From: Bdellovibrionales bacterium | GTDB lineage: Bacteria; Bdellovibrionota; Bdellovibrionia; Bdellovibrionales; UBA1609 | Assembly (NCBI GenBank): GCA_965261545.1 | Contig: CBDHDF010000011.1 | Location: 896,001-960,000, forward strand | Direction of reading: 5' to 3' | Length of the DNA stretch: 64,000 nucleotides | Part shown: positions 1 through 64,000 of the stretch, piece by piece | How positions within the stretch are numbered: position 1 is the first letter of the stretch | Layout: each line of letters begins with the position of its first letter | Translations under genes and position numbers: made by a program | The notes under the pieces: model-generated | The model's database searches: none | Told to the model about the DNA's origin: nothing | What the model saw: the letters and a program-made list of their open reading frames with translations, nothing else

Positions 1-706
1 TACTCTCAAAACTACCTATCATTTGAATAGCATTGGCGATTTCGTTGAGAGCGGGAGAATAGCAAAGATTCTTTGTCACACCCGATAAAACGTCATAAGC
101 ATGAGATAGATACATACGTAAGAAATGAGTTTCCATCTCATTTGGGCAAGGGTACCCACAATAACCCTCCTTTAAAAGATCTTTAGAGCGAGGAAGTGCT
201 AATTGGTCGCCATCTATGGCATAGATATAAAAACCATGAAACGTTTTTCTCAATGGTTCGTAGTCTGTAATCAGAGATTCAAAGATATCTTTGAAAAATA
301 GGTAAGAAATACTTTGACGTATCTTGCTGAGACTGCTTTTGACTGGCATGAGAAGCAGGTCACCAAAATGAGTCCATACCGTCTTAAGAGCGATTTGGTA
401 GCCTTCGTAATTTGTTCCGGAAATAAGATAGATAATGGTAAAAAAGAAAATTTGAGGATTAAATTTTCGATTCCTTTTTTGTTTTTCTGGATCGACAAGG
501 TGCTCTGGCTTGAAGGAAGAATCAAGTTTTGGTAGAATAAAATGGTCATCTGTGACGCGAACTCGTCATTTGGGGGCTTTCGAGATCAATATTGGATTGC
601 ATGTGACTTACTCCTTGGTTGAGGGTTGGGTGTAAAATAAAACAAGTCTTATTCTTGTCGATTTATCTAATGATTTCAAGAGATTTTTCTTAAGGAAACG
701 GCATTG
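1..706 (-). mobile_element. IS4-family element IS4-A, left part (runs off the window start)
   Basis: Reverse complement of the left half of the element at 20334-21750; terminal repeat CTTAAGGAAACGGCATTG ends at 706. Confidence 0.93.
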
Positions 707-1091
707 ATTCAGGGGGTGGGCGAATTCGAGGGGACTGTAAAAATAATTGTGTAACTGCAATTTTTTTCTTAAATCTTAAAGCCACTTATGTGGCTCCACT
801 CCTGGTAAAAAGCACAGTCCCATATTATTCGTCAATGTATAATTGACATTTTTTCCTTCAAGCGATTTTGTCAGTCACAATGCATTATTAAGTTAATGGG
901 GAGGTGGACATCTTCGCTGGTCTATATAATTGGCCTCTTTAGTTACTCTGGACTTTTGATTGTATTATGGAGCCGTAATGGGATCATATCAGAACTGGAA
1001 AGAACTCAAATAAATAATTATCATCTTGGTTGAAAAAAAATCAGCAATGGCTCTCTCAAAAAAATGGAAATTCCAATCTCATCAAAGGGTT

Positions 1092-1250
1092 CATGTGTTT
1101 AGGTTCCCATACTATATTACCCCCTTTTTTTTATTTTTTTTAACTTAGGATATTCGAGAAATACCAGAATTGGGATGAAATATGAAAAAAAATGGAAACC
1201 CAAATCTGCACCAAGAGGGCATGTATTTAGGTTCCCATACTATATTACCC
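1092..1250. repeat. 31-bp direct repeat, two copies 128 bp apart, in the IS256 3' trailer
   Basis: CATGTRTTTAGGTTCCCATACTATATTACCC at 1092-1122 and 1220-1250, each preceded by an A-run plus TGGAAA. Confidence 0.85.
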
Positions 1251-1344
1251 TAACCATAGTCTCGGTATTCCAGTACTTCTGTCAACGCCTTAGAGGGGCT
1301 TTTAAGCCCCCTTATAAGGCAGGTGGTGGACCTTATTAAAAAAC

Positions 1345-2547
1345 TTAGTTGTCAAAACGGTCACCGTATTCAATGGCAAACCTGTTCATGGCTGGCTTCC
1401 AGTTGTGTAATGGTCGTGTCCATCGCTTAGAGGCCATTTTTATCGCTAAATATACAACTTTTAAAGCCGACCGATCACTGGGAAATATCTTACGATTTCT
1501 GATCGCCTTGCGGATCACGCTATTTAACGACTCTATGGCGTTTGTGGTATAAAAAATCTTTCTGATTTCATCCGGATAATCGAAAATAGTGATGAGATTG
1601 TCCCAATTCCTACGCCAAGACTTTTCAATATTAGGATACTTTGAAGACCACTTGGTACAAAATTCCTCAAGGGCCTTTTCAGCTTCTGTCAGAGTCGTAG
1701 AGCCATAAATGGACTTGAGGTCTTGGGCGACAGCTTTCATATCCTTGGAAGGAACATAGCGAAGGGAATTGCGGACCATATGGACAATGCACAGTTGCAC
1801 TTTAGACTTGGGAAAAGCCGCTGAAATGGCTTGAGGAAAACCTGTAAGACCATCTACAGAAAATATAAATACATCTTTCAACCCTCGATTTTGCAGCTCA
1901 GTCAAAACACTCAACCAAAACTTTGAACCCTCATTTTCAGAAATCCATAGGCCCAACAAGTCTTTCTGACCCTCCTCTGTAATACCAAGAGCTAGGTAAA
2001 TCGCCTTATTAATAACTCTCTTGTCTTGATGGACCTTCACCACGATACAGTCCAAAAATACGATAGGGTAAGTGCTATCCAAGGGGCGGTTCTGCCAAGC
2101 CGTAACTTCATCAATAACAGCATCCGTCACGTTGGCTATCACTGAGTGGGATATCTCTGCACCATGGTAGAGGTCTTTGATAGCTCCTTGAATATCCCTG
2201 GTCGTCATTCCCCTCGCATAGAGGGTCAGGATACTGTCTTCAAAGCCCTCAAGACGAGTCTTACCCTTGGGAATGACTTGAGGTTCAAAGGAGGCACTTC
2301 GGTCACGGGGGACCTGAAGCTCCACCTCGCCTTTCTCTCCCTTTATGGTCTTTCTACTGTAACCATTGCGAGTGTTGGATTTGCGGGTCTCAGACTTCTC
2401 ATGCCTCTCATAACCTAGGTGATCGTCCATTTCCGCATTAAGGGCCGTCTCTAAAACAACCTTCATCAGTTGACCCGTTATGTCGGATAAATCCTTTTGG
2501 GTCTTGACGTTCTTCGCTAGTTCCTTGCCTATTGTCTTGATATCCAT
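1345..2547 (-). CDS. IS256-family (mutator-type) transposase, 400 aa
   Basis: Motifs RNGYS, VPRDR, FLDCIVVKV, DGLTGF, QLCIVHMVRN, YTTNAIESLN. Confidence 0.96.
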   Translation of the reverse strand: MDIKTIGKELAKNVKTQKDLSDITGQLMKVVLETALNAEMDDHLGYERHEKSETRKSNTRNGYSRKTIKGEKGEVELQVPRDRSASFEPQVIPKGKTRLEGFEDSILTLYARGMTTRDIQGAIKDLYHGAEISHSVIANVTDAVIDEVTAWQNRPLDSTYPIVFLDCIVVKVHQDKRVINKAIYLALGITEEGQKDLLGLWISENEGSKFWLSVLTELQNRGLKDVFIFSVDGLTGFPQAISAAFPKSKVQLCIVHMVRNSLRYVPSKDMKAVAQDLKSIYGSTTLTEAEKALEEFCTKWSSKYPNIEKSWRRNWDNLITIFDYPDEIRKIFYTTNAIESLNSVIRKAIRNRKIFPSDRSALKVVYLAIKMASKRWTRPLHNWKPAMNRFAIEYGDRFDN

Positions 2548-2620
2548 TCTGCCTTCTCCTTTCAGGATGATAGTTCATCCTAATATGATTCGGCAGTTAC
2601 ACAAAATAGTTTACAGGCTC

Positions 2621-3947
2621 AAGGAGTAAGTCACATGCAATCCAATATTGATCTCGAAAGCCCCCAAATGACGAGTTCGCGTCACAGATGACCATTTTAT
2701 TCTACCAAAACTTGATTCTTCCTTCAAGCCAGAGCACCTTGTCGATCCAGAAAAACAAAAAAGGAATCGAAAATTTAATCCTCAAATTTTCTTTTTTACC
2801 ATTATCTATCTTATTTCCGGAACAAATTACGAAGGCTACCAAATCGCTCTTAAGACGGTATGGACTCATTTTGGTGACCTGCTTCTCATGCCAGTCAAAA
2901 GCAGTCTCAGCAAGATACGTCAAAGTATTTCTTACCTATTTTTCAAAGATATCTTTGAATCTCTGATTACAGACTACGAACCATTGAGAAAAACGTTTCA
3001 TGGTTTTTATATCTATGCCATAGATGGCGACCAATTAGCACTTCCTCGCTCTAAAGATCTTTTAAAGGAGGGTTATTGTGGGTACCCTTGCCCAAATGAG
3101 ATGGAAACTCATTTCTTACGTATGTATCTATCTCATGCTTATGACGTTTTATCGGGTGTGACAAAGAATCTTTGCTTTTCTCCCGCTCTCAACGAAATCG
3201 CCAATGCTATTCAAATGATAGGTAGTTTTGAGAGTAATAGCATAACTCTCTACGATAGGCTTTATTTATCTACAGAGATTATTAAGGCCCATGCTCAAGC
3301 CAGTAACTTCTTTATTGCGCGTTGTAAGCGAGGCTCTACTTTTATCCCCATCGTAAATTTATTTAATGGCCCAGGTTGGTATTCACAAATGGTTATTGAG
3401 GGGGTGGTCATTCATCTCTATAAGTATAAAAACCCAAAGACTGGGGAGTTCTCTGTTTTGGCCACTAATCTTCCGCATGGCTCCTTGGACAAGAAGGATA
3501 TGGTTGCTCTTTACTCTCGTCGTTGGGAAATAGAAACGACATTTCGTGATTTTACATCGACAATGAAAATGGAGCAGTGGCACTCAACAAGCCTTAATGG
3601 AATATTGCAAGAGCTGTATTCTTATTTTTGGCTCTTCAATTATACAAAGATTCAAATGAGCATAAATGAGGATGAAGACAGTGTGAATCAGTTGGTAAAA
3701 AATGACTACAAAAAACCTAACTTTAAACTGATTCTTGATTTCATAATGGATAGCATCCCTCTTTTTGTTGCGGGGCTCTATCAGAAATTTAGGAAGCAGA
3801 TAAAGTTGCTGATGAAGATTTCAATGGAGAAGAGGAGGCACTTCAAAAGAAGCTATGAAAGGTCTATCAAAAGCGCTGGGAGTTCTTTTAAAAGAAATAG
3901 CTTAACGCAGAGGCAGAGGGGTGTGGTGGCTTAAGGAAACGGCATTG
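2621..3947 (+). mobile_element. IS4-A copy lacking its first 90 bp
   Basis: Matches 20424-21750; right TIR ends at 3947; left end replaced by IS256. Confidence 0.93.
2888..3934 (+). CDS. IS4-family DDE transposase (frame open upstream to 2672; true start unclear)
   Basis: YAIDGDQL, LYDRLY and YSRRWEIETTFRDF (IS4 YREK-like) motifs. Confidence 0.9.
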   Translation: MPVKSSLSKIRQSISYLFFKDIFESLITDYEPLRKTFHGFYIYAIDGDQLALPRSKDLLKEGYCGYPCPNEMETHFLRMYLSHAYDVLSGVTKNLCFSPALNEIANAIQMIGSFESNSITLYDRLYLSTEIIKAHAQASNFFIARCKRGSTFIPIVNLFNGPGWYSQMVIEGVVIHLYKYKNPKTGEFSVLATNLPHGSLDKKDMVALYSRRWEIETTFRDFTSTMKMEQWHSTSLNGILQELYSYFWLFNYTKIQMSINEDEDSVNQLVKNDYKKPNFKLILDFIMDSIPLFVAGLYQKFRKQIKLLMKISMEKRRHFKRSYERSIKSAGSSFKRNSLTQRQRGVVA

Positions 3948-4020
3948 ACCTAAGGACATGAGCATGCGTTTTTTGGATTTGCCTTTTTCTCTGTAGGACT
4001 CCACAAGGTGGTAGTAGCAC

Positions 4021-5919
4021 CCTGAAATCCCTAAAAGTTGTAACTAGGTTTAATGTATTGCGTTAACTTTCCTCTCTTCCTATGGAATTGGCTGCTGTCA
4101 ACGGTTTGAGAGGTTTAATAGTATTAATATATTTAATATGATTCATAAGAATTTGCTGCGAAAGGTCCTCTTCGTCCCCATTGGATAGATGAGGCATAGT
4201 GGTAGCCACAGCCACCGTCACATTTGAAACAGATAAAAAACATCATTTTGTCTTGGGAAGCCCATCTATTTGGAAGGCTGAAAAAATATCCTTTTGTTTT
4301 TTAGACAGCTCTCCAAGCATCAGATCACCTGTAGCTAATTCATAAAATTTTAATCGGTCCATCATTTTGTAAATTTCTATTTTAGACATTTTTTTATATA
4401 ACTTCTTATCTTTCATAACAGTATCAATATGTGAAATTAAAATTAAAGAGAGAAAATTAATAAAGATGCTTCCCCTCATATTCATGAGAGAATGAACTCG
4501 ACTTCTCCTTCCATTAATATCATGCTTGAATGAGAAAAATACTTTCTCAATGATATCTTTGTTTCGATATAAACTCAATATATTTGTTTTCTTTAAATCA
4601 TGACTATTTGTAATTAATATCATAATACCCAGCGTAGAAGATTCTTCATTAATATTTTCTTCATTTAAAGAAATCTTAAATGGAGTGCAATCAGAGATAT
4701 TGAGAAACCTTTTTTTATTTCCTAAAGTTTCTTTCATATAGGAACTAGCTTGTTCTTCTGATTTCAAATCTTTCTCAAGAAAGAGTTTCATAAAATCAAG
4801 CAACTCTTTCATTAACACAGATTCCTCATAAACCCTTCTTTCTTTGTCTAAGAAAATATGAGCCGTACAATCAAATCCTCCGATTTTTATTGATTCTTTG
4901 CAATGCGAATAAATTTCCTCATTAAAAGTAAAAGAGCATGATGGAGATTTTATTTTCTCATTTAAAGCCACAGCAAGCTCTCTTGAGAGTTTTGTTCTAA
5001 AACTCATGGGTATCAAATACTTCAATTCCTTACGATGCAGTCCCTTAATATTTTCTACACTAGAAAAACCCTTATCCATAACTAAACAATCTAAATCTAA
5101 TTTATAACTTGTTATGATCTCAATAATATTCGATAAAGTTTTGACATCCGGTATACTTCCAGGATAGATTCTGTACGCTATAGGCGTATGAGTTTTATTG
5201 TCTTCAGATTTCCTACTTATCAGACCTAAGTTTATTTGTTCGAGATTCTCTCCATCTCTGTTGTAACCTTTCTCTAAAAATTCATTATTCATAGAGTAGG
5301 AAGAAAAGGATGTGATGTCAAACATTACCGTACCAGAACCCTTCACTTGATTTATCCATTCGCTAAAGAAAGATTCTATCTTTTTTTGATCTCTCCCAAG
5401 ATCACATAAGAGATTGCTTATTTTTTGTGACGACATAAAATTTTTCTTTGAAACATAAGCTTCTTGACACCACATATCGTAAAGATAAAAGGGCTCTCTT
5501 TTGATTATTTTAAAAAAAGCTAAATGCAAATAATGTTCGTAATTATCTGGATAAATTTTAGACAATGTTTTTAGAAGATTTAGTTGTTCGCATATTTTCT
5601 CTAAGAAAAATAAGGCTCCCACATTATAGGAGCCTATGGGAATCTTTTTTCTTTTGGTCTTAATTTGACCTGTAAACTCATCCTTTCTTCCAAGGTAGAT
5701 GCGTTTTTGCCTGGCCTGCTTTTTTTCCTTGTCCCAAAAGCTTTCAACTTTATAGACATAGGTTTTTCCCTTATTTTTTTGCTCAAAAGTGTATGACATC
5801 GTTAATATTGTAACTATGCTTTTGAAGAGATGACAATCTCTTAATCAAAGTGAAGGCCTTCTCAGACAATAATCAGGACTTAAGTCCTACACCTAGTTAC
5901 AACTTTTAGGGATTTCAGG
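4021..5919 (-). mobile_element. IS1634-family element IS1634-C, intact
   Basis: Perfect TIR CCTGAAATCCCTAAAAGTTGTAACTAGGT; 6-bp TSD TAGCAC at 4015-4020 and 5920-5925. Confidence 0.93.
4243..5799 (-). CDS. IS1634-family transposase, 518 aa
   Basis: N-terminal YVYKVESFWDKEKKQ; FDITSFSSYS, GYNRD, VMDKGF, YRNKDIIEKVF. Confidence 0.9.
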   Translation of the reverse strand: MSYTFEQKNKGKTYVYKVESFWDKEKKQARQKRIYLGRKDEFTGQIKTKRKKIPIGSYNVGALFFLEKICEQLNLLKTLSKIYPDNYEHYLHLAFFKIIKREPFYLYDMWCQEAYVSKKNFMSSQKISNLLCDLGRDQKKIESFFSEWINQVKGSGTVMFDITSFSSYSMNNEFLEKGYNRDGENLEQINLGLISRKSEDNKTHTPIAYRIYPGSIPDVKTLSNIIEIITSYKLDLDCLVMDKGFSSVENIKGLHRKELKYLIPMSFRTKLSRELAVALNEKIKSPSCSFTFNEEIYSHCKESIKIGGFDCTAHIFLDKERRVYEESVLMKELLDFMKLFLEKDLKSEEQASSYMKETLGNKKRFLNISDCTPFKISLNEENINEESSTLGIMILITNSHDLKKTNILSLYRNKDIIEKVFFSFKHDINGRRSRVHSLMNMRGSIFINFLSLILISHIDTVMKDKKLYKKMSKIEIYKMMDRLKFYELATGDLMLGELSKKQKDIFSAFQIDGLPKTK

Positions 5920-6184
5920 TAGCACTGACCTTTTGAGTTTTTAGTCGTTTGGATGTACATGAGGATATTTTCTACATATTTCTATGATATATCAATATTT
6001 AAAACGATAAAATCCTATTTTGTTTTCTACACTTTTTTTACGTCAATTTTAATTTTTCCAGCAGCTACCATTATATTTCAGTACAACCCCAATTTCTGGA
6101 AATTTCGCATTTTAACGCAGATGCTGCTGTCAAACTCGGGAGAACTCAAAAAGGTTGCGACCTTAGAGAGGCTGATCTCACAGG

Positions 6185-6275
6185 TGTTAACTGACAATTA
6201 AAATGCCCCACCGTCGCCAATGAAAAGTGGCCACTTTTCAGAGGAGGGTTATCGTGATTCTTGGCATTGTCAACC
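6185..6275 (+). mobile_element. Isolated, diverged left-end remnant of IS21-A
   Basis: TGTTAACTGACAATTAAAATGCCCCACCGTCGCCAATG... matches the reverse complement of the ends at 28609 and 51344 with a few substitutions. Confidence 0.85.
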
Positions 6276-6278
6276 AAG

Positions 6279-6384
6279 TGCAAAATTTCACCTTGTTTGC
6301 CCATAGACACCTCCTCGTTAATGCGTAGCGCAGAAAGAATATCTATGAAGACTCTAAGTGGGTCAAACTAGGTGAAATTTTGCA
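6279..6384 (-). mobile_element. 106-bp MITE-like derivative of IS21-B
   Basis: Ends TGCAAAATTTCACCT ... AGGTGAAATTTTGCA; the interior matches the IS21-B leader (22375-22541). Confidence 0.75.
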
Positions 6385-6429
6385 CCTATCAGACACCTCA
6401 GAGTTAATTGCACAAAAAATGGGCAAAGA

Positions 6430-7035
6430 CTAGACTTTAGGCTTCGACCACAAAGCACTCAAATCAATCTCTATGGCTTCAAACGGAGGGGATGAAAACT
6501 TGTCGCTTTCTGCAAAAGCAGTTTTTAGACGATAAGACCCATCGTCAAAAACCAAAATCTCTAAGGTCTTAGCTATTGGGTCTACAATCCAGTAATAAGG
6601 AATCATATTGGCTGCATATATCTGCAACTTTGAAATCTTATCATAACGAGCGGTTGATGGAGACAAAACCTCACAAACCCAATCTGGAGGTAGCTCAAAA
6701 TAGGCTGTTTCTGGAAGCTCTGGCAAGCGACTAACTTTCCATCCTGCTAAATCAGGGACAACAGTATTTTTTTTCTCTCTCTTTTGAACAGGTTTTTTAA
6801 AATGAAGTTCTGGTTCACCAATGATCCACCATCCACCGGGGCCTCCGTTTTTTCCTTTTTGAAAAGGGCCTATAAGTTCTTCTCCTAAGGATGAAGATGT
6901 AACAGCGTGCTTGGGAGCCGGTCGAGGAGAGACCACAAGTTCATCGTTAAAAATTTCACCAACTACATTTTCTGGTAAATCGCATAGTTCTTCCCATAAG
7001 CTTGAATATGTTTTTACATTTTTTGCTTCACTCAT
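6430..7035 (-). CDS. Uma2/DUF820-family PD-(D/E)XK endonuclease
   Basis: GEIFNDELVVSPRP, VVPDLAGW, PDWVCEVLSPST, YYWIVDP. Confidence 0.93.
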   Translation of the reverse strand: MSEAKNVKTYSSLWEELCDLPENVVGEIFNDELVVSPRPAPKHAVTSSSLGEELIGPFQKGKNGGPGGWWIIGEPELHFKKPVQKREKKNTVVPDLAGWKVSRLPELPETAYFELPPDWVCEVLSPSTARYDKISKLQIYAANMIPYYWIVDPIAKTLEILVFDDGSYRLKTAFAESDKFSSPPFEAIEIDLSALWSKPKV

Positions 7036-7132
7036 GAAATAACTCCTCTGAATATGTTAAACTTCTAAAATAATTCACGTGGTGATAAAATAAAAGCACA
7101 TCGCTTCAAATGGGTACTCCTATCAATTATTT

Positions 7133-7747
7133 TTAATCGGATTCTTCAGGTTCCATTGGATACCACAAAGCACCTAAGTCAAATTCTATGGCCTCAAATG
7201 GAGGAGCTGAAACCCTTTCGTCTTCTGAAAAAGCCACTTCAAATTTATAAGACCCTCCATCAAAAACTAGAATCTCTAATGTTTTAGCTATTGGGTCGAT
7301 AATCCAGTAGTAGGGAATTTTATTTGCAGCATATATTCGCAATTTTGAAACCCTGTCATAACGAGCCGTTGATGGAGACAACACTTCACAAACCCAATCT
7401 GGCGGTAATTCAGAATAAGCGGTCTTTGGCAATCTTGGGAGACGCTCTTTCTTCCACCCAGCAAGATCAGGTACAACAACATTTTCTTTTTCTTTTCTCT
7501 GAGGAGGATCTTTAAAGTGAAGTTCTGGCTCATGGAGAATTATCCAACCTCCCGGCCCACCATTTCCAAAACGGAATGGTCCGGCGATTAAAACACCCAA
7601 ATCAGAAGATGCAGCTACATGTCTTAGAGATGGTCTAGGAGAGACAATAAGTTCATCGTTAAAAATCTCACCAACTACATTATCAGATAAGGAGCAAAGT
7701 TCTTCCCACAAACTCTTTTCTACTCGCAAATTCTCAGCCTTACTCAT
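7133..7747 (-). CDS. Uma2/DUF820-family PD-(D/E)XK endonuclease (tandem paralog)
   Basis: Same motifs as 6430-7035. Confidence 0.93.
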   Translation of the reverse strand: MSKAENLRVEKSLWEELCSLSDNVVGEIFNDELIVSPRPSLRHVAASSDLGVLIAGPFRFGNGGPGGWIILHEPELHFKDPPQRKEKENVVVPDLAGWKKERLPRLPKTAYSELPPDWVCEVLSPSTARYDRVSKLRIYAANKIPYYWIIDPIAKTLEILVFDGGSYKFEVAFSEDERVSAPPFEAIEFDLGALWYPMEPEESD

Positions 7748-7835
7748 AATTGCTCCTATGGATTCTTAGAATCTATTTCCTTCTTCCAAATTGTAAGCTT
7801 AGAAATTCTTCGCAGTTGAAGCGCTCATCTGAACA

Positions 7836-7911
7836 TGGTGGAGCCTAGCGGGTTTGAACCGCTGACCTCCACGCTGCCAGCGTGGCGCTCTCCCAGCTGA
7901 GCTAAGGCCCC
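7836..7911 (-). tRNA. tRNA-Ala (GGC)
   Basis: 76 nt GGGGCCTTAGCTCAGCTGGGAGAGCGCCACGCTGGCAGCGTGGAGGTCAGCGGTTCAAACCCGCTAGGCTCCACCA; cloverleaf, G3:U70 pair, encoded CCA. Confidence 0.97.
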
Positions 7912-7920
7912 ATGGGTCGC

Positions 7921-7949
7921 ATTCTATTCTTTGTGAAAAGCTCTGACAA
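7921..7949 (-). promoter_or_regulatory. sigma70-type promoter of tRNA-Ala
   Basis: TTGTCA-17 bp-TAGAAT on the minus strand, followed by GC-rich discriminator GCGACCC. Confidence 0.7.
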
Positions 7950-8089
7950 GATAAAACTTTATTTTTATACCTGAATTACCCAGCGTTTTGAATTAGTACT
8001 TTGTAAAAAAAGTCTTGCCCTACATTGAATTAATCAATCTTACTTGCGAGAATACTGGAGTTCCCCAAAAAAACCTCCACCCCAAGGGG

Positions 8090-8502
8090 CAATGCCGTTT
8101 CCTTAAGAATAATTTCTTGAAATCATTAAATAAATCGACAATAATAAGACTTGTTTTACTTTACACCCAACCCTCAACCAAGGAGTAAGTCACATGAAAT
8201 CCAATATTGATCTCGAAAGCCCCCAAATGACGATTTCGCGTCACAGATGACCATTTTATTCTACCAAAACTTGACTCTTCCTTCAAGCCAGATCACCTTG
8301 TCAATCCAGAAAAACAAAAAAGGAATCGAAAATTTAATCCTCAAATTTTCTTTTTTACCATTATCTATCTTATTTCCGGAACAAATTACGAAGGCTACCA
8401 AATCGCTCTTAAGACGGTATGGACTCATTTTGGTGACCTGCTTCTCATGCCAGTCAAAAGCAGTCTCAGCAAGATACGTCAAAGTATTTCTTACCTATTT
8501 TT
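8090..8502 (+). mobile_element. Diverged, truncated left part of IS4-A
   Basis: Starts CAATGCCGTTTCCTTAAG; several SNPs versus other copies; ends at a group II intron 3' end. Confidence 0.9.
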
Positions 8503-8729
8503 ATTGGGTAGAAGGGCCGGTTACCCGACCCAACCCCCGTTCCCACCACATCGTGCCCAATTAAGGCAATAGGCGGACGATAACTCCACTCACTCAACTA
8601 TATCAATATCGATCTATTCCCACAGTCTTCATCCAATCCAACTCATGGAAATACCAAGTGAGTGACCCTTGTTCACCTAGGACATCCGCCCATGTGACAT
8701 CTTGGGATCCTCACCAGATAGATGAACTA
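8503..8729 (-). mobile_element. 3' fragment (part of DIV, DV, DVI) of the ORF-less group II intron
   Basis: Near-identical to 59494-59720. Confidence 0.85.
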
Positions 8730-8761
8730 GTCGCTGTCGCGAAATAGACTTAAGAAATCCA

Positions 8762-8981
8762 TCATTCAGCTTCAAGGTGGTCTTTTTGATAAATATAATT
8801 TTCAATTTGCATAAGATTTTTAAATGGACTCCTCTCCTGAAGATAGCGAGTAGAGAATTCTGGGTCAAAATGGTTCATTTTACACATATCCATGATGATT
8901 TTTGCTTTTGGCCCCACTGTCCTTTTTGATGTGTTGAAGTGCTCAACAATCTCATCCATGGAAACATATGGTGACATCTTG
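8762..8981 (-). pseudogene. 3' part of a split DUF6398-like gene
   Basis: KMSPYVSMDEIV-EHFNTSKRTVG...FDPEFS continues the ORF at 15893-16176 across a 36-bp duplication. Confidence 0.8.
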
Positions 8982-9222
8982 CCCGAGTTTGACAGCAGCA
9001 TCTGCGTTAAAATGCGAAATTTCCAGAAATTATAGTTCTCATTTAGGTACAATGGGGGAATACGAAGGAATTTGCCCCAAGTGTCTCATGGCTTTAGGTC
9101 ACTGTTAGTTTTTATAAAGCTTGTTCAAACTATAAACATCAGCCCGACCCGATCCGACCTCATCCCCCCATTCAACTCAAAGAGAAGTCCCTATTTTTTG
9201 GCCTCTAACTTGCATCCCTAAA

Positions 9223-10422
9223 GTGTTAGGGGGAAGCATGTACAGTTCAAATCATATAAGACATATCATTTTAAAACAGCGTGGAAAATCTCGGATTTAT
9301 CCTCTTTTTTTGTCTTGGGCTTTGGCTTTAGCCTTGGCTTTGATCTTCAATGGATGTGCGGATGTATCTATTGTTCCTTCACCTCCCATAGAGGCATCGT
9401 CTGTGGCTTCTCAAGATAATTTTTGTATTGATGATCCTCTAGAAAACGAATCCTTTCTAAAGATTATGTTTGTGGTGGATATCTCAGGAAGTAACGGCGC
9501 GACAGACAAAAATGGGTCCAAGCGTGCTGACAATATTGACAGATTTGTAGATGATTTGTCCCTGCAAGATCAAAAGCACTATCAATATGGAATCATCTTA
9601 TTTAATAACGAACCCAGGGCTCTTATTCATGACAGTGGTGACAAAACGAAGGCCACTTTTACAAAGGATTCCAATGAAGTCAAATTAGCCACCAATAAAA
9701 TCCGGGCAAATCCCTTCCGTGGAGGTACACAGTATGGACTGGCCCTCATGATGACAAAAAGTGCCATTGAGAATGACATGTTGAAGTTTCCCGATGAAAG
9801 GTCAAAATATATCGTATTTCTTATTTCAGATGGACGACCAAATGATGGAGATAATAAATCCACAGTTTCCAGTCTTGTCAATACGGTCGGTGGGAGTGAA
9901 ATTTATTTAAGCACAGCCTTTTATGGCAATGGCGGTGCCGGTGCGATTAAGATACTTGAAGATATGGCAAAAGTGGGTGGTGGAAATTTTGTCAATTTTG
10001 AGAGTGGTGACAAATGGGATTTGGATCAACTTTTTGTCACCAATACTGTGATACCATGGAGTCTTAAGGAATTTTTGGTTTACAATCTCAATGCTGGATT
10101 TTGTTTTGACGGAAGGGTTGATGTGGACTCAGATGCAGATGGAATGTGTGATCGCGATGAAAGGACAATGAACAATTTGTATGCTGAAGAATTAAAGAAG
10201 GAGGGGAAAACCTTTGATCCCGCCAACCGCTTTAGTTTTGGAGATGGCTATGGAGACTTTTTTCACTGGCTGCGCTTTAGGTATCCGGGAACATTGTTCC
10301 CAGCATGTCAGGATCGTTCTGACCAAGACTTTGATTTACTGACAAAATGTGAAGAACATGAAATTAGGACGCGCAGTGGTCGTACGCAAGGTCTTACGAT
10401 GACGAGGGGAAACCCTGAAGCT
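9223..10422 (+). pseudogene. VWA-domain lipoprotein with DxDxDG Ca-binding-type repeats (MtsD-like), N-terminal part, cut by IS1634-A
   Basis: Hydrophobic signal ending FNGC; MIDAS DISGS; GGTQY; ISDGRP; DSDADGMCD; DQDFDLLT. The last 20 aa of the ORF call come from the IS. Confidence 0.8.
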
Positions 10423-12334
10423 CCCGAGTTTGACAGCAGCATCTGCGTTAAAATGCGAAATTTCCAGAAATTGGGGTTGTACTGAAATATAATGGTAGCT
10501 GCTGGAAAAATTAAAATTGACGTAAAAAAAGTGTAGAAAACAAAATAGGATTTTATCGTTTTAAATATTGATATATCATAGAAATATGTAGAAAATATCC
10601 TCATGTACATCCAAACGACTAAAAACTCAAAAGGTCAGTGCTACTACCACCTTGTGGAGTCCTACAGAGAAAAAGGCAAATCCAAAAAACGCATGCTCAT
10701 GTCCTTAGGTAAGGCTGGAGAAGGAGGAGAGGATAAGATTAATAGTTTGGCGCAGGCGTATCCCGCCACCGAGAGCTTCTCACTGTGAGTCAATTGGCTA
10801 AGGAGCTTTACATCGAAGAGACTTTCATTTTGGGTCCCTTGCTGATTTTACAAAAGTTGTTTGATCAACTGGGTATCAATAAGACCCTCAAAGACATAAA
10901 AGATTCTCATGAGAAAGTTCAATTTGATTTATGTAAGGTGATTTTTACCTTAGTTGCCAGCCGATTTATTGCTCCTAGTTCCAAGTTAAAGGTTTTTGAG
11001 TATTGGCAAAAATCTTTTTACCCAGACATGATTAAGGGTGATTTGAGTCTCCAGCATATTTATCGGTCTATGGACTTACTTGCCTCCCATAAGGATGAAA
11101 TAGAGAACTCGCTTTATTGGGTGGGGCGAGATTTATTTAATTTCCAAGTAGACATTGTGTTGTATGATTTAACAACCTTACGCTTCGAGAGTACAAGAAC
11201 AGACTTAGGGAAACTTCGTCAATTTGGCTATAGTAAAGAGAGACGATCAGACTGCACCCAAGTTGTCTTTGGTTTGTTGGTGAATCGGGATGGCATCCCT
11301 TTAGGTTTTGAGGTTTTCCCTGGTAATACTTTTGAAGGCAAGACGCTTTCAGATATTGTTGATAAAATGAGAAAAAAGTTTAATGTACGCCGTTTCATTT
11401 TTGTGGCTGATAGGGGGCTTTTATCAAAGGCTAATACTGACAAACTCAGTGAGGATCAAAGCGAGTTTATTGTTGGTATGAAGCTTGGATCTTTAAAAAA
11501 AGAAAAGAAACAAGAGGTCTATGATTTAAATCGTTTTAGCTGGGTATATGAGAATGAGCTTGCTGTTTACGAAACAGACCATGGGGGGCATAGATGTATT
11601 GTGACTTGGTCTAGGAAAAGAGCAGAGAGGGATAAAAAATCTAGAGAATCCCTTCTTGAAAAGATCGAAGGAAAACTATCTTCTAAAGGTGTTCAGTCTA
11701 GTACTTTTGTTTCCAATAAAGGTTATAAGAAATATGTAAAGATGGCTGACGACAAAAATAAAAAACCTGAATTAAATGCAGAACAAATAGAATTAGATGA
11801 AAAAATTGATGGTTTTTTTGCCGTCCTTACAAATGTCAAAGACTTGACGGCAGATGAGATTATTATCAACTACAAAGAATTGTGGAAAATTGAAGATGCT
11901 TTTGGTGAGTTAAAAGGGACTTTGAAAACACGTCCTGTTTTCCATTGGACAGACCAGAGGATTATTGGACATTTAACTCTATGCTTTTTAACTTATCTTT
12001 GTGAGGCCCACCTTACAAAATGTTTAAGAGATAAGAAGATGAACCTAAAAAGCCCAGCCATAGGCATTGGTCATGTTAAAGAGCGACCTTTAACTGTTGT
12101 AGAGGCCATGAGGGAACTCAAGGAAGTTAGGGCTATCCCTGTTAAAATTCGTGATCAAGTCATTTGGACCCGCACAGATATCACTGGCAATGCCAACTCC
12201 TTATTTAAAGCCGCAGGCGTCCCCATCCCTCCCAGAATCCTTAATGCCCACAAGTGTGGATAAACAAAATACAACTATATGCGTTAATCCTTTAATATCA
12301 TTCGTTTGACGCAGATGCTGCTGTCAAACTCGGG
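10423..12334 (+). mobile_element. IS1634-family element IS1634-A
   Basis: TIRs CCCGAGTTTGACAGCAGCATCTGCGT at both ends; no TSD. Confidence 0.92.
10603..12263 (+). pseudogene. IS1634-A transposase, frameshifted near 10759
   Basis: Alignment with 14059-15720 (KRHKEILTVAE versus SRHRELLTVSQ in the other frame) implies a 1-bp deletion; YDLTTLRFE, ADRG and LWKIEDAF motifs present. Confidence 0.85.
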
Positions 12335-12850
12335 AGACATGCTGAGCCTGATCCTATAGGGGAAGATGGAGGCGTTTCTAAGGGGGGTGTGGCTTCCCCT
12401 AGAAGAACCTGCTGATTGAATTCTGTGGAGGAGACCGAAACTTCCTTGGGCTTTTCGAACTGGGCCACAGGAAGGCTTGGAGGCTCCGCAGAGCAAATTT
12501 CAGGAGAACATGAAGATGAACATGACTCTGCTTCTGAGCACACCGAAAAGGCTGGAGATTTTGGCTCTATACCTCCTGTACGCCCCTTTTTGGCAATGAC
12601 CCTATGGGCTTTCGCATACTCTGAAACCGTAGATCGACCTACATGTAGCCTTTTCGCTATTTTACGAAATGAGTGACCTGCTATAATTAATGTTAATATC
12701 TCTTCTTGTTTTTGTTTATTCAAGACGTTCATCCTTCCCTCCCAGGTTGTTTTCTAGAAGGTATTTTACAATACGCCTTGTCAGATATTAAATTTTAAAT
12801 GGCCTGGTTTGCCCGCCCACAAATGGCCTGGTTTGCCCTCCCCTCCGGGG
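12335..12850 (-). mobile_element. Left-end fragment of an IS21-like element (IS21-D) with an IstA-like N-terminal HTH
   Basis: ORF MNVLNKQKQEEILTL...SFRKIAKRLHVGRSTVSEY; tandem AAATGGCCTGGTTTGCCC repeats at about 12797-12838; a second remnant lies at 29880-30030. Confidence 0.7.
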
Positions 12851-13357
12851 AAAGTTGGAGAACCGAATCGGCAAAAGCCAAGTCTAAACAGAGCAAAGAG
12901 GAAAGTTCAACCAAAGAAGTTCATTAGAGATCCCCACTTTTGGGGAAGGAACTCGCCAGTTATCCACAAAATTTATCCACAGCAGCACTGCGTTGCTAGA
13001 CATCGGGGTCACAGCCGCAGTGTCGCCATGGATAAATTTATGGATAACTGGCTTTTACCGTACTATTTGCTCGTCACTCTCGCGGAGCTTTAGACATTAG
13101 CTGCGCCAAGGAATCCTGAAAAATACTCCATTTACCTCTGCCATAGGGCTGAAGGATGCATTTGGGGTCATGCCAAAAGTGGTGGGCAGAAAATCATTCC
13201 TCAGAATCTTGTGGCATAGTCCGAGTTAAATGATGAGCAAAATAAAGACACTTGACTAAACTCTGAACGAAGAATAACTAAATCAGTACATCATCAACTG
13301 GCCGTTTTTCATTGGCGACGGCTTCTAAAAATGGCCAATTTTAATTGGCGCCTAACA
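12851..13357 (+). mobile_element. Right-end fragment of IS21-A
   Basis: Reverse complement of 18852-19358; ends ...TGGCGCCTAACA. Confidence 0.9.
12955..13052. repeat. 98-bp imperfect palindrome with DnaA-box arms (also at 19157-19254 and 24931-25028)
   Basis: GCCAGTTATCCACAAAATTTATCCACAG...CATGGATAAATTTATGGATAACTGGC. Confidence 0.88.
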
Positions 13358-13358
13358 G

Positions 13359-13799
13359 ACGGGTCGCTCCACTCGTTATACGGCGGCTCTCGACCGTGAA
13401 AATATCAAGGATAACCCAGATGGAGAGGAAAGTGTTCTTGTGCAGATAAAACAGCATAGAAACCCTTTGTTCAAAGATCCCGACGTGGCTGCCTATGATA
13501 CAAGGTTAACACCCCTCAATGATGTGAAAAAAGACTGCTATAGTTTTCAACAAAGGGTGCTCCCGGTCTACGAAACACTGGCTGTGCCAGCGGGCAATAC
13601 CCTTCCAGGGCTTGAGCATGAGGCCCATGAAAATGCTGTTCTTGTTTACTATATCCAGGTTTTACAAGACGATCCTGATAGCATGGGGATTCTTAAGCAC
13701 AGTGTGCAAAAACTAGGAACAGACCCCTTGCTCAACGGCCTTCAGGTAAAAGATGGTACATTTCGTGAGTACAGTCCTCCCGATTCCCGATCTCCATAG
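13359..13799 (+). pseudogene. Probable C-terminal fragment of the VWA/MtsD-like gene
   Basis: Frame open from the IS boundary (TGRSTRYTAALDRE...CYSFQQRVLPV...NAVLVYYIQVLQDDP); same strand as 9223-10422. Confidence 0.6.
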
Positions 13800-13933
13800 C
13801 ACGACGAGAGACCTCCATCAGATTGCTCTAAATTGTGTGAAACCAATTTAACTTTCATTTGTCCTTCCTTCTTTGCCTCTAGGCTTGCTACTCCTTCTCC
13901 GGAGGGCCAACAGTGTAATTGTTGTTGTTATCT

Positions 13934-15892
13934 CCCGAGTTTGACAGAAGCATTTGCGTCAAACATGTAGTATCAAGTACTTAACGCACACAGTTGTTTT
14001 TTGTGCCACCACAAATCGGAGGATCAGACTGAATGCGTTATTTTGAGCCTGCTTTTTTCTACCTACATGGTTGAATCTCCCCACACTTGAGTAGTTTGGG
14101 AGGAATAGCCCGTCCTGTGGCTCGAAATAAGGCCGCTGCATTACCGGCAATATCTGTGCGTACCCACACGGTACGATGACCTATTTTAACAGGTATAGCT
14201 TTGACCTCCCGTAATTCCTTCATAGCTTCCACTATGGTCAAGGCCCTTGGCTTTATAGCTTTATCCTCAATAGCTTGGCTTTTTAAAGCTAACTTTTTGT
14301 CTCTGAGCCTCTTTGTTAAATGAGCCTCACATAAATAAGCCAAGAAACACAAGACCAGGTGACCGATAATTCTATTATCGGTCCAATGAAAAATAGGACG
14401 GGTTTTCAAAGTTCCTTTTAGCTCCCCAAAGGCATCTTCTATCTTCCAAAGCTCCTTATAATTCTTAAGGATTTCGCTAGATTTCACGTCTTTGACGTTA
14501 GTTACAATAGCAAAAAAGCCATCCTTTTTTTCTTCTTCATCTATGAATTTTACATTAAGTATGGGTTTCTGATCTTTACTGTCAGGAATATGTACATATT
14601 TTTTATAACCTTTATTGGAAATAAAAGTATTGATTTTGACGCTCTTGGATGATAATTTCTTTTTAACCTTCTCAATAATTTCTGATCGAATTTTTCGATC
14701 TCTTTTAGCTCTCTGACAAGACCAAGTGACAATACATCTATATTTTTCAAATTCCTTTTCATAAATGGCCAATTCGTCTTTTATAACCCAACTAAAGTTA
14801 TCAATATTGTAAGCATCCTCCTTGAAATCCTTTTTCAAGGTACCCAATTTCATGCCTACAATAAACTCCCCATTACAATCACTCAGTGTTCTCAAATTAT
14901 CTTTGGAAAAAAGCCCTCGATCCGCCACAAAAATAAAACGCCCAACACAGAACTTCTTTCTCATCTTATCAACTATGCTAGAAATAGTGTGACCCTCAAA
15001 AGTATTTCCAGGATAAACCTCAAAGCCCAAGGGGATTCCATCTCGGTCAACCAAAAGACCAAAAATAACCTGAGTGCAGTCAGAACGCATCTCTTTACTG
15101 TAACCAAACTGGCGAAGATCCCCTAAATCCGTTCTCGTACTTTCAAAACGAAGTGTGGTGAGATCATATAGAACAATGTCTACCTGTCGATTAAATAAGT
15201 CCCTATCTCTATGAAATAAAGACATCTCAATGTCGTCTTTATGCTGGGAAAGCAGGTCTATGGCTCTATAAAATTGGTGTAATTGGATATCTCCTTCCAA
15301 CATATCAGGATAAAATAAATTTTGCCAATGTTCAAAAATCTTTAATTTTGATCCGGGCTGAACAAAACGGCTAGCAACAATGGTAAATACGATCTTTTGT
15401 AAATCAAATTTGATTTTCTTATGAGAGTCTGTGATTTCCTTGAGAGCATCGTTGATTCCCAAATCTTCAAACATTTTTTCCAAAATAAGGAGGGGACCCA
15501 AAATAAAAGTCTTGTCAATGGAGACGCTTTTAGCCAATTCCGCAACTGTAAGAATCTCCTTATGACGCTTCGCAGAATTGAGTAAGCTATCTAAATTGCC
15601 ATCCTCGACACGGCCCAAAGAAAGTAAGGTACGCTTGCGAACTTTCTTACCCTCTCGGTAGGACTCCACGATGTGGTAGTAGGTCTGTCCAGCCTGATTT
15701 TTGACTTTCCGTATGAACATAAGGAAATGTGACTACTAAAAATGAATAAGATCAAGTGATAACAGTAATGTGAATGATTTTTCTTCATATTTTGTTTACC
15801 ACACTTTTTTCCGCAAATTCGCTCTACTATGGATATATTTTAGCTCAGACCAATTTTAGCCATTTAACACACCTGCTGCTGTCAAACTCGGG
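13934..15892 (-). mobile_element. IS1634-family element IS1634-B (relative of IS1634-A)
   Basis: Ends CCCGAGTTTGACAGAAGCA and TGCTGCTGTCAAACTCGGG. Confidence 0.92.
14059..15720 (-). CDS. IS1634-family transposase, 553 aa, intact
   Basis: YYHIVESYREG, YDLTTLRFE, FGYSKE, VADRG, YKELWKIEDAF, RPIFHW. Confidence 0.94.
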   Translation of the reverse strand: MFIRKVKNQAGQTYYHIVESYREGKKVRKRTLLSLGRVEDGNLDSLLNSAKRHKEILTVAELAKSVSIDKTFILGPLLILEKMFEDLGINDALKEITDSHKKIKFDLQKIVFTIVASRFVQPGSKLKIFEHWQNLFYPDMLEGDIQLHQFYRAIDLLSQHKDDIEMSLFHRDRDLFNRQVDIVLYDLTTLRFESTRTDLGDLRQFGYSKEMRSDCTQVIFGLLVDRDGIPLGFEVYPGNTFEGHTISSIVDKMRKKFCVGRFIFVADRGLFSKDNLRTLSDCNGEFIVGMKLGTLKKDFKEDAYNIDNFSWVIKDELAIYEKEFEKYRCIVTWSCQRAKRDRKIRSEIIEKVKKKLSSKSVKINTFISNKGYKKYVHIPDSKDQKPILNVKFIDEEEKKDGFFAIVTNVKDVKSSEILKNYKELWKIEDAFGELKGTLKTRPIFHWTDNRIIGHLVLCFLAYLCEAHLTKRLRDKKLALKSQAIEDKAIKPRALTIVEAMKELREVKAIPVKIGHRTVWVRTDIAGNAAALFRATGRAIPPKLLKCGEIQPCR

Positions 15893-16176
15893 ACAATCTC
15901 ATCCATGGAAACATATGGTGACATCTTGCTATCATAAAGAAAGTTAATTCTCCCAATGGCATGAATAATCCCCGCAGCCCAAATTTCTACTCTTCCTGTC
16001 ATGTAAGGGACTTGTCTTTTTCGAGACATTCTTGCTACTACACCGTGACAGAGGTTTTTATACTCATCGTTTATATATTGGTCACAAAAATCACTAATAG
16101 CCTTTTCAAGTTCTTTCCTTCTTGGTTGAATGATTTGCTTCTTTTTCATTGGGCCTCCTGTTAACCTTATTACCAT
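15893..16176 (-). pseudogene. 5' part of a split DUF6398-like gene
   Basis: FCDQYINDEY...GRVEIWAAGIIHAIGRINFLYD; joins 8762-8981. Confidence 0.8.
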
Positions 16177-16807
16177 GTTTCACCTCATGATAAAGGATTA
16201 TCGCTATGAGTTTATGCCCAGAAGGCCTCGAAACCAAGGTCCACCCTGCCAAGGTATCTAGTTCCTGTCCAGGGAAGAAAGTTAAGTAGTTTTAAGTATT
16301 TACATGCCTTCCCTTTAGATTTTATGCTTTAAAATGGAGTCCATCAAACATAATCCGTGTAAATTCAGTTACTTACATAAAACGGAAAAATAAAATAAGT
16401 TCCCCCCCCCTCTCTTGACGAACCTTTCACAGCCCCTCCCTTTCAGTGACTTATGTGGCTATCAACTGGTTACTTGATATGAGAGGAAGAGTTGGATCAA
16501 CCTGTGTTTCCACCGTGGTGATTTCAAACCTCCTTCAGGGAAATAACATTACGTTGCGCATCAACTTCAAAAAATACTTGACGTGTTTTTTCAGAGAAAT
16601 AATTTTTGATATTTTATTCTTCATTTATTTTTTATGTAGGTTTTAGGAGGCGTGGGAACCTCTCTATGAGGTAGAATTCTTATCCATGTTCTCCGAGAAC
16701 CTCTCTGATTTTTTTCTTCTTAAAAGACATCCTTGCTCACTTTTTTCCCTCAAAAAAACGTATGTTAATATAAAAATTAAAGAGAAACTTTCACCAAAGG
16801 GGGGACT

Positions 16808-18172
16808 ATGCGCCATTTGAAGAAGACACAGTTGGGACTCTTTTCCCAATATCCTAACCACCAACTCAGTACAGAATTGCAGCAAATTAATAACATCATT
16901 GATCGCCATCCAGAGTTTGCCCATATGGTTCATGAAGACCTTGTTAAAGAAAAGAAAGATTCTGGTGATATTGGTATGACATCGGAGCAAGTTCTCAAGG
17001 TGGCTATTCTTAAATCCATAAGAGGTCTTTCCTATCGTGCGTTAGCCTTTAATCTTGTCGATTCAGTATCCACCAGAGCTTTTCTGGGCCTTGAATTGGA
17101 AGAAAATTACGCTCACTCCACCTTACAGGACTTGATTGTTCAAATAAGTGAAGAAACTTGGGGAATTATTAGCGCCTCTTTAGTTTCAGATGCAAGAGAT
17201 CAAAAGATTGAGCCGTGTAAGAAAATGAGATTGGACAGTACAGTGACGAAATCAAATATTCATCATCCAACGGATGCATCGCTTTTATATGACTGCATAA
17301 GAGTTACAGAAAGAGAATTTAAAAAAGTTCGTAAAAATGTCATGAAAGATTTTTGGCGACTTATTTCAAGAGAAGATCTTAAGAGAGCAAAAACCTTGCT
17401 TTACAAAATTAATAATTCCAAAAATGATGCGGAAAGACTACCTTGCTATAAGGAGCTTTTAAAAATCGCTACCAAATTGAACAAAGGATTACCTGATACC
17501 ATCAGAAAGATAAAAAAAGAACAAAAATGTGTGAAGATGAATGCTTTGAAAAAGAGTCTAAAACAGTTAGAAAATGTTGCCTTCTACCTGGAAAAAATCA
17601 TCTTTCAAACTCAAAAAAGAGTTATTGAGGGGAAAAAAGTATCTTCTGAAAAAAAGGTCCTATCCATCTTTGAACCGCATACAGACATTATTGTAAAGGG
17701 GCAAAGAGAAGTCGAGTTTGGGCATAAAATCTTTTTGACCTCAGGGCAAAGCAACATGATTTTAGATTGTCAGATCCCTGATGGCAACCCCGCAGACTCT
17801 GATATGTTTTTAAAAGTTATGAATTCAGTGACACAAACCTATGGGGCTTGCCCTGTAAAAGTAAGTGCAGATGGTGGGTTTGCTTCAAAAGAAAATCTTG
17901 AAGAGGCCAAAGAGATGGGGGCTAAAGATGTTTGCTTCCCAGAAAAAAAAGGAATGAAAATATTAAAGATGGTTAAAAGTGCTTGGGTCTTTAAAAATCT
18001 TCTCAATTGGAGAGCCGGAATAGAGGCTGTTATTTCATTCCTTAAGAGATGTTTTGGTATGAGAGTTGCTTACTGGAAAGGGCATGATGGTTTTAAGAGG
18101 TATGTAAAGAATGCCGTTTGTGCCTATAATTTTGTTGTCTTGGCAAGACATGAATTATCAACTGTCACCTAA
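16808..18172 (+). CDS. ISNCY/IS5-like DDE transposase, 454 aa
   Basis: RLDSTVT, HHPTDASLL, EFGHK, ADGGF, WRAGIEAVISFLKR. Confidence 0.9.
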   Translation: MRHLKKTQLGLFSQYPNHQLSTELQQINNIIDRHPEFAHMVHEDLVKEKKDSGDIGMTSEQVLKVAILKSIRGLSYRALAFNLVDSVSTRAFLGLELEENYAHSTLQDLIVQISEETWGIISASLVSDARDQKIEPCKKMRLDSTVTKSNIHHPTDASLLYDCIRVTEREFKKVRKNVMKDFWRLISREDLKRAKTLLYKINNSKNDAERLPCYKELLKIATKLNKGLPDTIRKIKKEQKCVKMNALKKSLKQLENVAFYLEKIIFQTQKRVIEGKKVSSEKKVLSIFEPHTDIIVKGQREVEFGHKIFLTSGQSNMILDCQIPDGNPADSDMFLKVMNSVTQTYGACPVKVSADGGFASKENLEEAKEMGAKDVCFPEKKGMKILKMVKSAWVFKNLLNWRAGIEAVISFLKRCFGMRVAYWKGHDGFKRYVKNAVCAYNFVVLARHELSTVT

Positions 18173-18327
18173 ATTTATCCATTAGGAATAACAGCAATGG
18201 ACCAGGTCGAAGGTGCTAAAATCTTCCAAAGGTAGGGGTGCGTCTTCAAATCGAAAAAACTAGGGCGCAAGTCGCTTAAAGACCTTTTTCCCCTTAATCT
18301 GTAGAGTTTGTGTGGCAAATCTCCAAC

Positions 18328-18376
18328 TCTCACTCCCCCATTGAGGCATTGGGAGGCTCAATGGGGAGTGTCAGAG
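18328..18376 (+). terminator. Strong hairpin in the ISC 3' trailer (present in all four copies)
   Basis: CACTCCCCCATTGAG ... CTCAATGGGGAGTG. Confidence 0.5.
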
Positions 18377-19986
18377 AACAAAAAATGGGCCTTTCTGGAC
18401 AGAAACTATCTATTATCGTCACAGAATCCGATCCTCTGATTCAACTGGCCAACCACGTCGATTGGAGCTATCTGTCGTGTCTTGTCATGCCCGACTTAAA
18501 AGCCACGACTGCAAAGGGTTTTTGGTGGCTAGGAAGAAAGCTCTTTTTAAGAGTTCATCTAGCCGTGCTGCTGCTTCAGGTTCTATTCAAACTCACGGAT
18601 CGAGGGGTGGAGCAACGGATAAAAGAGACGGCCAGTTATCAGCTTTTTTGTGGTCTAAATATCCTCAAAAAATGGTGTTGTCCCGATCATACGAAAATAG
18701 AAAAATTTCGCAATCGACTGACGGAAGAGACTCACAAAGAAATAGGAGATTATATTCTTCGCTTGGCTCAATCCCTGGGGTTTGCAGACGCCTCTCATTT
18801 GGATGTCGATTCGACCGTTCAGGAAGCCAATATGGCTTATCCCTCCGATGCTGTTAGGCGCCAATTAAAATTGGCCATTTTTAGAAGCCGTCGCCAATGA
18901 AAAACGGCCAGTTGATGATGTACTGATTTAGTTATTCTTCGTTCAGAGTTTAGTCAAGTGTCTTTATTTTGCTCATCATTTAACTCGGACTATGCCACAA
19001 GATTCTGAGGAATGATTTTCTGCCCACCACTTTTGGCATGACCCCAAATGCATCCTTCAGCCCTATGGCAGAGGTAAATGGAGTATTTTTCAGGATTCCT
19101 TGGCGCAGCTAATGTCTAAAGCTCCGCGAGAGTGACGAGCAAATAGTACGGTAAAAGCCAGTTATCCATAAATTTATCCATGGCGACACTGCGGCTGTGA
19201 CCCCGATGTCTAGCAACGCAGTGCTGCTGTGGATAAATTTTGTGGATAACTGGCGAGTTCCTTCCCCAAAAGTGGGGATCTCTAATGAACTTCTTTGGTT
19301 GAACTTTCCTCTTTGCTCTGTTTAGACTTGGCTTTTGCCGATTCGGTTCTCCAACTTTCTTTTCCTTCAATGTTGAGGGTTTCACAGTTGTGAATAATTC
19401 GATCAACAGCAGCAGCGGTGGTAATAGGGTTAAGAAACACCTTATCCCATTCAGAGTAAGTTAAGTTTGTAGTGATCATGAGACTTTTCCTTTCATATCG
19501 CTGAGATATGAATTGAAAGAAAAGATCAGCACCCTCTGTGCAGGAAGCTGTATAGCCAAGTTCATCACAAGCAATAAGATCAAAACGGTCTAATTTCTTA
19601 AAAAGAGCATTCAATGAGAGTTCTTTCTTGCTTTCACGCATTGTTTCAATAAGTTCATGAGTCAATGCCGTTTCCTTAAGCCACCACACCCCTCTGCCTC
19701 TGCGTTAAGCTATTTCTTTTAAAAGAACTCCCAGCCCTTTTGATAGACCTTTCATAGCTTCTTTTGAAGTGCCTCCTCTTCTCCATTGAAATCTTCATCA
19801 GCAACTTTATCTGCTTCCTAAATTTCTGATAGAGCCCCGCAACAAAAAGGGGGATGCTATCCATTATGAAATCAAGAATCAGTTTAAAGTTAGGTTTTTT
19901 GTAGTCATTTTTTACCAACTGATTCACACTGTCTTCATCCTCATTTATGCTCATTTGAATCTTTGTATAATTGAAGTGTACAATTG

Positions 19987-20333
19987 GTTACGGTAGGAAT
20001 GCGTGTTGCCACGCACCCCCCGCACAGATCCGGACGTGCTCGTTAAAGCATCCGGCTCCTACTTCAGGTGGTACCGCATAGCGAACCTATCTGTTGGCCA
20101 CGGGTGGCGTATGGATATACGAGGCCAGAATAGACGAATCATTCTATCCAACCTCTTCCACGAGAATCTCCGTCCACGCTGTGAGCGTCGTCGGATGGCT
20201 TTCATCCAAGCACTCCTGATTGCGCAAATAAATTTTCGTAGGTACACCGTACTTCCTGGAACCGCAAAATAATTGAGCCAGCCTTTGATGACCAAACCCA
20301 ACCACTTTGCACATTCCGCTAGGTCCCTCGTGT
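19987..20333 (-). mobile_element. 3' fragment of the RT-encoding group II intron, attached to a 10-bp IS21-C-type terminus (19977-19986)
   Basis: Reverse complement of the last 347 nt of the intron at 45881-47790, preceded by TGTACAATTG. Confidence 0.9.
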
Positions 20334-20690
20334 CAATGCCGTTTCCTTAAGAAAAATCTCTTGAAATTATTAGATAAATCGACAAGAATAAGACTTGTTT
20401 TATTTTACACCCAACCCTCAACCAAGGAGTAAGTCACATGCAATCCAATATTGATCTCGAAAGCCCCCAAATGACGAGTTCGCGTCACAGATGACCATTT
20501 TATTCTACCAAAACTTGATTCTTCCTTCAAGCCAGAGCACCTTGTCGATCCAGAAAAACAAAAAAGGAATCGAAAATTTAATCCTCAAATTTTCTTTTTT
20601 ACTATTATCTATCTTATTTCCGGAACAAATTACGAAGGCTACCAAATCGCTCTTAAGACGGTATGGACTCATTTTGGTGACCTGCTTCTC

Positions 20691-21737
20691 ATGCCAGTCA
20701 AAAGCAGTCTCAGCAAGATACGTCAAAGTATTTCTTACCTATTTTTTAAAAATATCTTTGAATCTCTGATTACAGACTACGAACCATTGAGAAAAACGTT
20801 TCATGGCTTTTATATCTATGCCATAGATGGCGACCAATTAGCACTTCCTCGCTCTAAAGATCTTTTAAAGGAGGGTTATTGTGGGTACCCTTGCCCAAAT
20901 GAGATGGAAACTCATTTCTTACGTATGTATCTATCTCATGCTTATGACGTTTTATCGGGTGTGACAAAGAATCTTTGCTTTTCTCCCGCTCTCAACGAAA
21001 TCGCCAATGCTATTCAAATGATAGGTAGTTTTGAGAGTAATAGCATAACTCTCTACGATAGGCTTTATTTATCTACAGAGATTATTAAGGCCCATGCTCA
21101 AGCCAGTAACTTCTTTATTGCGCGTTGTAAGCGAGGCTCTACTTTTATCCCCATCGTAAATTTATTTAATGGCCCAGGTTGGTATTCACAAATGGTTATT
21201 GAGGGGGTGGTCATTCATCTCTATAAGTATAAAAACCCAAAGACTGGGGAGTTCTCTGTTTTGGCCACTAATCTTCCGCATGGCTCCTTGGACAAGAAGG
21301 ATATGGTTGCTCTTTACTCTCGTCGTTGGGAAATAGAAACGACATTTCGTGATTTTACATCGACAATGAAAATGGAGCAGTGGCACTCAACAAGCCTTAA
21401 TGGAATATTGCAAGAGCTGTATTCTTATTTTTGGCTCTTCAATTATACAAAGATTCAAATGAGCATAAATGAGGATGAAGACAGTGTGAATCAGTTGGTA
21501 AAAAATGACTACAAAAAACCTAACTTTAAACTGATTCTTGATTTCATAATGGATAGCATCCCCCTTTTTGTTGCGGGGCTCTATCAGAAATTTAGGAAGC
21601 AGATAAAGTTGCTGATGAAGATTTCAATGGAGAAGAGGAGGCACTTCAAAAGAAGCTATGAAAGGTCTATCAAAAGGGCTGGGAGTTCTTTTAAAAGAAA
21701 TAGCTTAACGCAGAGGCAGAGGGGTGTGGTGGCTTAA
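20691..21737 (+). CDS. IS4-family transposase (IS4-A)
   Basis: Near-identical to 2888-3934. Confidence 0.9.
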   Translation: MPVKSSLSKIRQSISYLFFKNIFESLITDYEPLRKTFHGFYIYAIDGDQLALPRSKDLLKEGYCGYPCPNEMETHFLRMYLSHAYDVLSGVTKNLCFSPALNEIANAIQMIGSFESNSITLYDRLYLSTEIIKAHAQASNFFIARCKRGSTFIPIVNLFNGPGWYSQMVIEGVVIHLYKYKNPKTGEFSVLATNLPHGSLDKKDMVALYSRRWEIETTFRDFTSTMKMEQWHSTSLNGILQELYSYFWLFNYTKIQMSINEDEDSVNQLVKNDYKKPNFKLILDFIMDSIPLFVAGLYQKFRKQIKLLMKISMEKRRHFKRSYERSIKRAGSSFKRNSLTQRQRGVVA

Positions 21738-22520
21738 GGAAACGGCATTGGTTCATGAGTGGTGACCCATAAACATCGATAGCCTTGTTCACAGAGTGAA
21801 CGAACTAGGGACATGGCCAAATGACTTTTCCCCATTCCAAAGCTTCCGTAAAACACAACATTACAGGCTTTTCTGACCCACTCTCCCTCTGCCATCCAAT
21901 TAATTTGCTGAGCTGTCACTCCCGTTCTTTTCTGGAAGTTATAAGTTTGGAGTGATTTAAGTTGAGGAAGCTTGGCCCCCTTAAGCAATCTTTTCACTCT
22001 CTGGGAATGCTTGTCAGCAAGCTCATTTTGAACGAGTATACCTAAATACTGTTCATACGTCTTTTTTGTTTTTTCGGCAACTCTAGCCGTTGCAACATAT
22101 TCATCCGCCATCGCTGGAAGTCGGAGTTTTTTAAGAGAACCTATAAGTTCTTCGTGATTCATTAAGAACCTCCTATGTTTGGAACAAGACTGTCATATTG
22201 AGACAATCTAGGTTGAAGTGGTTTTTGTTGGTCATTCAAATTAATTTTGGTGGGATTGCCTAAGAGCAAATCTTTTATGGATTTAAAGTCGAAAATCTCA
22301 CGACTTTCTAATTGAAGCTCCATGGCTGTAGATAAGTCCTGCCAACTCACATGCTGAATCAAGTTGATAACTCTTGCAAAATTTCACCTAGTTTGACCCA
22401 CCCAATTTCACCTGGTTTGACCCACCCAATTTCACGAAGTTTGACCCACTGAATTTCACCAAACATTGACCCACTTAGATCTTCATAGATATTCTTTCTG
22501 CGCTACGCATTAACGAGGAG

Positions 22521-24044
22521 GTGTCTATGGGCAAACAAGGTAAGAAAAAAGGAGCAAGAATGATCAACAATATTAAGAAATACATAGAGCTTGGACTCAG
22601 TTCGAGACAAATAGCTCGAGCTATGGGTGTTAGTCGGAACACTGTGAAGAAGTATGTGAAGGATAGTCCCGGAGGCCTAACAGCCGCTCAAAGGGGTCGC
22701 ATGGGCCCCTACCAAGCCCCATGGTCATCCAAGGTGAATTGGACAGATGTTCGCCTCAAGCAAAGCCTAGGGACTCAATTGGCTCATTACTGGGAGCGAC
22801 ATATTCAGTCCGAGATTGACGGTGTGAGTTATCTTTCTTTTTGGAGAGAGTTTCGTCGGAGGCACCCAAGTATAAAGCTTGATATGCACCAGACATTCAC
22901 CCCTGGTGAACGGAGTGAGTTTGACTATAAGGGAAAAGACTCTTGTTTTGGCTATACAGATGCCAAGACTGGGGAGTTCATCCCATGTCGATTATTTGGA
23001 ATGATACTTCCATCGAGTCAGTTTTTCTTTCCATGCGCCACATTAACAGAGCAGCGGGAAGATGTTTTTTCCTCCATAGCTTCTGGTTTTGAGTTTTTTG
23101 GTGGTGTGACCGGAACCATTGCTTTTGATAACGCAAAGGTTCAAGTGACAAGAGCTGATACTTATGACCCCGATATTAACTCTGAGTTTCACCTCTTGTG
23201 TGATCACTACAATGTGGCTCCTTTGGCGATGAGGCCATCTCGCCCCAAAGACAAGAGTCTTATCGAAAATACCCTTGGAGTCTTTTGGCGCTGGTCTTGG
23301 CCCCAGATAAGAGAGCGGCAAATGTATTCTCTAGCAGACATCAACGCTGAGTTGAAGCATTTGGCAGCTATTTTCAATGATCGTATTCAAAAAAAGTATG
23401 GGTTGAGTCGTCGACAGAAGTTTGAATCTTTTGAGAAGTCAAAATTGAATCCTCTTCCTGAAAGACGCTATGAGAGTGGATTCTGGAAGCATTCCAAGGT
23501 TCATCCGGATTGTCACATTCAATATAACTACAATTTTTACTCTGTTCCTTATAAGCATCGCGGCAAGAAGTTAGATATTCGTATTAGCCAACAATGCTTG
23601 GAGGTTTATTCAGAATTAGAGCGGGTGGCGATACATCACATCCCCCAGGGCAGTCGAGGGCGCTACTTTACGACAAAATCTCATCTCCCTGAGTCCCACC
23701 GGGCCATTTTAGAGCAAACGCCACAAAATGTACTTAAAGAGGCATCAAGCCTTGGAGAAAGCATTCACAAAGTTGCCGAGCGGCTTATCAAAGAGCCTCG
23801 CCATCCGCTTATGTATCTTCGTCGTGTTCAGGGGATACTCAATCTAAGAAAACGGTATTCAACAGCTTCTTTGGAGCAGGCTTGCTCATTTTTTGTAGAT
23901 GCAGCTTTAAGTGACATTAGGGTTCGTGGAGTTGAGAAAGTCATTTCAGCAAAAAGTCATCGAAAAGAGGAGCCAAGAGTCTGCCGTCAACCTAATGAAA
24001 ATTTAAGAGGTTCAGAGCACTGGGAGAATGCTTGCCGCCACTAA
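22521..24044 (+). CDS. istA: IS21-family transposase IstA
   Basis: HTH SSRQIARAMGVSRNTVKKY, PGERSEFDY, FDNAK, PKDKSLIE, YSVPY. Confidence 0.93.
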   Translation: MSMGKQGKKKGARMINNIKKYIELGLSSRQIARAMGVSRNTVKKYVKDSPGGLTAAQRGRMGPYQAPWSSKVNWTDVRLKQSLGTQLAHYWERHIQSEIDGVSYLSFWREFRRRHPSIKLDMHQTFTPGERSEFDYKGKDSCFGYTDAKTGEFIPCRLFGMILPSSQFFFPCATLTEQREDVFSSIASGFEFFGGVTGTIAFDNAKVQVTRADTYDPDINSEFHLLCDHYNVAPLAMRPSRPKDKSLIENTLGVFWRWSWPQIRERQMYSLADINAELKHLAAIFNDRIQKKYGLSRRQKFESFEKSKLNPLPERRYESGFWKHSKVHPDCHIQYNYNFYSVPYKHRGKKLDIRISQQCLEVYSELERVAIHHIPQGSRGRYFTTKSHLPESHRAILEQTPQNVLKEASSLGESIHKVAERLIKEPRHPLMYLRRVQGILNLRKRYSTASLEQACSFFVDAALSDIRVRGVEKVISAKSHRKEEPRVCRQPNENLRGSEHWENACRH

Positions 24045-24125
24045 TCACATAGCCCCGGTGGGTGGTTCTCAACCACCTAACGGGTCATTTTGACCTCCAT
24101 AAGAGAGGTCGTATAGGAGAAGAAA

Positions 24126-24854
24126 ATGATTAAACAAACAGAAAATTTATTAGAGATATTAAAAATGAGGGGAGTTTTAGCAACCTTGAGCCAGAGGCTC
24201 AAAGAAGCTGAGGAGCAGGATCTTGGTTACGAGGACTTTCTAAATGTCATCTTTGAGGACGAAAAAATCCATCGTGAAAATCAGAAGGTCTCAAGACTTA
24301 TCAAAAGAGCAGCTTTGCAGCAAAAAGCAAGCCTTGAGGCCTTTGAAACCAAATCCAACCGAGGAGTCGATCGAAGAGTTTTGAGTGATCTAGCCCTTAT
24401 GAGATTTGCTCAAAGAGGTCAAAATATAATTATCTCTGGCCCAACGGGTGTTGGAAAGTCATATTTGGCTTGTGCCATAGGTAATCACGCCTGTCGCCAA
24501 GGTTTTTCCACTCAGTTCTTCAGAATGAATACTCTTGTTGAAAAATTCAACTTAGAAAGAGCCCAGGGGACATATCTAAACTTCCTTAAAAGGCTAAAAT
24601 CAGTCTCGATACTTGTGTTGGATGATTTTGGTATCAAGCCCCTTACCTCTAACCAATATCAAGACCTTTACGATGTGATTGATGAACGAGGCCCTGACCT
24701 GAGCCTCATTCTTACAACCCAACTTCCAATAAAAAATTGGAGTGAAGTCATTGAGGATCCCATCGTTTGTGAAGCTATTATGGATCGCATAACCTCTCAA
24801 GCTATCAAAATAGCCATGTCTGGAAGCTCATTTAGGCAGAAAAAGACGATTTAA
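24126..24854 (+). CDS. istB: IS21-family helper ATPase IstB
   Basis: GPTGVGKS, LVLDDFG, TTQLP, AIMDR. Confidence 0.94.
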   Translation: MIKQTENLLEILKMRGVLATLSQRLKEAEEQDLGYEDFLNVIFEDEKIHRENQKVSRLIKRAALQQKASLEAFETKSNRGVDRRVLSDLALMRFAQRGQNIIISGPTGVGKSYLACAIGNHACRQGFSTQFFRMNTLVEKFNLERAQGTYLNFLKRLKSVSILVLDDFGIKPLTSNQYQDLYDVIDERGPDLSLILTTQLPIKNWSEVIEDPIVCEAIMDRITSQAIKIAMSGSSFRQKKTI

Positions 24855-26126
24855 GGAGAATCCATGCAAAGGCAGACCTTGGAAGACACCATCGGGAGAC
24901 ACTCCATCGGAACTATTGAATCATGTACCCGCCAGTTATCCACAAAATTTACCCACGGCAGCGCTGCGTTGATAGACATCGGGGTCACAGACGCAGCGTC
25001 ACCATGGATAAATTTGTGGATAACTGGCTCGCTATTCTCTGCCATTTTGAGCAATGGATTCAACATCCCCATTGAAAAACCCTCCATTGAAACCTCAGAA
25101 ATGGGGAGGGTCGAGATTCTCAATGACAAAGTGGCCAATTTTAGTTGGCATCTAACATTCTGGCAAATAAGCCTTAACCCACCGTTGGGACATCGTGACA
25201 TTGAGGGTGTAAAAGTTACTGAGTCAGCAGAAAAAAGAAGGTTTAAATTGACAAAGTTTGAGCCACCGTGAAATTCAAAATTGGACCTCAAATTGACTGA
25301 CTGAGGGGTGGGTCAAACTTCGTGAAATTCAGTGGGTCAAACTCGTGAAATTCAGCACTCTTAAATATTCATGCTCGGCACGGCTTGAATCTTGTTGCTT
25401 GAGGTATTGATAAAAATTTTCAAACACATTTGTTGGAAAAAGAATGGATCGGTGAGCCCATCTTACCATGGCTTGCGGCTTACGAACTAAAGAGGGAAGG
25501 ATATGTTCAAGAAGAAGACTATGCTCCCCATCAGGTTTTCTTTGATGGCGAGCGACAATTTCTTGCTTCCCTCCTGCACGATAGATCGTGACATGATAGG
25601 GACCCTGTACGGTTTTACAGGGAGATTGGATCACCTCATCAGGTATGGAATATGTGGTTTTACCTATTCTCAAAGTCCCATAACCATTACTTTGACAAAT
25701 ATTCACCTTACAGAGAATATCTTCATCTCGTGGAGGCAAAGGCTTAAGAACTTTGGCCTCCTCCTCAAAGCGAGATTTGGTGGAGTCACTCTGATGCTGA
25801 TCCATATAAGACTCTAAAAACTGATTCAAATGATCCCAGTCTTTAAAAACAATTCCTTTGTTTCTAACAATATTTTTTATCCGAGAACTGAAGGTTCGAA
25901 TATCACGCTCCACATCTCCCTTGTCAGAGCCCTTCCCTGCGCGGCAGGGAAGAACCTTAAATCCATAGTATTGGATGGCTCGATCAAAAGATTGGGTGTA
26001 AATTCGCTGATTTCCTTTAAGAACTTTCTTCACACAGGGAGATAAATTATCAATACGGATGTTCGCACTCATCCCACCTATCTTTTCAAAAAAAGCATGC
26101 ACCCCATCGATGAAACACTCATAGAC

Positions 26127-27543
26127 CAATGCCGTTTCCTTAAGCCACCACACCCCTCTGCCTCTGCGTTAAGCTATTTCTTTTAAAAGAACTCCCAGCG
26201 CTTTTGATAGACCTTTCATAGCTTCTTTTGAAGTGCCTCCTCTTCTCCATTGAAATCTTCATCAGCAACTTTATCTGCTTCCTAAATTTCTGATAGAGCC
26301 CCGCAACAAAAAGAGGGATGCTATCCATTATGAAATCAAGAATCAGTTTAAAGTTAGGTTTTTTGTAGTCATTTTTTACCAACTGATTCACACTGTCTTC
26401 ATCCTCATTTATGCTCATTTGAATCTTTGTATAATTGAAGAGCCAAAAATAAGAATACAGCTCTTGCAATATTCCATTAAGGCTTGTTGAGTGCCACTGC
26501 TCCATTTTCATTGTCGATGTAAAATCACGAAATGTCGTTTCTATTTCCCAACGACGAGAGTAAAGAGCAACCATATCCTTCTTGTCCAAGGAGCCATGCG
26601 GAAGATTAGTGGCCAAAACAGAGAACTCCCCAGTCTTTGGGTTTTTATACTTATAGAGATGAATGACCACCCCCTCAATAACCATTTGTGAATACCAACC
26701 TGGGCCATTAAATAAATTTACGATGGGGATAAAAGTAGAGCCTCGCTTACAACGCGCAATAAAGAAGTTACTGGCTTGAGCATGGGCCTTAATAATCTCT
26801 GTAGATAAATAAAGCCTATCGTAGAGAGTTATGCTATTACTCTCAAAACTACCTATCATTTGAATAGCATTGGCGATTTCGTTGAGAGCGGGAGAAAAGC
26901 AAAGATTCTTTGTCACACCCGATAAAACGTCATAAGCATGAGATAGATACATACGTAAGAAATGAGTTTCCATCTCATTTGGGCAAGGGTACCCACAATA
27001 ACCCTCCTTTAAAAGATCTTTAGAGCGAGGAAGTGCTAATTGGTCGCCATCTATGGCATAGATATAAAAACCATGAAACGTTTTTCTCAATGGTTCGTAG
27101 TCTGTAATCAGAGATTCAAAGATATCTTTGAAAAATAGGTAAGAAATACTTTGACGTATCTTGCTGAGACTGCTTTTGACTGGCATGAGAAGCAGGTCAC
27201 CAAAATGAGTCCATACCGTCTTAAGAGCGATTTGGTAGCCTTCGTAATTTGTTCCGGAAATAAGATAGATAATGGTAAAAAAGAAAATTTGAGGATTAAA
27301 TTTTCGATTCCTTTTTTGTTTTTCTGGATCGACAAGGTGCTCTGGCTTGAAGGAAGAATCAAGTTTTGGTAGAATAAAATGGTCATCTGTGACGCGAACT
27401 CGTCATTTGGGGGCTTTCGAGATCAATATTGGATTGCATGTGACTTACTCCTTGGTTGAGGGTTGGGTGTAAAATAAAACAAGTCTTATTCTTGTCGATT
27501 TATCTAATGATTTCAAGAGATTTTTCTTAAGGAAACGGCATTG
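26127..27543 (-). mobile_element. IS4-A, full copy (1417 bp)
   Basis: 18-bp TIRs; 10-bp TSD ACTCATAGAC. Confidence 0.95.
26140..27186 (-). CDS. IS4-family transposase (IS4-A)
   Basis: Same protein as 2888-3934. Confidence 0.9.
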   Translation of the reverse strand: MPVKSSLSKIRQSISYLFFKDIFESLITDYEPLRKTFHGFYIYAIDGDQLALPRSKDLLKEGYCGYPCPNEMETHFLRMYLSHAYDVLSGVTKNLCFSPALNEIANAIQMIGSFESNSITLYDRLYLSTEIIKAHAQASNFFIARCKRGSTFIPIVNLFNGPGWYSQMVIEGVVIHLYKYKNPKTGEFSVLATNLPHGSLDKKDMVALYSRRWEIETTFRDFTSTMKMEQWHSTSLNGILQELYSYFWLFNYTKIQMSINEDEDSVNQLVKNDYKKPNFKLILDFIMDSIPLFVAGLYQKFRKQIKLLMKISMEKRRHFKRSYERSIKSAGSSFKRNSLTQRQRGVVA

Positions 27544-28712
27544 ACTCATAGACAAGAAAGGGGTAGGCACGAACCCAACAGGTGCCACTACAAGGCAATG
27601 TTCCAAAATGGAGATGAACGATCTGAACACCATCGGCAAATGGTAAAGCAACCTTCTCCTTAAAATCAAACTGAGCCTGTTCTCCAGGATCATATCTTTG
27701 GCTGAAAAAACGCTCCTTGGGGCGAGAACCAAGAATCTCACAAACTCTTCTCTGAACCGTTCTCTCACTCCCACGATAACCCTCCTCAACTAATAGCTCA
27801 TATATTTCACGGGCGGTGTTACTTGGGTTCAACTTCAAAAAGTACTTCACCCGATCCATATATCCATTAAGGGGATCTGGGCGAGTTCTTTTGGACCTCG
27901 CCTTGTACTTCGGTGGGGTGTTGGACTCACAGTACTTGCGCACCGTCTTACGATTGATCCCTAATTCACGAGATATTTCTGTCTTATTTTTACCACTGTG
28001 ACTCAGGTCACGAATGCGGCCGAAAGTGTATTGACTAATCATAAGATCCTCCTCATTGCTAACCTTTTGAGTTGCAAAAGGGAGGGACTCTGTGAGCTTA
28101 GTATCTATATCAGAAGAAGAGACTTCATTGTCTAGTATTTGAACACTCCCTGAAGATTGGTCACTTTTCATTGGCGACAACCTCCATATTGAAAGTGGGA
28201 CATTTTAATTGGCGACGGCTTTAAGGGAAGCCTGTCTTCAGAAAGAAATTCCATGAAAATTGAGGCAAATGTTGGAATCTTGTGGAATTTAAATACTTTA
28301 GAAAATGGGCACAGCCTAAACAGGCTTTTCTTGACTATATATTTAACCTCATTGAAATCCAGAAACAGTCTACAAAGGAGAAATATGGAACCTGAATAGG
28401 CTGTCATGGAAGGACTCTCCAACACGGAGCCCCTTTCCAGGTCGACAAGAACCCAAAAGGAGTTCTTATCAGCTCGGAGCCTTTTTATGAGTAATATCAA
28501 TTGATTATATGCGTCTCGGTTGACAATGCCAAAAATCACCATAGGTCCTCCTCTGAAAAGTGGCCACTTTTCATTGGCGACGGTGGGGCATTTTAATTGT
28601 CAGCTAACAGATGCCAGTCTTTTGAAAAAGTTGGCTCAGAAGTGTTACAAAATTCTTTCGTATCTTCAAGAAAAGCAGAAGACCTACTTACCATCGGGTA
28701 TAACCATAGATA

Positions 28713-28819
28713 GTTCCTGTCCAGGAATGGCTCTTTTTCACCAATTTTCTTCTCCTACTCAAACCTAACGGGATTTGAGAGATAAAATATTCAAAAAAAG
28801 GTCATTCTCGGACAGGAAC
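28713..28819. mobile_element. 107-bp MITE with ISC-type ends
   Basis: GTTCCTGTCCAGGAATGGCTCTTTTT ... AAAAAAAGGTCATTCTCGGACAGGAAC, flanked by TAGATA and TAGTTA (both TANNTA). Confidence 0.8.
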
Positions 28820-29103
28820 TAGTTACACCAATTATGTTCCTATCCTCTCATAACCGCGAACAGGAAGATATAAAGGCCACAGAAGAGGCCATTAAAGAGA
28901 AACGAGACAAAGAAAAAGAGGCTAGGAGAAGATTCATACAAGAAACAGAAGAGCGGGAAAAAGAAAGAACCCGCATCGAGGAGGCGAAAAGACTTGAAGC
29001 CAAAAAAGAAGCTCTCATCCAACAAAAGATCAAAGAAGTTTCTAGCTCAGACCCTTGGAATTCAGGATTTCTGGGATGATAGGCATCCAATAAGAGTTCT
29101 AGG

Positions 29104-29160
29104 TGTACAATTGCACGCTACGCGTACTTTCCCTACTCCAATCCGTCATTGATAATTTTC
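29104..29160. mobile_element. Degenerate right-end remnant related to IS21-C
   Basis: TGTACAATTGC...ACTTTCCCTA...CGTCATTGATAATTTTC resembles 41336-41416. Confidence 0.6.
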
Positions 29161-29163
29161 CGA

Positions 29164-29192
29164 TTGAAATATACCATAAAATGGTATATCAT
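29164..29192 (+). promoter_or_regulatory. Toxin-antitoxin promoter with an operator palindrome
   Basis: TTGAAA-17 bp-TATCAT; perfect palindrome ATATACCAT-AAA-ATGGTATAT (29169-29189) covers the spacer. Confidence 0.75.
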
Positions 29193-29215
29193 CTAAAGGT
29201 AATAAAAGTAGAGGG

Positions 29216-29500
29216 TTGTCTAAATTGTGGCAGGTTAATTTTTCAAGGCAAGCAGAGAAACAAGTTAAGCGGCTTCCGGAAACAATCCGCCTTATTCTTC
29301 AAGTCTTAGTTGAAGAAATAAAAAAAGAAGGACCATTCAGATCAACATGGAAAAATTACTCTAAGTTGGAGTCTGGTCGATACCATTGCCATTTGAAGAA
29401 AGGACAACCCACTTATGTTGTTTGCTGGGAAATTATAAATAAAAACACTAAGTCTGTAGAGGTTTACTATGTCGGAACCCATGAAAAAGCCCCTTATTGA
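29216..29500 (+). CDS. RelE/ParE-superfamily toxin
   Basis: 94 aa, basic; WQVNFSRQAEKQVKRLP...YHCHL...VEVYYVGTHEKAPY; lies upstream of an HTH gene. Confidence 0.8.
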   Translation: MSKLWQVNFSRQAEKQVKRLPETIRLILQVLVEEIKKEGPFRSTWKNYSKLESGRYHCHLKKGQPTYVVCWEIINKNTKSVEVYYVGTHEKAPY

Positions 29501-29849
29501 TACTTTCACAGTAACAGTGAGGAGTAAAAAAACAAGACGTCAGTTCTTATTACCAAAATCGAAAGTTCAAGGGCTGATCTGCTTAATGGAAAGGTTTGAG
29601 GTTCATGATAAGAACAAGTTGGAAACAGAAGATTTATTTTCTGATCTCAACAAAAAATACACAAAACCAGGAGCCATTCTAAAAGGGGCAAGGCTGAAAG
29701 AAAACCTTTCTCAAAAAAAAATAGCTGATAAGTTGAAAATCTCTCAGAGTCATATTTCTGAGATGGAGCATGGGAAAAGGCCCATAGGTAAGCGAATGTC
29801 CCAAAGACTGTCAAAAATTCTTAAGGTCAGTTATAAGATATTTCTGTAA
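29469..29849 (+). CDS. XRE/HTH antitoxin (HigA-like order)
   Basis: PGAILKGARLKENLSQ...SQSHISEMEHGKRPIG; overlaps the toxin gene. Confidence 0.85.
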   Translation: MSEPMKKPLIDTFTVTVRSKKTRRQFLLPKSKVQGLICLMERFEVHDKNKLETEDLFSDLNKKYTKPGAILKGARLKENLSQKKIADKLKISQSHISEMEHGKRPIGKRMSQRLSKILKVSYKIFL

Positions 29850-29879
29850 CATAACGTGATTTTATCAGAACACTTCGTT

Positions 29880-30030
29880 GGCCCGGATGGGGGTGCAAAC
29901 CAGGCCATTTAAAATTTAATATCTGACAAGGCGTATTATAAAATACCTTCTAGAAAACAACCTGGGAGGGAAGGATGAACGTCTTGAATAAACAAAAACA
30001 AGAAGAGATATTAACATTAATTATAGAAGG
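29880..30030 (+). mobile_element. Second IS21-D left-end remnant
   Basis: Reverse-complement match to about 12677-12812. Confidence 0.75.
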
Positions 30031-30376
30031 TGTTAAGCGAAAAAGAGCCTGCTAGAGAATGGCTGGATTCACTCGAATTGGGTCAAAAATAACGACACCA
30101 AGACGCATCACATTAAAACACCTTCGTGGTGCCCGGGTTATGGTCCTCCACCTGGCTGGCTCATTATTCCGACACCGAGTTCCCACTTTTCTCTTTTTGA
30201 GTCAAAAATGTGCGTTGAGGAGACTCCCTCACTCAATAAGACACCGGTTGTTACGCCTTCTAAAACAGATCAGCCGAGCTACCCCTCTGTTGATCCTCTC
30301 AGTAAGATTGATCTTTGGAAACAAACAATCAACGAGGGGGTCTTCAGTGAGGGAGTCGGCTGTTAATGCTTACTTA

Positions 30377-32521
30377 GTTCCTGTCCAGGGAAGAAAGTTA
30401 AGTAGTTTTAAGTATTTACATGCCTTCCCTTTAGATTTTATGCTTTAAAATGGAGTCCATCAAACATAATCCGTGTAAATTCAGTTACTTACATAAAACG
30501 GAAAAATAAAATAAGTTCCCCCCCCTCTCTTGACGAACCTTTCACAGCCCCTCCCTTTCAGTGACTTATGTGGCTATCAACTGGTTACTTGATATGAGAG
30601 GAAGAGTTGGATCAACCTGTGTTTCCACCGTGGTGATTTCAAACCTCCTTCAGGGAAATAACATTACGTTGCGCATCAACTTCAAAAAATACTTGACGTG
30701 TTTTTTCAGAGAAATAATTTTTGATATTTTATTCTTCATTTATTTTTTATGTAGGTTTTAGGAGGCGTGGGAACCTCTCTATGAGGTAGAATTCTTATCC
30801 ATGTTCTCCGAGAACCTCTCTGATTTTTTTCTTCTTAAAAGACATCCTTGCTCACTTTTTTCCCTCAAAAAAACGTATGTTAATATAAAAATTAAAGAGA
30901 AACTTTCACCAAAGGGGGGACTATGCGCCATTTGAAGAAGACACAGTTGGGACTCTTTTCCCAATATCCTAACCACCAACTCAGTACAGAATTGCAGCAA
31001 ATTAATAACATCATTGATCGCCATCCAGAGTTTGCCCATATGGTTCATGAAGACCTTGTTAAAGAAAAGAAAGATTCTGGTGATATTGGTATGACATCGG
31101 AGCAAGTTCTCAAGGTGGCTATTCTTAAATCCATAAGAGGTCTTTCCTATCGTGCGTTAGCCTTTAATCTTGTCGATTCAGTATCCACCAGAGCTTTTCT
31201 GGGCCTTGAATTGGAAGAAAATTACGCTCACTCCACCTTACAGGACTTGATTGTTCAAATAAGTGAAGAAACTTGGGGAATTATTAGCGCCTCTTTAGTT
31301 TCAGATGCAAGAGATCAAAAGATTGAGCCGTGTAAGAAAATGAGATTGGACAGTACAGTGACGAAATCAAATATTCATCATCCAACGGATGCATCGCTTT
31401 TATATGACTGCATAAGAGTTACAGAAAGAGAATTTAAAAAAGTTCGTAAAAATGTCATGAAAGATTTTTGGCGACTTATTTCAAGAGAAGATCTTAAGAG
31501 AGCAAAAACCTTGCTTTACAAAATTAATAATTCCAAAAATGATGCGGAAAGACTACCTTGCTATAAGGAGCTTTTAAAAATCGCTACCAAATTGAACAAA
31601 GGATTACCTGATACCATCAGAAAGATAAAAAAAGAACAAAAATGTGTGAAGATGAATGCTTTGAAAAAGAGTCTAAAACAGTTAGAAAATGTTGCCTTCT
31701 ACCTGGAAAAAATCATCTTTCAAACTCAAAAAAGAGTTATTGAGGGGAAAAAAGTATCTTCTGAAAAAAAGGTCCTATCCATCTTTGAACCGCATACAGA
31801 CATTATTGTAAAGGGGCAAAGAGAAGTCGAGTTTGGGCATAAAATCTTTCTGACCTCAGGGCAAAGCAACATGATTTTAGATTGTCAGATCCCTGATGGC
31901 AACCCCGCAGACTCTGATATGTTTTTAAAAGTTATGAATTCAGTGACACAAACCTATGGGGCTTGCCCTGTAAAAGTAAGTGCAGATGGTGGGTTTGCTT
32001 CAAAAGAAAATCTTGAAGAGGCCAAAGAGATGGGGGCTAAAGATGTTTGCTTCCCAGAAAAAAAAGGAATGAAAATATTAAAGATGGTTAAAAGTGCTTG
32101 GGTCTTTAAAAATCTTCTCAATTGGAGAGCCGGAATAGAGGCTGTTATTTCATTCCTTAAGAGATGTTTTGGTATGAGAGTTGCTTACTGGAAAGGGCAT
32201 GATGGTTTTAAGAGGTATGTAAAGAATGCCGTTTGTGCCTATAATTTTGTTGTCTTGGCAAGACATGAATTATCAACTGTCACCTAAATTTATCCATTAG
32301 GAATAACAGCAATGGACCAGGTCGAAGGTGCTAAAATCTTCCAAAGGTAGGGGTGCGTCTTCAAATCGAAAAAACTAGGGCGCAAGTCGCTTAAAGACCT
32401 TTTTCCCCTTAATCTGTAGAGTTTGTGTGGCAAATCTCCAACTCTCACTCCCCCATTGAGGCATTGGGAGGCTCAATGGGGAGTGTCAGAGAACAAAAAA
32501 TGGGCCTTTCTGGACAGAAAC
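30377..32521 (+). mobile_element. ISC copy 2 (first unit of a tandem dimer)
   Basis: Same ends as copy 1; left flank TACTTA. Confidence 0.92.
30923..32287 (+). CDS. ISNCY/IS5-like transposase
   Basis: Same protein as 16808-18172. Confidence 0.9.
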   Translation: MRHLKKTQLGLFSQYPNHQLSTELQQINNIIDRHPEFAHMVHEDLVKEKKDSGDIGMTSEQVLKVAILKSIRGLSYRALAFNLVDSVSTRAFLGLELEENYAHSTLQDLIVQISEETWGIISASLVSDARDQKIEPCKKMRLDSTVTKSNIHHPTDASLLYDCIRVTEREFKKVRKNVMKDFWRLISREDLKRAKTLLYKINNSKNDAERLPCYKELLKIATKLNKGLPDTIRKIKKEQKCVKMNALKKSLKQLENVAFYLEKIIFQTQKRVIEGKKVSSEKKVLSIFEPHTDIIVKGQREVEFGHKIFLTSGQSNMILDCQIPDGNPADSDMFLKVMNSVTQTYGACPVKVSADGGFASKENLEEAKEMGAKDVCFPEKKGMKILKMVKSAWVFKNLLNWRAGIEAVISFLKRCFGMRVAYWKGHDGFKRYVKNAVCAYNFVVLARHELSTVT

Positions 32522-32527
32522 TAGCTA

Positions 32528-34675
32528 GTTCCTGTCCAGGGAAGAAAGTTAAGTAGTTTTAAGTATTTACATGCCTTCCCTTTAGATTTTATGCTTTAAA
32601 ATGGAGTCCATCAAACATAATCCGTGTAAATTCAGTTACTTACATAAAACGGAAAAATAAAATAAGTTCCCCCCCCCCCTCTCTTGACGAACCTTTCACA
32701 GCCCCTCCCTTTCAGTGACTTATGTGGCTATCAACTGGTTACTTGATATGAGAGGAAGAGTTGGATCAACCTGTGTTTCCACCGTGGTGATTTCAAACCT
32801 CCTTCAGGGAAATAACATTACGTTGCGCATCAACTTCAAAAAATACTTGACGTGTTTTTTCAGAGAAATAATTTTTGATATTTTATTCTTCATTTATTTT
32901 TTATGTAGGTTTTAGGAGGCGTGGGAACCTCTCTATGAGGTAGAATTCTTATCCATGTTCTCCGAGAACCTCTCTGATTTTTTTCTTCTTAAAAGACATC
33001 CTTGCTCACTTTTTTCCCTCAAAAAAACGTATGTTAATATAAAAATTAAAGAGAAACTTTCACCAAAGGGGGGACTATGCGCCATTTGAAGAAGACACAG
33101 TTGGGACTCTTTTCCCAATATCCTAACCACCAACTCAGTACAGAATTGCAGCAAATTAATAACATCATTGATCGCCATCCAGAGTTTGCCCATATGGTTC
33201 ATGAAGACCTTGTTAAAGAAAAGAAAGATTCTGGTGATATTGGTATGACATCGGAGCAAGTTCTCAAGGTGGCTATTCTTAAATCCATAAGAGGTCTTTC
33301 CTATCGTGCGTTAGCCTTTAATCTTGTCGATTCAGTATCCACCAGAGCTTTTCTGGGCCTTGAATTGGAAGAAAATTACGCTCACTCCACCTTACAGGAC
33401 TTGATTGTTCAAATAAGTGAAGAAACTTGGGGAATTATTAGCGCCTCTTTAGTTTCAGATGCAAGAGATCAAAAGATTGAGCCGTGTAAGAAAATGAGAT
33501 TGGACAGTACAGTGACGAAATCAAATATTCATCATCCAACGGATGCATCGCTTTTATATGACTGCATAAGAGTTACAGAAAGAGAATTTAAAAAAGTTCG
33601 TAAAAATGTCATGAAAGATTTTTGGCGACTTATTTCAAGAGAAGATCTTAAGAGAGCAAAAACCTTGCTTTACAAAATTAATAATTCCAAAAATGATGCG
33701 GAAAGACTACCTTGCTATAAGGAGCTTTTAAAAATCGCTACCAAATTGAACAAAGGATTACCTGATACCATCAGAAAGATAAAAAAAGAACAAAAATGTG
33801 TGAAGATGAATGCTTTGAAAAAGAGTCTAAAACAGTTAGAAAATGTTGCCTTCTACCTGGAAAAAATCATCTTTCAAACTCAAAAAAGAGTTATTGAGGG
33901 GAAAAAAGTATCTTCTGAAAAAAAGGTCCTATCCATCTTTGAACCGCATACAGACATTATTGTAAAGGGGCAAAGAGAAGTCGAGTTTGGGCATAAAATC
34001 TTTCTGACCTCAGGGCAAAGCAACATGATTTTAGATTGTCAGATCCCTGATGGCAACCCCGCAGACTCTGATATGTTTTTAAAAGTTATGAATTCAGTGA
34101 CACAAACCTATGGGGCTTGCCCTGTAAAAGTAAGTGCAGATGGTGGGTTTGCTTCAAAAGAAAATCTTGAAGAGGCCAAAGAGATGGGGGCTAAAGATGT
34201 TTGCTTCCCAGAAAAAAAAGGAATGAAAATATTAAAGATGGTTAAAAGTGCTTGGGTCTTTAAAAATCTTCTCAATTGGAGAGCCGGAATAGAGGCTGTT
34301 ATTTCATTCCTTAAGAGATGTTTTGGTATGAGAGTTGCTTACTGGAAAGGGCATGATGGTTTTAAGAGGTATGTAAAGAATGCCGTTTGTGCCTATAATT
34401 TTGTTGTCTTGGCAAGACATGAATTATCAACTGTCACCTAAATTTATCCATTAGGAATAACAGCAATGGACCAGGTCGAAGGTGCTAAAATCTTCCAAAG
34501 GTAGGGGTGCGTCTTCAAATCGAAAAAACTAGGGCGCAAGTCGCTTAAAGACCTTTTTCCCCTTAATCTGTAGAGTTTGTGTGGCAAATCTCCAACTCTC
34601 ACTCCCCCATTGAGGCATTGGGAGGCTCAATGGGGAGTGTCAGAGAACAAAAAATGGGCCTTTCTGGACAGAAAC
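32528..34675 (+). mobile_element. ISC copy 3 (second unit of the tandem dimer)
   Basis: Separated from copy 2 by TAGCTA; right flank TACTTA. Confidence 0.92.
33077..34441 (+). CDS. ISNCY/IS5-like transposase
   Basis: Same protein as 16808-18172. Confidence 0.9.
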   Translation: MRHLKKTQLGLFSQYPNHQLSTELQQINNIIDRHPEFAHMVHEDLVKEKKDSGDIGMTSEQVLKVAILKSIRGLSYRALAFNLVDSVSTRAFLGLELEENYAHSTLQDLIVQISEETWGIISASLVSDARDQKIEPCKKMRLDSTVTKSNIHHPTDASLLYDCIRVTEREFKKVRKNVMKDFWRLISREDLKRAKTLLYKINNSKNDAERLPCYKELLKIATKLNKGLPDTIRKIKKEQKCVKMNALKKSLKQLENVAFYLEKIIFQTQKRVIEGKKVSSEKKVLSIFEPHTDIIVKGQREVEFGHKIFLTSGQSNMILDCQIPDGNPADSDMFLKVMNSVTQTYGACPVKVSADGGFASKENLEEAKEMGAKDVCFPEKKGMKILKMVKSAWVFKNLLNWRAGIEAVISFLKRCFGMRVAYWKGHDGFKRYVKNAVCAYNFVVLARHELSTVT

Positions 34676-35905
34676 TACTTAACTGCAATTTCAGGCTTAT
34701 ATCAACAAAGTTCTAAGGCTAAAAAAGGGGAGTTGCTAGATCATGCGGAACTGGTCACAAACCTCTCTAGGAAGCGACTCATAAGGAGATTAAACGAGAT
34801 TCAACAAAATAATGGCTCTGTGCCACTCAAGCGGTCAGGGAGGCCTCTGGCTTATTCTCAAGAGGAGTTACGACCCCACATCAAATATTTGTGGGAACAA
34901 ATGGAAAAAATCTCGGCTGTACGAATAAAAGCCGCTCTACCGGATTGGCTCCCCAATTATGAGTCGTGTCCTCCCCACTTAAAGCTTCAGTTAGAAAAAA
35001 TGAGTGCCAGCACCTTGAAGCGTTATCTGAAGGAAATTCGCTTGGCTTCATTGGTCTCTAAGGGATTGTCCACAACCTGTCCTGCCCAATATATGAAAAA
35101 TAAGGTTCCCATCAATACACTGGACTCCAAGGTCACAAGGCCTGGTTATATACAAACAGATACGGTTGCTCACTGTGGAACGAGGAACGAGTGCCCAAGG
35201 CCCTTTTATCAGCTCTCTTACAGTGACCGACATTAACACCACATGGACAGAGTGTCGGGCTATGTTTACCAAGAAAGGGACGGAGGTGAGAAGGCAAATC
35301 AACAACATTAACCAAGCTATACCTTTTAAACTACTGGCCATGAACTCAGACTCAGGAAGTGAGTTCTTAAACAAGCCTGTTGTGATCCAATACTTTATTT
35401 TGACGGACTTTTCATGGGTTCCTTTGACCTCGAAGCAATTTTTATGATTTTATCCTGACTGAGTTTAAGTTGTTGAGAGTGATATTTTGATTAGCAAGGT
35501 GTGTCGAGGTGAAGTGAGTGAGAAAAGGATGACTGATTCTCTCTGTTTGGTTTGCTCTCCCGCCTGGTGGTCAAGAAATTAAGAGCACTTGAGATTTCCA
35601 AGTTCTCTTGGGAGGATAATTTCGCTGTATCTGATTTGATGGATTATTTTTGGAAGCCTAGTTCCTGGCATTTAAAGCAGGAGATCCTCCCACAGGTGGT
35701 GGCTACTTGCTTGAATCGACGCAACATCCTGTTGCGGATCTTTCAGTCTCGGGCTCCTGCCCTCGCCCCTCAGCCCCAGGGGGCTTTCGGGTACGACTGA
35801 AAGATTCTTAGTCTCGATTCCACATTGAGAGGAGATTGAGAGGAGCGTCCTATCCAGTGGGACTTTATTTGGCCCCTCAGGGAGAATAACTACCGACCAT
35901 GTAGT

Positions 35906-36709
35906 TTAAATAAGTTCTGTGGCGGCTTGGCGAACATGTTCTTCTGTAATTTGTTCTTCAGAAGCTTTCATACATGCAATCAATGAACCTCTGGCAATCA
36001 AATTGGCTTTTCTTAGCAAGCCTCCAGAGCCCTGCCAAATGGCTGTGACAGCATTATCTGTCATGAGTTTATTCTTGATTCCAGAGATTTTAAGGTGATG
36101 ATCTAGATAATTTCTCATATTTTCTTCATTAAGAGCTGGTAGGTGAGCGTGGGTCATCACACGAGAAGCCAAGGGCAGAGAAGTTCTATACTTCAATTTA
36201 TCAAGAAGGTTATTCTGTCCCACCAAAATAAGTGAGAATCTTTTTTCAGAATCAAAGTTGAATTGGTTAATCGTATGCAATTCAGCAAAGACATCGACTC
36301 TCAATAAGGATGCCTCATCAATGATAACCACAATTTTATTTCTTTGTTGTTCTAATATTTCTGAGATGGCTTCTTTGAATTCCTTAAGAAGGAAGGACCT
36401 ATGGTTTCCTCTTAAATTTAAATTTATACTCCAACACAATTGTCTATATAGCTCACAGGTTGAGCCACTGTTCGCCGTCACATAACAGCTGTTAATTTCA
36501 GATTTGTGGAATTGATCTAAACTCCATCTCATGGCGGTGGATTTTCCGGTGCCAACATCGCCGGTGACGACCATAATTCCACCAATGGAAAGAACATAAT
36601 CCAATCTCTCTTTCACTGCCATTGTTCCAGGTAAAGACATAAGGTCTTTGGATTTAAGATTGTCATTAAAAGGAGAGAACTTCATTCCAAAATATTCAAT
36701 GTATTTCAT
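35906..36709 (-). CDS. ExeA/TniB-like AAA+ ATPase
   Basis: YFGMKFSPF, GDVGTGKST, IIDEA, ILVGQ, LASR. Confidence 0.9.
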   Translation of the reverse strand: MKYIEYFGMKFSPFNDNLKSKDLMSLPGTMAVKERLDYVLSIGGIMVVTGDVGTGKSTAMRWSLDQFHKSEINSCYVTANSGSTCELYRQLCWSINLNLRGNHRSFLLKEFKEAISEILEQQRNKIVVIIDEASLLRVDVFAELHTINQFNFDSEKRFSLILVGQNNLLDKLKYRTSLPLASRVMTHAHLPALNEENMRNYLDHHLKISGIKNKLMTDNAVTAIWQGSGGLLRKANLIARGSLIACMKASEEQITEEHVRQAATELI

Positions 36710-38004
36710 TTCTTACCTCCTGTTTTATCTCCTGAAAATAATTCTCCTGATTTTGGTTTTGTCTCTTTCGTGGCAGAAGTCACCTTTCCATTGCGACCCA
36801 AGTAAAAATTCACATGCCGATCCAATAAATTGGCCTGACCAAAGCTTCTTCCATCAAAGAAAATTTCAACATCTTCGGGAGTCTCTCTGTGGAACTTGAG
36901 TTCCACTCTTCTATCGATCAGGTCTACGGGAGCTTCATATATGGTTCCATTCAAATGAAAAGTTCGATCCTTTTTAACTCGTCGAAATTGAATAAATCGA
37001 AAATAGTCCAATAGATTGGGGGGAGCGGGACGAACACACTTCATATTTTTACGGAATTTCGCCAATGGAGTTTCGCCAGTGGTTCCATGAACTTTGTGGT
37101 GATAACTCTCCACCCAGTCAGAAAATACCTCATTCAGTTCTTCAAGGCTCAAGGTTTTTTCATCGCAGCGAGGAAAGAAGTTTTCCCGTACATATCGAAA
37201 CCAACGCTCCACTTTCCCCCGACCCTGAGGAGTATAAGGAGGAGTGTGAATAATCTGAATACCCAAGGAAGCTGTGACCTGTTCCAAGTTTATAGCCTTA
37301 AAACAAGCCCCATTATCGATATAAAGCTTTTGAGGAAGCCCCCTCTTCTCAACAGCTTTCTTAAGACAATCCTTCATATTCTCAAGCCTTTCGGACTCAT
37401 AAAACTCCCCGTGGGGAATGATGCGAGAATTGTCATCCAATATGGCAATGAGGTAGGATTTTACTTTCTTTCTCTTTTTGCCAACCACAATGGGGCCATG
37501 AAGAACATCTGACTGCCACATTTCATTGGGAGACGAAGCTTCAAAGGACCTACGATCTGTGGACTCTTTTTGTTGCAATTTGTGATGCTTTAAAAATCTA
37601 TAAAGCACACTCATATTGATCTCTTCATTGGTACCAATAGAGCCGCGCTGACGTAGAGCATTGACAAGGGCTATGCCTGTAAAATGTCCCTTTGCCTTCA
37701 TGATCTCTTTAATGACCACTTGGAGAGATTCATCAAGACTTCTAAATTGACCTTGATCCTTGCGATCCGATGGCACAAGCCCCTCTAATCTATTGCCCGA
37801 TCCCTTGTAGTCTGCAATCCATTTTTTTATGGTGGAACGACTCACACGAGTCGATGATGAGTAGGGAACACGATAGCTCTTGGAAGATTTTTCCGTAAGC
37901 AATCTCTCTTTTTCTCCATATTCAAGGCGCAACCCTGTAACAAATTCAGAAATCACTCCGAATCTAAAGGTGGCAACCTCCATTTTCTTGTCCTTATCAG
38001 CCAT
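36706..38004 (-). CDS. IS481/Mu-like DDE integrase-transposase, 432 aa
   Basis: WQSDVLHGP, LDDNSR, YIDNG, PQGRGKVERWF; Mu-like C-terminus; ATGA overlap with the ATPase gene. Confidence 0.9.
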   Translation of the reverse strand: MADKDKKMEVATFRFGVISEFVTGLRLEYGEKERLLTEKSSKSYRVPYSSSTRVSRSTIKKWIADYKGSGNRLEGLVPSDRKDQGQFRSLDESLQVVIKEIMKAKGHFTGIALVNALRQRGSIGTNEEINMSVLYRFLKHHKLQQKESTDRRSFEASSPNEMWQSDVLHGPIVVGKKRKKVKSYLIAILDDNSRIIPHGEFYESERLENMKDCLKKAVEKRGLPQKLYIDNGACFKAINLEQVTASLGIQIIHTPPYTPQGRGKVERWFRYVRENFFPRCDEKTLSLEELNEVFSDWVESYHHKVHGTTGETPLAKFRKNMKCVRPAPPNLLDYFRFIQFRRVKKDRTFHLNGTIYEAPVDLIDRRVELKFHRETPEDVEIFFDGRSFGQANLLDRHVNFYLGRNGKVTSATKETKPKSGELFSGDKTGGKK

Positions 38005-39067
38005 TTTGACCTCTCTTTCTTTGATTTAATTTCCGTTATTGGAAATCTTTCTTGAAATAAGAGATACACAACTTCCTGACTCTTTGTTAATGACAAGAAA
38101 CGGTAGGTTGAAAATAAATGGGAGCACTGGCAAACTTCGTTAACCAAAAATGTCCAGGTTTTTCTCTTGATAAAAGGCCACTGTGCTAAGTGGATCTTTT
38201 TCTTTCATCAGATTATAAGCCTTAGCGTGATTAAGAAGTTTTTTCAGCCAGTGCCCCGCTCTTTGCCTCGTTGTCCAAAGGGGCCATGCCTTGGGAATCT
38301 TGGGGTTCAGACGATGTCGTAATGCTTCGAAAATACGAGACTTTGTCTCTTGAAAACGACGCCAGAACGACTTGGGTCTTGTCGTTATAACACTGTGGCA
38401 GTGAGGACACCGCCAGCGCTTGAGGTAGACCGCTTCAGAGCATGCAAAAAAGTATCTCTTCACATAGCCATGGCCCAATGCCGTTTCCTTAAGAAAAATC
38501 TCTTGAAATTATTAGATAAATCGACAAGAATAAGACTTGTTTTATTTTACACCCAACCCTCAACCAAGGAGTAAGTCACATGCAATCCAATATTGATCTC
38601 GAAAGCCCCCAAATGACGAGTTCGCGTCACAGATGACCATTTTATCCTACCAAAACTTGATTCTTCCTTCAAGTCAGAGCACCTTGTCGATCCAGAAAAA
38701 CAAAAAAGGAATCGAAAATTTAATCCTCAAATTTTCTTTTTTACCATTATCTATCTTATTTCCGGAACAAATTACGAAGGCTACCAAATCGCTCTTAAGA
38801 CGGTATGGACTCATTTTGGTGACCTGCTTCTCATGCCAGTCAAAAGCAGTCTCAGCAAGATACGTCAAAGTATTTCTTACCTATTTTTCAAAGATATCTT
38901 TGAATCTTTGATTACAGACTACGAACCATTGAGAAAAACGTTTCATGGTTTTTATATCTATGCCATAGATGGCGACCAATTAGCACTTCCTCGCTCTAAA
39001 GATCTTTTAAAGGAGGGTTATTGTGGGTACCCTTGCCCAAATGAGATGGAAACTCATTTCTTACGTA

Positions 39068-41213
39068 GTTCCTGTCCAGGGAAGAAAGTTAAGTAGTTTT
39101 AAGTATTTACATGCCTTCCCTTTAGATTTTATGCTTTAAAATGGAGTCCATCAAACATAATCCGTGTAAATTCAGTTACTTACATAAAACGGAAAAATAA
39201 AATAAGTTCCCCCCCCTCTCTTGACGAACCTTTCACAGCCCCTCCCTTTCAGTGACTTATGTGGCTATCAACTGGTTACTTGATATGAGAGGAAGAGTTG
39301 GATCAACCTGTGTTTCCACCGTGGTGATTTCAAACCTCCTTCAGGGAAATAACATTACGTTGCGCATCAACTTCAAAAAATACTTGACGTGTTTTTTCAG
39401 AGAAATAATTTTTGATATTTTATTCTTCATTTATTTTTTATGTAGGTTTTAGGAGGCGTGGGAACCTCTCTATGAGGTAGAATTCTTATCCATGTTCTCC
39501 GAGAACCTCTCTGATTTTTTTCTTCTTAAAAGACATCCTTGCTCACTTTTTTCCCTCAAAAAAACGTATGTTAATATAAAAATTAAAGAGAAACTTTCAC
39601 CAAAGGGGGGACTATGCGCCATTTGAAGAAGACACAGTTGGGACTCTTTTCCCAATATCCTAACCACCAACTCAGTACAGAATTGCAGCAAATTAATAAC
39701 ATCATTGATCGCCATCCAGAGTTTGCCCATATGGTTCATGAAGACCTTGTTAAAGAAAAGAAAGATTCTGGTGATATTGGTATGACATCGGAGCAAGTTC
39801 TCAAGGTGGCTATTCTTAAATCCATAAGAGGTCTTTCCTATCGTGCGTTAGCCTTTAATCTTGTCGATTCAGTATCCACCAGAGCTTTTCTGGGCCTTGA
39901 ATTGGAAGAAAATTACGCTCACTCCACCTTACAGGACTTGATTGTTCAAATAAGTGAAGAAACTTGGGGAATTATTAGCGCCTCTTTAGTTTCAGATGCA
40001 AGAGATCAAAAGATTGAGCCGTGTAAGAAAATGAGATTGGACAGTACAGTGACGAAATCAAATATTCATCATCCAACGGATGCATCGCTTTTATATGACT
40101 GCATAAGAGTTACAGAAAGAGAATTTAAAAAAGTTCGTAAAAATGTCATGAAAGATTTTTGGCGACTTATTTCAAGAGAAGATCTTAAGAGAGCAAAAAC
40201 CTTGCTTTACAAAATTAATAATTCCAAAAATGATGCGGAAAGACTACCTTGCTATAAGGAGCTTTTAAAAATCGCTACCAAATTGAACAAAGGATTACCT
40301 GATACCATCAGAAAGATAAAAAAAGAACAAAAATGTGTGAAGATGAATGCTTTGAAAAAGAGTCTAAAACAGTTAGAAAATGTTGCCTTCTACCTGGAAA
40401 AAATCATCTTTCAAACTCAAAAAAGAGTTATTGAGGGGAAAAAAGTATCTTCTGAAAAAAAGGTCCTATCCATCTTTGAACCGCATACAGACATTATTGT
40501 AAAGGGGCAAAGAGAAGTCGAGTTTGGGCATAAAATCTTTTTGACCTCAGGGCAAAGCAACATGATTTTAGATTGTCAGATCCCTGATGGCAACCCCGCA
40601 GACTCTGATATGTTTTTAAAAGTTATGAATTCAGTGACACAAACCTATGGGGCTTGCCCTGTAAAAGTAAGTGCAGATGGTGGGTTTGCTTCAAAAGAAA
40701 ATCTTGAAGAGGCCAAAGAGATGGGGGCTAAAGATGTTTGCTTCCCAGAAAAAAAAAGGAATGAAAATATTAAAGATGGTTAAAAGTGCTTGGGTCTTTA
40801 AAAATCTTCTCAATTGGAGAGCCGGAATAGAGGCTGTTATTTCATTCCTTAAGAGATGTTTTGGTATGAGAGTTGCTTACTGGAAAGGGCATGATGGTTT
40901 TAAGAGGTATGTAAAGAATGCCGTTTGTGCCTATAATTTTGTTGTCTTGGCAAGACATGAATTATCAACTGTCACCTAAATTTATCCATTAGGAATAACA
41001 GCAATGGACCAGGTCGAAGGTGCTAAAATCTTCCAAAGGTAGGGGTGCGTCTTCAAATCGAAAAAACTAGGGCGCAAGTCGCTTAAAGACCTTTTTCCCC
41101 TTAATCTGTAGAGTTTGTGTGGCAAATCTCCAACTCTCACTCCCCCATTGAGGCATTGGGAGGCTCAATGGGGAGTGTCAGAGAACAAAAAATGGGCCTT
41201 TCTGGACAGAAAC
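39068..41213 (+). mobile_element. ISC copy 4
   Basis: 6-bp TSD TACGTA, which is single-copy in uninterrupted IS4-A. Confidence 0.93.
39614..40979 (+). pseudogene. ISC transposase, frameshifted in an A-run (A9 versus A8) near 40750
   Basis: Comparison with the other three copies; may be a homopolymer sequencing error. Confidence 0.75.
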
Positions 41214-41465
41214 TACGTATGTATCTATCTCATGCTTATGACGTTTTATCGGGTGTGACAAAGAATCTTTGCTATTCTCCCGCTCTGAACGAAATCGCCA
41301 ATGCTATTCAAATGATAGGTAGTTTTGAGAGTAATTGTACAATTGCGCGTATTGCCCGCACTGGTTGCACCCATTACCCTCACTTTCCCTATTTCAATGC
41401 GTCATTGATGATTTTCCTTCCCATTTCTGGGGAAAATTTTAGTTAATTTGTAATCCTATTTCTTC

Positions 41466-42218
41466 CTATTTTAGGGAAAAGTCCTGGTCAAGTTTTGTTC
41501 CCTGGATTTTTCGATAACTCTCTCCTTTAAGTAAAATTTTTATGGCGGTATGCTTCAAACGGTCGATGATAGTATCTGCCAGCACCTCATCATCAATAAT
41601 TTCTGACCAATGCGTTATTGGCAGTTGAGTGGTAATAACGGTGGACCTATCGGAACGAAACTTTAAAATATCGCAGAAGTCTGTGGATTCACTTTGGGAG
41701 AACTTCCTTAATCCAAAGTCATCAAAAATTAACACTTGGGGGCGGCCCAGACGACGCAAGTAGTTCAAATACCTTCCTGAGTGCCTTTCCAGGGCCAAGG
41801 TTTCTAGAAATATGTTGATGTCTATAAACAGTGTGGAGATTCTGGATTGACAACACTGGTGTCCCAGGCTCTGGGCCAAGAAGGTTTTACCCACCCCCGT
41901 TGGCCCTTCGACAATGATAGACCTTTGCTCCTTAACCCATGATAAAGTTTGAAGCCTATCCACCTCTCTTTTACTAATAGACCTTTTGGCATGGTGGTCA
42001 AATGCCTCACCTCTGACCTTGTGAGGCAGCTTTGAGGTCTTGAGAAGTCTTTGGCTGAATTGGATTTTCCGAGCCTCCACTTCTGCAAATAACAGCTCGT
42101 TCAATAGATCCAATGCTTGAGTCTTGTGGCTTGTGTTATCCAGCGCCACTTCAAGGCTGTCTAACATTCCATAGAGCTTCAACTCATGCATGTGGTTTTT
42201 GATTTGTACTTCATCCAT
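41466..42218 (-). CDS. istB: IS21-family helper ATPase IstB
   Basis: GPTGVGKT, LIFDDFG, TTQLP, TIIDRL. Confidence 0.94.
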   Translation of the reverse strand: MDEVQIKNHMHELKLYGMLDSLEVALDNTSHKTQALDLLNELLFAEVEARKIQFSQRLLKTSKLPHKVRGEAFDHHAKRSISKREVDRLQTLSWVKEQRSIIVEGPTGVGKTFLAQSLGHQCCQSRISTLFIDINIFLETLALERHSGRYLNYLRRLGRPQVLIFDDFGLRKFSQSESTDFCDILKFRSDRSTVITTQLPITHWSEIIDDEVLADTIIDRLKHTAIKILLKGESYRKIQGTKLDQDFSLK

Positions 42219-43779
42219 CTGGCACCTCCTTGGGGCTTTGGTTATTTGGATTTTCGTTATGTCGCAAATAAGGGTTGCCTTGTTTACGATCTATTTTCTC
42301 GTTCACCTTTTTTATTTTTTGCCCTTTATAGAAATGGAGTTGTTGCTGAAAATATCTAACCCTCCTTTTCTCCCACTGCTTGCAGTCCTCAAGGGCTTTG
42401 ATAATGAGAGGAAGGGACTTTTCCTTGCCCTCTTTCTGGATTTCTTTGTGACAGGAGCTTACAAAGCCCATAGCTCTTCTGAGATTTTCAATGGTCCCAC
42501 CCTGAAAAAGCTCCTCAATGAAGTTTTCAAGCTCTTTACAAATCATACTTGCTTGAATAAGAATGTTCTGGGGAGTGGCCTCCTTGTAGGCGCGACTGGG
42601 CTCCGGGAGGTGTTCGTTTTTGGTGATGTACTCTCCGAGTTTACCTTTGGTCCTCTTGTGGCGAGCGAGGAGCTGTTTTTGAAAGTAAATCTCCACACTC
42701 TCCACTCCAATTTTTACATCTACATACTCCCCTCGGTGCTGAAACGGAGCCGAGTAGAAGTTGGATTCAACGCTCACATGACAGTCTTGGTGGAGTTTTT
42801 TCTTCTCCCAACGTCCCCACCGGTAGGGAAAAGAAGGCAAGGGTTTTAAAGTTTTTACCTCTCGTTGAAATTTTTCATTGCGAGAGACCTTAAATCTTGT
42901 GTGAGGGCGAGCATTTATCTTCTCGCACACCTCCCTTAAAGCCTTATTAATTTGATCCAGACTGGTGAAGGTCTCTCGTCTGTACATAAACCTGAGGGCC
43001 CTTGTAACGAGCTTCACGGCATTCTCAGTAAGGCTTTTATCCTGGGGACGACGAACTCGAGCGGGAACAGCCACCGTGTCATAGTGTTCCAAAAGCTCTT
43101 GGTAGGATTTATTCAACTCTGGATCATACAAATGGGGTGTGTTCACTCCAGTCTTTAAATTATCAGGAACAACCACTCTCGGAACCCCACCGTAATATTC
43201 AAACATCAGAACGTGAGCGTGAAGAAAATCTTCACTAGATTCGCTCAAAGAGCCATAAGCAAAAATACGCTGAGAGAAACATAGATTTGAGCAAAATATA
43301 TGGGCCTTATGAATATTAAGGTCTTCATCGATCCACTCTGGCTGAAATCCTGCGTAATCAACCTCAACTTGGTGGCCTGGCTGAAAATCACGCAAGGTAA
43401 TAATCCTTTTGCCAGCTTTTGGAAATTGCTTATGAAACTCCCTCGTAAACTGGGGGTAGCTAATGACCTTCAGAAATTTTTCCTCCCAAACGTCACTTAA
43501 ACAATGCCTATCCTCAATCTCCTTCTCAATAATCTTCCAATCTATACCGTAAGACCAAGGGGGAATTTCTCTTTGGGTCTTCCAATCCTTGGGGTCTGTT
43601 AAAAGACCACGTCTTATCTTTCTAAGAGTCTTGGTGCAGCATTTCATGCGGCGACTGATTTCTCGGTCGGGAATATTTGCCTTTATTAATGATTTTATTT
43701 TTGTGTAACGCTCATGATCCATCTTTGTTCTCATTTCGACCTCCTTGGTTAAAGATTGGAGGTCTTTATAGAACATCAA
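42211..43779 (-). CDS. istA: IS21-family transposase IstA (start probably at 43734)
   Basis: PGHQVEVDYAG, VPDNLKTGV, PQDKSLTE, FYSAP. Confidence 0.93.
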   Translation of the reverse strand: MMFYKDLQSLTKEVEMRTKMDHERYTKIKSLIKANIPDREISRRMKCCTKTLRKIRRGLLTDPKDWKTQREIPPWSYGIDWKIIEKEIEDRHCLSDVWEEKFLKVISYPQFTREFHKQFPKAGKRIITLRDFQPGHQVEVDYAGFQPEWIDEDLNIHKAHIFCSNLCFSQRIFAYGSLSESSEDFLHAHVLMFEYYGGVPRVVVPDNLKTGVNTPHLYDPELNKSYQELLEHYDTVAVPARVRRPQDKSLTENAVKLVTRALRFMYRRETFTSLDQINKALREVCEKINARPHTRFKVSRNEKFQREVKTLKPLPSFPYRWGRWEKKKLHQDCHVSVESNFYSAPFQHRGEYVDVKIGVESVEIYFQKQLLARHKRTKGKLGEYITKNEHLPEPSRAYKEATPQNILIQASMICKELENFIEELFQGGTIENLRRAMGFVSSCHKEIQKEGKEKSLPLIIKALEDCKQWEKRRVRYFQQQLHFYKGQKIKKVNEKIDRKQGNPYLRHNENPNNQSPKEVPDG

Positions 43780-43832
43780 TGACGCTATGCTAAGGGGAAT
43801 CAGTCATGCCAATCAGTGCGGGCAATGCCATG

Positions 43833-45742
43833 GTTCGCCGGGCGAACTGAGATAAGATAGGGGGTTAGAGTCCCCCGAGAGGAAGGTCAACCGACCACTT
43901 CTCTCCCCAAGCCGTGCGCTGTCGGCCGTGAGGCCGAAGCGATGTATCGGTAGGGGTGTGTGTGGGCCAAATAATTGAGCGTCGAAAATGCCGAACTCTG
44001 GAGTGCGGAGGCTGTCATGGTAGCCGAACGCAACATACCCACCAGCGCTATGGTGAGTTGGTGGGTGACTCCACGGCGTCGTAGAAACTGGCACATACAT
44101 GAATCTTATCCCGGGACCTCGGGAGGTCTTTATTTAACCCCGTCATGTGCGACGGGCGACATGGGAAAGGAGGTAACCGTAACCCATGAACGAAATAAAG
44201 AAATCGGATCCACTCATAGTAGCGATGAAGAGGACGAACAAAGGGCCTACAAGCCCAGCGGAGTCCTTGGAGCGAAGGGGTGGAACTGAAGGGAACTCAA
44301 TCCGTCAAAGCATCTGCCGAACACAGAGTTGGGAAAAGGTGTCACAGGCGACGGAGCGAGTCCGTATAGCAGCAAAGAGAAAGGATGGTAAGCTCACTTG
44401 CTTGCTTCACCATGTATCTGTGGAAGCCCTCCACTTGGCTTACCTCTATTTGAATAGGGGAGCCAGTGCGGGAGTGGACCATTTAACATGGAAGGAGTAT
44501 GGCGAGAACCTCGTGCAAAACCTGTTCGATTTACATCGTCGGGTCCACACGGGTGCTTACAAAGGGCAACCTGTCTTGCGGGTAGAAATACCCAAGTCAG
44601 ACGGGGGCACAAGACCCTTGGGTGTCCTGGCCTTGGAGGACAAGATTGTCCAGAAGGCCGTTGTAGACAGCATCCTCTCTCCCATCTACGAGGAACATTT
44701 CCTCGGTTATAGCTACGGATTCCGTCCAGGGCGTGGAGCGCATAATGCGTTGGATGCTCTGGCTTACGGAATAGAGCGTAGAAAGATCAGCTACATATTG
44801 GATGCGGATATAAAATCCTACTTCGATAGCGTGGATAGAAAGACTCTAATTCGCTTTCTAAAACACCTCATCGGAGATGAGAGACTCATTCGTCTCTTTG
44901 AAAAGTGGCTCAAGTGCGGAGTGCTATCTCAAGGCGTCTTAGAAGACACAGGGAGAGGGACCGTTCAAGGTTCAAATATTTCCCCTATCTTCGCCAACAT
45001 ATATTTACATTATGTGTTGGATTTATGGATGCAGAAATGGCGCAAGGACCATGCCACAGGGGACATGATATTTGTTCGCTACGCCGATGACTTTGTCGTA
45101 GGCTTTCAATACAAGGGGGAAGCTGAACGCTTCCTCAATGATCTGAAGCGCAGGCTTAAGGAGTTTTCTCTAGAAATACATCCGGGGAAAACTCGCCTCA
45201 TAGAGTTCGGTCGATTTGCAAATGCAAATTGCCGCCGACGAGGTCTTGGTCACTCCGAGACTTTTGATTTCTTAGGATTCACTCACTTTTGTGTGCGCAC
45301 GAGGAAAGGAGGCTTTAGGATAGGGCGTAAACCCATATCCAAGAGAGTCTGCCGGACCTTACAGCACCTGAAGCTGAGTCTGAGAAAACGAGTCTACACG
45401 AGGGACCTAGCGGAATGTGCAAAGTGGTTGGGTTTGGTCATCAAAGGCTGGCTCAATTATTTTGCGGTTCCAGGAAGTACGGTGTACCTACGAAAATTTA
45501 TTTGCGCAATCAGGAGTGCTTGGATGAAAGCCATCCGACGACGCTCACAGCGTGGACGGAGATTCTCGTGGAAGAGGTTGGATAGAATGATTCGTCTATT
45601 CTGGCCTCGTATATCCATACGCCACCCGTGGCCAACAGATAGGTTCGCTATGCGGTACCACCTGAAGTAGGAGCCGGATGCTTTAACGAGCACGTCCGGA
45701 TCTGTGCGGGGGGTGCGTGGCAACACGCATTCCTACCGTAAC
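43833..45742 (+). mobile_element. Group II intron copy 1 (1910 nt, class E-like)
   Basis: 5' GTTCG, 3' CCTACCGTAAC; DV GAGCCGGATGCTTTAACGAGCACGTCCGGATC; removing it restores one 23-bp repeat unit. Confidence 0.93.
44186..45670 (+). CDS. ltrA: Group II intron reverse transcriptase/maturase, no endonuclease domain
   Basis: AGVD, IPKSDGGTRPLG, SYGFRPGR, DADIKSYFD, GTVQG, RYADDF, FDFLGF, GWLNYF. Confidence 0.96.
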   Translation: MNEIKKSDPLIVAMKRTNKGPTSPAESLERRGGTEGNSIRQSICRTQSWEKVSQATERVRIAAKRKDGKLTCLLHHVSVEALHLAYLYLNRGASAGVDHLTWKEYGENLVQNLFDLHRRVHTGAYKGQPVLRVEIPKSDGGTRPLGVLALEDKIVQKAVVDSILSPIYEEHFLGYSYGFRPGRGAHNALDALAYGIERRKISYILDADIKSYFDSVDRKTLIRFLKHLIGDERLIRLFEKWLKCGVLSQGVLEDTGRGTVQGSNISPIFANIYLHYVLDLWMQKWRKDHATGDMIFVRYADDFVVGFQYKGEAERFLNDLKRRLKEFSLEIHPGKTRLIEFGRFANANCRRRGLGHSETFDFLGFTHFCVRTRKGGFRIGRKPISKRVCRTLQHLKLSLRKRVYTRDLAECAKWLGLVIKGWLNYFAVPGSTVYLRKFICAIRSAWMKAIRRRSQRGRRFSWKRLDRMIRLFWPRISIRHPWPTDRFAMRYHLK

Positions 45743-45880
45743 CAACTGGTGCGGGCAATGCCATGCAACTGGTGCGGGCAATGCCATGCAACTGGTGAGG
45801 GTAATGCCATGCAACTGGTGAGGGTAATGCCATGCAACTGGTGAGGGTAATGTCATGCAATCGGTGAGGGCAATGCCATG
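45743..45880. repeat. 138-bp tandem array (6 x 23 bp) of IS21-C terminal repeats
   Basis: Unit GTGMGGGYAATGCCATGCAACTG; inverted, degenerate copies at the other IS end (41336-41388). Confidence 0.93.
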
Positions 45881-47790
45881 GTTCGCCGGGCGAACTGAGA
45901 TAAGATAGGGGGTTAGAGTCCCCCGAGAGGAAGGTCAACCGACCACTTCTCTCCCCAAGCCGTGCGCTGTCGGCCGTGAGGCCGAAGCGATGTATCGGTA
46001 GGGGTGTGTGTGGGCCAAATAATTGAGCGTCGAAAATGCCGAACTCTGGAGTGCGGAGGCTGTCATGGTAGCCGAACGCAACATACCCACCAGCGCTATG
46101 GTGAGTTGGTGGGTGACTCCACGGCGTCGTAGAAACTGGCACATACATGAATCTTATCCCGGGACCTCGGGAGGTCTTTATTTAACCCCGTCATGTGCGA
46201 CGGGCGACATGGGAAAGGAGGTAACCGTAACCCATGAACGAAATAAAGAAATCGGATCCACTCATAGTAGCGATGAAGAGGACGAACAAAGGGCCTACAA
46301 GCCCAGCGGAGTCCTTGGAGCGAAGGGGTGGAACTGAAGGGAACTCAATCCGTCAAAGCATCTGCCGAACACAGAGTTGGGAAAAGGTGTCACAGGCGAC
46401 GGAGCGAGTCCGTATAGCAGCAAAGAGAAAGGATGGTAAGCTCACTTGCTTGCTTCACCATGTATCTGTGGAAGCCCTCCACTTGGCTTACCTCTATTTG
46501 AATAGGGGAGCCAGTGCGGGAGTGGACCATTTAACATGGAAGGAGTATGGCGAGAACCTCGTGCAAAACCTGTTCGATTTACATCGTCGGGTCCACACGG
46601 GTGCTTACAAAGGGCAACCTGTCTTGCGGGTAGAAATACCCAAGTCAGACGGGGGCACAAGACCCTTGGGTGTCCTGGCCTTGGAGGACAAGATTGTCCA
46701 GAAGGCCGTTGTAGACAGCATCCTCTCTCCCATCTACGAGGAACATTTCCTCGGTTATAGCTACGGATTCCGTCCAGGGCGTGGAGCGCATAATGCGTTG
46801 GATGCTCTGGCTTACGGAATAGAGCGTAGAAAGATCAGCTACATATTGGATGCGGATATAAAATCCTACTTCGATAGCGTGGATAGAAAGACTCTAATTC
46901 GCTTTCTAAAACACCTCATCGGAGATGAGAGACTCATTCGTCTCTTTGAAAAGTGGCTCAAGTGCGGAGTGCTATCTCAAGGCGTCTTAGAAGACACAGG
47001 GAGAGGGACCGTTCAAGGTTCAAATATTTCCCCTATCTTCGCCAACATATATTTACATTATGTGTTGGATTTATGGATGCAGAAATGGCGCAAGGACCAT
47101 GCCACAGGGGACATGATATTTGTTCGCTACGCCGATGACTTTGTCGTAGGCTTTCAATACAAGGGGGAAGCTGAACGCTTCCTCAATGATCTGAAGCGCA
47201 GGCTTAAGGAGTTTTCTCTAGAAATACATCCGGGGAAAACTCGCCTCATAGAGTTCGGTCGATTTGCAAATGCAAATTGCCGCCGACGAGGTCTTGGTCA
47301 CTCCGAGACTTTTGATTTCTTAGGATTCACTCACTTTTGTGTGCGCACGAGGAAAGGAGGCTTTAGGATAGGGCGTAAACCCATATCCAAGAGAGTCTGC
47401 CGGACCTTACAGCACCTGAAGCTGAGTCTGAGAAAACGAGTCTACACGAGGGACCTAGCGGAATGTGCAAAGTGGTTGGGTTTGGTCATCAAAGGCTGGC
47501 TCAATTATTTTGCGGTTCCAGGAAGTACGGTGTACCTACGAAAATTTATTTGCGCAATCAGGAGTGCTTGGATGAAAGCCATCCGACGACGCTCACAGCG
47601 TGGACGGAGATTCTCGTGGAAGAGGTTGGATAGAATGATTCGTCTATTCTGGCCTCGTATATCCATACGCCACCCGTGGCCAACAGATAGGTTCGCTATG
47701 CGGTACCACCTGAAGTAGGAGCCGGATGCTTTAACGAGCACGTCCGGATCTGTGCGGGGGGTGCGTGGCAACACGCATTCCTACCGTAAC
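45881..47790 (+). mobile_element. Group II intron copy 2 (1910 nt)
   Basis: Apparently identical to copy 1; sits between GCCATG and CAATTTTACA, the terminal unit of the IS. Confidence 0.93.
46234..47718 (+). CDS. ltrA: Group II intron reverse transcriptase/maturase
   Basis: Same protein as 44186-45670. Confidence 0.96.
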   Translation: MNEIKKSDPLIVAMKRTNKGPTSPAESLERRGGTEGNSIRQSICRTQSWEKVSQATERVRIAAKRKDGKLTCLLHHVSVEALHLAYLYLNRGASAGVDHLTWKEYGENLVQNLFDLHRRVHTGAYKGQPVLRVEIPKSDGGTRPLGVLALEDKIVQKAVVDSILSPIYEEHFLGYSYGFRPGRGAHNALDALAYGIERRKISYILDADIKSYFDSVDRKTLIRFLKHLIGDERLIRLFEKWLKCGVLSQGVLEDTGRGTVQGSNISPIFANIYLHYVLDLWMQKWRKDHATGDMIFVRYADDFVVGFQYKGEAERFLNDLKRRLKEFSLEIHPGKTRLIEFGRFANANCRRRGLGHSETFDFLGFTHFCVRTRKGGFRIGRKPISKRVCRTLQHLKLSLRKRVYTRDLAECAKWLGLVIKGWLNYFAVPGSTVYLRKFICAIRSAWMKAIRRRSQRGRRFSWKRLDRMIRLFWPRISIRHPWPTDRFAMRYHLK

Positions 47791-48781
47791 CAATTTTACA
47801 AGTAATAGCATAACTCTCTACGATAGGCTTTATTTATCTACAGAGATTATTAAGGCCCATGCTCAAGCCAGTAACTTCTTTATTGCGCGTTGTAAGCGAG
47901 GCTCTACTTTTATCCCCATTGTAAATTTATTTAATGGCCCAGGTTGGTATTCACGAATGGTTATTGAGGGGGTGGTCATTCATCTCTATAAGTATAAAAA
48001 CCCAAAGACTGGGGAGTTCTCTGTTTTGGCCACTAATCTTCCGCATGGCTCCTTGGACAAGAAGGATATGGTTGCTCTTTACTCTCGTCGTTGGGAAATA
48101 GAAACGACATTTCGTGATTTTACATCGACAATGAAAATGGAGCAGTGGCACTCAACAAGCCTTAATGGAATATTGCAAGAGCTGTATTCTTATTTTTGGC
48201 TCTTCAATTATACAAAGATTCAAATGAGCATAAATGAGGATGAAGACAGTGTGAATCAGTTGGTAAAAAATGACTACAAAAAACCTAACTTTAAACTGAT
48301 TCTTGATTTCATAATGGATAGCATCCCTCTTTTTGTTGCGGGGCTCTATCAGAAATTTAGGAAGCAGATAAAGTTGCTGATGAAGATTTCAATGGAGAAG
48401 AGGAGGCACTTCAAAAGAAGCTATGAAAGGTCTATCAAAAGGGCTGGGAGTTCTTTTAAAAGAAATAGCTTAACGCAGAGGCAGAGGGGTGTGGTGGCTT
48501 AAGGAAACGGCATTGAGCCATGGCCCCAGAGCTTCTCACTTTTACAGCCGGGATTTTGGCACTTACATGGCCTCTTCCAATTGTAATTCTTACCTTCTTT
48601 TACAAGGTCATCCGTTGATACAAAAGTAGCTAAAATCATAACACCTCCTGATGCAGAGTATTAAACTCATGGGGAGGTTATGACAAGACTTAGTCAAGGG
48701 AATGTAATAATTCTTTAGGGATGGTCAAAGAAAAATAAAAAATAAAGGCGAATTCTAGTCAGAATAAAGTATCGTATAACA

Positions 48782-49315
48782 CCCCTCTGTGCAGGAAGCT
48801 GTATAGCCAAGTTCATCACAAGCAATAAGATCAAAACGGTCTAATTTCTTAAAAAGAGCATTCAATGAGAGTTCTTTCTTGCTTTCACGCATTGTTTCAA
48901 TAAGTTCATGAGTGGTGACCCATAAACATCGATAGCCTTGTTCACAGAGTGAACGAACTAGGGACATGGCCAAATGACTTTTCCCCATTCCAAAGCTTCC
49001 GTAAAACACAACATTACAGGCTTTTCTGACCCACTCTCCCTCTGCCATCCAATTAATTTGCTGAGCTGTCACTCCCGTTCTTTTCTGGAAGTTATAAGTT
49101 TGGAGTGATTTAAGTTGAGGAAGCTTGGCCCCCTTAAGCAATCTTTTCACTCTCTGGGAATGCTTGTCAGCAAGCTCATTTTGAACGAGTATACCTAAAT
49201 ACTGTTCATACGTCTTTTTTGTTTTTTCGGCAACTCTAGCCGTTGCAACATATTCATCCGCCATCGCTGGAAGTCGGAGTTTTTTAAGAGAACCTATAAG
49301 TTCTTCGTGATTCAT
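48782..49315 (-). pseudogene. istB: IstB, C-terminally truncated
   Basis: Stops after DELGYTASCTEG at the neighbouring TIR. Confidence 0.88.
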
Positions 49316-50777
49316 TAAGAACCTCCTATGTTTGGAACAAGACTGTCATATTGAGACAATCTAGGTTGAAGTGGTTTTTGTTGGTCATTCAAATTAATTT
49401 TGGTGGGATTGCCTAAGAGCAAATCTTTTATGGATTTAAAGTCGAAAATCTCACGACTTTCTAATTGAAGCTCCATGGCTGTAGATAAGTCCTGCCAACT
49501 CACATGCTGAATCAAGTTGATAACTCTTAAATATTCATGCTCGGCACGGCTTGAATCTTGTTGCTTGAGGTATTGATAAAAATTTTCAAACACATTTGTT
49601 GGAAAAAGAATGGATCGGTGAGCCCATCTTACCATGGCTTGCGGCTTACGAACTAAAGAAGGAAGGATATGTTCAAGAAGAAGACTATGCTCCCCATCAG
49701 GTTTTCTTTGATGGCGAGCGACAATTTCTTGCTTCCCTCCTGCACGATAGATCGTGACATGATAGGGACCCTGTACGGTTTTACAGGGAGATTGGATCAC
49801 CTCATCAGGTATGGAATATGTGGTTTTACCTATTCTCAAAGTCCCATAACCATTACTTTGACAAATATTCACCTTACAGAGAATATCTTCATCTCGTGGA
49901 GGCAAAGGCTTAAGAACTTTGGCCTCCTCCTCAAAGCGAGATTTGGTGGAGTCACTCTGATGCTGATCCATATAAGACTCTAAAAACTGATTCAAATGAT
50001 CCCAGTCTTTAAAAACAATTCCTTTGTTTCTAACAATATTTTTTATCCGAGAACTGAAGGTTCGAATATCACGCTCCACATCTCCCTTGTCAGAGCCCTT
50101 CCCTGCGCGGCAGGGAAGAACCTTAAATCCATAGTATTGGATGGCTCGATCAAAAGATTGGGTGTAAATTCGCTGATTTCCTTTAAGAACTTTCTTCACA
50201 CAGGGAGATAAATTATCAATACGGATGTTCGCACTCATCCCACCTATCTTTTCAAAAAAAGCATGCACCCCATCGATGAAACACTCATAGACAAGAAAGG
50301 GGTAGGCACGAACCCAACAGGTGCCACTACAAGGCAATGTTCCAAAATGGAGATGAACGGAACACCATCGGCAAATGGTAAAGCAACCTTCTCCTTAAAA
50401 TCAAACTGAGCCTGTTCTCCAGGATCATATCTTTGGCTGAAAAAACGCTCCTTGGGGCGAGAACCAAGAATCTCACAAACTCTTCTCTGAACCGTTCTCT
50501 CACTCCCACGATAACCCTCCTCAACTAATAGCTCATATATTTCACGGGCGGTGTTACTTGGGTTCAACTTCAAAAAGTACTTCACCCGATCCATATATCC
50601 ATTAAGGGGATCTGGGCGAGTTCTTTTGGACCTCGCCTTGTACTTCGGTGGGGTGTTGGACTCACAGTACTTGCGCACCGTCTTACGATTGATCCCTAAT
50701 TCACGAGATATTTCTGTCTTATTTTTACCACTGTGACTCAGGTCACGAATGCGGCCGAAAGTGTATTGACTAATCAT
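49315..50777 (-). pseudogene. istA: IstA with a 4-bp deletion frameshift near 50359
   Basis: GAACG----GAACACC here versus GAACGATCTGAACACC at about 27617. Confidence 0.88.
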
Positions 50778-51344
50778 AAGATCCTCCTCATTGCTAACCT
50801 TTTGAGTTGCAAAAGGGAGGGACTCTGTGAGCTTAGTATCTATATCAGAAGAAGAGACTTCATTGTCTAGTATTTGAACACTCCCTGAAGATTGGTCACT
50901 TTTCATTGGCGACAACCTCCATATTGAAAGTGGGACATTTTAATTGGCGACGGCTTTAAGGGAAGCCTGTCTTTAGAAAGAAATTCCATGAAAATTGAGG
51001 CAAATGTTGGAATCTTGTGGAATTTAAATACTTTAGAAAATGGGCACAGCCTAAACAGGCTTTTCTTGACTATATATTTAACCTCATTGAAATCCAGAAA
51101 CAGTCTACAAATGACAAATATGGAACCTGAATAGGCTGTCATGGAAGGACTCTCCAACACGGAGCCCCTTTCCAGGTCGACAAGAACCCAAAAGGAGTTC
51201 TTATCAGCTCGGAGCCTTTTTATGAGTAATATCAATTGATTATATGCGTCTCGGTTGACAATGCCAAAAATCACCATAGGTCCTCCTCTGAAAAGTGGCC
51301 ACTTTTCATTGGCGACGGTGGGGCATTTTAATTGTCAGCTAACA

Positions 51345-51884
51345 ACACTCATCTTGAACTTCCGTTAACAAAATATCGGATTTCATGTGATATTCAAAAT
51401 CCTCTATGGTGAATCCATAGGATTTTACAATGTGAATTATTCTGGCCTTCTCCAACCCAACCCGACCACTCTCAATATGACCGATTGCATCCTTATGATA
51501 ACCACATGAAAAGCTGGCTTTGCGTTGACTAAGACTTTTTAAATTTCTCAAAACCTTTAACACTTGAACCTCTTTGGTGATGATTTTTTTGAGAAATCGT
51601 CGGTCTCTTCTATCATCAATAGGCTTTTCTTTTTTGTGACAAAACCTCTTTTGGATTTGTTCACTTTTACCCTCACGGCATAACAAAAAGTCCTTATAGG
51701 TCAGCCCATAGGCCCTGACAGTTCGTTCAATTCGGGGTCTGATTATGATCGTTCTCCCATTTTCAAATTTTTCAACGGTCTTGTGGCCTATGCCCAAAAG
51801 AACCCCTGCCTCTTTACGACTTAGTCCTCGAATCTCACGCAATTTCTTCAACGCAACTGCGTTAATCTTTCCTTCGTATCCCAT
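51345..51884 (-). pseudogene. Double XRE-HTH regulator, 3' end cut by IS21-A
   Basis: Two HTH_3-like units (LKKLREIRGLSRKEA...FENGR; LRNLKSLSQ...IESGR); the stop codon comes from the IS end. Confidence 0.75.
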
Positions 51885-52355
51885 CTTTTTTCTCCTTGAG
51901 ACTCTTTCGTAGCCTCTACTGTGCTAGCCCCCCACTAGCCGCAGGCGTAGCCATTTTTGCTAGTGAGGCACTACAAATTTTTATTAGAAAATTCAGTTGG
52001 TTAGGAAGAAACTGTTGCTACGATCTCCCGAAAAAATCTTCTTGCTACGGGCTTAGCCAAACACTTAGCCAAAATTAGCAAACGTAGGAATTTTTGGGAA
52101 ATGCTGAGAAATGTCATAGAGAGTGAGTGAGAGCTAACCCATTGAAACCATTTGATAGTTATTTCAAATAGTTAAGTTTGATTTCAAAAATCTGCAAAAA
52201 ACCATTGCCGAAATATGGAGCGCACTTGATTATACAAGTCATTCCAGAAACTTAGCTTGATTAAACAGACAAAAACAGCCTTTTAAAGACATACTGAGAA
52301 ACACTCTTTTTGCTCTGGAAAAGGCTCTGGTGGCCATTTCCAAGAAAAAAACTAC

Positions 52356-53549
52356 TCATACTATAGCTAAAAGTGGTCGCCGAGCCCCTTTTTCCTTAAA
52401 AGGATCAAATTGTCGACCTCTATCGCCACTTGTAATACTATCCACTTGAGGCATCACATCGAGAACATCAGTTGCACCTTTAACTTCAATTCCCGCAAAT
52501 CTGACATAAATCTGGAAAGTTTTTATATCTCTCCATCCACCGATTTTCATAACGGTGGCCTGATCGATCCCAGAAGCTAGCATGTGAGTGGCAAAGCAGG
52601 CTCTTAGTGAATGAAAGACGACATTGCTTTCAATGCCCAAGCCTTTCAAATATTGACGCAATACATCGCCAGCCTGACCATTCTTCCAAGCATAATGCCT
52701 CTCAAGAACAAAGTCTTCGGGTTGAGTATTACCTCCCCTTAATTTCAAAATGACCGATTTTAGATCATTTGAAATAGGAACAGATCGCCAGTACCCAGCC
52801 TTAGTGCTTTTGATAGTGCGGCGAGTATTATTGTAGGACTTCGATACGGTTATGATTCCCTTTTCGAGGTCAATGTCCCTCCACTGAAGGGCCATTAACT
52901 CTCCACTTCGCATTCCCGTACAAATAGCAAAAGCCCATGTGGGATACCAAGGGCTGTCGTTAAATCTGGCATTTTTAAGGAGAGTCCTAAGTTCATCTTT
53001 CGTGAGAATCTTAGGGACCCTTTCTTCCTTAGTTCCTACAATCAGACCTTCAGTTGGGCTCGAATGAATACCTAAAATGTATTTTTCCTCAACGGCCCAC
53101 TTAAACACAACATTGATAGAAGACTTGATATTCCTTAAAAGCCCCACTCCAGCACCATTGGCCTTAGCTGAGTCCAGAACCTGTCTTCCATCACCCTTGG
53201 TTAAGTCAGAAGCTCTACAGTCCCACCAGATATGGGTATAATTCCTTAATCTGTTGACATGAGCCTGTATGGTTAGCTTATCTGAGTACTTATCCCCAAG
53301 ATGCCCAACCCTAGCTTTGACTTCCCACCGATCTACAATCTCACCCCAAGTGAGACCGCGACCTTCAAGTTTTCCGACTTCCTCAATAACGCTCCTTAAG
53401 AGCCTTTTTTCCTCCCTTAAGGCTTTCTTCAAAGTCGGAATATTCTTCTTACTTCTTTGAAGCCTTAAGCTCGGGCTCAACCTTCCTCGTGTCTGAACAG
53501 ATACTCGAAAAAGTTCTACTCCATTATTTTTATAACTATTTACTGCCAT
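52356..53549 (-). CDS. Tyrosine recombinase/integrase 1
   Basis: TGMRSGEL, TK, FHSLRACFAT, GGW...FQIY; start set at MAVNSY by comparison with the paralog. Confidence 0.93.
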   Translation of the reverse strand: MAVNSYKNNGVELFRVSVQTRGRLSPSLRLQRSKKNIPTLKKALREEKRLLRSVIEEVGKLEGRGLTWGEIVDRWEVKARVGHLGDKYSDKLTIQAHVNRLRNYTHIWWDCRASDLTKGDGRQVLDSAKANGAGVGLLRNIKSSINVVFKWAVEEKYILGIHSSPTEGLIVGTKEERVPKILTKDELRTLLKNARFNDSPWYPTWAFAICTGMRSGELMALQWRDIDLEKGIITVSKSYNNTRRTIKSTKAGYWRSVPISNDLKSVILKLRGGNTQPEDFVLERHYAWKNGQAGDVLRQYLKGLGIESNVVFHSLRACFATHMLASGIDQATVMKIGGWRDIKTFQIYVRFAGIEVKGATDVLDVMPQVDSITSGDRGRQFDPFKEKGARRPLLAIV

Positions 53550-53811
53550 TATAAGCCTCCTTAAATGCTGAGGTTTCAATAAGGGCACAAAGTTCATCTT
53601 TCCTGAAGTAAAGTCTTCCCCGAAACTTCCTCGCTCTTAGAATCCCCCTATGAACAAGAATCCTAATCGCATTGGTATTTTTCCGAAGATATTGAACAGC
53701 TTCTTCCGTCGTTAACCAAACCAAATTTTCAAAGAACAAATCAGGGGCGCAAGTTCTATGACTCACATTCTGATCCCTGCCACTTTCCGTCTGACAGTTA
53801 CCTGAAACCAT
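53536..53811 (-). CDS. Excisionase-like HTH protein 1
   Basis: WLTTEEAVQYLRK...LYFRKDEL; overlaps the integrase start. Confidence 0.8.
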   Translation of the reverse strand: MVSGNCQTESGRDQNVSHRTCAPDLFFENLVWLTTEEAVQYLRKNTNAIRILVHRGILRARKFRGRLYFRKDELCALIETSAFKEAYNGSK

Positions 53812-53953
53812 ATCAAAACCCTCTTGGTTAGGCAAGTGAGAATTTCTAGAAACTTTCACAGAATTAGGGAATTTTTTAGAAAAAATTAGGTTAATCTTGC
53901 GACAAGTATCAATCAAGAACCTTCATTACTTTGATGATAGAATAAAAATCACA

Positions 53954-54421
53954 TCAAGTTTTTTCTGCCTTTTTTTCCTGAATCCACTTAATAAAATTCC
54001 TTACTGATTCCATCCACTCCCAATCATCCTCAAAGATCTCAGAAATACTCTCGGCGCGATGTGTCGTGTATTCTGCAATCCTCAGAGGAAACTCTTTTTG
54101 ACCATTGTTTAACAGGATATCTAAAGTCATTCTGATTTCATCAAGAATTTGATCGTGACCATGCTCTGTGTATCTGACATATCCTTCTGGAAAGTTAATC
54201 GCTTCATCAATAACCTTTTTTGCTCTCTCTAAGTCTCCGTTTGCTTGTCTTAAAGATATGGTCGCTATGAGTATCTTACGCAAAATTTTATCAGATTGAG
54301 CCCTCACCCATATAATAGATGATAAACTATCTATACCTAAGCAAGAGACTTTCTCTCTGATGCTGTCCAGATTTAAAGTATAATCTGAAAGGGCTACATC
54401 TAAAAACCGCTCTGATGTCAT
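53954..54421 (-). CDS. Hypothetical helical protein, 155 aa (last gene of the operon)
   Basis: 5 bp downstream of the DUF3326 gene, SD AAGGA; no motif recognised. Confidence 0.7.
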   Translation of the reverse strand: MTSERFLDVALSDYTLNLDSIREKVSCLGIDSLSSIIWVRAQSDKILRKILIATISLRQANGDLERAKKVIDEAINFPEGYVRYTEHGHDQILDEIRMTLDILLNNGQKEFPLRIAEYTTHRAESISEIFEDDWEWMESVRNFIKWIQEKKAEKT

Positions 54422-54426
54422 ATCCT

Positions 54427-55803
54427 TTAATCTAACCTCAAAACATTATTACCTATTATCTTTTTTTCTTCAGTGATATTCTCAATCTTACTCTCCAAAC
54501 TTTGCAAAGTGTGAAATGGTCTGCGAACAGAAAAAGGAGAAATTCCGTTTTTTATCGCATTTAGAACTCCAATGGCTTCCCAATAATTTTCTACACAAAA
54601 GAATTGACCGGTCTTCCAGGGAAGCTCACTCAGGCTGTTATTCATCAAGTTCTTATTTTCTTTCACTGCAATAACCTTAATGCCTTGTTCTAATGCAGCC
54701 AAGGTTGGTAAGCCAAGGCAGCCATCAGGAATCACTATGCATGAAATATCCTTTGCTGAAATAATATTGTCACAATAAAATGCATCCTGATCAGTAATAA
54801 TTTTAGGGCTTTGGTGGAGACCTTTTAAAACACAGTGCAAATAACTTGTAGAGACAGCCTCGGCGGACATTCTAGCATCCACAATGCCAGAATCCATATT
54901 GGCAATTTCAAGCGACTCAAACATAGGAGAATGAGCTGATGGAACATTAAATTTATAAGATAAAGCATGTGTTAGCATAGCCTCAACTCCCCCCCAAGGA
55001 TTAACCATGTCGCCCTCACTTCTGAAATAATCCATATGGTAACTCTTGGGAACCTCTATTATTGAGGATATAGCCACAGCATCATAATTTCCTTCATATT
55101 TTCTCAGAAGAGAGAACAGGTTGTTAATATTCTCTATAACTCCGGAAGCTCTTGCAGATTTGGCATATAAAGATTTCATTCGTATAGAAGGCCTTAGTTT
55201 AACAATATCAGAGCATTCAATCCCAAGAGTTGCTCTTGCTGCATTAATTGAATTAACCGCTGCATTTTCAAAAATCTTATGCTCATTTTCATCTATAATT
55301 GCCAGAATTCTATTGAACCTAACAGGCTGTAATCCAATAGTTCCCATCAATAAACGACAAATCGTACTGCCTTCTACATATAAACTGTTAGTGGTCATTT
55401 CGTTTATATCAGATGCATTAAAAACATTAGGGTGGGTGATGAGATTGTCACAAACGGATGCTATAAGTCTTGCTATGGGCGTGGCATCTCCGGCATGTCC
55501 CCCTATCTCACATCCAATACCAGTTGGAACGAGAAAGGCGATATTAAAATTTTTGGTGTTTTCAAACTTACGTTTTTTAAATTCAAAAAGAGTTTTGGCT
55601 TCATCAAAACCGCTCATATTTTCAGTGCTTAAAACGCCAACTTCACATTTGTATTTAGATTTTAAACTGTCAGTGATGACCATTCTTATGGGTAAAAGAC
55701 CTCGTTTACTTAATTTAACAGAAATTTCATTTTCAAGATAATTCAATAGATTTTCATTATTTTTAATCTTAGGAAGTAAAAGACTAGTTTCTGATAATTT
55801 CAT
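54427..55803 (-). CDS. DUF3326-domain protein
   Basis: VPTGIGCEIGGHAGDA, LITHPNVFNASD, YVEG, PWGGVEAMLTH, AHSP, CVLKGL. Confidence 0.85.
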   Translation of the reverse strand: MKLSETSLLLPKIKNNENLLNYLENEISVKLSKRGLLPIRMVITDSLKSKYKCEVGVLSTENMSGFDEAKTLFEFKKRKFENTKNFNIAFLVPTGIGCEIGGHAGDATPIARLIASVCDNLITHPNVFNASDINEMTTNSLYVEGSTICRLLMGTIGLQPVRFNRILAIIDENEHKIFENAAVNSINAARATLGIECSDIVKLRPSIRMKSLYAKSARASGVIENINNLFSLLRKYEGNYDAVAISSIIEVPKSYHMDYFRSEGDMVNPWGGVEAMLTHALSYKFNVPSAHSPMFESLEIANMDSGIVDARMSAEAVSTSYLHCVLKGLHQSPKIITDQDAFYCDNIISAKDISCIVIPDGCLGLPTLAALEQGIKVIAVKENKNLMNNSLSELPWKTGQFFCVENYWEAIGVLNAIKNGISPFSVRRPFHTLQSLESKIENITEEKKIIGNNVLRLD

Positions 55804-55808
55804 AAATA

Positions 55809-56972
55809 TTAACCTCCAAAATGACTTACATATTCTTCAAATGTAAAATGCTTTACTTTCTTTAAATCAGACTTGCCCTTTAAACAATAAATATCTGGTA
55901 AATTAATACCATTGAATGTATGAGATTTTACTAATGAGTAATGTCCTACATTTTTAAAAATTATCTTTGAGCCTAACTTTAATTTATCTTGAAAATAATA
56001 TGTGCCAAACATATCACCAGCCAAACAACTACAACCAGCTAGTATATATTCATTTTTATATTTTTTTTGATGGCCAAAAACATCAGGTTCATATTGATAC
56101 TCAAATACCTCTGGAAGGTGGTTAATGGTAGTGTCTAATATAGCAATATTCTTTTCTTTTCTCTGGAAAATATCAATAACAGAAGAGACGAGGTAGCCAC
56201 TATCGCCAACAAAAAAACTTCCCGGCTCTATTATAACATTGGTAAAATTATAATTCTGCTCAATTTCATTGAGAAGCTCATGAAATAAAGAAAGATTATC
56301 AGATTCATCAAACAAATAACCTCCACCTAAGTTAATCCATTGAAATTTCTTGAGGTCATCTTTGAGATGGGACTTAATTTTTAGGAAAGTCTCTGTTAAT
56401 TGAGATAAGTCTTTACTTTCACAGTTTGTATGTAAATGAAGACCACTGATTTTTTTAAAAAAATTTGCATCCTTGGATATATTCTCTTTGAGTTGTTCAA
56501 TAGGTACGCCAAGTTTTGAAAATTTATGGCAAGGATTATATCGGTCATCTTTTATAAAAGAAATTTCTGGATTTACTCTTATTCCATAACTCTGGTCTTT
56601 TCGTAATTTTTTTTCAAAGAAAGAAATTTGTTCTAAAGAATTAAATACCAAATAGCTAATATTATTTGAAATAGATCCCCATTGATCCTCTCTGATTCCA
56701 GGACTGACAAAATGAATGTTTTTCTTTTGTTGACACATAGTTTTCACTAATTGAGATTCAAATAAAGAACTCACAGAAAAACCATCTACTTGAGGCTCTA
56801 GCTCTCTTAATACATTATACAAAGGTAATGCTTTTACTGAATAAAGAATTTTGCACTTTAATCCACTAGTGATTTGATGGAGAAACTTTGCCTTCTCATT
56901 TACTTTATTTAAATTATAAATAAAGTAGGGAGTATTATTTATATCCTGAAGAGGCCAGGAGATATCCTTCAT
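55809..56972 (-). CDS. Carboxynorspermidine-decarboxylase-like PLP-dependent (group IV) decarboxylase
   Basis: PLP lysine YSVKA, RVNPE...YNPC...SKLG, GLHLH, NLGGG, EPG, SCLAGD, VKSHTFNG (NspC-type). Confidence 0.88.
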   Translation of the reverse strand: MKDISWPLQDINNTPYFIYNLNKVNEKAKFLHQITSGLKCKILYSVKALPLYNVLRELEPQVDGFSVSSLFESQLVKTMCQQKKNIHFVSPGIREDQWGSISNNISYLVFNSLEQISFFEKKLRKDQSYGIRVNPEISFIKDDRYNPCHKFSKLGVPIEQLKENISKDANFFKKISGLHLHTNCESKDLSQLTETFLKIKSHLKDDLKKFQWINLGGGYLFDESDNLSLFHELLNEIEQNYNFTNVIIEPGSFFVGDSGYLVSSVIDIFQRKEKNIAILDTTINHLPEVFEYQYEPDVFGHQKKYKNEYILAGCSCLAGDMFGTYYFQDKLKLGSKIIFKNVGHYSLVKSHTFNGINLPDIYCLKGKSDLKKVKHFTFEEYVSHFGG

Positions 56973-57730
56973 TTAAGAACTCCCATCTTTTTAAAATAAA
57001 ATGTTGCAAATCCTGAGAATATTTCTGATTCTTCTGCTAGATCTTTTGCCCGATTTTTTGCCAATTCTTTTATTTGAAGTATGTTATTCGGATCTTTCTT
57101 TATACACTCATATATGTGTTTATAATCCCGAAACTTACTTGCTCTCTCCTCCATGACTTCTTGACTATTTATTCCTGTCAATTTAATGGTCTCCGTTCCT
57201 CTATTACATTTTCCGATGGCTTTTATCATAATAGGTATCTCGTTTTTTCCGGGAAGGTCATATTCTATAAATTGAGATGGGTCCTCTTCTAAAGGGTTAA
57301 TCAGTAGCGGTTGTTCTTTGTGGAGATTATCTTTCTTATTATAAGCTCTTTTAGACTCATCTTCTAGTGGGAAATGTGTTTTCTTAGAAGTTTGATTGCA
57401 AGTCTTGCATGCAATGAGGAGGTTTTCCCACTCATAGGATAGCCACCAATAACCTTGATGTTGAGGCTGTTCTTTAACCTCGGATTTAGGACGAAAATGT
57501 TCAACATCGCTTTCTCGCCTTTGATCTCTCTTTCTTTCACAATAACAGCACTTATGATGTTGAGATTTATGAAGAAATTTCTTAATTTCTTCATTACGCC
57601 ATAAATTCTCAAATGTCTTTGAGTTTAATTCATTATTGTTGACTGCATCTTCAATCTTGTTAAGAACTCTGGTCTTCTTAGAGTCCATGAAATTATTTTC
57701 AGGAGGCTCTCTTCGATTAATTTTTATCAT
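56969..57730 (-). CDS. HNH endonuclease, PtuB/retron-effector-like
   Basis: CCYCE, DVEHFRPK, YWWLSYEWENLLIACKTCN, FPL, LLINP. Confidence 0.88.
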   Translation of the reverse strand: MIKINRREPPENNFMDSKKTRVLNKIEDAVNNNELNSKTFENLWRNEEIKKFLHKSQHHKCCYCERKRDQRRESDVEHFRPKSEVKEQPQHQGYWWLSYEWENLLIACKTCNQTSKKTHFPLEDESKRAYNKKDNLHKEQPLLINPLEEDPSQFIEYDLPGKNEIPIMIKAIGKCNRGTETIKLTGINSQEVMEERASKFRDYKHIYECIKKDPNNILQIKELAKNRAKDLAEESEIFSGFATFYFKKMGVLK

Positions 57731-57747
57731 TTTGTAGTACCAACTTC

Positions 57748-58962
57748 TTACTTTTTAAGTAATTGAATTAGTTCATTTACTCTTTTTCTGTCCTTTTCAT
57801 GATCCCACATAGGAAGTTCCCCTAGTTCAGACTCAATTTTCTTTAACCTATTTTTTTCTTCTTCAGTTCTAGAAGAAGTTTCCTTAAGATATATGTCTTT
57901 ATATTCTTTTAATAAACCTTCAGTACGCTTATTTCTTGTATCTGAAAGGTCAAAGATATCAGAAGTTAATATTTGATCGACTCTATAGCCCCTGAAGTCT
58001 CGTTTTAGATCGAAGCTCTCAGTATCACTATGTCCGTTTACATAGGAAGCTTTAATCAGTTGTGGCTCACCCTCCTCTAAATCAGCAAGTCCTAAAACAC
58101 AAATGGGAGTATGTGTACTACATATAAATTGTACTTTTGGAAACTTATCTGATAATGATTTTATAATGCTTCTTTGCCATCTTGGGTGTAGGTGTTGCTC
58201 AATTTCATCAATTATTACGATTCCTGAAATCTCATCTAAATTGAATGTATCACTACTTAGAAGCTTCCAGCTTAGAAAATCTAAAATAACAGAGGTTAAT
58301 GATTGGTAGCCATCACTTAGAGAGTTAAATGACATTTTTCTCCATTTTTTTGTTTCAACATATAGTCCTTTTTTTTCTAAAGTAATCTTATCGTTATCAT
58401 CTAATGTTAAAATTTCTTTTAAAATATTTTCTAACTTCTTCCATTCTTTCTCAGATTCACTGTAAATCCTTCTTGCACCTAGCTCTACATTTTGCAAACC
58501 AAATTCATAATTAAAAAGAGTATATAAAGAGTCAACGAGAGCATATTCTTCATAAGATTCTGTGCCTCTTATAGTCCTTCCTGACCCATAAGCTACAGCA
58601 AATATATCTTCTCTAGATTCTTTAGCTAATCCTTTAGGTTGAGAAATGGTCTCATTATTGCCATCTGAAACTATTTCAGTCTTGATTGTATATTCCTTAT
58701 TTGTATCATCTTTTAAAAAAACTTCAATAAAGCCCTCTTTTTCTTCATGTCTTAAAAAACCTCCATGTAATTCCGCAAGAAGAGCTGAAGCTCCTTCTTT
58801 ATCACATAATCCTATCGCCAGGCTTCTTAGAATTGTTGTTTTTCCTTGTCCATTATCTCCAGAAAGAAGAGACCAATTTTTTATCTCATTGTTATCTTCA
58901 AATGAAATCTCTACTTCTTTAAAGCACTTAATATTTTTAAGTATTAATTTTGATATTTTCAT
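57748..58962 (-). CDS. ABC-type ATPase, PtuA-like
   Basis: GDNGQGKT, LSDGYQ, IIDEIEQHLHPRWQ, STHTP. Confidence 0.9.
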   Translation of the reverse strand: MKISKLILKNIKCFKEVEISFEDNNEIKNWSLLSGDNGQGKTTILRSLAIGLCDKEGASALLAELHGGFLRHEEKEGFIEVFLKDDTNKEYTIKTEIVSDGNNETISQPKGLAKESREDIFAVAYGSGRTIRGTESYEEYALVDSLYTLFNYEFGLQNVELGARRIYSESEKEWKKLENILKEILTLDDNDKITLEKKGLYVETKKWRKMSFNSLSDGYQSLTSVILDFLSWKLLSSDTFNLDEISGIVIIDEIEQHLHPRWQRSIIKSLSDKFPKVQFICSTHTPICVLGLADLEEGEPQLIKASYVNGHSDTESFDLKRDFRGYRVDQILTSDIFDLSDTRNKRTEGLLKEYKDIYLKETSSRTEEEKNRLKKIESELGELPMWDHEKDRKRVNELIQLLKK

Positions 58963-59493
58963 TTCCTAATTGATTCCTTGTGCTTTTAATAGTTTATTTA
59001 TTCAATATCTTAATGTTTTGCTTTTAAGCTAGGGGTCTTCTCATAAGGCTTTTCATTATGAATAAATTCCATGGGTAAGGTTGGAGAAATACAGCCATTG
59101 GTTGCTTCTCTTAATATCTTAGTGCTGGAGAGTCTGCAGTTCTCAATTTTGCACTATATGTTGTCAACGCAGCGCATATAAATGCTATATGTAGCGGTTT
59201 TCTTGAAAACTGCGGTCTCTTCAAATTAATAGTTAAAGTTGGAATCTTTCCTCCCTTTTCCTTATGGAGGTATAGCCTAGCTGTATTAAAATAGCTCTTT
59301 GCATTATATTGTAAAAGAACTGCTATAGAACTACCGATATTTCCTAGAAATGACAACATTTTTTAGGCTCTTCCTTTACAATTCAAAGTGGAAGTGATTG
59401 AGCCGGAGATGAAAACTCCTCAAAGGACATCAAGCTTAAGGTGCCCCCTTACAAGAATCCAAAATAAATTACCACAAAGTACAATGAGGAGCT

Positions 59494-60222
59494 ATTGGGT
59501 AGAAGGGCCGGTTACCCGACCCAACCCCCGTTCCCACCACATCGTGCCCAATTAAGGCAATAGGCAGACGATAACTCCACTCACTCAACTATATCAATAT
59601 CGATCTATTCCCACAGTCTTCATCCCATTCAACTCATGGAAATACCCAGTGAGTGACCCTTGTTCACCTAGGACATCCGCCCATGTGACATCTTGGGATC
59701 CTCACCAGATAGATGAACTACCCTCTTCAGTTTCGTTTCCGTAATGTTGTTGGACTTTGTTAATCCCATTTACGTTTCTCTTCAAAGGTTAGAGTTACCT
59801 AAGCCCCTTCCCTCTACGGTCGTTACTCGCTTCATCGGTACTATGGACTCGCTGACTCCCTCATGTTCATTTCACCATTCTTGCTGTTTAGGCTTGTTTG
59901 GCAATACCCCATCCTAGGGGAACATGAGGGTCTCCCACGCTCACAAATACACCTTCAAAAAAGTGCCATGCTCTCAGACCCCGGCGGCGCCACCCTTGTT
60001 CTCCTCAGTTACAAAAGGGTGATGTTGTCTTCCACTTCTTGAACAGTGTCGACCACCACGGTATAAAATCTTTCGAGGCTCAATCACTTCAACCTTACGG
60101 CCCTTCTTTCTTGCTATCTACGCTTAACTCATATTGTTATGAGCCCAAGACTCGCTGCGGAGTGCGCTGAGGCACTTCTCCGTGTGGACTTTCACCACCG
60201 ATGTATTTACCTCGTGGCGCAC
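59494..60222 (-). mobile_element. ORF-less group II intron (about 729 nt)
   Basis: 5' GTGCGCCACGAG, 3' CTACCCAAT; DV/DVI hairpins; EBS1 loop TCAAGA pairs with exon TTTTGA; RT0 remnant FHELNGMKTVGID. Confidence 0.85.
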
Positions 60223-60360
60223 TCAAAATTTTTTTCTATTTGTGTATTACAGCATTTATCCATCCAAGTCTTTAATTTTATTAATGAAAAATGAATTCAC
60301 ACTCATGCTAAACTATTCCTACAAAATACTGAGAAATACTTTTTGTTATGGAAAAAGGCA

Positions 60361-61515
60361 TTAGCCTCTTCCCATAAAATTGCTCATATCTAAGACCCTG
60401 TCACTTGCACTCGCCTGGGGCATCACGTCAAGAGCATCTGTTGCACCTTTAACATCAATCCCTGCAAGCCTGACATAAATCTGAAAAGTCTTGATGTCTC
60501 TCCAACCACCAATTTTCATAACAGTGGCTTGGTCGACCCCAGATGCCAGCATATGAGTGGCAAAGCAAGCCCTCAGTGAATGAAAGACGACATTGCTTTC
60601 AATGTCTAAGTCTTTTAAATATTGCCGCAGTACCTTGCCAGCCTGACCGTTTTTCCAAGCATAATGCCTTTCAAGGACAAAGCCTTCTGAGGGAGCGTCT
60701 TTTCTCAACTCTAAAATGACCGTTTTTAGGTCATTTGAAATAGGAATAGATCGCCAGTACCCAGCCTTAGTGCTTTTGATCGTACGGCGAGTGTTATTGT
60801 AGGACTTCGATACGGTTATAATTCCTTTTTCGAGGTCAATGTCCTTCCACTGAAGGGCCATTAGCTCTCCGCTTCTCATACCAGTGCAAACAGCAAAAGC
60901 CCATGTGGGATACCAAGGATTGTTGCTTGCTTTAGCCTGCTTAAGAAGCACCCTAAGCTCATCTTTTGTGAGAATCTTAGGGACCCTTTCTTCCTTAGTT
61001 CCCACCGTCAAGCCTTCAGTGGGGCTTGAGTGAACACCTAAAGCGTATTTCTCCTCAACCGCCCACCTAAACACAACATTGACGGAAGATTTGATACTCC
61101 TTAAAAGGCCAGTGCCAGCACCCTTGGCTTTTGCTGAATCTAGAACCTGCCTTCCATCACCCTTGGTTAAATCAGAAACCCTACAGTTCCACCAGATTTG
61201 TGTGTAATTTCTTAATCTGTTGACATGGGCTTGTATGGTTAAGTTATCTGAGTATTTATCCCCCAGATGCCCAATCTTAGCTTTAATTTCCCATCGGTCT
61301 ACAATCTCACCCCAAGTGAGACCACGACCTTCAAGTTTTGCAACCTCCTGAGTGACGCTCTGTAAGAGTTTTTTTTCAACTCTTAAGGCTTCTTTCAAGG
61401 TGGGAATATTCTTCTTACTTCTTTGCAGCCTTAAGGTTCGAATCAATCTTCCTCGTGCCTGAACAGAAACCCTAAAAAATTCCACTTCATTTTTATTATA
61501 GCTATTAATTGCCAT
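60361..61515 (-). CDS. Tyrosine recombinase/integrase 2
   Basis: Close paralog of integrase 1 with the same catalytic motifs. Confidence 0.93.
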   Translation of the reverse strand: MAINSYNKNEVEFFRVSVQARGRLIRTLRLQRSKKNIPTLKEALRVEKKLLQSVTQEVAKLEGRGLTWGEIVDRWEIKAKIGHLGDKYSDNLTIQAHVNRLRNYTQIWWNCRVSDLTKGDGRQVLDSAKAKGAGTGLLRSIKSSVNVVFRWAVEEKYALGVHSSPTEGLTVGTKEERVPKILTKDELRVLLKQAKASNNPWYPTWAFAVCTGMRSGELMALQWKDIDLEKGIITVSKSYNNTRRTIKSTKAGYWRSIPISNDLKTVILELRKDAPSEGFVLERHYAWKNGQAGKVLRQYLKDLDIESNVVFHSLRACFATHMLASGVDQATVMKIGGWRDIKTFQIYVRLAGIDVKGATDALDVMPQASASDRVLDMSNFMGRG

Positions 61516-61778
61516 TATAAGCCCTCCTTAAATGCTGAGGTTTCAATAAGGACACAAAGCTCATCTTTTCTGAAGTAAAGTCTTCTCCGAAACTTCCTTG
61601 CTCTTAGAAGCCCTCTATGAACAAGAATCCTAACCGCATTGGCACTTTTCCGAAGGTACTGAGCAGCTTCTTCTGTTGTTAACCAAACTAAATTGTCAAA
61701 GAGCAAATCAGGGTCGTGCGTTTCGTGACTGGCACCCTGACCTCTGTCACCTTTTGTTTGACAGTTATCTAAAATCAT
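61515..61778 (-). CDS. Excisionase-like HTH protein 2
   Basis: Paralog of 53536-53811; TAATG coupling to the integrase. Confidence 0.82.
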   Translation of the reverse strand: MILDNCQTKGDRGQGASHETHDPDLLFDNLVWLTTEEAAQYLRKSANAVRILVHRGLLRARKFRRRLYFRKDELCVLIETSAFKEGL

Positions 61779-61864
61779 ATCAAAACCTCCTTAGTTGAAC
61801 AATTATAAAATCCTTTAAAATATCCATAACACAACATGCATATTTACCATAAAACATCATAAAA

Positions 61865-62224
61865 CTAGGTTTGATTTTGTGACAAATATTGGTCAAAAAC
61901 CTCCATCATCTTCAATTCTAATTGCTCCTTAGAACCATGAAACTGGGTTAACTTTTTTCTTAGAAAAACCTCTCTTCTATCATTATGGGACATAGAGTCC
62001 TCTTGGGCTTTTGTAATAACTTTTTCCAAAAACTTTTCATCTGCAAGATAGAGAAGGTTTTCAAGAATACCTCCGGTCTTTACCTTTCTCCCAAAGGACT
62101 TCTTATTAGCTCTATCCACAAGTTTTGAGACTTTTCTCATAAAGCTCCTGTGGCAGCGTATAGTTGAGGAATCACTCTTCTTTGGAGCCTTCCTGATAGG
62201 GGTTGAAATATTACTTTGTTCCAT
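61865..62224 (-). CDS. Hypothetical protein (start probably MEQSN after SD AGGAGG)
   Basis: ORF between the relaxase and excisionase genes. Confidence 0.6.
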   Translation of the reverse strand: MEQSNISTPIRKAPKKSDSSTIRCHRSFMRKVSKLVDRANKKSFGRKVKTGGILENLLYLADEKFLEKVITKAQEDSMSHNDRREVFLRKKLTQFHGSKEQLELKMMEVFDQYLSQNQT

Positions 62225-62253
62225 ACGACCTCCTTGGTGTAGGGTTTGGGTTT

Positions 62254-64000
62254 TTATAGGCTTAAGCCATGGTTTCTTGTTATTGCTTTTTGTATGCAAA
62301 CAGTTGAGACAGAAATATCAAGGGGTTGAAGGTGCTTTTTTTGAAGGTGGAGAAAGTCATTTTTTTCGACCTGTCGTTCTTTGTTCTCTGACTCAACAAA
62401 ATCAATATGTCGAATATGGGGCCTTGTCGCTAAGAAAATATGAAAAGATTTTTCATCCAAACCCTTCAAAACAAGAGAGGGTTCTTGTTTTCCACGGAAT
62501 CCTTTTCTTTCATGGGCCTTCAGGAAACTAAGAAAATCAGTGTAAACAGTGACACGGTTTCCACGGCTATAGGAATCAATAAATGGAATGTCCGGTGGCC
62601 CATGGTATTTAGATGTGTAACCTTTGTTTAAGTCCCATGTGTACTGAATGGCTTTGTTATTTTCATCATCAGAGTAAAACCAAATGCCACCTTTTTTATC
62701 CACTTTCACTCTTTTTTGTTGAAAAAGATCATCAGCAAGGCTTTCTTTGATTTTGTGATGTCTGAAAAACTGTGTCACCCTGTTCATTGCAATTTGTGGA
62801 CTTTCTTCTTTGATCTTTGGAATGTAAAAAGGCTTGTAGGTTGTTTTTACCTCTCCAAAATGTTGCTCTAAGAGAAGAAGGTTTTTGTTGTCTGTGATCT
62901 TTGAAATGGCCGCCAAGAAGTTCATGTCTTCGTGGAGACTGACAAGCTCAATGAGTGACCCTGTGGTTTTGTTCTTTGTATTCGTCCATCTATTTCCATG
63001 GATGACAACGTGTTCTCGTCCTTTTAAAGTCGTTTGTCCTTTTTTGTTTTCTGTACAGGCTATATTGTGCCTCTTGCAGTAATCCAAAATGTCACAGTTT
63101 GAAGCTCGCCTTATCTCACCAATAGGCACCGTAGAGTCCCTAAGAGCATGATCTGAGGGAAGAGGAGTCCTGTTCTCACGACGATGGCTTTTTGTGTAAG
63201 ATTCATAGTCTTTTACTTGATGCTTTTGTGCATTTCCTCCCATCATGGAAAGTGGGTCTGAAGGCCCCAAAAAGTCTCCTTTTCCGTCTTTGAAATGATT
63301 GATTCCGTCTCTGATTTTTCTCTTTACCTGGGGTTGCTTGAGAAATAACTCATCATTGGATTTGAACTTTTCAACAAGTCCTGGTTTGTCATAGTGATTT
63401 CCTAGTTGTTTGCCTCGGATGCCCTTCTCATGTCCTTCATAATGATAGGTGATGGTCTTTTCAGTAATAGCCACTTTGACAGAGAGTTCGTTCAAAATGC
63501 TCACATATTCATCAAAACTTGTGGCATAGCTTCTTGCAAAATCAGCCTTTTGGAAAAGGTCCAGTCTGTAAGATTTGCCACCCCGACGTTGAATCTCTCG
63601 CACCTTTTGGGGAAGCCTTTTACTTCTGGTTTTGTCAGTTTCTCGAATAATGGAAAGTCCATGTTCTCTTACTATTTCGTCTGAAATACTTCGCAGGTTA
63701 TAGAGATGTTCCTTTTTATTTATTATGTCTCTTTTTCCTGTTTTTTCATTCACTGGGTTAACAAGAATATGGTTGTGGGTCTTACTGGTGTCTGTATGTG
63801 TGACCACAACAAATTCATGATTTGGGAAATAGCGTTTGGTCAATTCCACCCCCATGGAATTGACACTTTCTGCCGACAAGACTTGACTTTCTTCAGGCTT
63901 GAAGCTGTGAATCACCTCAAAGGCGACATTGACATTCCTGCCTCCATGGGGTTTATGTTTATTATACAAGACTTGAGTGCGCTCAAACTGCCTAATGGCC
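62254..64000 (-). CDS. Relaxase/mobilization nuclease (MOBP-like) with a long C-terminal extension; 5' end off the window
   Basis: HSF motif II and HTDTSKTHNHILVN (3H motif); frame open to the window edge. Confidence 0.88.
   Translation of the reverse strand, partial: AIRQFERTQVLYNKHKPHGGRNVNVAFEVIHSFKPEESQVLSAESVNSMGVELTKRYFPNHEFVVVTHTDTSKTHNHILVNPVNEKTGKRDIINKKEHLYNLRSISDEIVREHGLSIIRETDKTRSKRLPQKVREIQRRGGKSYRLDLFQKADFARSYATSFDEYVSILNELSVKVAITEKTITYHYEGHEKGIRGKQLGNHYDKPGLVEKFKSNDELFLKQPQVKRKIRDGINHFKDGKGDFLGPSDPLSMMGGNAQKHQVKDYESYTKSHRRENRTPLPSDHALRDSTVPIGEIRRASNCDILDYCKRHNIACTENKKGQTTLKGREHVVIHGNRWTNTKNKTTGSLIELVSLHEDMNFLAAISKITDNKNLLLLEQHFGEVKTTYKPFYIPKIKEESPQIAMNRVTQFFRHHKIKESLADDLFQQKRVKVDKKGGIWFYSDDENNKAIQYTWDLNKGYTSKYHGPPDIPFIDSYSRGNRVTVYTDFLSFLKAHERKGFRGKQEPSLVLKGLDEKSFHIFLATRPHIRHIDFVESENKERQVEKNDFLHLQKKHLQPLDISVSTVCIQKAITRNHGLSL

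Follow-up and report, generated by a model that had tools for sequence, protein, structure and literature searches.

A compact group II intron that appears to home into the left-end repeats of an IS21-family element

Copies of a compact group II intron are found in the 23-bp direct repeats that IS21-C, an IS21-family insertion sequence (IS) in a Bdellovibrionales genome, carries at its left end. Two of these copies lie in a single repeat array within the window, the 64,000-nt stretch of DNA analyzed here. The arrangement as a whole is best explained, with a probability of roughly 85%, by site-specific retrohoming of the intron into the IS21-C left-end repeats.

In the window, IS21-C extends from 41336 to 47800 on the reverse strand, both introns included, and is delimited by its tips (TGTACAATTG at 41336-41345 and CAATTTTACA at 47791-47800, read from the sequence) and by a flanking 6-bp direct repeat (AGTAAT, at 41330-41335 and 47801-47806). 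Without the two introns the element measures about 2.65 kb, and the host gene that it breaks is an IS4-like DDE transposase gene (PF01609). IS21-C is a member of the IS21 family: istA is followed by istB, and both products score above their family profile cut-offs. The istA transposase gene (42211-43779, reverse strand; 522 aa from a TTG, with an ATG further in) matches NF033546 with 185.3 bits (cut-off 160), and a profile search places Mu-transpos_C_2 and rve domains in its product. The istB helper ATPase gene (41466-42218, reverse strand; 250 aa) overlaps istA at 42211-42218 and matches PF01695 with 187.4 bits and NF038214 with 204.3 bits (cut-off 200). The tips have the form TGT...ACA, and units with a 23-bp period are found at both ends, two at the right and 5 to 10 at the left. 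The right end (41336-41389, reverse strand) consists of the tip and the units CGCGTATTGCCCGCACTGGTTG and CACCCATTACCCTCACTTTCCC, which have the core GTG(C/A)GGG(C/T)AAT in common with the left units but contain no CCATG. A minimum of two repeats spaced 23 bp apart is the published rule for IS21 ends, according to the available text of PMC10122671; the IS21-C end units match this rule and are putative IstA-binding sites. Target-site duplications of 6-8 bp flank eight of the nine complete IS21-C copies compared (one with a mismatch), and the remaining copy (C11:364959/367626) has none.

The two introns of the window (copy 1 at 43833-45742 and copy 2 at 45881-47790, both on the forward strand) start with GTTCG and end with GTAAC. 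Each has ...GCCATG upstream and CAA... downstream, and alignment with uninterrupted units (GCCATGCAACTGG) makes the boundaries exact to a single base. The innermost 23-bp unit of the array (CAATCAGTGCGGGCAATGCCATG, 43810-43832) is the 5' exon of copy 1; the 3' exon of copy 2 is the left tip, a 10-mer that also ends 10 intron-free left ends. Between the introns lie 138 bp of tandem units (45743-45880), empty target sites that the initial annotation had counted as five. That count stands if an intron is taken to lie inside a unit, but with the introns at unit boundaries there are six whole units (TRF period 23, 6.0 copies, 93% matches). Its other readings of the locus were accurate: two identical 1910-nt introns at one register (GCCATG|CAA), one of them 10 bp from the IS tip, a non-canonical GTTCG start, an orientation antisense to istA, and a partial copy joined to an IS21-C-type tip at another insertion site. 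This last remnant (19976-20333, reverse strand) comprises intron nt 1563-1910 (19986-20333) and the tip variant CAATTGTACA (19976-19985); its 5' side is cut by another IS, and it has a duplicate at G000:C10:1104688-1105035.

The double occupancy is read from the assembly, and reads mis-joined over identical 1.9-kb repeats might have produced the second intron or the array between the introns, in which case no IS would really hold more than one. Only 138 bp separate the two copies, which are 100% identical; the public contigs, which are short-read, break at every repeat, and none of those listed bridges the last unit and the intron without mismatches. An artefact of this kind is nevertheless improbable. 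In a second doubly occupied IS (G000:C10:1010149-1015931), the introns are separated by one unit, differ in allele, and include one with a nested element, a configuration that a duplication error would not give. Three remnants also show, independently, an intron at 10 bp from a tip, and the assembly comprises 11 contigs although dozens of multi-kb repeats are present, a sign that long reads were probably used.

By its matches to RF02005 and TIGR04416, the inserted element is a group II intron. In copy 1 the RF02005 match (43867-44088), which shows the domain I-IV ribozyme structure, is full-length (1-225 of 225; 155.8 bits, with the cut-off at 49). The RF00029 match (D5/D6, 45669-45742; 37.6 bits, E 2.9e-5) falls slightly below its cut-off of 40, and in this below-cut-off alignment an AGC triad and a CUAC bulge (with bulged A) are seen. 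IIC introns generally carry CGC at this place in D5. The ribozyme is 425 nt in size. Its 3' end (AC) fits the GUGYG...AY rule whereas its 5' end (GUUCG) deviates; the sister lineages of this genome begin with GUGCG. The deviation is compensated, because U3 pairs with an A in a 5'-terminal hairpin (GUUCGC/GCGAAC, folded with DNA parameters), and as a single departure it is outweighed by the remaining group II features.

The exon-binding loop EBS1 lies in the hairpin GGCTG-TCATGG-TAGCC at 44010-44025 on the forward strand. Its loop (GUCAUGGU, 44014-44021) contains CAUGGU, which pairs with the exon sequence GCCAUG. The initial annotation had located this hairpin and proposed its CATGGT loop as EBS1, an assignment now borne out by its position as the terminal loop of the Rfam-model hairpin and by its covariation with the 5' exon across four further lineages of introns. 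For example, UCAUUG pairs with CAAUGA in lineage L030, UCAAGA with UUUUGA in another intron of the window (59969-60192), and GAGUA with UACUU or GCUC in family B. The assignment of EBS2 is weak: the candidate, UGCC at 43989-43992 (forward strand) in a variable internal loop of D1, faces GGCA at -12 to -9 over 4 bp only, and at the ectopic site described below it is out of register by 1 nt.

Across the genome, IS21-C units or tips contain eight of the nine 5' junctions of the intron and 10 of its 12 3' junctions, and the base at +1 is C in all 12. This tally of copies sustains the specialization on IS21-C end repeats that had been proposed from the window. A single full ectopic copy interrupts an unrelated DUF2145 gene at ...GGCAGCACCTATG|C, where the flank is target-like (CTATG|C) and could pair with EBS1 via one G-U. 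The genome contains 82 repeat units; 74 are empty and show an exact, uninterrupted GCCATGCAA..., and the eight occupied ones read GCCATG-intron-CAA..., so that insertion, as judged from these alignments, is exact and without target duplication. Outside the arrays, none of 467 GCCATGC sites is occupied, compared with 8 of 82 array units (Fisher p = 1.8e-7), although this value overstates the case and the events are partly non-independent, since part of the copies may stem from IS21 transposition, recombination, or gene conversion. The right ends offer what amounts to a natural negative control for the CCATG target: an intron is found in none of the 16, and their units keep GGGCAAT, with ACGCG or GGGTG in place of CCATG.

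Each IS, with 5 to 10 units in its left array, offers 5 to 10 sites, and a single array can take up two introns; the earlier estimate of about seven landing sites lies within this range. Introns follow unit 1 in five ISs, unit 5 in one, and the last unit in two (one of these has a 2-unit array). Occupancy is uneven, with 5 of 13 first units filled, last units filled in the two ISs and in three remnants, and only one or two of about 57 internal units filled. The favored units read CAATCRGTG, and the internal units have CAACTGGTG at the same place. Three of the full copies agree at all 1910 nt, and a fourth differs at 2 positions, a near-identity that suggests recent activity of the intron.

A distribution of this kind might also arise by passive spread, if the intron entered an IS21-C end by chance once or twice and was then carried along by IS21 transposition, unequal crossing-over, and recombination, with no target specialization at all. 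The unit 1 position is shared by five ISs, a 7-unit array is common to three intron-bearing ISs and occurs in no intron-free copy, array length is clearly variable (2 to 10 units), and the ISs that carry introns are flanked, at different loci, by intact target duplications of 6-8 bp. Even so, passive spread is very unlikely to account for the pattern. At least three different registers are in use, three intron remnants abut an IS21-C tip, and each of the two alleles at intron nt 279 is seen at unit 1 as well as at the last unit; these features point to several independent insertion events. The exact complementarity of EBS1 to the unit, the ectopic copy at a look-alike site, and the empty right ends, which are without IBS1, argue in the same direction. 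Finally, the position 10 bp from the tip is filled at four different IS insertion sites, though an IS with an intron there should not transpose: in-vitro work on IS5376 suggests that it would be immobile (available text of PMC10122671).

The intron-encoded protein (IEP; 44186-45670 on the forward strand in copy 1, 46234-47718 in copy 2) is a reverse transcriptase (RT) and maturase of 494 aa, encoded in domain IV, that matches RVT_1 (119.7 bits), TIGR04416 (324.9 bits, cut-off 300), and, below the cut-off of 23, GIIM (21.3 bits). A domain search detected no endonuclease domain in it. The IEP is closest to solved IIC RTs (7uim, 3.9e-43, versus 2.2e-31 for IIB 6me0 and 1.6e-28 for IIA LtrA), and the nearest metagenomic relatives (L030, L025, L024) lie directly after hairpins. 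In the available text of PMC3753933, class C (IIC) introns sit behind terminators and in attC sites and are said to be without part of EBS1, and classes E and F are compact. The small ribozyme, the missing endonuclease domain, the IIC-like RT, and the relatives after hairpins are likenesses to these classes, and the intron may belong to C, E, or F. The stem-loop target typical of class IIC was considered and rejected: at the two sites used most, folding of the 5' exons is no more stable than that of shuffled sequences (z = +0.75 and +1.51; -2.7 and -1.5 kcal/mol). That the intron recognizes a DNA stem-loop of the repeats and not their sequence, as the IIC-like RT, the very small ribozyme, and the relatives after hairpins might suggest, is highly improbable given these exons, an EBS1 pairing of 5-6 nt unlike that described for class C, and the AGC triad of D5.

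In the proposed site-specific retrohoming, the intron RNA would recognize the DNA strand antisense to istA, with the EBS1 loop pairing to GCCATG, or to a GTCATG variant, at the 3' border of a unit. Reverse splicing would then occur before the C that opens the next unit or the 10-bp tip, and this C at +1 presumably represents the EBS3/IBS3 contact. As in other endonuclease-less introns, cDNA synthesis would be primed by a host primer. Further determinants would be needed; candidates are the GGCA at -12 to -9 and contacts between the protein and the distal exon.

In this system one selfish element lives on another, a clean case from nature with an unusually full set of internal controls: 74 sites are empty, 8 are filled, and nothing but the EBS1 target is missing from the 16 right ends. 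The intron may either hitch-hike on the IS or immobilize it, the two options named in the initial annotation, and the sequence evidence is compatible with transposition of an intron-laden IS21 as well as with repeated homing. If the consequences for the IS are as supposed, the place that the intron takes in the array would decide whether the IS remains mobile, the locus would be a simple test bed for the number of end repeats that IstA needs in vivo, and it would show how group II introns restrain or exploit transposons. It is conceivable, if rather improbable, that intron and IS21-C are engaged in an arms race, in which an insertion 10 bp from the tip would sever the terminal CA from every putative IstA-binding repeat and kill the end, whereas inner insertions would be tolerated. 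The unusually long left array would then be the answer of the IS, its redundant binding sites keeping at least two repeats beside the tip; it has 5-10 units, compared with 2 at the right end of the same element and 2-3.4 in other IS21-type elements of the window. Alternatively, array length may be a by-product of intron-mediated recombination. On either reading, if true, the intron would naturally hold one transposon family in check in a sequence-programmed way.

The initial annotation had regarded this type of target as undescribed, but intron homing into IS end repeats has already been published: in Sinorhizobium meliloti GR4, the inverted repeats of ISRm17 are homing sites for RmInt2 (available text of PMC4615759 and PMC5894124). 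As described there, RmInt2 is likewise a group II intron without an endonuclease and naturally targets a non-coding repeat at the end of an IS, so that both introns have more than one site per IS; it also recognizes its sites by EBS/IBS pairing, tolerates a short 4-bp EBS2 pairing, and inserts at ectopic look-alike sites. The differences are several. ISRm17 is an ISNCY-family element (PMC10194956), whereas the present target is an IS21 element. RmInt2 uses both IS ends, with one site in each and on opposite strands, in contrast to the left-end tandem array, constant strand relative to the IS, and possible double occupancy found here. RmInt2 is described as class D, and its homing was demonstrated by assay, whereas homing of the present intron is deduced from sequence. 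What is new is the tandem array with 5 to 10 sites per IS and room for two introns, a gain in detail and not in principle. RmInt1, according to the available text of PMC5894124, specializes similarly on one multicopy host IS, ISRm2011-2, and blocks its spread by insertion. It lies in the transposase gene in sense orientation, however, whereas the present intron lies in a non-coding end, antisense to istA, and therefore cannot be spliced from a transposase transcript. The likeness claimed to RmInt2 is one of habit and does not extend to lineage membership; the best plasmid matches, Sinorhizobium records included, are at most 52% identical.

The IS21-family element IS21-C, which carries 23-bp repeats at its left end, occupies window positions 41336-47800 on the minus strand and retains istA, istB, both tips, and a flanking repeat. 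Both genes lie on the minus strand and score over cut-off, istA (42211-43779) against NF033546 at 185.3 bits and istB (41466-42218) against NF038214 at 204.3 bits, and both are also recognized by Pfam. The right end opens at 41336 with TGTACAATTG and has two repeat units; the left end closes at 47800 with CAATTTTACA. A 6-bp direct repeat, AGTAAT, lies on both sides of the element, and the gene it breaks encodes an IS4-like DDE transposase (PF01609). IS21 has a junction promoter, which is resembled by a consensus-only promoter-like match at 47793-47820 (minus strand) whose -10 hexamer, TAAAAT, lies in the left tip and which points inward toward istA. Tandem repeats of period 23-24 (1.9-3.4 copies) also occur at 12797-12842, 22380-22475, and 25308-25355, adjoining ORF pairs such as 22521-24044 and 24126-24854; they look like ends of further IS21-type elements whose repeats are much less numerous than those at the left end of IS21-C.

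Two group II introns of 1910 nt, identical in sequence, are inserted in the left-end repeats on the plus strand. Intron 1 (43833-45742) lies 3' of the innermost, istA-side unit (unit 1, 43810-43832), and intron 2 (45881-47790) lies 3' of the outermost unit and is followed by the 10-bp tip alone; six 23-bp units (45743-45880) separate them. Each matches RF02005 over its full length (155.8 bits), carries at its 3' end a candidate D5/D6 region scoring 37.6 bits against RF00029, just below the cut-off of 40, and encodes a 494-aa protein assigned to the group II reverse transcriptase (RT)/maturase equivalog TIGR04416 (324.9 bits), in which a domain search found no endonuclease domain. The uninterrupted unit reads ...GCCATGCAACTGG... 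and the occupied unit ...GCCATG[GTTCG...GTAAC]CAACTGG..., so insertion was base-exact and without target duplication, as would be expected of retrohoming. These boundaries and matches bear out the initial annotation, which had placed two identical introns in one register of the left end, one of them 10 bp from the IS tip. The 5' end, GUUCG, is non-canonical, sister lineages beginning with GUGCG, but the deviation is compensated by base pairing of its U to an A within the GUUCGC/GCGAAC terminal hairpin. No sigma-70-like promoter was found upstream of the intron on the plus strand; the region 43300-48000 holds two such sites against 5.4 expected from shuffles.

Among the listed short-read contigs from four runs of one sample, none joins the last unit to intron 2 free of mismatches, and the contigs break at repeats. 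At window position 45742, contigs of runs X1, X2, and X4 carry the 32 3'-terminal nt of the intron, followed by a sequence (TAGCATGTGCTGCG...) absent from the assembled genome. Some members of the population may have an additional intron copy at such a site, or the contigs may derive from a similar intron in another organism of the sample.

Across all 11 contigs of the genome (4.32 Mb), the 5' junction word ATGGTTCGCC gave 13 hits, nine of them real intron ends, of which eight lie in an IS21-C unit or tip and one elsewhere. The 3' end word CCTACCGTAAC likewise gave 13 hits, with 12 real ends, ten in IS21-C units or tips and two elsewhere; the remaining hits to both words, which lack intron sequence, arose by chance. 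All 12 of the 3' junctions have C as the first exon base. Tabulated in this way, the copies in this genome support the proposed specialization on IS21-C repeats. Thirteen IS21-C left ends could be parsed. The seven intron-free ends have 10, 8, 8, 8, 6, 6, and about 5 units; among the six intron-bearing ends, an intron follows unit 1 in five; one has an intron behind unit 5, and two have one behind the last unit, the array of one of these two being only two units long. Three more remnants consist of an intron 3' end joined to an IS21-C tip, including the partial copy previously noted in the window (19976-20333).

The 83 unit-like 23-mers (one spurious) are followed by the intron in 8 cases, by another unit in 64, and by the tip in 10, while none of 467 GCCATGC sites outside the arrays, genome-wide, is occupied; the Fisher p value for this difference, 1.8e-7, is overstated since the copies are not all independent events. 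Introns were found in none of 16 right ends, which keep the core GGGCAAT and have ACGCG or GGGTG in place of the CCATG of the left units. Within left ends, introns are unevenly distributed: they fill 5 of 13 first units, and last units in two ISs and three remnants, whereas among about 57 internal units 1-2 are filled. The favored units open with CAATC(A/G)GTG and the internal ones with CAACTGGTG, and the unevenness may reflect either a true unit preference or a copying effect. A replication-strand bias is the expectation for endonuclease-less introns; no strand could be assigned here, the GC skew in 50-kb windows flipping sign irregularly on all large contigs.

The view that this type of target was undescribed does not stand. 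PMC4615759 reports, and PMC5894124 repeats, that every RmInt2 copy of S. meliloti GR4 is inserted in an inverted repeat of ISRm17, each IS offering two sites; ISRm17 is an ISNCY-family element (PMC10194956). The habit of homing into IS end repeats was thus already published. Compared with RmInt2, the present intron differs in its IS21 tandem array, its use of one end, and its double occupancy, and these are the new details; none of the papers listed in a full-text literature search on group II introns and IS21 reports this kind of target.

The Rfam alignment places the hairpin GGCUGUCAUGGUAGCC (44010-44025) within the large stem of D1, as a terminal stem-loop, and its loop, CAUGGU, pairs with GCCAUG (one G-U), with the variant GUCAUG, and with CCUAUG at the ectopic copy in an unrelated DUF2145 gene. 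Homologous loops pair with 5' exons in other lineages: UCAUUG with CAAUGA at the metagenomic locus L030, and, in a family with three copies in the same genome as the window, GAGUA with either UACUU or GCUC. The earlier assignment of this loop as EBS1 is accordingly sustained. No convincing loop-exon pairing was found at one further locus (L004). No EBS2 could be identified convincingly, the sole candidate being UGCC (43989-43992) against GGCA (-12 to -9), a 4-bp pairing that is shifted by one at the ectopic site; nor was an EBS3 located. The nearby AUUGAGC is not a guide sequence because it is invariant across lineages. A IIC-type target hairpin was considered and rejected: the 5' exons form none (z = +0.75 and +1.51 against shuffles), so class-C-style structural targeting of hairpins is unlikely.

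Two intron alleles, C and T, occur at nt 279. Allele C is carried by the two copies in the window, by the ectopic copy, and by one of the interrupted copies at unit 1; allele T is carried by the last-unit copy on contig C10, by two of the interrupted copies at unit 1, and by the copy at unit 5. Unit 1 and the last unit therefore each hold both alleles. Two alleles, three registers, and the ectopic site together argue that the intron inserted on at least four or five separate occasions, unless alleles have been shuffled by gene conversion. Some copies may have been multiplied through IS21 transposition or recombination; a 7-unit array is common to three intron-bearing ISs and occurs in no intron-free copy.

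The consequences for the IS would depend on the unit occupied. According to PMC10122671, IS21 ends comprise at least two direct repeats at 23-bp spacing, and in-vitro integration by IstA requires two complete repeats beside the cleaved end. Where the intron lies 10 bp from the tip, the terminal CA is cut off from all repeats, and such an end would be expected to be inactive. Insertion after unit 1 would leave six or more repeats in place but would move the end away from istA by 1.9-3.9 kb of antisense intron. At four different IS insertion sites the tip-proximal position is filled, and repeated homing after transposition would fit this better than transposition with the intron aboard.

Six intron copies, all outside the window, are interrupted after nt 718 by a 1938-bp element with a 2-bp AC overlap (C11:547566-549503; C10:177068-179005 and 1013276-1015213; C2:454382-456319 and 417090-418375; C6:252654-254591). 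Its ends are imperfect inverted repeats, TACTCCCCGGACACAAT / ATTGTGTCCGAGGAGTA, and its one ORF (542 aa) encodes a large serine recombinase with Resolvase, Recombinase, and Zn_ribbon_recom domains. It was rejected as a marker for IS21 having carried the intron along in transposition, the element being site-specific and present on both nt-279 alleles. A 97%-identical subfamily interrupts other group II RT genes (C10:793054-794989 and 10006-10145; C11:871158-873093 and 367628-368185; C7:146916-151828), at the matching position in 5/5 loci checked, about residue 267 of the intron-encoded protein (RT motif 4, between ...PQGS and ...SPLLSN). These interruptions give the nesting order IS4-like element, IS21-C, group II intron, recombinase element, from outermost to innermost. 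No paper on the 1938-bp element was among the matches listed in a full-text literature search.

No RT gene found exceeds 52% identity: two loci at ≤35% in GTDB species genomes, a best match of 44% among 60 related genomes, 22 loci at ≤52% in JGI metagenomes, and plasmid genes at ≤52%. No IS21 end repeat was found in the 5' flanks of six relative loci with a full RF02005 match (five readable, one cut at the contig start), and several relative loci lie directly 3' of stem-loops. A search of the 60 related genomes for the IS21-C IstA (E <= 1e-60) gave a single match, at 33% identity, and IS21-C itself did not turn up in any of them. A Klebsiella plasmid relative is not inside an integron.

Among solved structures, IIC enzymes score best (7uim, 3.9e-43), followed by IIB and IIA. 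The ribozyme part of the intron is 425 nt; PMC3753933 puts a IIC intron at 412 nt and classes E and F at 450-700 nt. The Rfam-citing literature examined does not state which class RF02005 represents, and a search for IIC introns with an unusual target found nothing usable.

At the start of one metagenome contig (L023:1-135), an intron relative with a 49%-identical RT begins right after the last domain VI base of another intron, evidently a head-to-tail pair with no exon in between; its exon is therefore unreadable for EBS1 pairing. The window holds a second, different group II intron at 59969-60192 (minus strand; RF02005, 125.8 bits), which starts with GTGCG after ...AAATTTTGA and whose EBS1 loop, UCAAGA, pairs with its 5' exon UUUUGA. 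RF02005 matches 19 places in the genome at E <= 0.001, 17 of them over cut-off, and these include at least three further lineages.

Follow-up and report, generated by a model that had tools for sequence, protein, structure and literature searches.

Why should a Septu-like ATPase and nuclease pair share an operon with enzymes of polyamine type? The question is raised by five minus-strand open reading frames at positions 53954-58962 of the window (the whole 64,000-nucleotide stretch of Bdellovibrionales DNA that was analysed). The first-pass annotation had read all five as one candidate defence system, in which a decarboxylase and a DUF3326 protein make or sense a small amine, or a nucleic-acid modification, that controls the nuclease in place of a retron guard.

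Architecture and setting of the locus

The ORF coordinates bear out the five co-oriented genes and the gaps of 17, -4 (ATGA), 5 and 5 bp described there. Likewise, the genes are AT-rich (GC 0.30-0.37 versus 0.43-0.44 for the two flanking tyrosine integrases and 0.41 for the contig) and lie between two integrase modules. The features are as follows.

62254-63969, relaxase, and 61515-61778, excisionase-like gene; both precede the upstream integrase
60361-61515, minus strand, tyrosine integrase of the upstream module
about 59493-60222, minus strand, ORF-less group II intron of 730 nt, between the upstream integrase and ptuA
57748-58962, minus strand, PtuA-type ABC ATPase, 404 aa, no N-terminal sensor fusion
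56969-57730, minus strand, PtuB-type HNH nuclease, 253 aa
55809-56972, minus strand, NspC/CASDC-like PLP decarboxylase, 387 aa, start overlapping the ptuB stop (ATGA)
54427-55803, minus strand, DUF3326 protein, 458 aa, long form
53954-54421, minus strand, all-helical-looking 155-aa protein of a small family, passenger
53536-53916, HTH_17 excisionase-like gene accompanying the second integrase
52356-53597, minus strand, second tyrosine integrase, 81% identical to the upstream one

The host genome is full of mobile DNA. The intron upstream of ptuA, absent from the first-pass annotation, matches Rfam RF02005 at 125.8 bits, and the genome contains partial copies of it at other sites (17 further matches, 81-98%); it is a group II intron and not a retron ncRNA. 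A promoter and terminator scan gave no useful excess over shuffles (33 versus 24.5 ± 5.3).

The conserved unit is smaller than first proposed: four of the genes form it, intact over 4.5 kb, and the fifth is a passenger. The 155-aa protein has no assigned family and 26 representatives at E ≤ 1e-10; it weakly resembles DUF6880 clusters and one stretch of a 621-aa protein. A five-gene system was rejected because no match to this gene was found in the other loci of the set L001-L161 and a homologue occurs without the module in genome G328. The gene is mobile-element cargo outside the conserved unit.

An intact Septu-like nuclease pair

The earlier assignment of the first two genes to a PtuA ATPase and a PtuB HNH nuclease stands, with PADLOC matches at E 8.7e-67 and 3.2e-55, respectively. 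The best Foldseek matches of PtuA are retron I-A and Septu PtuA proteins (E 3.5e-18 to 1.2e-17), and its Walker A (G35-K41), LSDG signature, Walker B (D252/E253), D-loop and His switch (H284) are intact. PtuB, encoded directly downstream, scores above the TIGR02646 cut-off, and its C61/C64, H78, N103, C108/C111 and N112 are invariant in 100 rows, leaving the catalytic and zinc residues intact.

As in type I Septu (8ee4/8eea), an ABC ATPase is thus followed by an HNH nuclease with the same folds and intact catalytic motifs. However, type I Septu comprises two genes, whereas here the pair is co-transcribed with a decarboxylase and DUF3326 in a four-gene order kept in 58 loci, and this PtuA is about 20% identical to the solved one and carries a tyrosine, Tyr147, that tracks the module. 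Tyr147 lies in an aromatic and acidic segment (residues 128-157; pLDDT below 50 in the monomer model) and is present in 58/58 linked and 0/37 unlinked relatives, a tally from which six rows, all carrying Tyr, had been dropped beforehand. The pattern amounts to about four independent losses (independent-pairs test, p = 0.5).

Among unlinked PtuA loci, 26 of 42 have N-terminal fusions, and 14 of the 15 scanned have extra domains, nine of them TIR; about 10 unfused PtuAB pairs of the same family occur without any module. Within the source operon's own clade, three enzyme-less ptuA copies (L170, L178, L180) also lack ptuB; they come from two genomes and are simply accounted for by block deletion.

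Type I-A retrons (Ec78/Eco7, Ec83) also accompany PtuAB with an added module, and the retron sequesters the toxic pair, according to the available part of the source (PMC12819146). The PtuA studied here is shorter (404 versus about 550 aa), and the NCBIfam cut-offs for retron PtuA and PtuB were not reached. Neither a retron RT nor a carboxy(nor)spermidine dehydrogenase is adjacent, as originally noted. No full-length RT was found near any linked operon by phmmer with the window's group II RT as query, which a very distant RT could escape, but the tight junctions leave no room for an RT inside the operon. An upstream ncRNA scan with general Rfam models gave the group II intron alone. The retron reading was rejected for want of an RT, those at 44186 and 46234 belonging to group II introns.

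The decarboxylase and DUF3326 as a probable polyamine cassette

The decarboxylase scores 286.7 bits against TIGR01047, below the 409.05 cut-off of this NspC equivalog, and its best PDB matches are carboxy(nor)spermidine decarboxylases (E 1.4e-56). Its PLP lysine K47 and catalytic cysteine C316 align to 9eaf, and K47, G216-218, E249, C316 and Y345 are invariant in 68 rows. Across 60 colinear loci this slot holds NspC-like (23) or SpeD-like (37) proteins, which are unrelated folds, and a third, phosphatidylserine-decarboxylase-like fold (PF02666) occurs in nine viral loci. Since the type changed at least seven times among linked rows of the DUF3326 tree, the decarboxylase is, as judged from sequence, interchangeable: replacement of the gene leaves the predicted chemistry unchanged.

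The DUF3326 protein (PF11805, E 4e-94; model pLDDT 83) has an extra N-terminal alpha/beta domain of about 85 aa. A Gly-rich PTGIGxxIGGHAGD loop and H124, D132, E135, E144, E274, H291 and E315 are kept in at least 95% of 234 cellular and viral rows. No sequence relative was found in the PDB, and fold searches (Foldseek, VIA) gave no match at Z ≥ 8, only generic partial matches of Rossmann-like and lumazine-synthase-like type, the best at Z 6.5 (rmsd 4.5, 142 aligned).

The family had been called uncharacterised, which no longer wholly applies, as a polyamine role is experimentally supported in the pavettamine pathway: PavA, with NspC-like domains, and PavB, a DUF3326 protein, are both required for a cadaverine-type triamine (bioRxiv 10.64898/2026.06.12.731819). 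This makes polyamine synthesis likely here, so that the decarboxylase and DUF3326 probably make an unusual polyamine, and DUF3326 is proposed as a candidate amine-condensing enzyme. Of the two products first envisaged, the small amine gains backing from the PavA/PavB triamine and a nucleic-acid modification becomes less likely. The likeness to PavABC is at family level. The 387-aa decarboxylase has no Rieske domain and there is no JmjC PavC, nor any cupin neighbour, so this is not the hydroxylated toxin pathway; the partner here is a nuclease. In the CASDH/CASDC and CAPADH/CAPADC spermidine routes, as covered by the accessible part of PMC10599626, a fold-III PLP decarboxylase acts after condensation. 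A decarboxylase of this fold is likewise present in the operon, whereas DUF3326 takes the partner slot and no saccharopine-dehydrogenase-family enzyme occurs in the genome (PF16653, CASDH/CANSDH: 0 matches at 96.8% completeness). The possibility that DUF3326 is the dehydrogenase sought in Synechocystis was abandoned, as that role belongs to Slr0049.

The host genome has its own SpeA, SpeD and SpeE (no DHS match was found in it), so there is no housekeeping gap for the cassette to fill. Housekeeping complementation was rejected on this ground and because DUF3326 is rare among related genomes (4/36 of the same family and 0/24 of the same order among those searched).

Conservation of the four-gene order

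The order ptuB-decarboxylase-DUF3326 recurs in 60 de-duplicated loci under 16 phylum labels, the source locus included, 58 of them with ptuA. The ptuB-decarboxylase gap is at most 76 bp in 56 of the 60, with a 4-nt overlap in 12. From DUF3326 as anchor, ptuA, ptuB or both lie within 3 kb in 46 of 160 loci, and a decarboxylase is adjacent in 142 (12 are cut at the 5′ end and six have none); from PtuA, 35 of 79 hold DUF3326, 20 of these new, a proportion inflated by a search profile built from linked proteins. The PtuAB link changed at least 15 times on the DUF3326 tree. The decarboxylase-DUF3326 pair is also met in defence-rich neighbourhoods; the first proposal had hinged on the pair's recurring with PtuAB or in defence islands, and it does so in many phyla. 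No published description of the four-gene operon was found in literature searches.

This order is far beyond chance. Mere cargo of a mobile element, as the integrase modules, the mobile-rich genome and the 155-aa gene might suggest, is extremely improbable, being refuted for the four genes by colinearity in 60 loci. Functional coupling of some kind between PtuAB and the enzymes is quite probable.

Other partners and viral copies

At defence-rich sites the decarboxylase-DUF3326 pair also occurs with two other partners, a 4-6-TM membrane protein and a protein with an HD motif; neither partner had a match in Pfam, PADLOC or the PDB, and Atlas matches were hypothetical clusters only. Of the 160 DUF3326-anchored loci, 25 place the pair in a Chloroflexota SecA-like cluster, and in 24 it ends PspA/CesT-DUF350-GSP ligase operons. 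These are of a kind known to include polyamine genes (PMC11237479, whose available part does not name DUF3326), and their context is envelope stress without a nuclease. As the pair serves non-defence operons and a metabolite pathway, it is a general cassette, also found in phages.

These many partners, the Psp/GSP operons included, are compatible with two parallel defences, in which PtuAB is an ordinary Septu and the polyamine hinders phage or steadies the stressed cell without direct control. Locus L012 keeps the cassette without ptuAB, some phages are inhibited by intracellular polyamines according to a source available in part, and PtuA-DUF3326 co-divergence is weak (rho 0.18, or 0.08 with p = 0.17 without the source operon's clade, against 0.27-0.31 for PtuA-PtuB). 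This explanation is nonetheless unlikely, given an order and tight junctions held over the 16 phylum labels despite repeated decarboxylase swaps, and a PtuA residue whose presence follows that of the module.

Viral contigs hold 64 DUF3326 loci, 47 with a SpeD-like gene and none with PtuA; a single-sequence query found no NspC-like relative there, and DUF3326 had no match in INPHARED phages or PLSDB plasmids. Polyamine genes are common in phages (PMC10407285), so the viral copies need not be anti-defence. They could also resemble orphan methylases, if the enzymes attach an amine to DNA, tRNA or PtuA and PtuB cuts what is unmarked, in the manner of restriction-modification. In L277 the copies adjoin C5 methylases and a thymidylate-kinase-like gene, and restriction-modification genes are frequent neighbours. 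However, the product of the only DUF3326 pair tested is a free triamine, the operon has no transferase or nucleic-acid-binding gene, and the membrane and HD partners do not fit, which makes such self-marking distinctly improbable.

A polyamine as the proposed control of PtuAB

The best explanation, held tentatively at somewhat short of an even chance, is that the locus represents a Septu variant of four genes, carried by a mobilisable integrative element, and that an amine restrains PtuAB until infection disturbs it. Briefly, DUF3326 would very probably join an amino acid to a diamine or to a basic amino acid, producing a carboxy-polyamine; loss of CO2 through the decarboxylase would then yield an unusual polyamine, symmetrical and triamine-like. 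The intact PtuA and PtuB, by homology, would form an ATP-regulated nuclease effector. We infer that the amine controls this nuclease: it may take the regulatory place of RT-msDNA in retron I-A and of the fused TIR/Roc/STAND domains of sister PtuA proteins, either by binding PtuA, with segment 128-157 and Tyr147 as candidate site, or by shielding the nucleic-acid target, so that the nuclease stays off. When infection depletes or changes the amine or its precursors, PtuAB would be released to cut tRNA or DNA and abort infection, and phages that bring only the two enzymes may restore the off-signal. Counting against this reading are the cassette's use in non-defence operons and in a metabolite pathway, the weak PtuA-DUF3326 co-divergence, the few changes behind the Tyr147 pattern, and the unfused PtuAB pairs that lack a module.

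An amine that instead switches PtuAB on, produced or built up during infection or required for the oligomer to assemble, would also fit operon conservation and the Tyr147 pattern; the range of effectors resembles signalling-type defence, and polyamines are reported, in a partly available source, to rise in phage-infected Pseudomonas. Neither enzyme has an evident sensor domain, a phage would hardly be expected to encode the synthesis of an activator, and enzyme loss is accompanied by ptuB loss in the near clade, all of which leave an activating amine improbable.

Restraint by the amine could extend further: the cassette might be the core of a new polyamine-controlled anti-phage class with swappable effectors (the PtuAB nuclease, the 4-6-helix membrane protein, the HD-motif protein) and viral copies as counter-defence suppliers of the off-signal, which is rather doubtful. 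Taken together, recurrence in many unrelated bacteria and a phage-borne enzyme pair suggest an undescribed small-molecule control of Septu. If this is true, a metabolite, and not a nucleic acid or nucleotide messenger, would control a defence nuclease, phage-borne polyamine genes would gain a testable purpose, and a chemistry would be assigned to DUF3326, a widespread family without a close solved fold.

Operon and Genomic Setting

The locus consists of five minus-strand ORFs with gaps of 17, −4, 5, and 5 bp between two flanking integrases, all as the first-pass annotation had stated. They are listed here together with group II introns of the window:

57748-58962, minus: ptuA, PtuA-type ATPase
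56969-57730, minus: ptuB, PtuB-type HNH nuclease
55809-56972, minus: NspC-like PLP decarboxylase, score under the nspC cut-off
54427-55803, minus: DUF3326 protein
53954-54421, minus: 155-aa protein, no family assigned
59493-60222, minus: ORF-less group II intron, ~730 nt
44186-45670 and 46234-47718, plus: RT ORFs of tandem group II introns

Catalytic residues are intact in PtuA, PtuB, and the decarboxylase. The ORF-less intron lies 5′ of the operon; farther upstream stand an integrase, then an excisionase-like gene and a relaxase. Related integrase/relaxase modules occur several times in the genome and carry different cargo, which includes a methylase-containing cluster as judged by eye from ORF sequences. 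Among the matches listed, the operon's closest relatives are found in MAGs of Bdellovibrionales and Dadabacteria/Thermodesulfobacteriota.

The genome bears an extreme mobile-element load, with near-identical IS21-like and IS4-like copies by the dozen; its related integrase/relaxase modules are numerous, and some stand in tandem with cargo in between. The 59493-60222 intron has 17 partial matches at 81-98% elsewhere in the genome and almost no similarity to the window's RT-bearing intron, of which two identical copies stand in tandem 2048 bp apart (43867-47718, plus); the ORF-less intron is probably mobilised in trans.

Conservation of the Four-Gene Unit

Searches with a DUF3326 alignment gave at least 418 confirmed matches in GTDB and at least 444 in metagenomes, and the best 80 from each set supplied 160 loci. 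A decarboxylase adjoins DUF3326 in 142 of these (74 NspC-like, 67 SpeD-like, one labelled both); a further 12 are truncated 5′, and six are without any. Within 3 kb, ptuA and/or ptuB were found in 46 loci, a multi-helix membrane protein in 15 (one more is shared with ptuAB), an HD-motif protein in five, GSP ligase/Psp genes in 24, and a Chloroflexota cluster that includes a SecA-like gene in 25, leaving 15 with other partners and 30 too short. In the converse search, biased because the PtuA profile was built from linked proteins (those accompanied by the enzyme pair of decarboxylase and DUF3326), the best 80 of 342 matches gave 79 loci, of which 35 hold DUF3326 (20 not seen before) and two the decarboxylase alone; the other 42 comprised 26 long N-terminal fusions, 13 unfused or split genes, and three lone ptuA.

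After 28 duplicate or short loci were dropped, the neighbourhood search that the first-pass annotation had proposed revealed that the enzyme pair does co-occur with PtuAB elsewhere: 60 loci, including the window, have colinear ptuB-decarboxylase-DUF3326, 58 of them with ptuA. These span 16 NCBI phylum labels, one archaeal (19 loci are unlabelled), and carry 37 SpeD-like and 23 NspC-like decarboxylases. The five predicted ORFs stand, but the proposed five-gene system does not, the unit in colinear loci being four genes.

A FastTree phylogeny built on 142 rows of DUF3326 requires at least 15 changes in the PtuAB link and, among linked rows, at least seven in decarboxylase type. Near-sister DUF3326 proteins have different partners (PtuAB in locus L096 versus HD in L102; PtuAB in L052 versus membrane in L050). 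DUF3326 is patchy among relatives, occurring in 4/36 same-family and 0/24 same-order genomes. The window's genome holds a DUF3326 fragment (L163) and a second, SpeD-type pair (L162:6405-9520, G000 C2), whose membrane partner is inverted to a divergent position, with an integrase nearby.

Several other arrangements were also observed. In 14 of the first 161 loci the operon comes with a gene for an MfnB-like 4-HFC-P synthase (PF04476), the fifth gene of a sub-variant, directly 5′ of ptuA in L017, L085, L088, L185, L233, and others. Second ptuA-ptuB pairs directly precede or follow the four-gene operon (L001:6834-13423; L010/L175; L222). In same-family genomes, a diverged DUF3326 faces a rearranged NspC-like gene or stands alone (L257:3568-7590, L258:6867-8255). 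Chloroflexota-type loci (L025, L043, L054, and 22 more) combine DUF3326-NspC with a channel, a SecA-like protein, DUF4178/DUF350 genes, and a ~475-aa protein of no family whose Cys...His motif resembles transglutaminase by eye.

Defence Context

PADLOC (E ≤ 1e-10; 105 of 129 listed neighbour proteins scanned) matched 23/105 proteins, spread over 13 of the 22 loci whose partner is PtuAB, the membrane protein, or the HD-motif protein. By manual reading, clear R-M, Ssp, or Sir2-type neighbours occur in 10/22 loci (membrane 4/10, HD 2/2, PtuAB 4/10). Control loci (20 GSP/Chloroflexota) gave three short generic matches among 113 neighbours, a contrast rather than a statistic because loci were chosen by hand according to length and many of the controls are related to one another.

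Chemistry of the Enzyme Pair

The decarboxylases next to DUF3326 belong to three unrelated folds (PLP fold III, SpeD-like pyruvoyl, and phosphatidylserine-decarboxylase-like), which points to a carboxylated DUF3326 product. SpeD-like S83/H88/C103 align with T. maritima S63/H68/C83, with Thr rather than Glu preceding the serine. The predicted DUF3326 structure is of good confidence (pLDDT 83), and structure searches returned no close solved fold; the Gly-rich loop and the His/Asp/Glu set conserved in the family might conceivably fit a cofactor- or metal-dependent condensation. The host encodes SpeA, SpeD, and SpeE, and its genome gave no match to CASDH or DHS. In the pavettamine pathway, a preprint shows that formation of N-(5-aminopentyl)pentane-1,5-diamine requires both PavA (NspC-like domains) and PavB (DUF3326) (10.64898/2026.06.12.731819). 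The hydroxylases of this pathway are absent from the window.

Proposed Control of PtuAB

Sister PtuA proteins that lack the enzymes are mostly fused to further domains (14 of 15 scanned), which are of TIR, Roc-COR, STAND/TPR, protease, RAMP, or phosphoesterase type, and in retron I-A the RT-msDNA sequesters PtuAB (PMC12819146). Together these suggest that the enzyme pair occupies a regulatory slot. Individual fusions include RAMP (CRISPR type III-like) domains or LRR-Roc-COR(-TIR) modules, each then followed by ptuB (L216:3826-7245; L208, L200, L227).

PtuA Tyr147 is present in 58/58 linked and 0/37 unlinked rows, a count that leaves out six rows, all of which keep the Tyr: the three lone ptuA, two additional copies adjacent to a module, and one cut by a contig end. 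It changes four times on the tree, and an underpowered independent-pairs test gave two pairs the same way, none opposite, and two without difference (p = 0.5). The residue lies within a conserved aromatic/acidic segment, unresolved in the monomer model; aromatic/acidic pockets of this kind bind polyamines. The correlation between PtuA and DUF3326 distances is weak (rho 0.18, falling to 0.08 once the near clade is left out), which favours a diffusible product over a protein contact that co-evolves, and also shows that partners have been reshuffled. Within the window's clade, ptuB and the enzymes were lost together from beside three ptuA copies, one retaining a DUF3326 tail; locus L012 keeps the enzymes and has no ptuAB.

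Viral Copies

IMG/VR yielded 64 DUF3326 loci, some near-duplicates, with a SpeD-like gene within 1.2 kb in 44 (anywhere in the locus in 47) and a phosphatidylserine-decarboxylase-like gene in nine; none has PtuA or NspC, and one has a weak HNH match. The nine form one clade of large viral contigs with that gene 3′ of DUF3326 (L325, L328, L329, L332, L333, L335-L338). Among 44 viral loci found by SpeD-like profile, DUF3326 lies within 1.5 kb in 32 and at ~2 kb in two, with nine lacking it and one cut. Terminases, portals, DnaB, C5 methylases, and a nicotinate phosphoribosyltransferase are among the neighbours; DUF3326 had no match in collections of cultured phages or plasmids. The viral pair fits counter-defence against an off-signal, and fits ordinary phage polyamine supply equally.

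Implications

Literature searches outside subscription journals found no paper joining PtuA with polyamine, or polyamine, anti-phage defense, decarboxylase, and HNH. In the literature covered, Septu and spermidine appear together only in retron structure papers (1-2 mentions each), and DUF3326 in the pavettamine preprint, a ferredoxin gene-cluster legend (PMC4284462), and a potato transcriptome paper. Related work includes PMC11237479, PMC10599626, PMC10407285, and 10.1101/2022.04.01.486733. The locus is a genuine Septu variant of four genes, intact and mobile, that includes a polyamine cassette. Functional coupling of some kind between PtuAB and the enzyme pair is quite likely; restraint of PtuAB by an amine is plausible but tentative, and a whole class under polyamine control, with interchangeable effectors and counter-defence by viruses, would be a bolder and rather doubtful extension.
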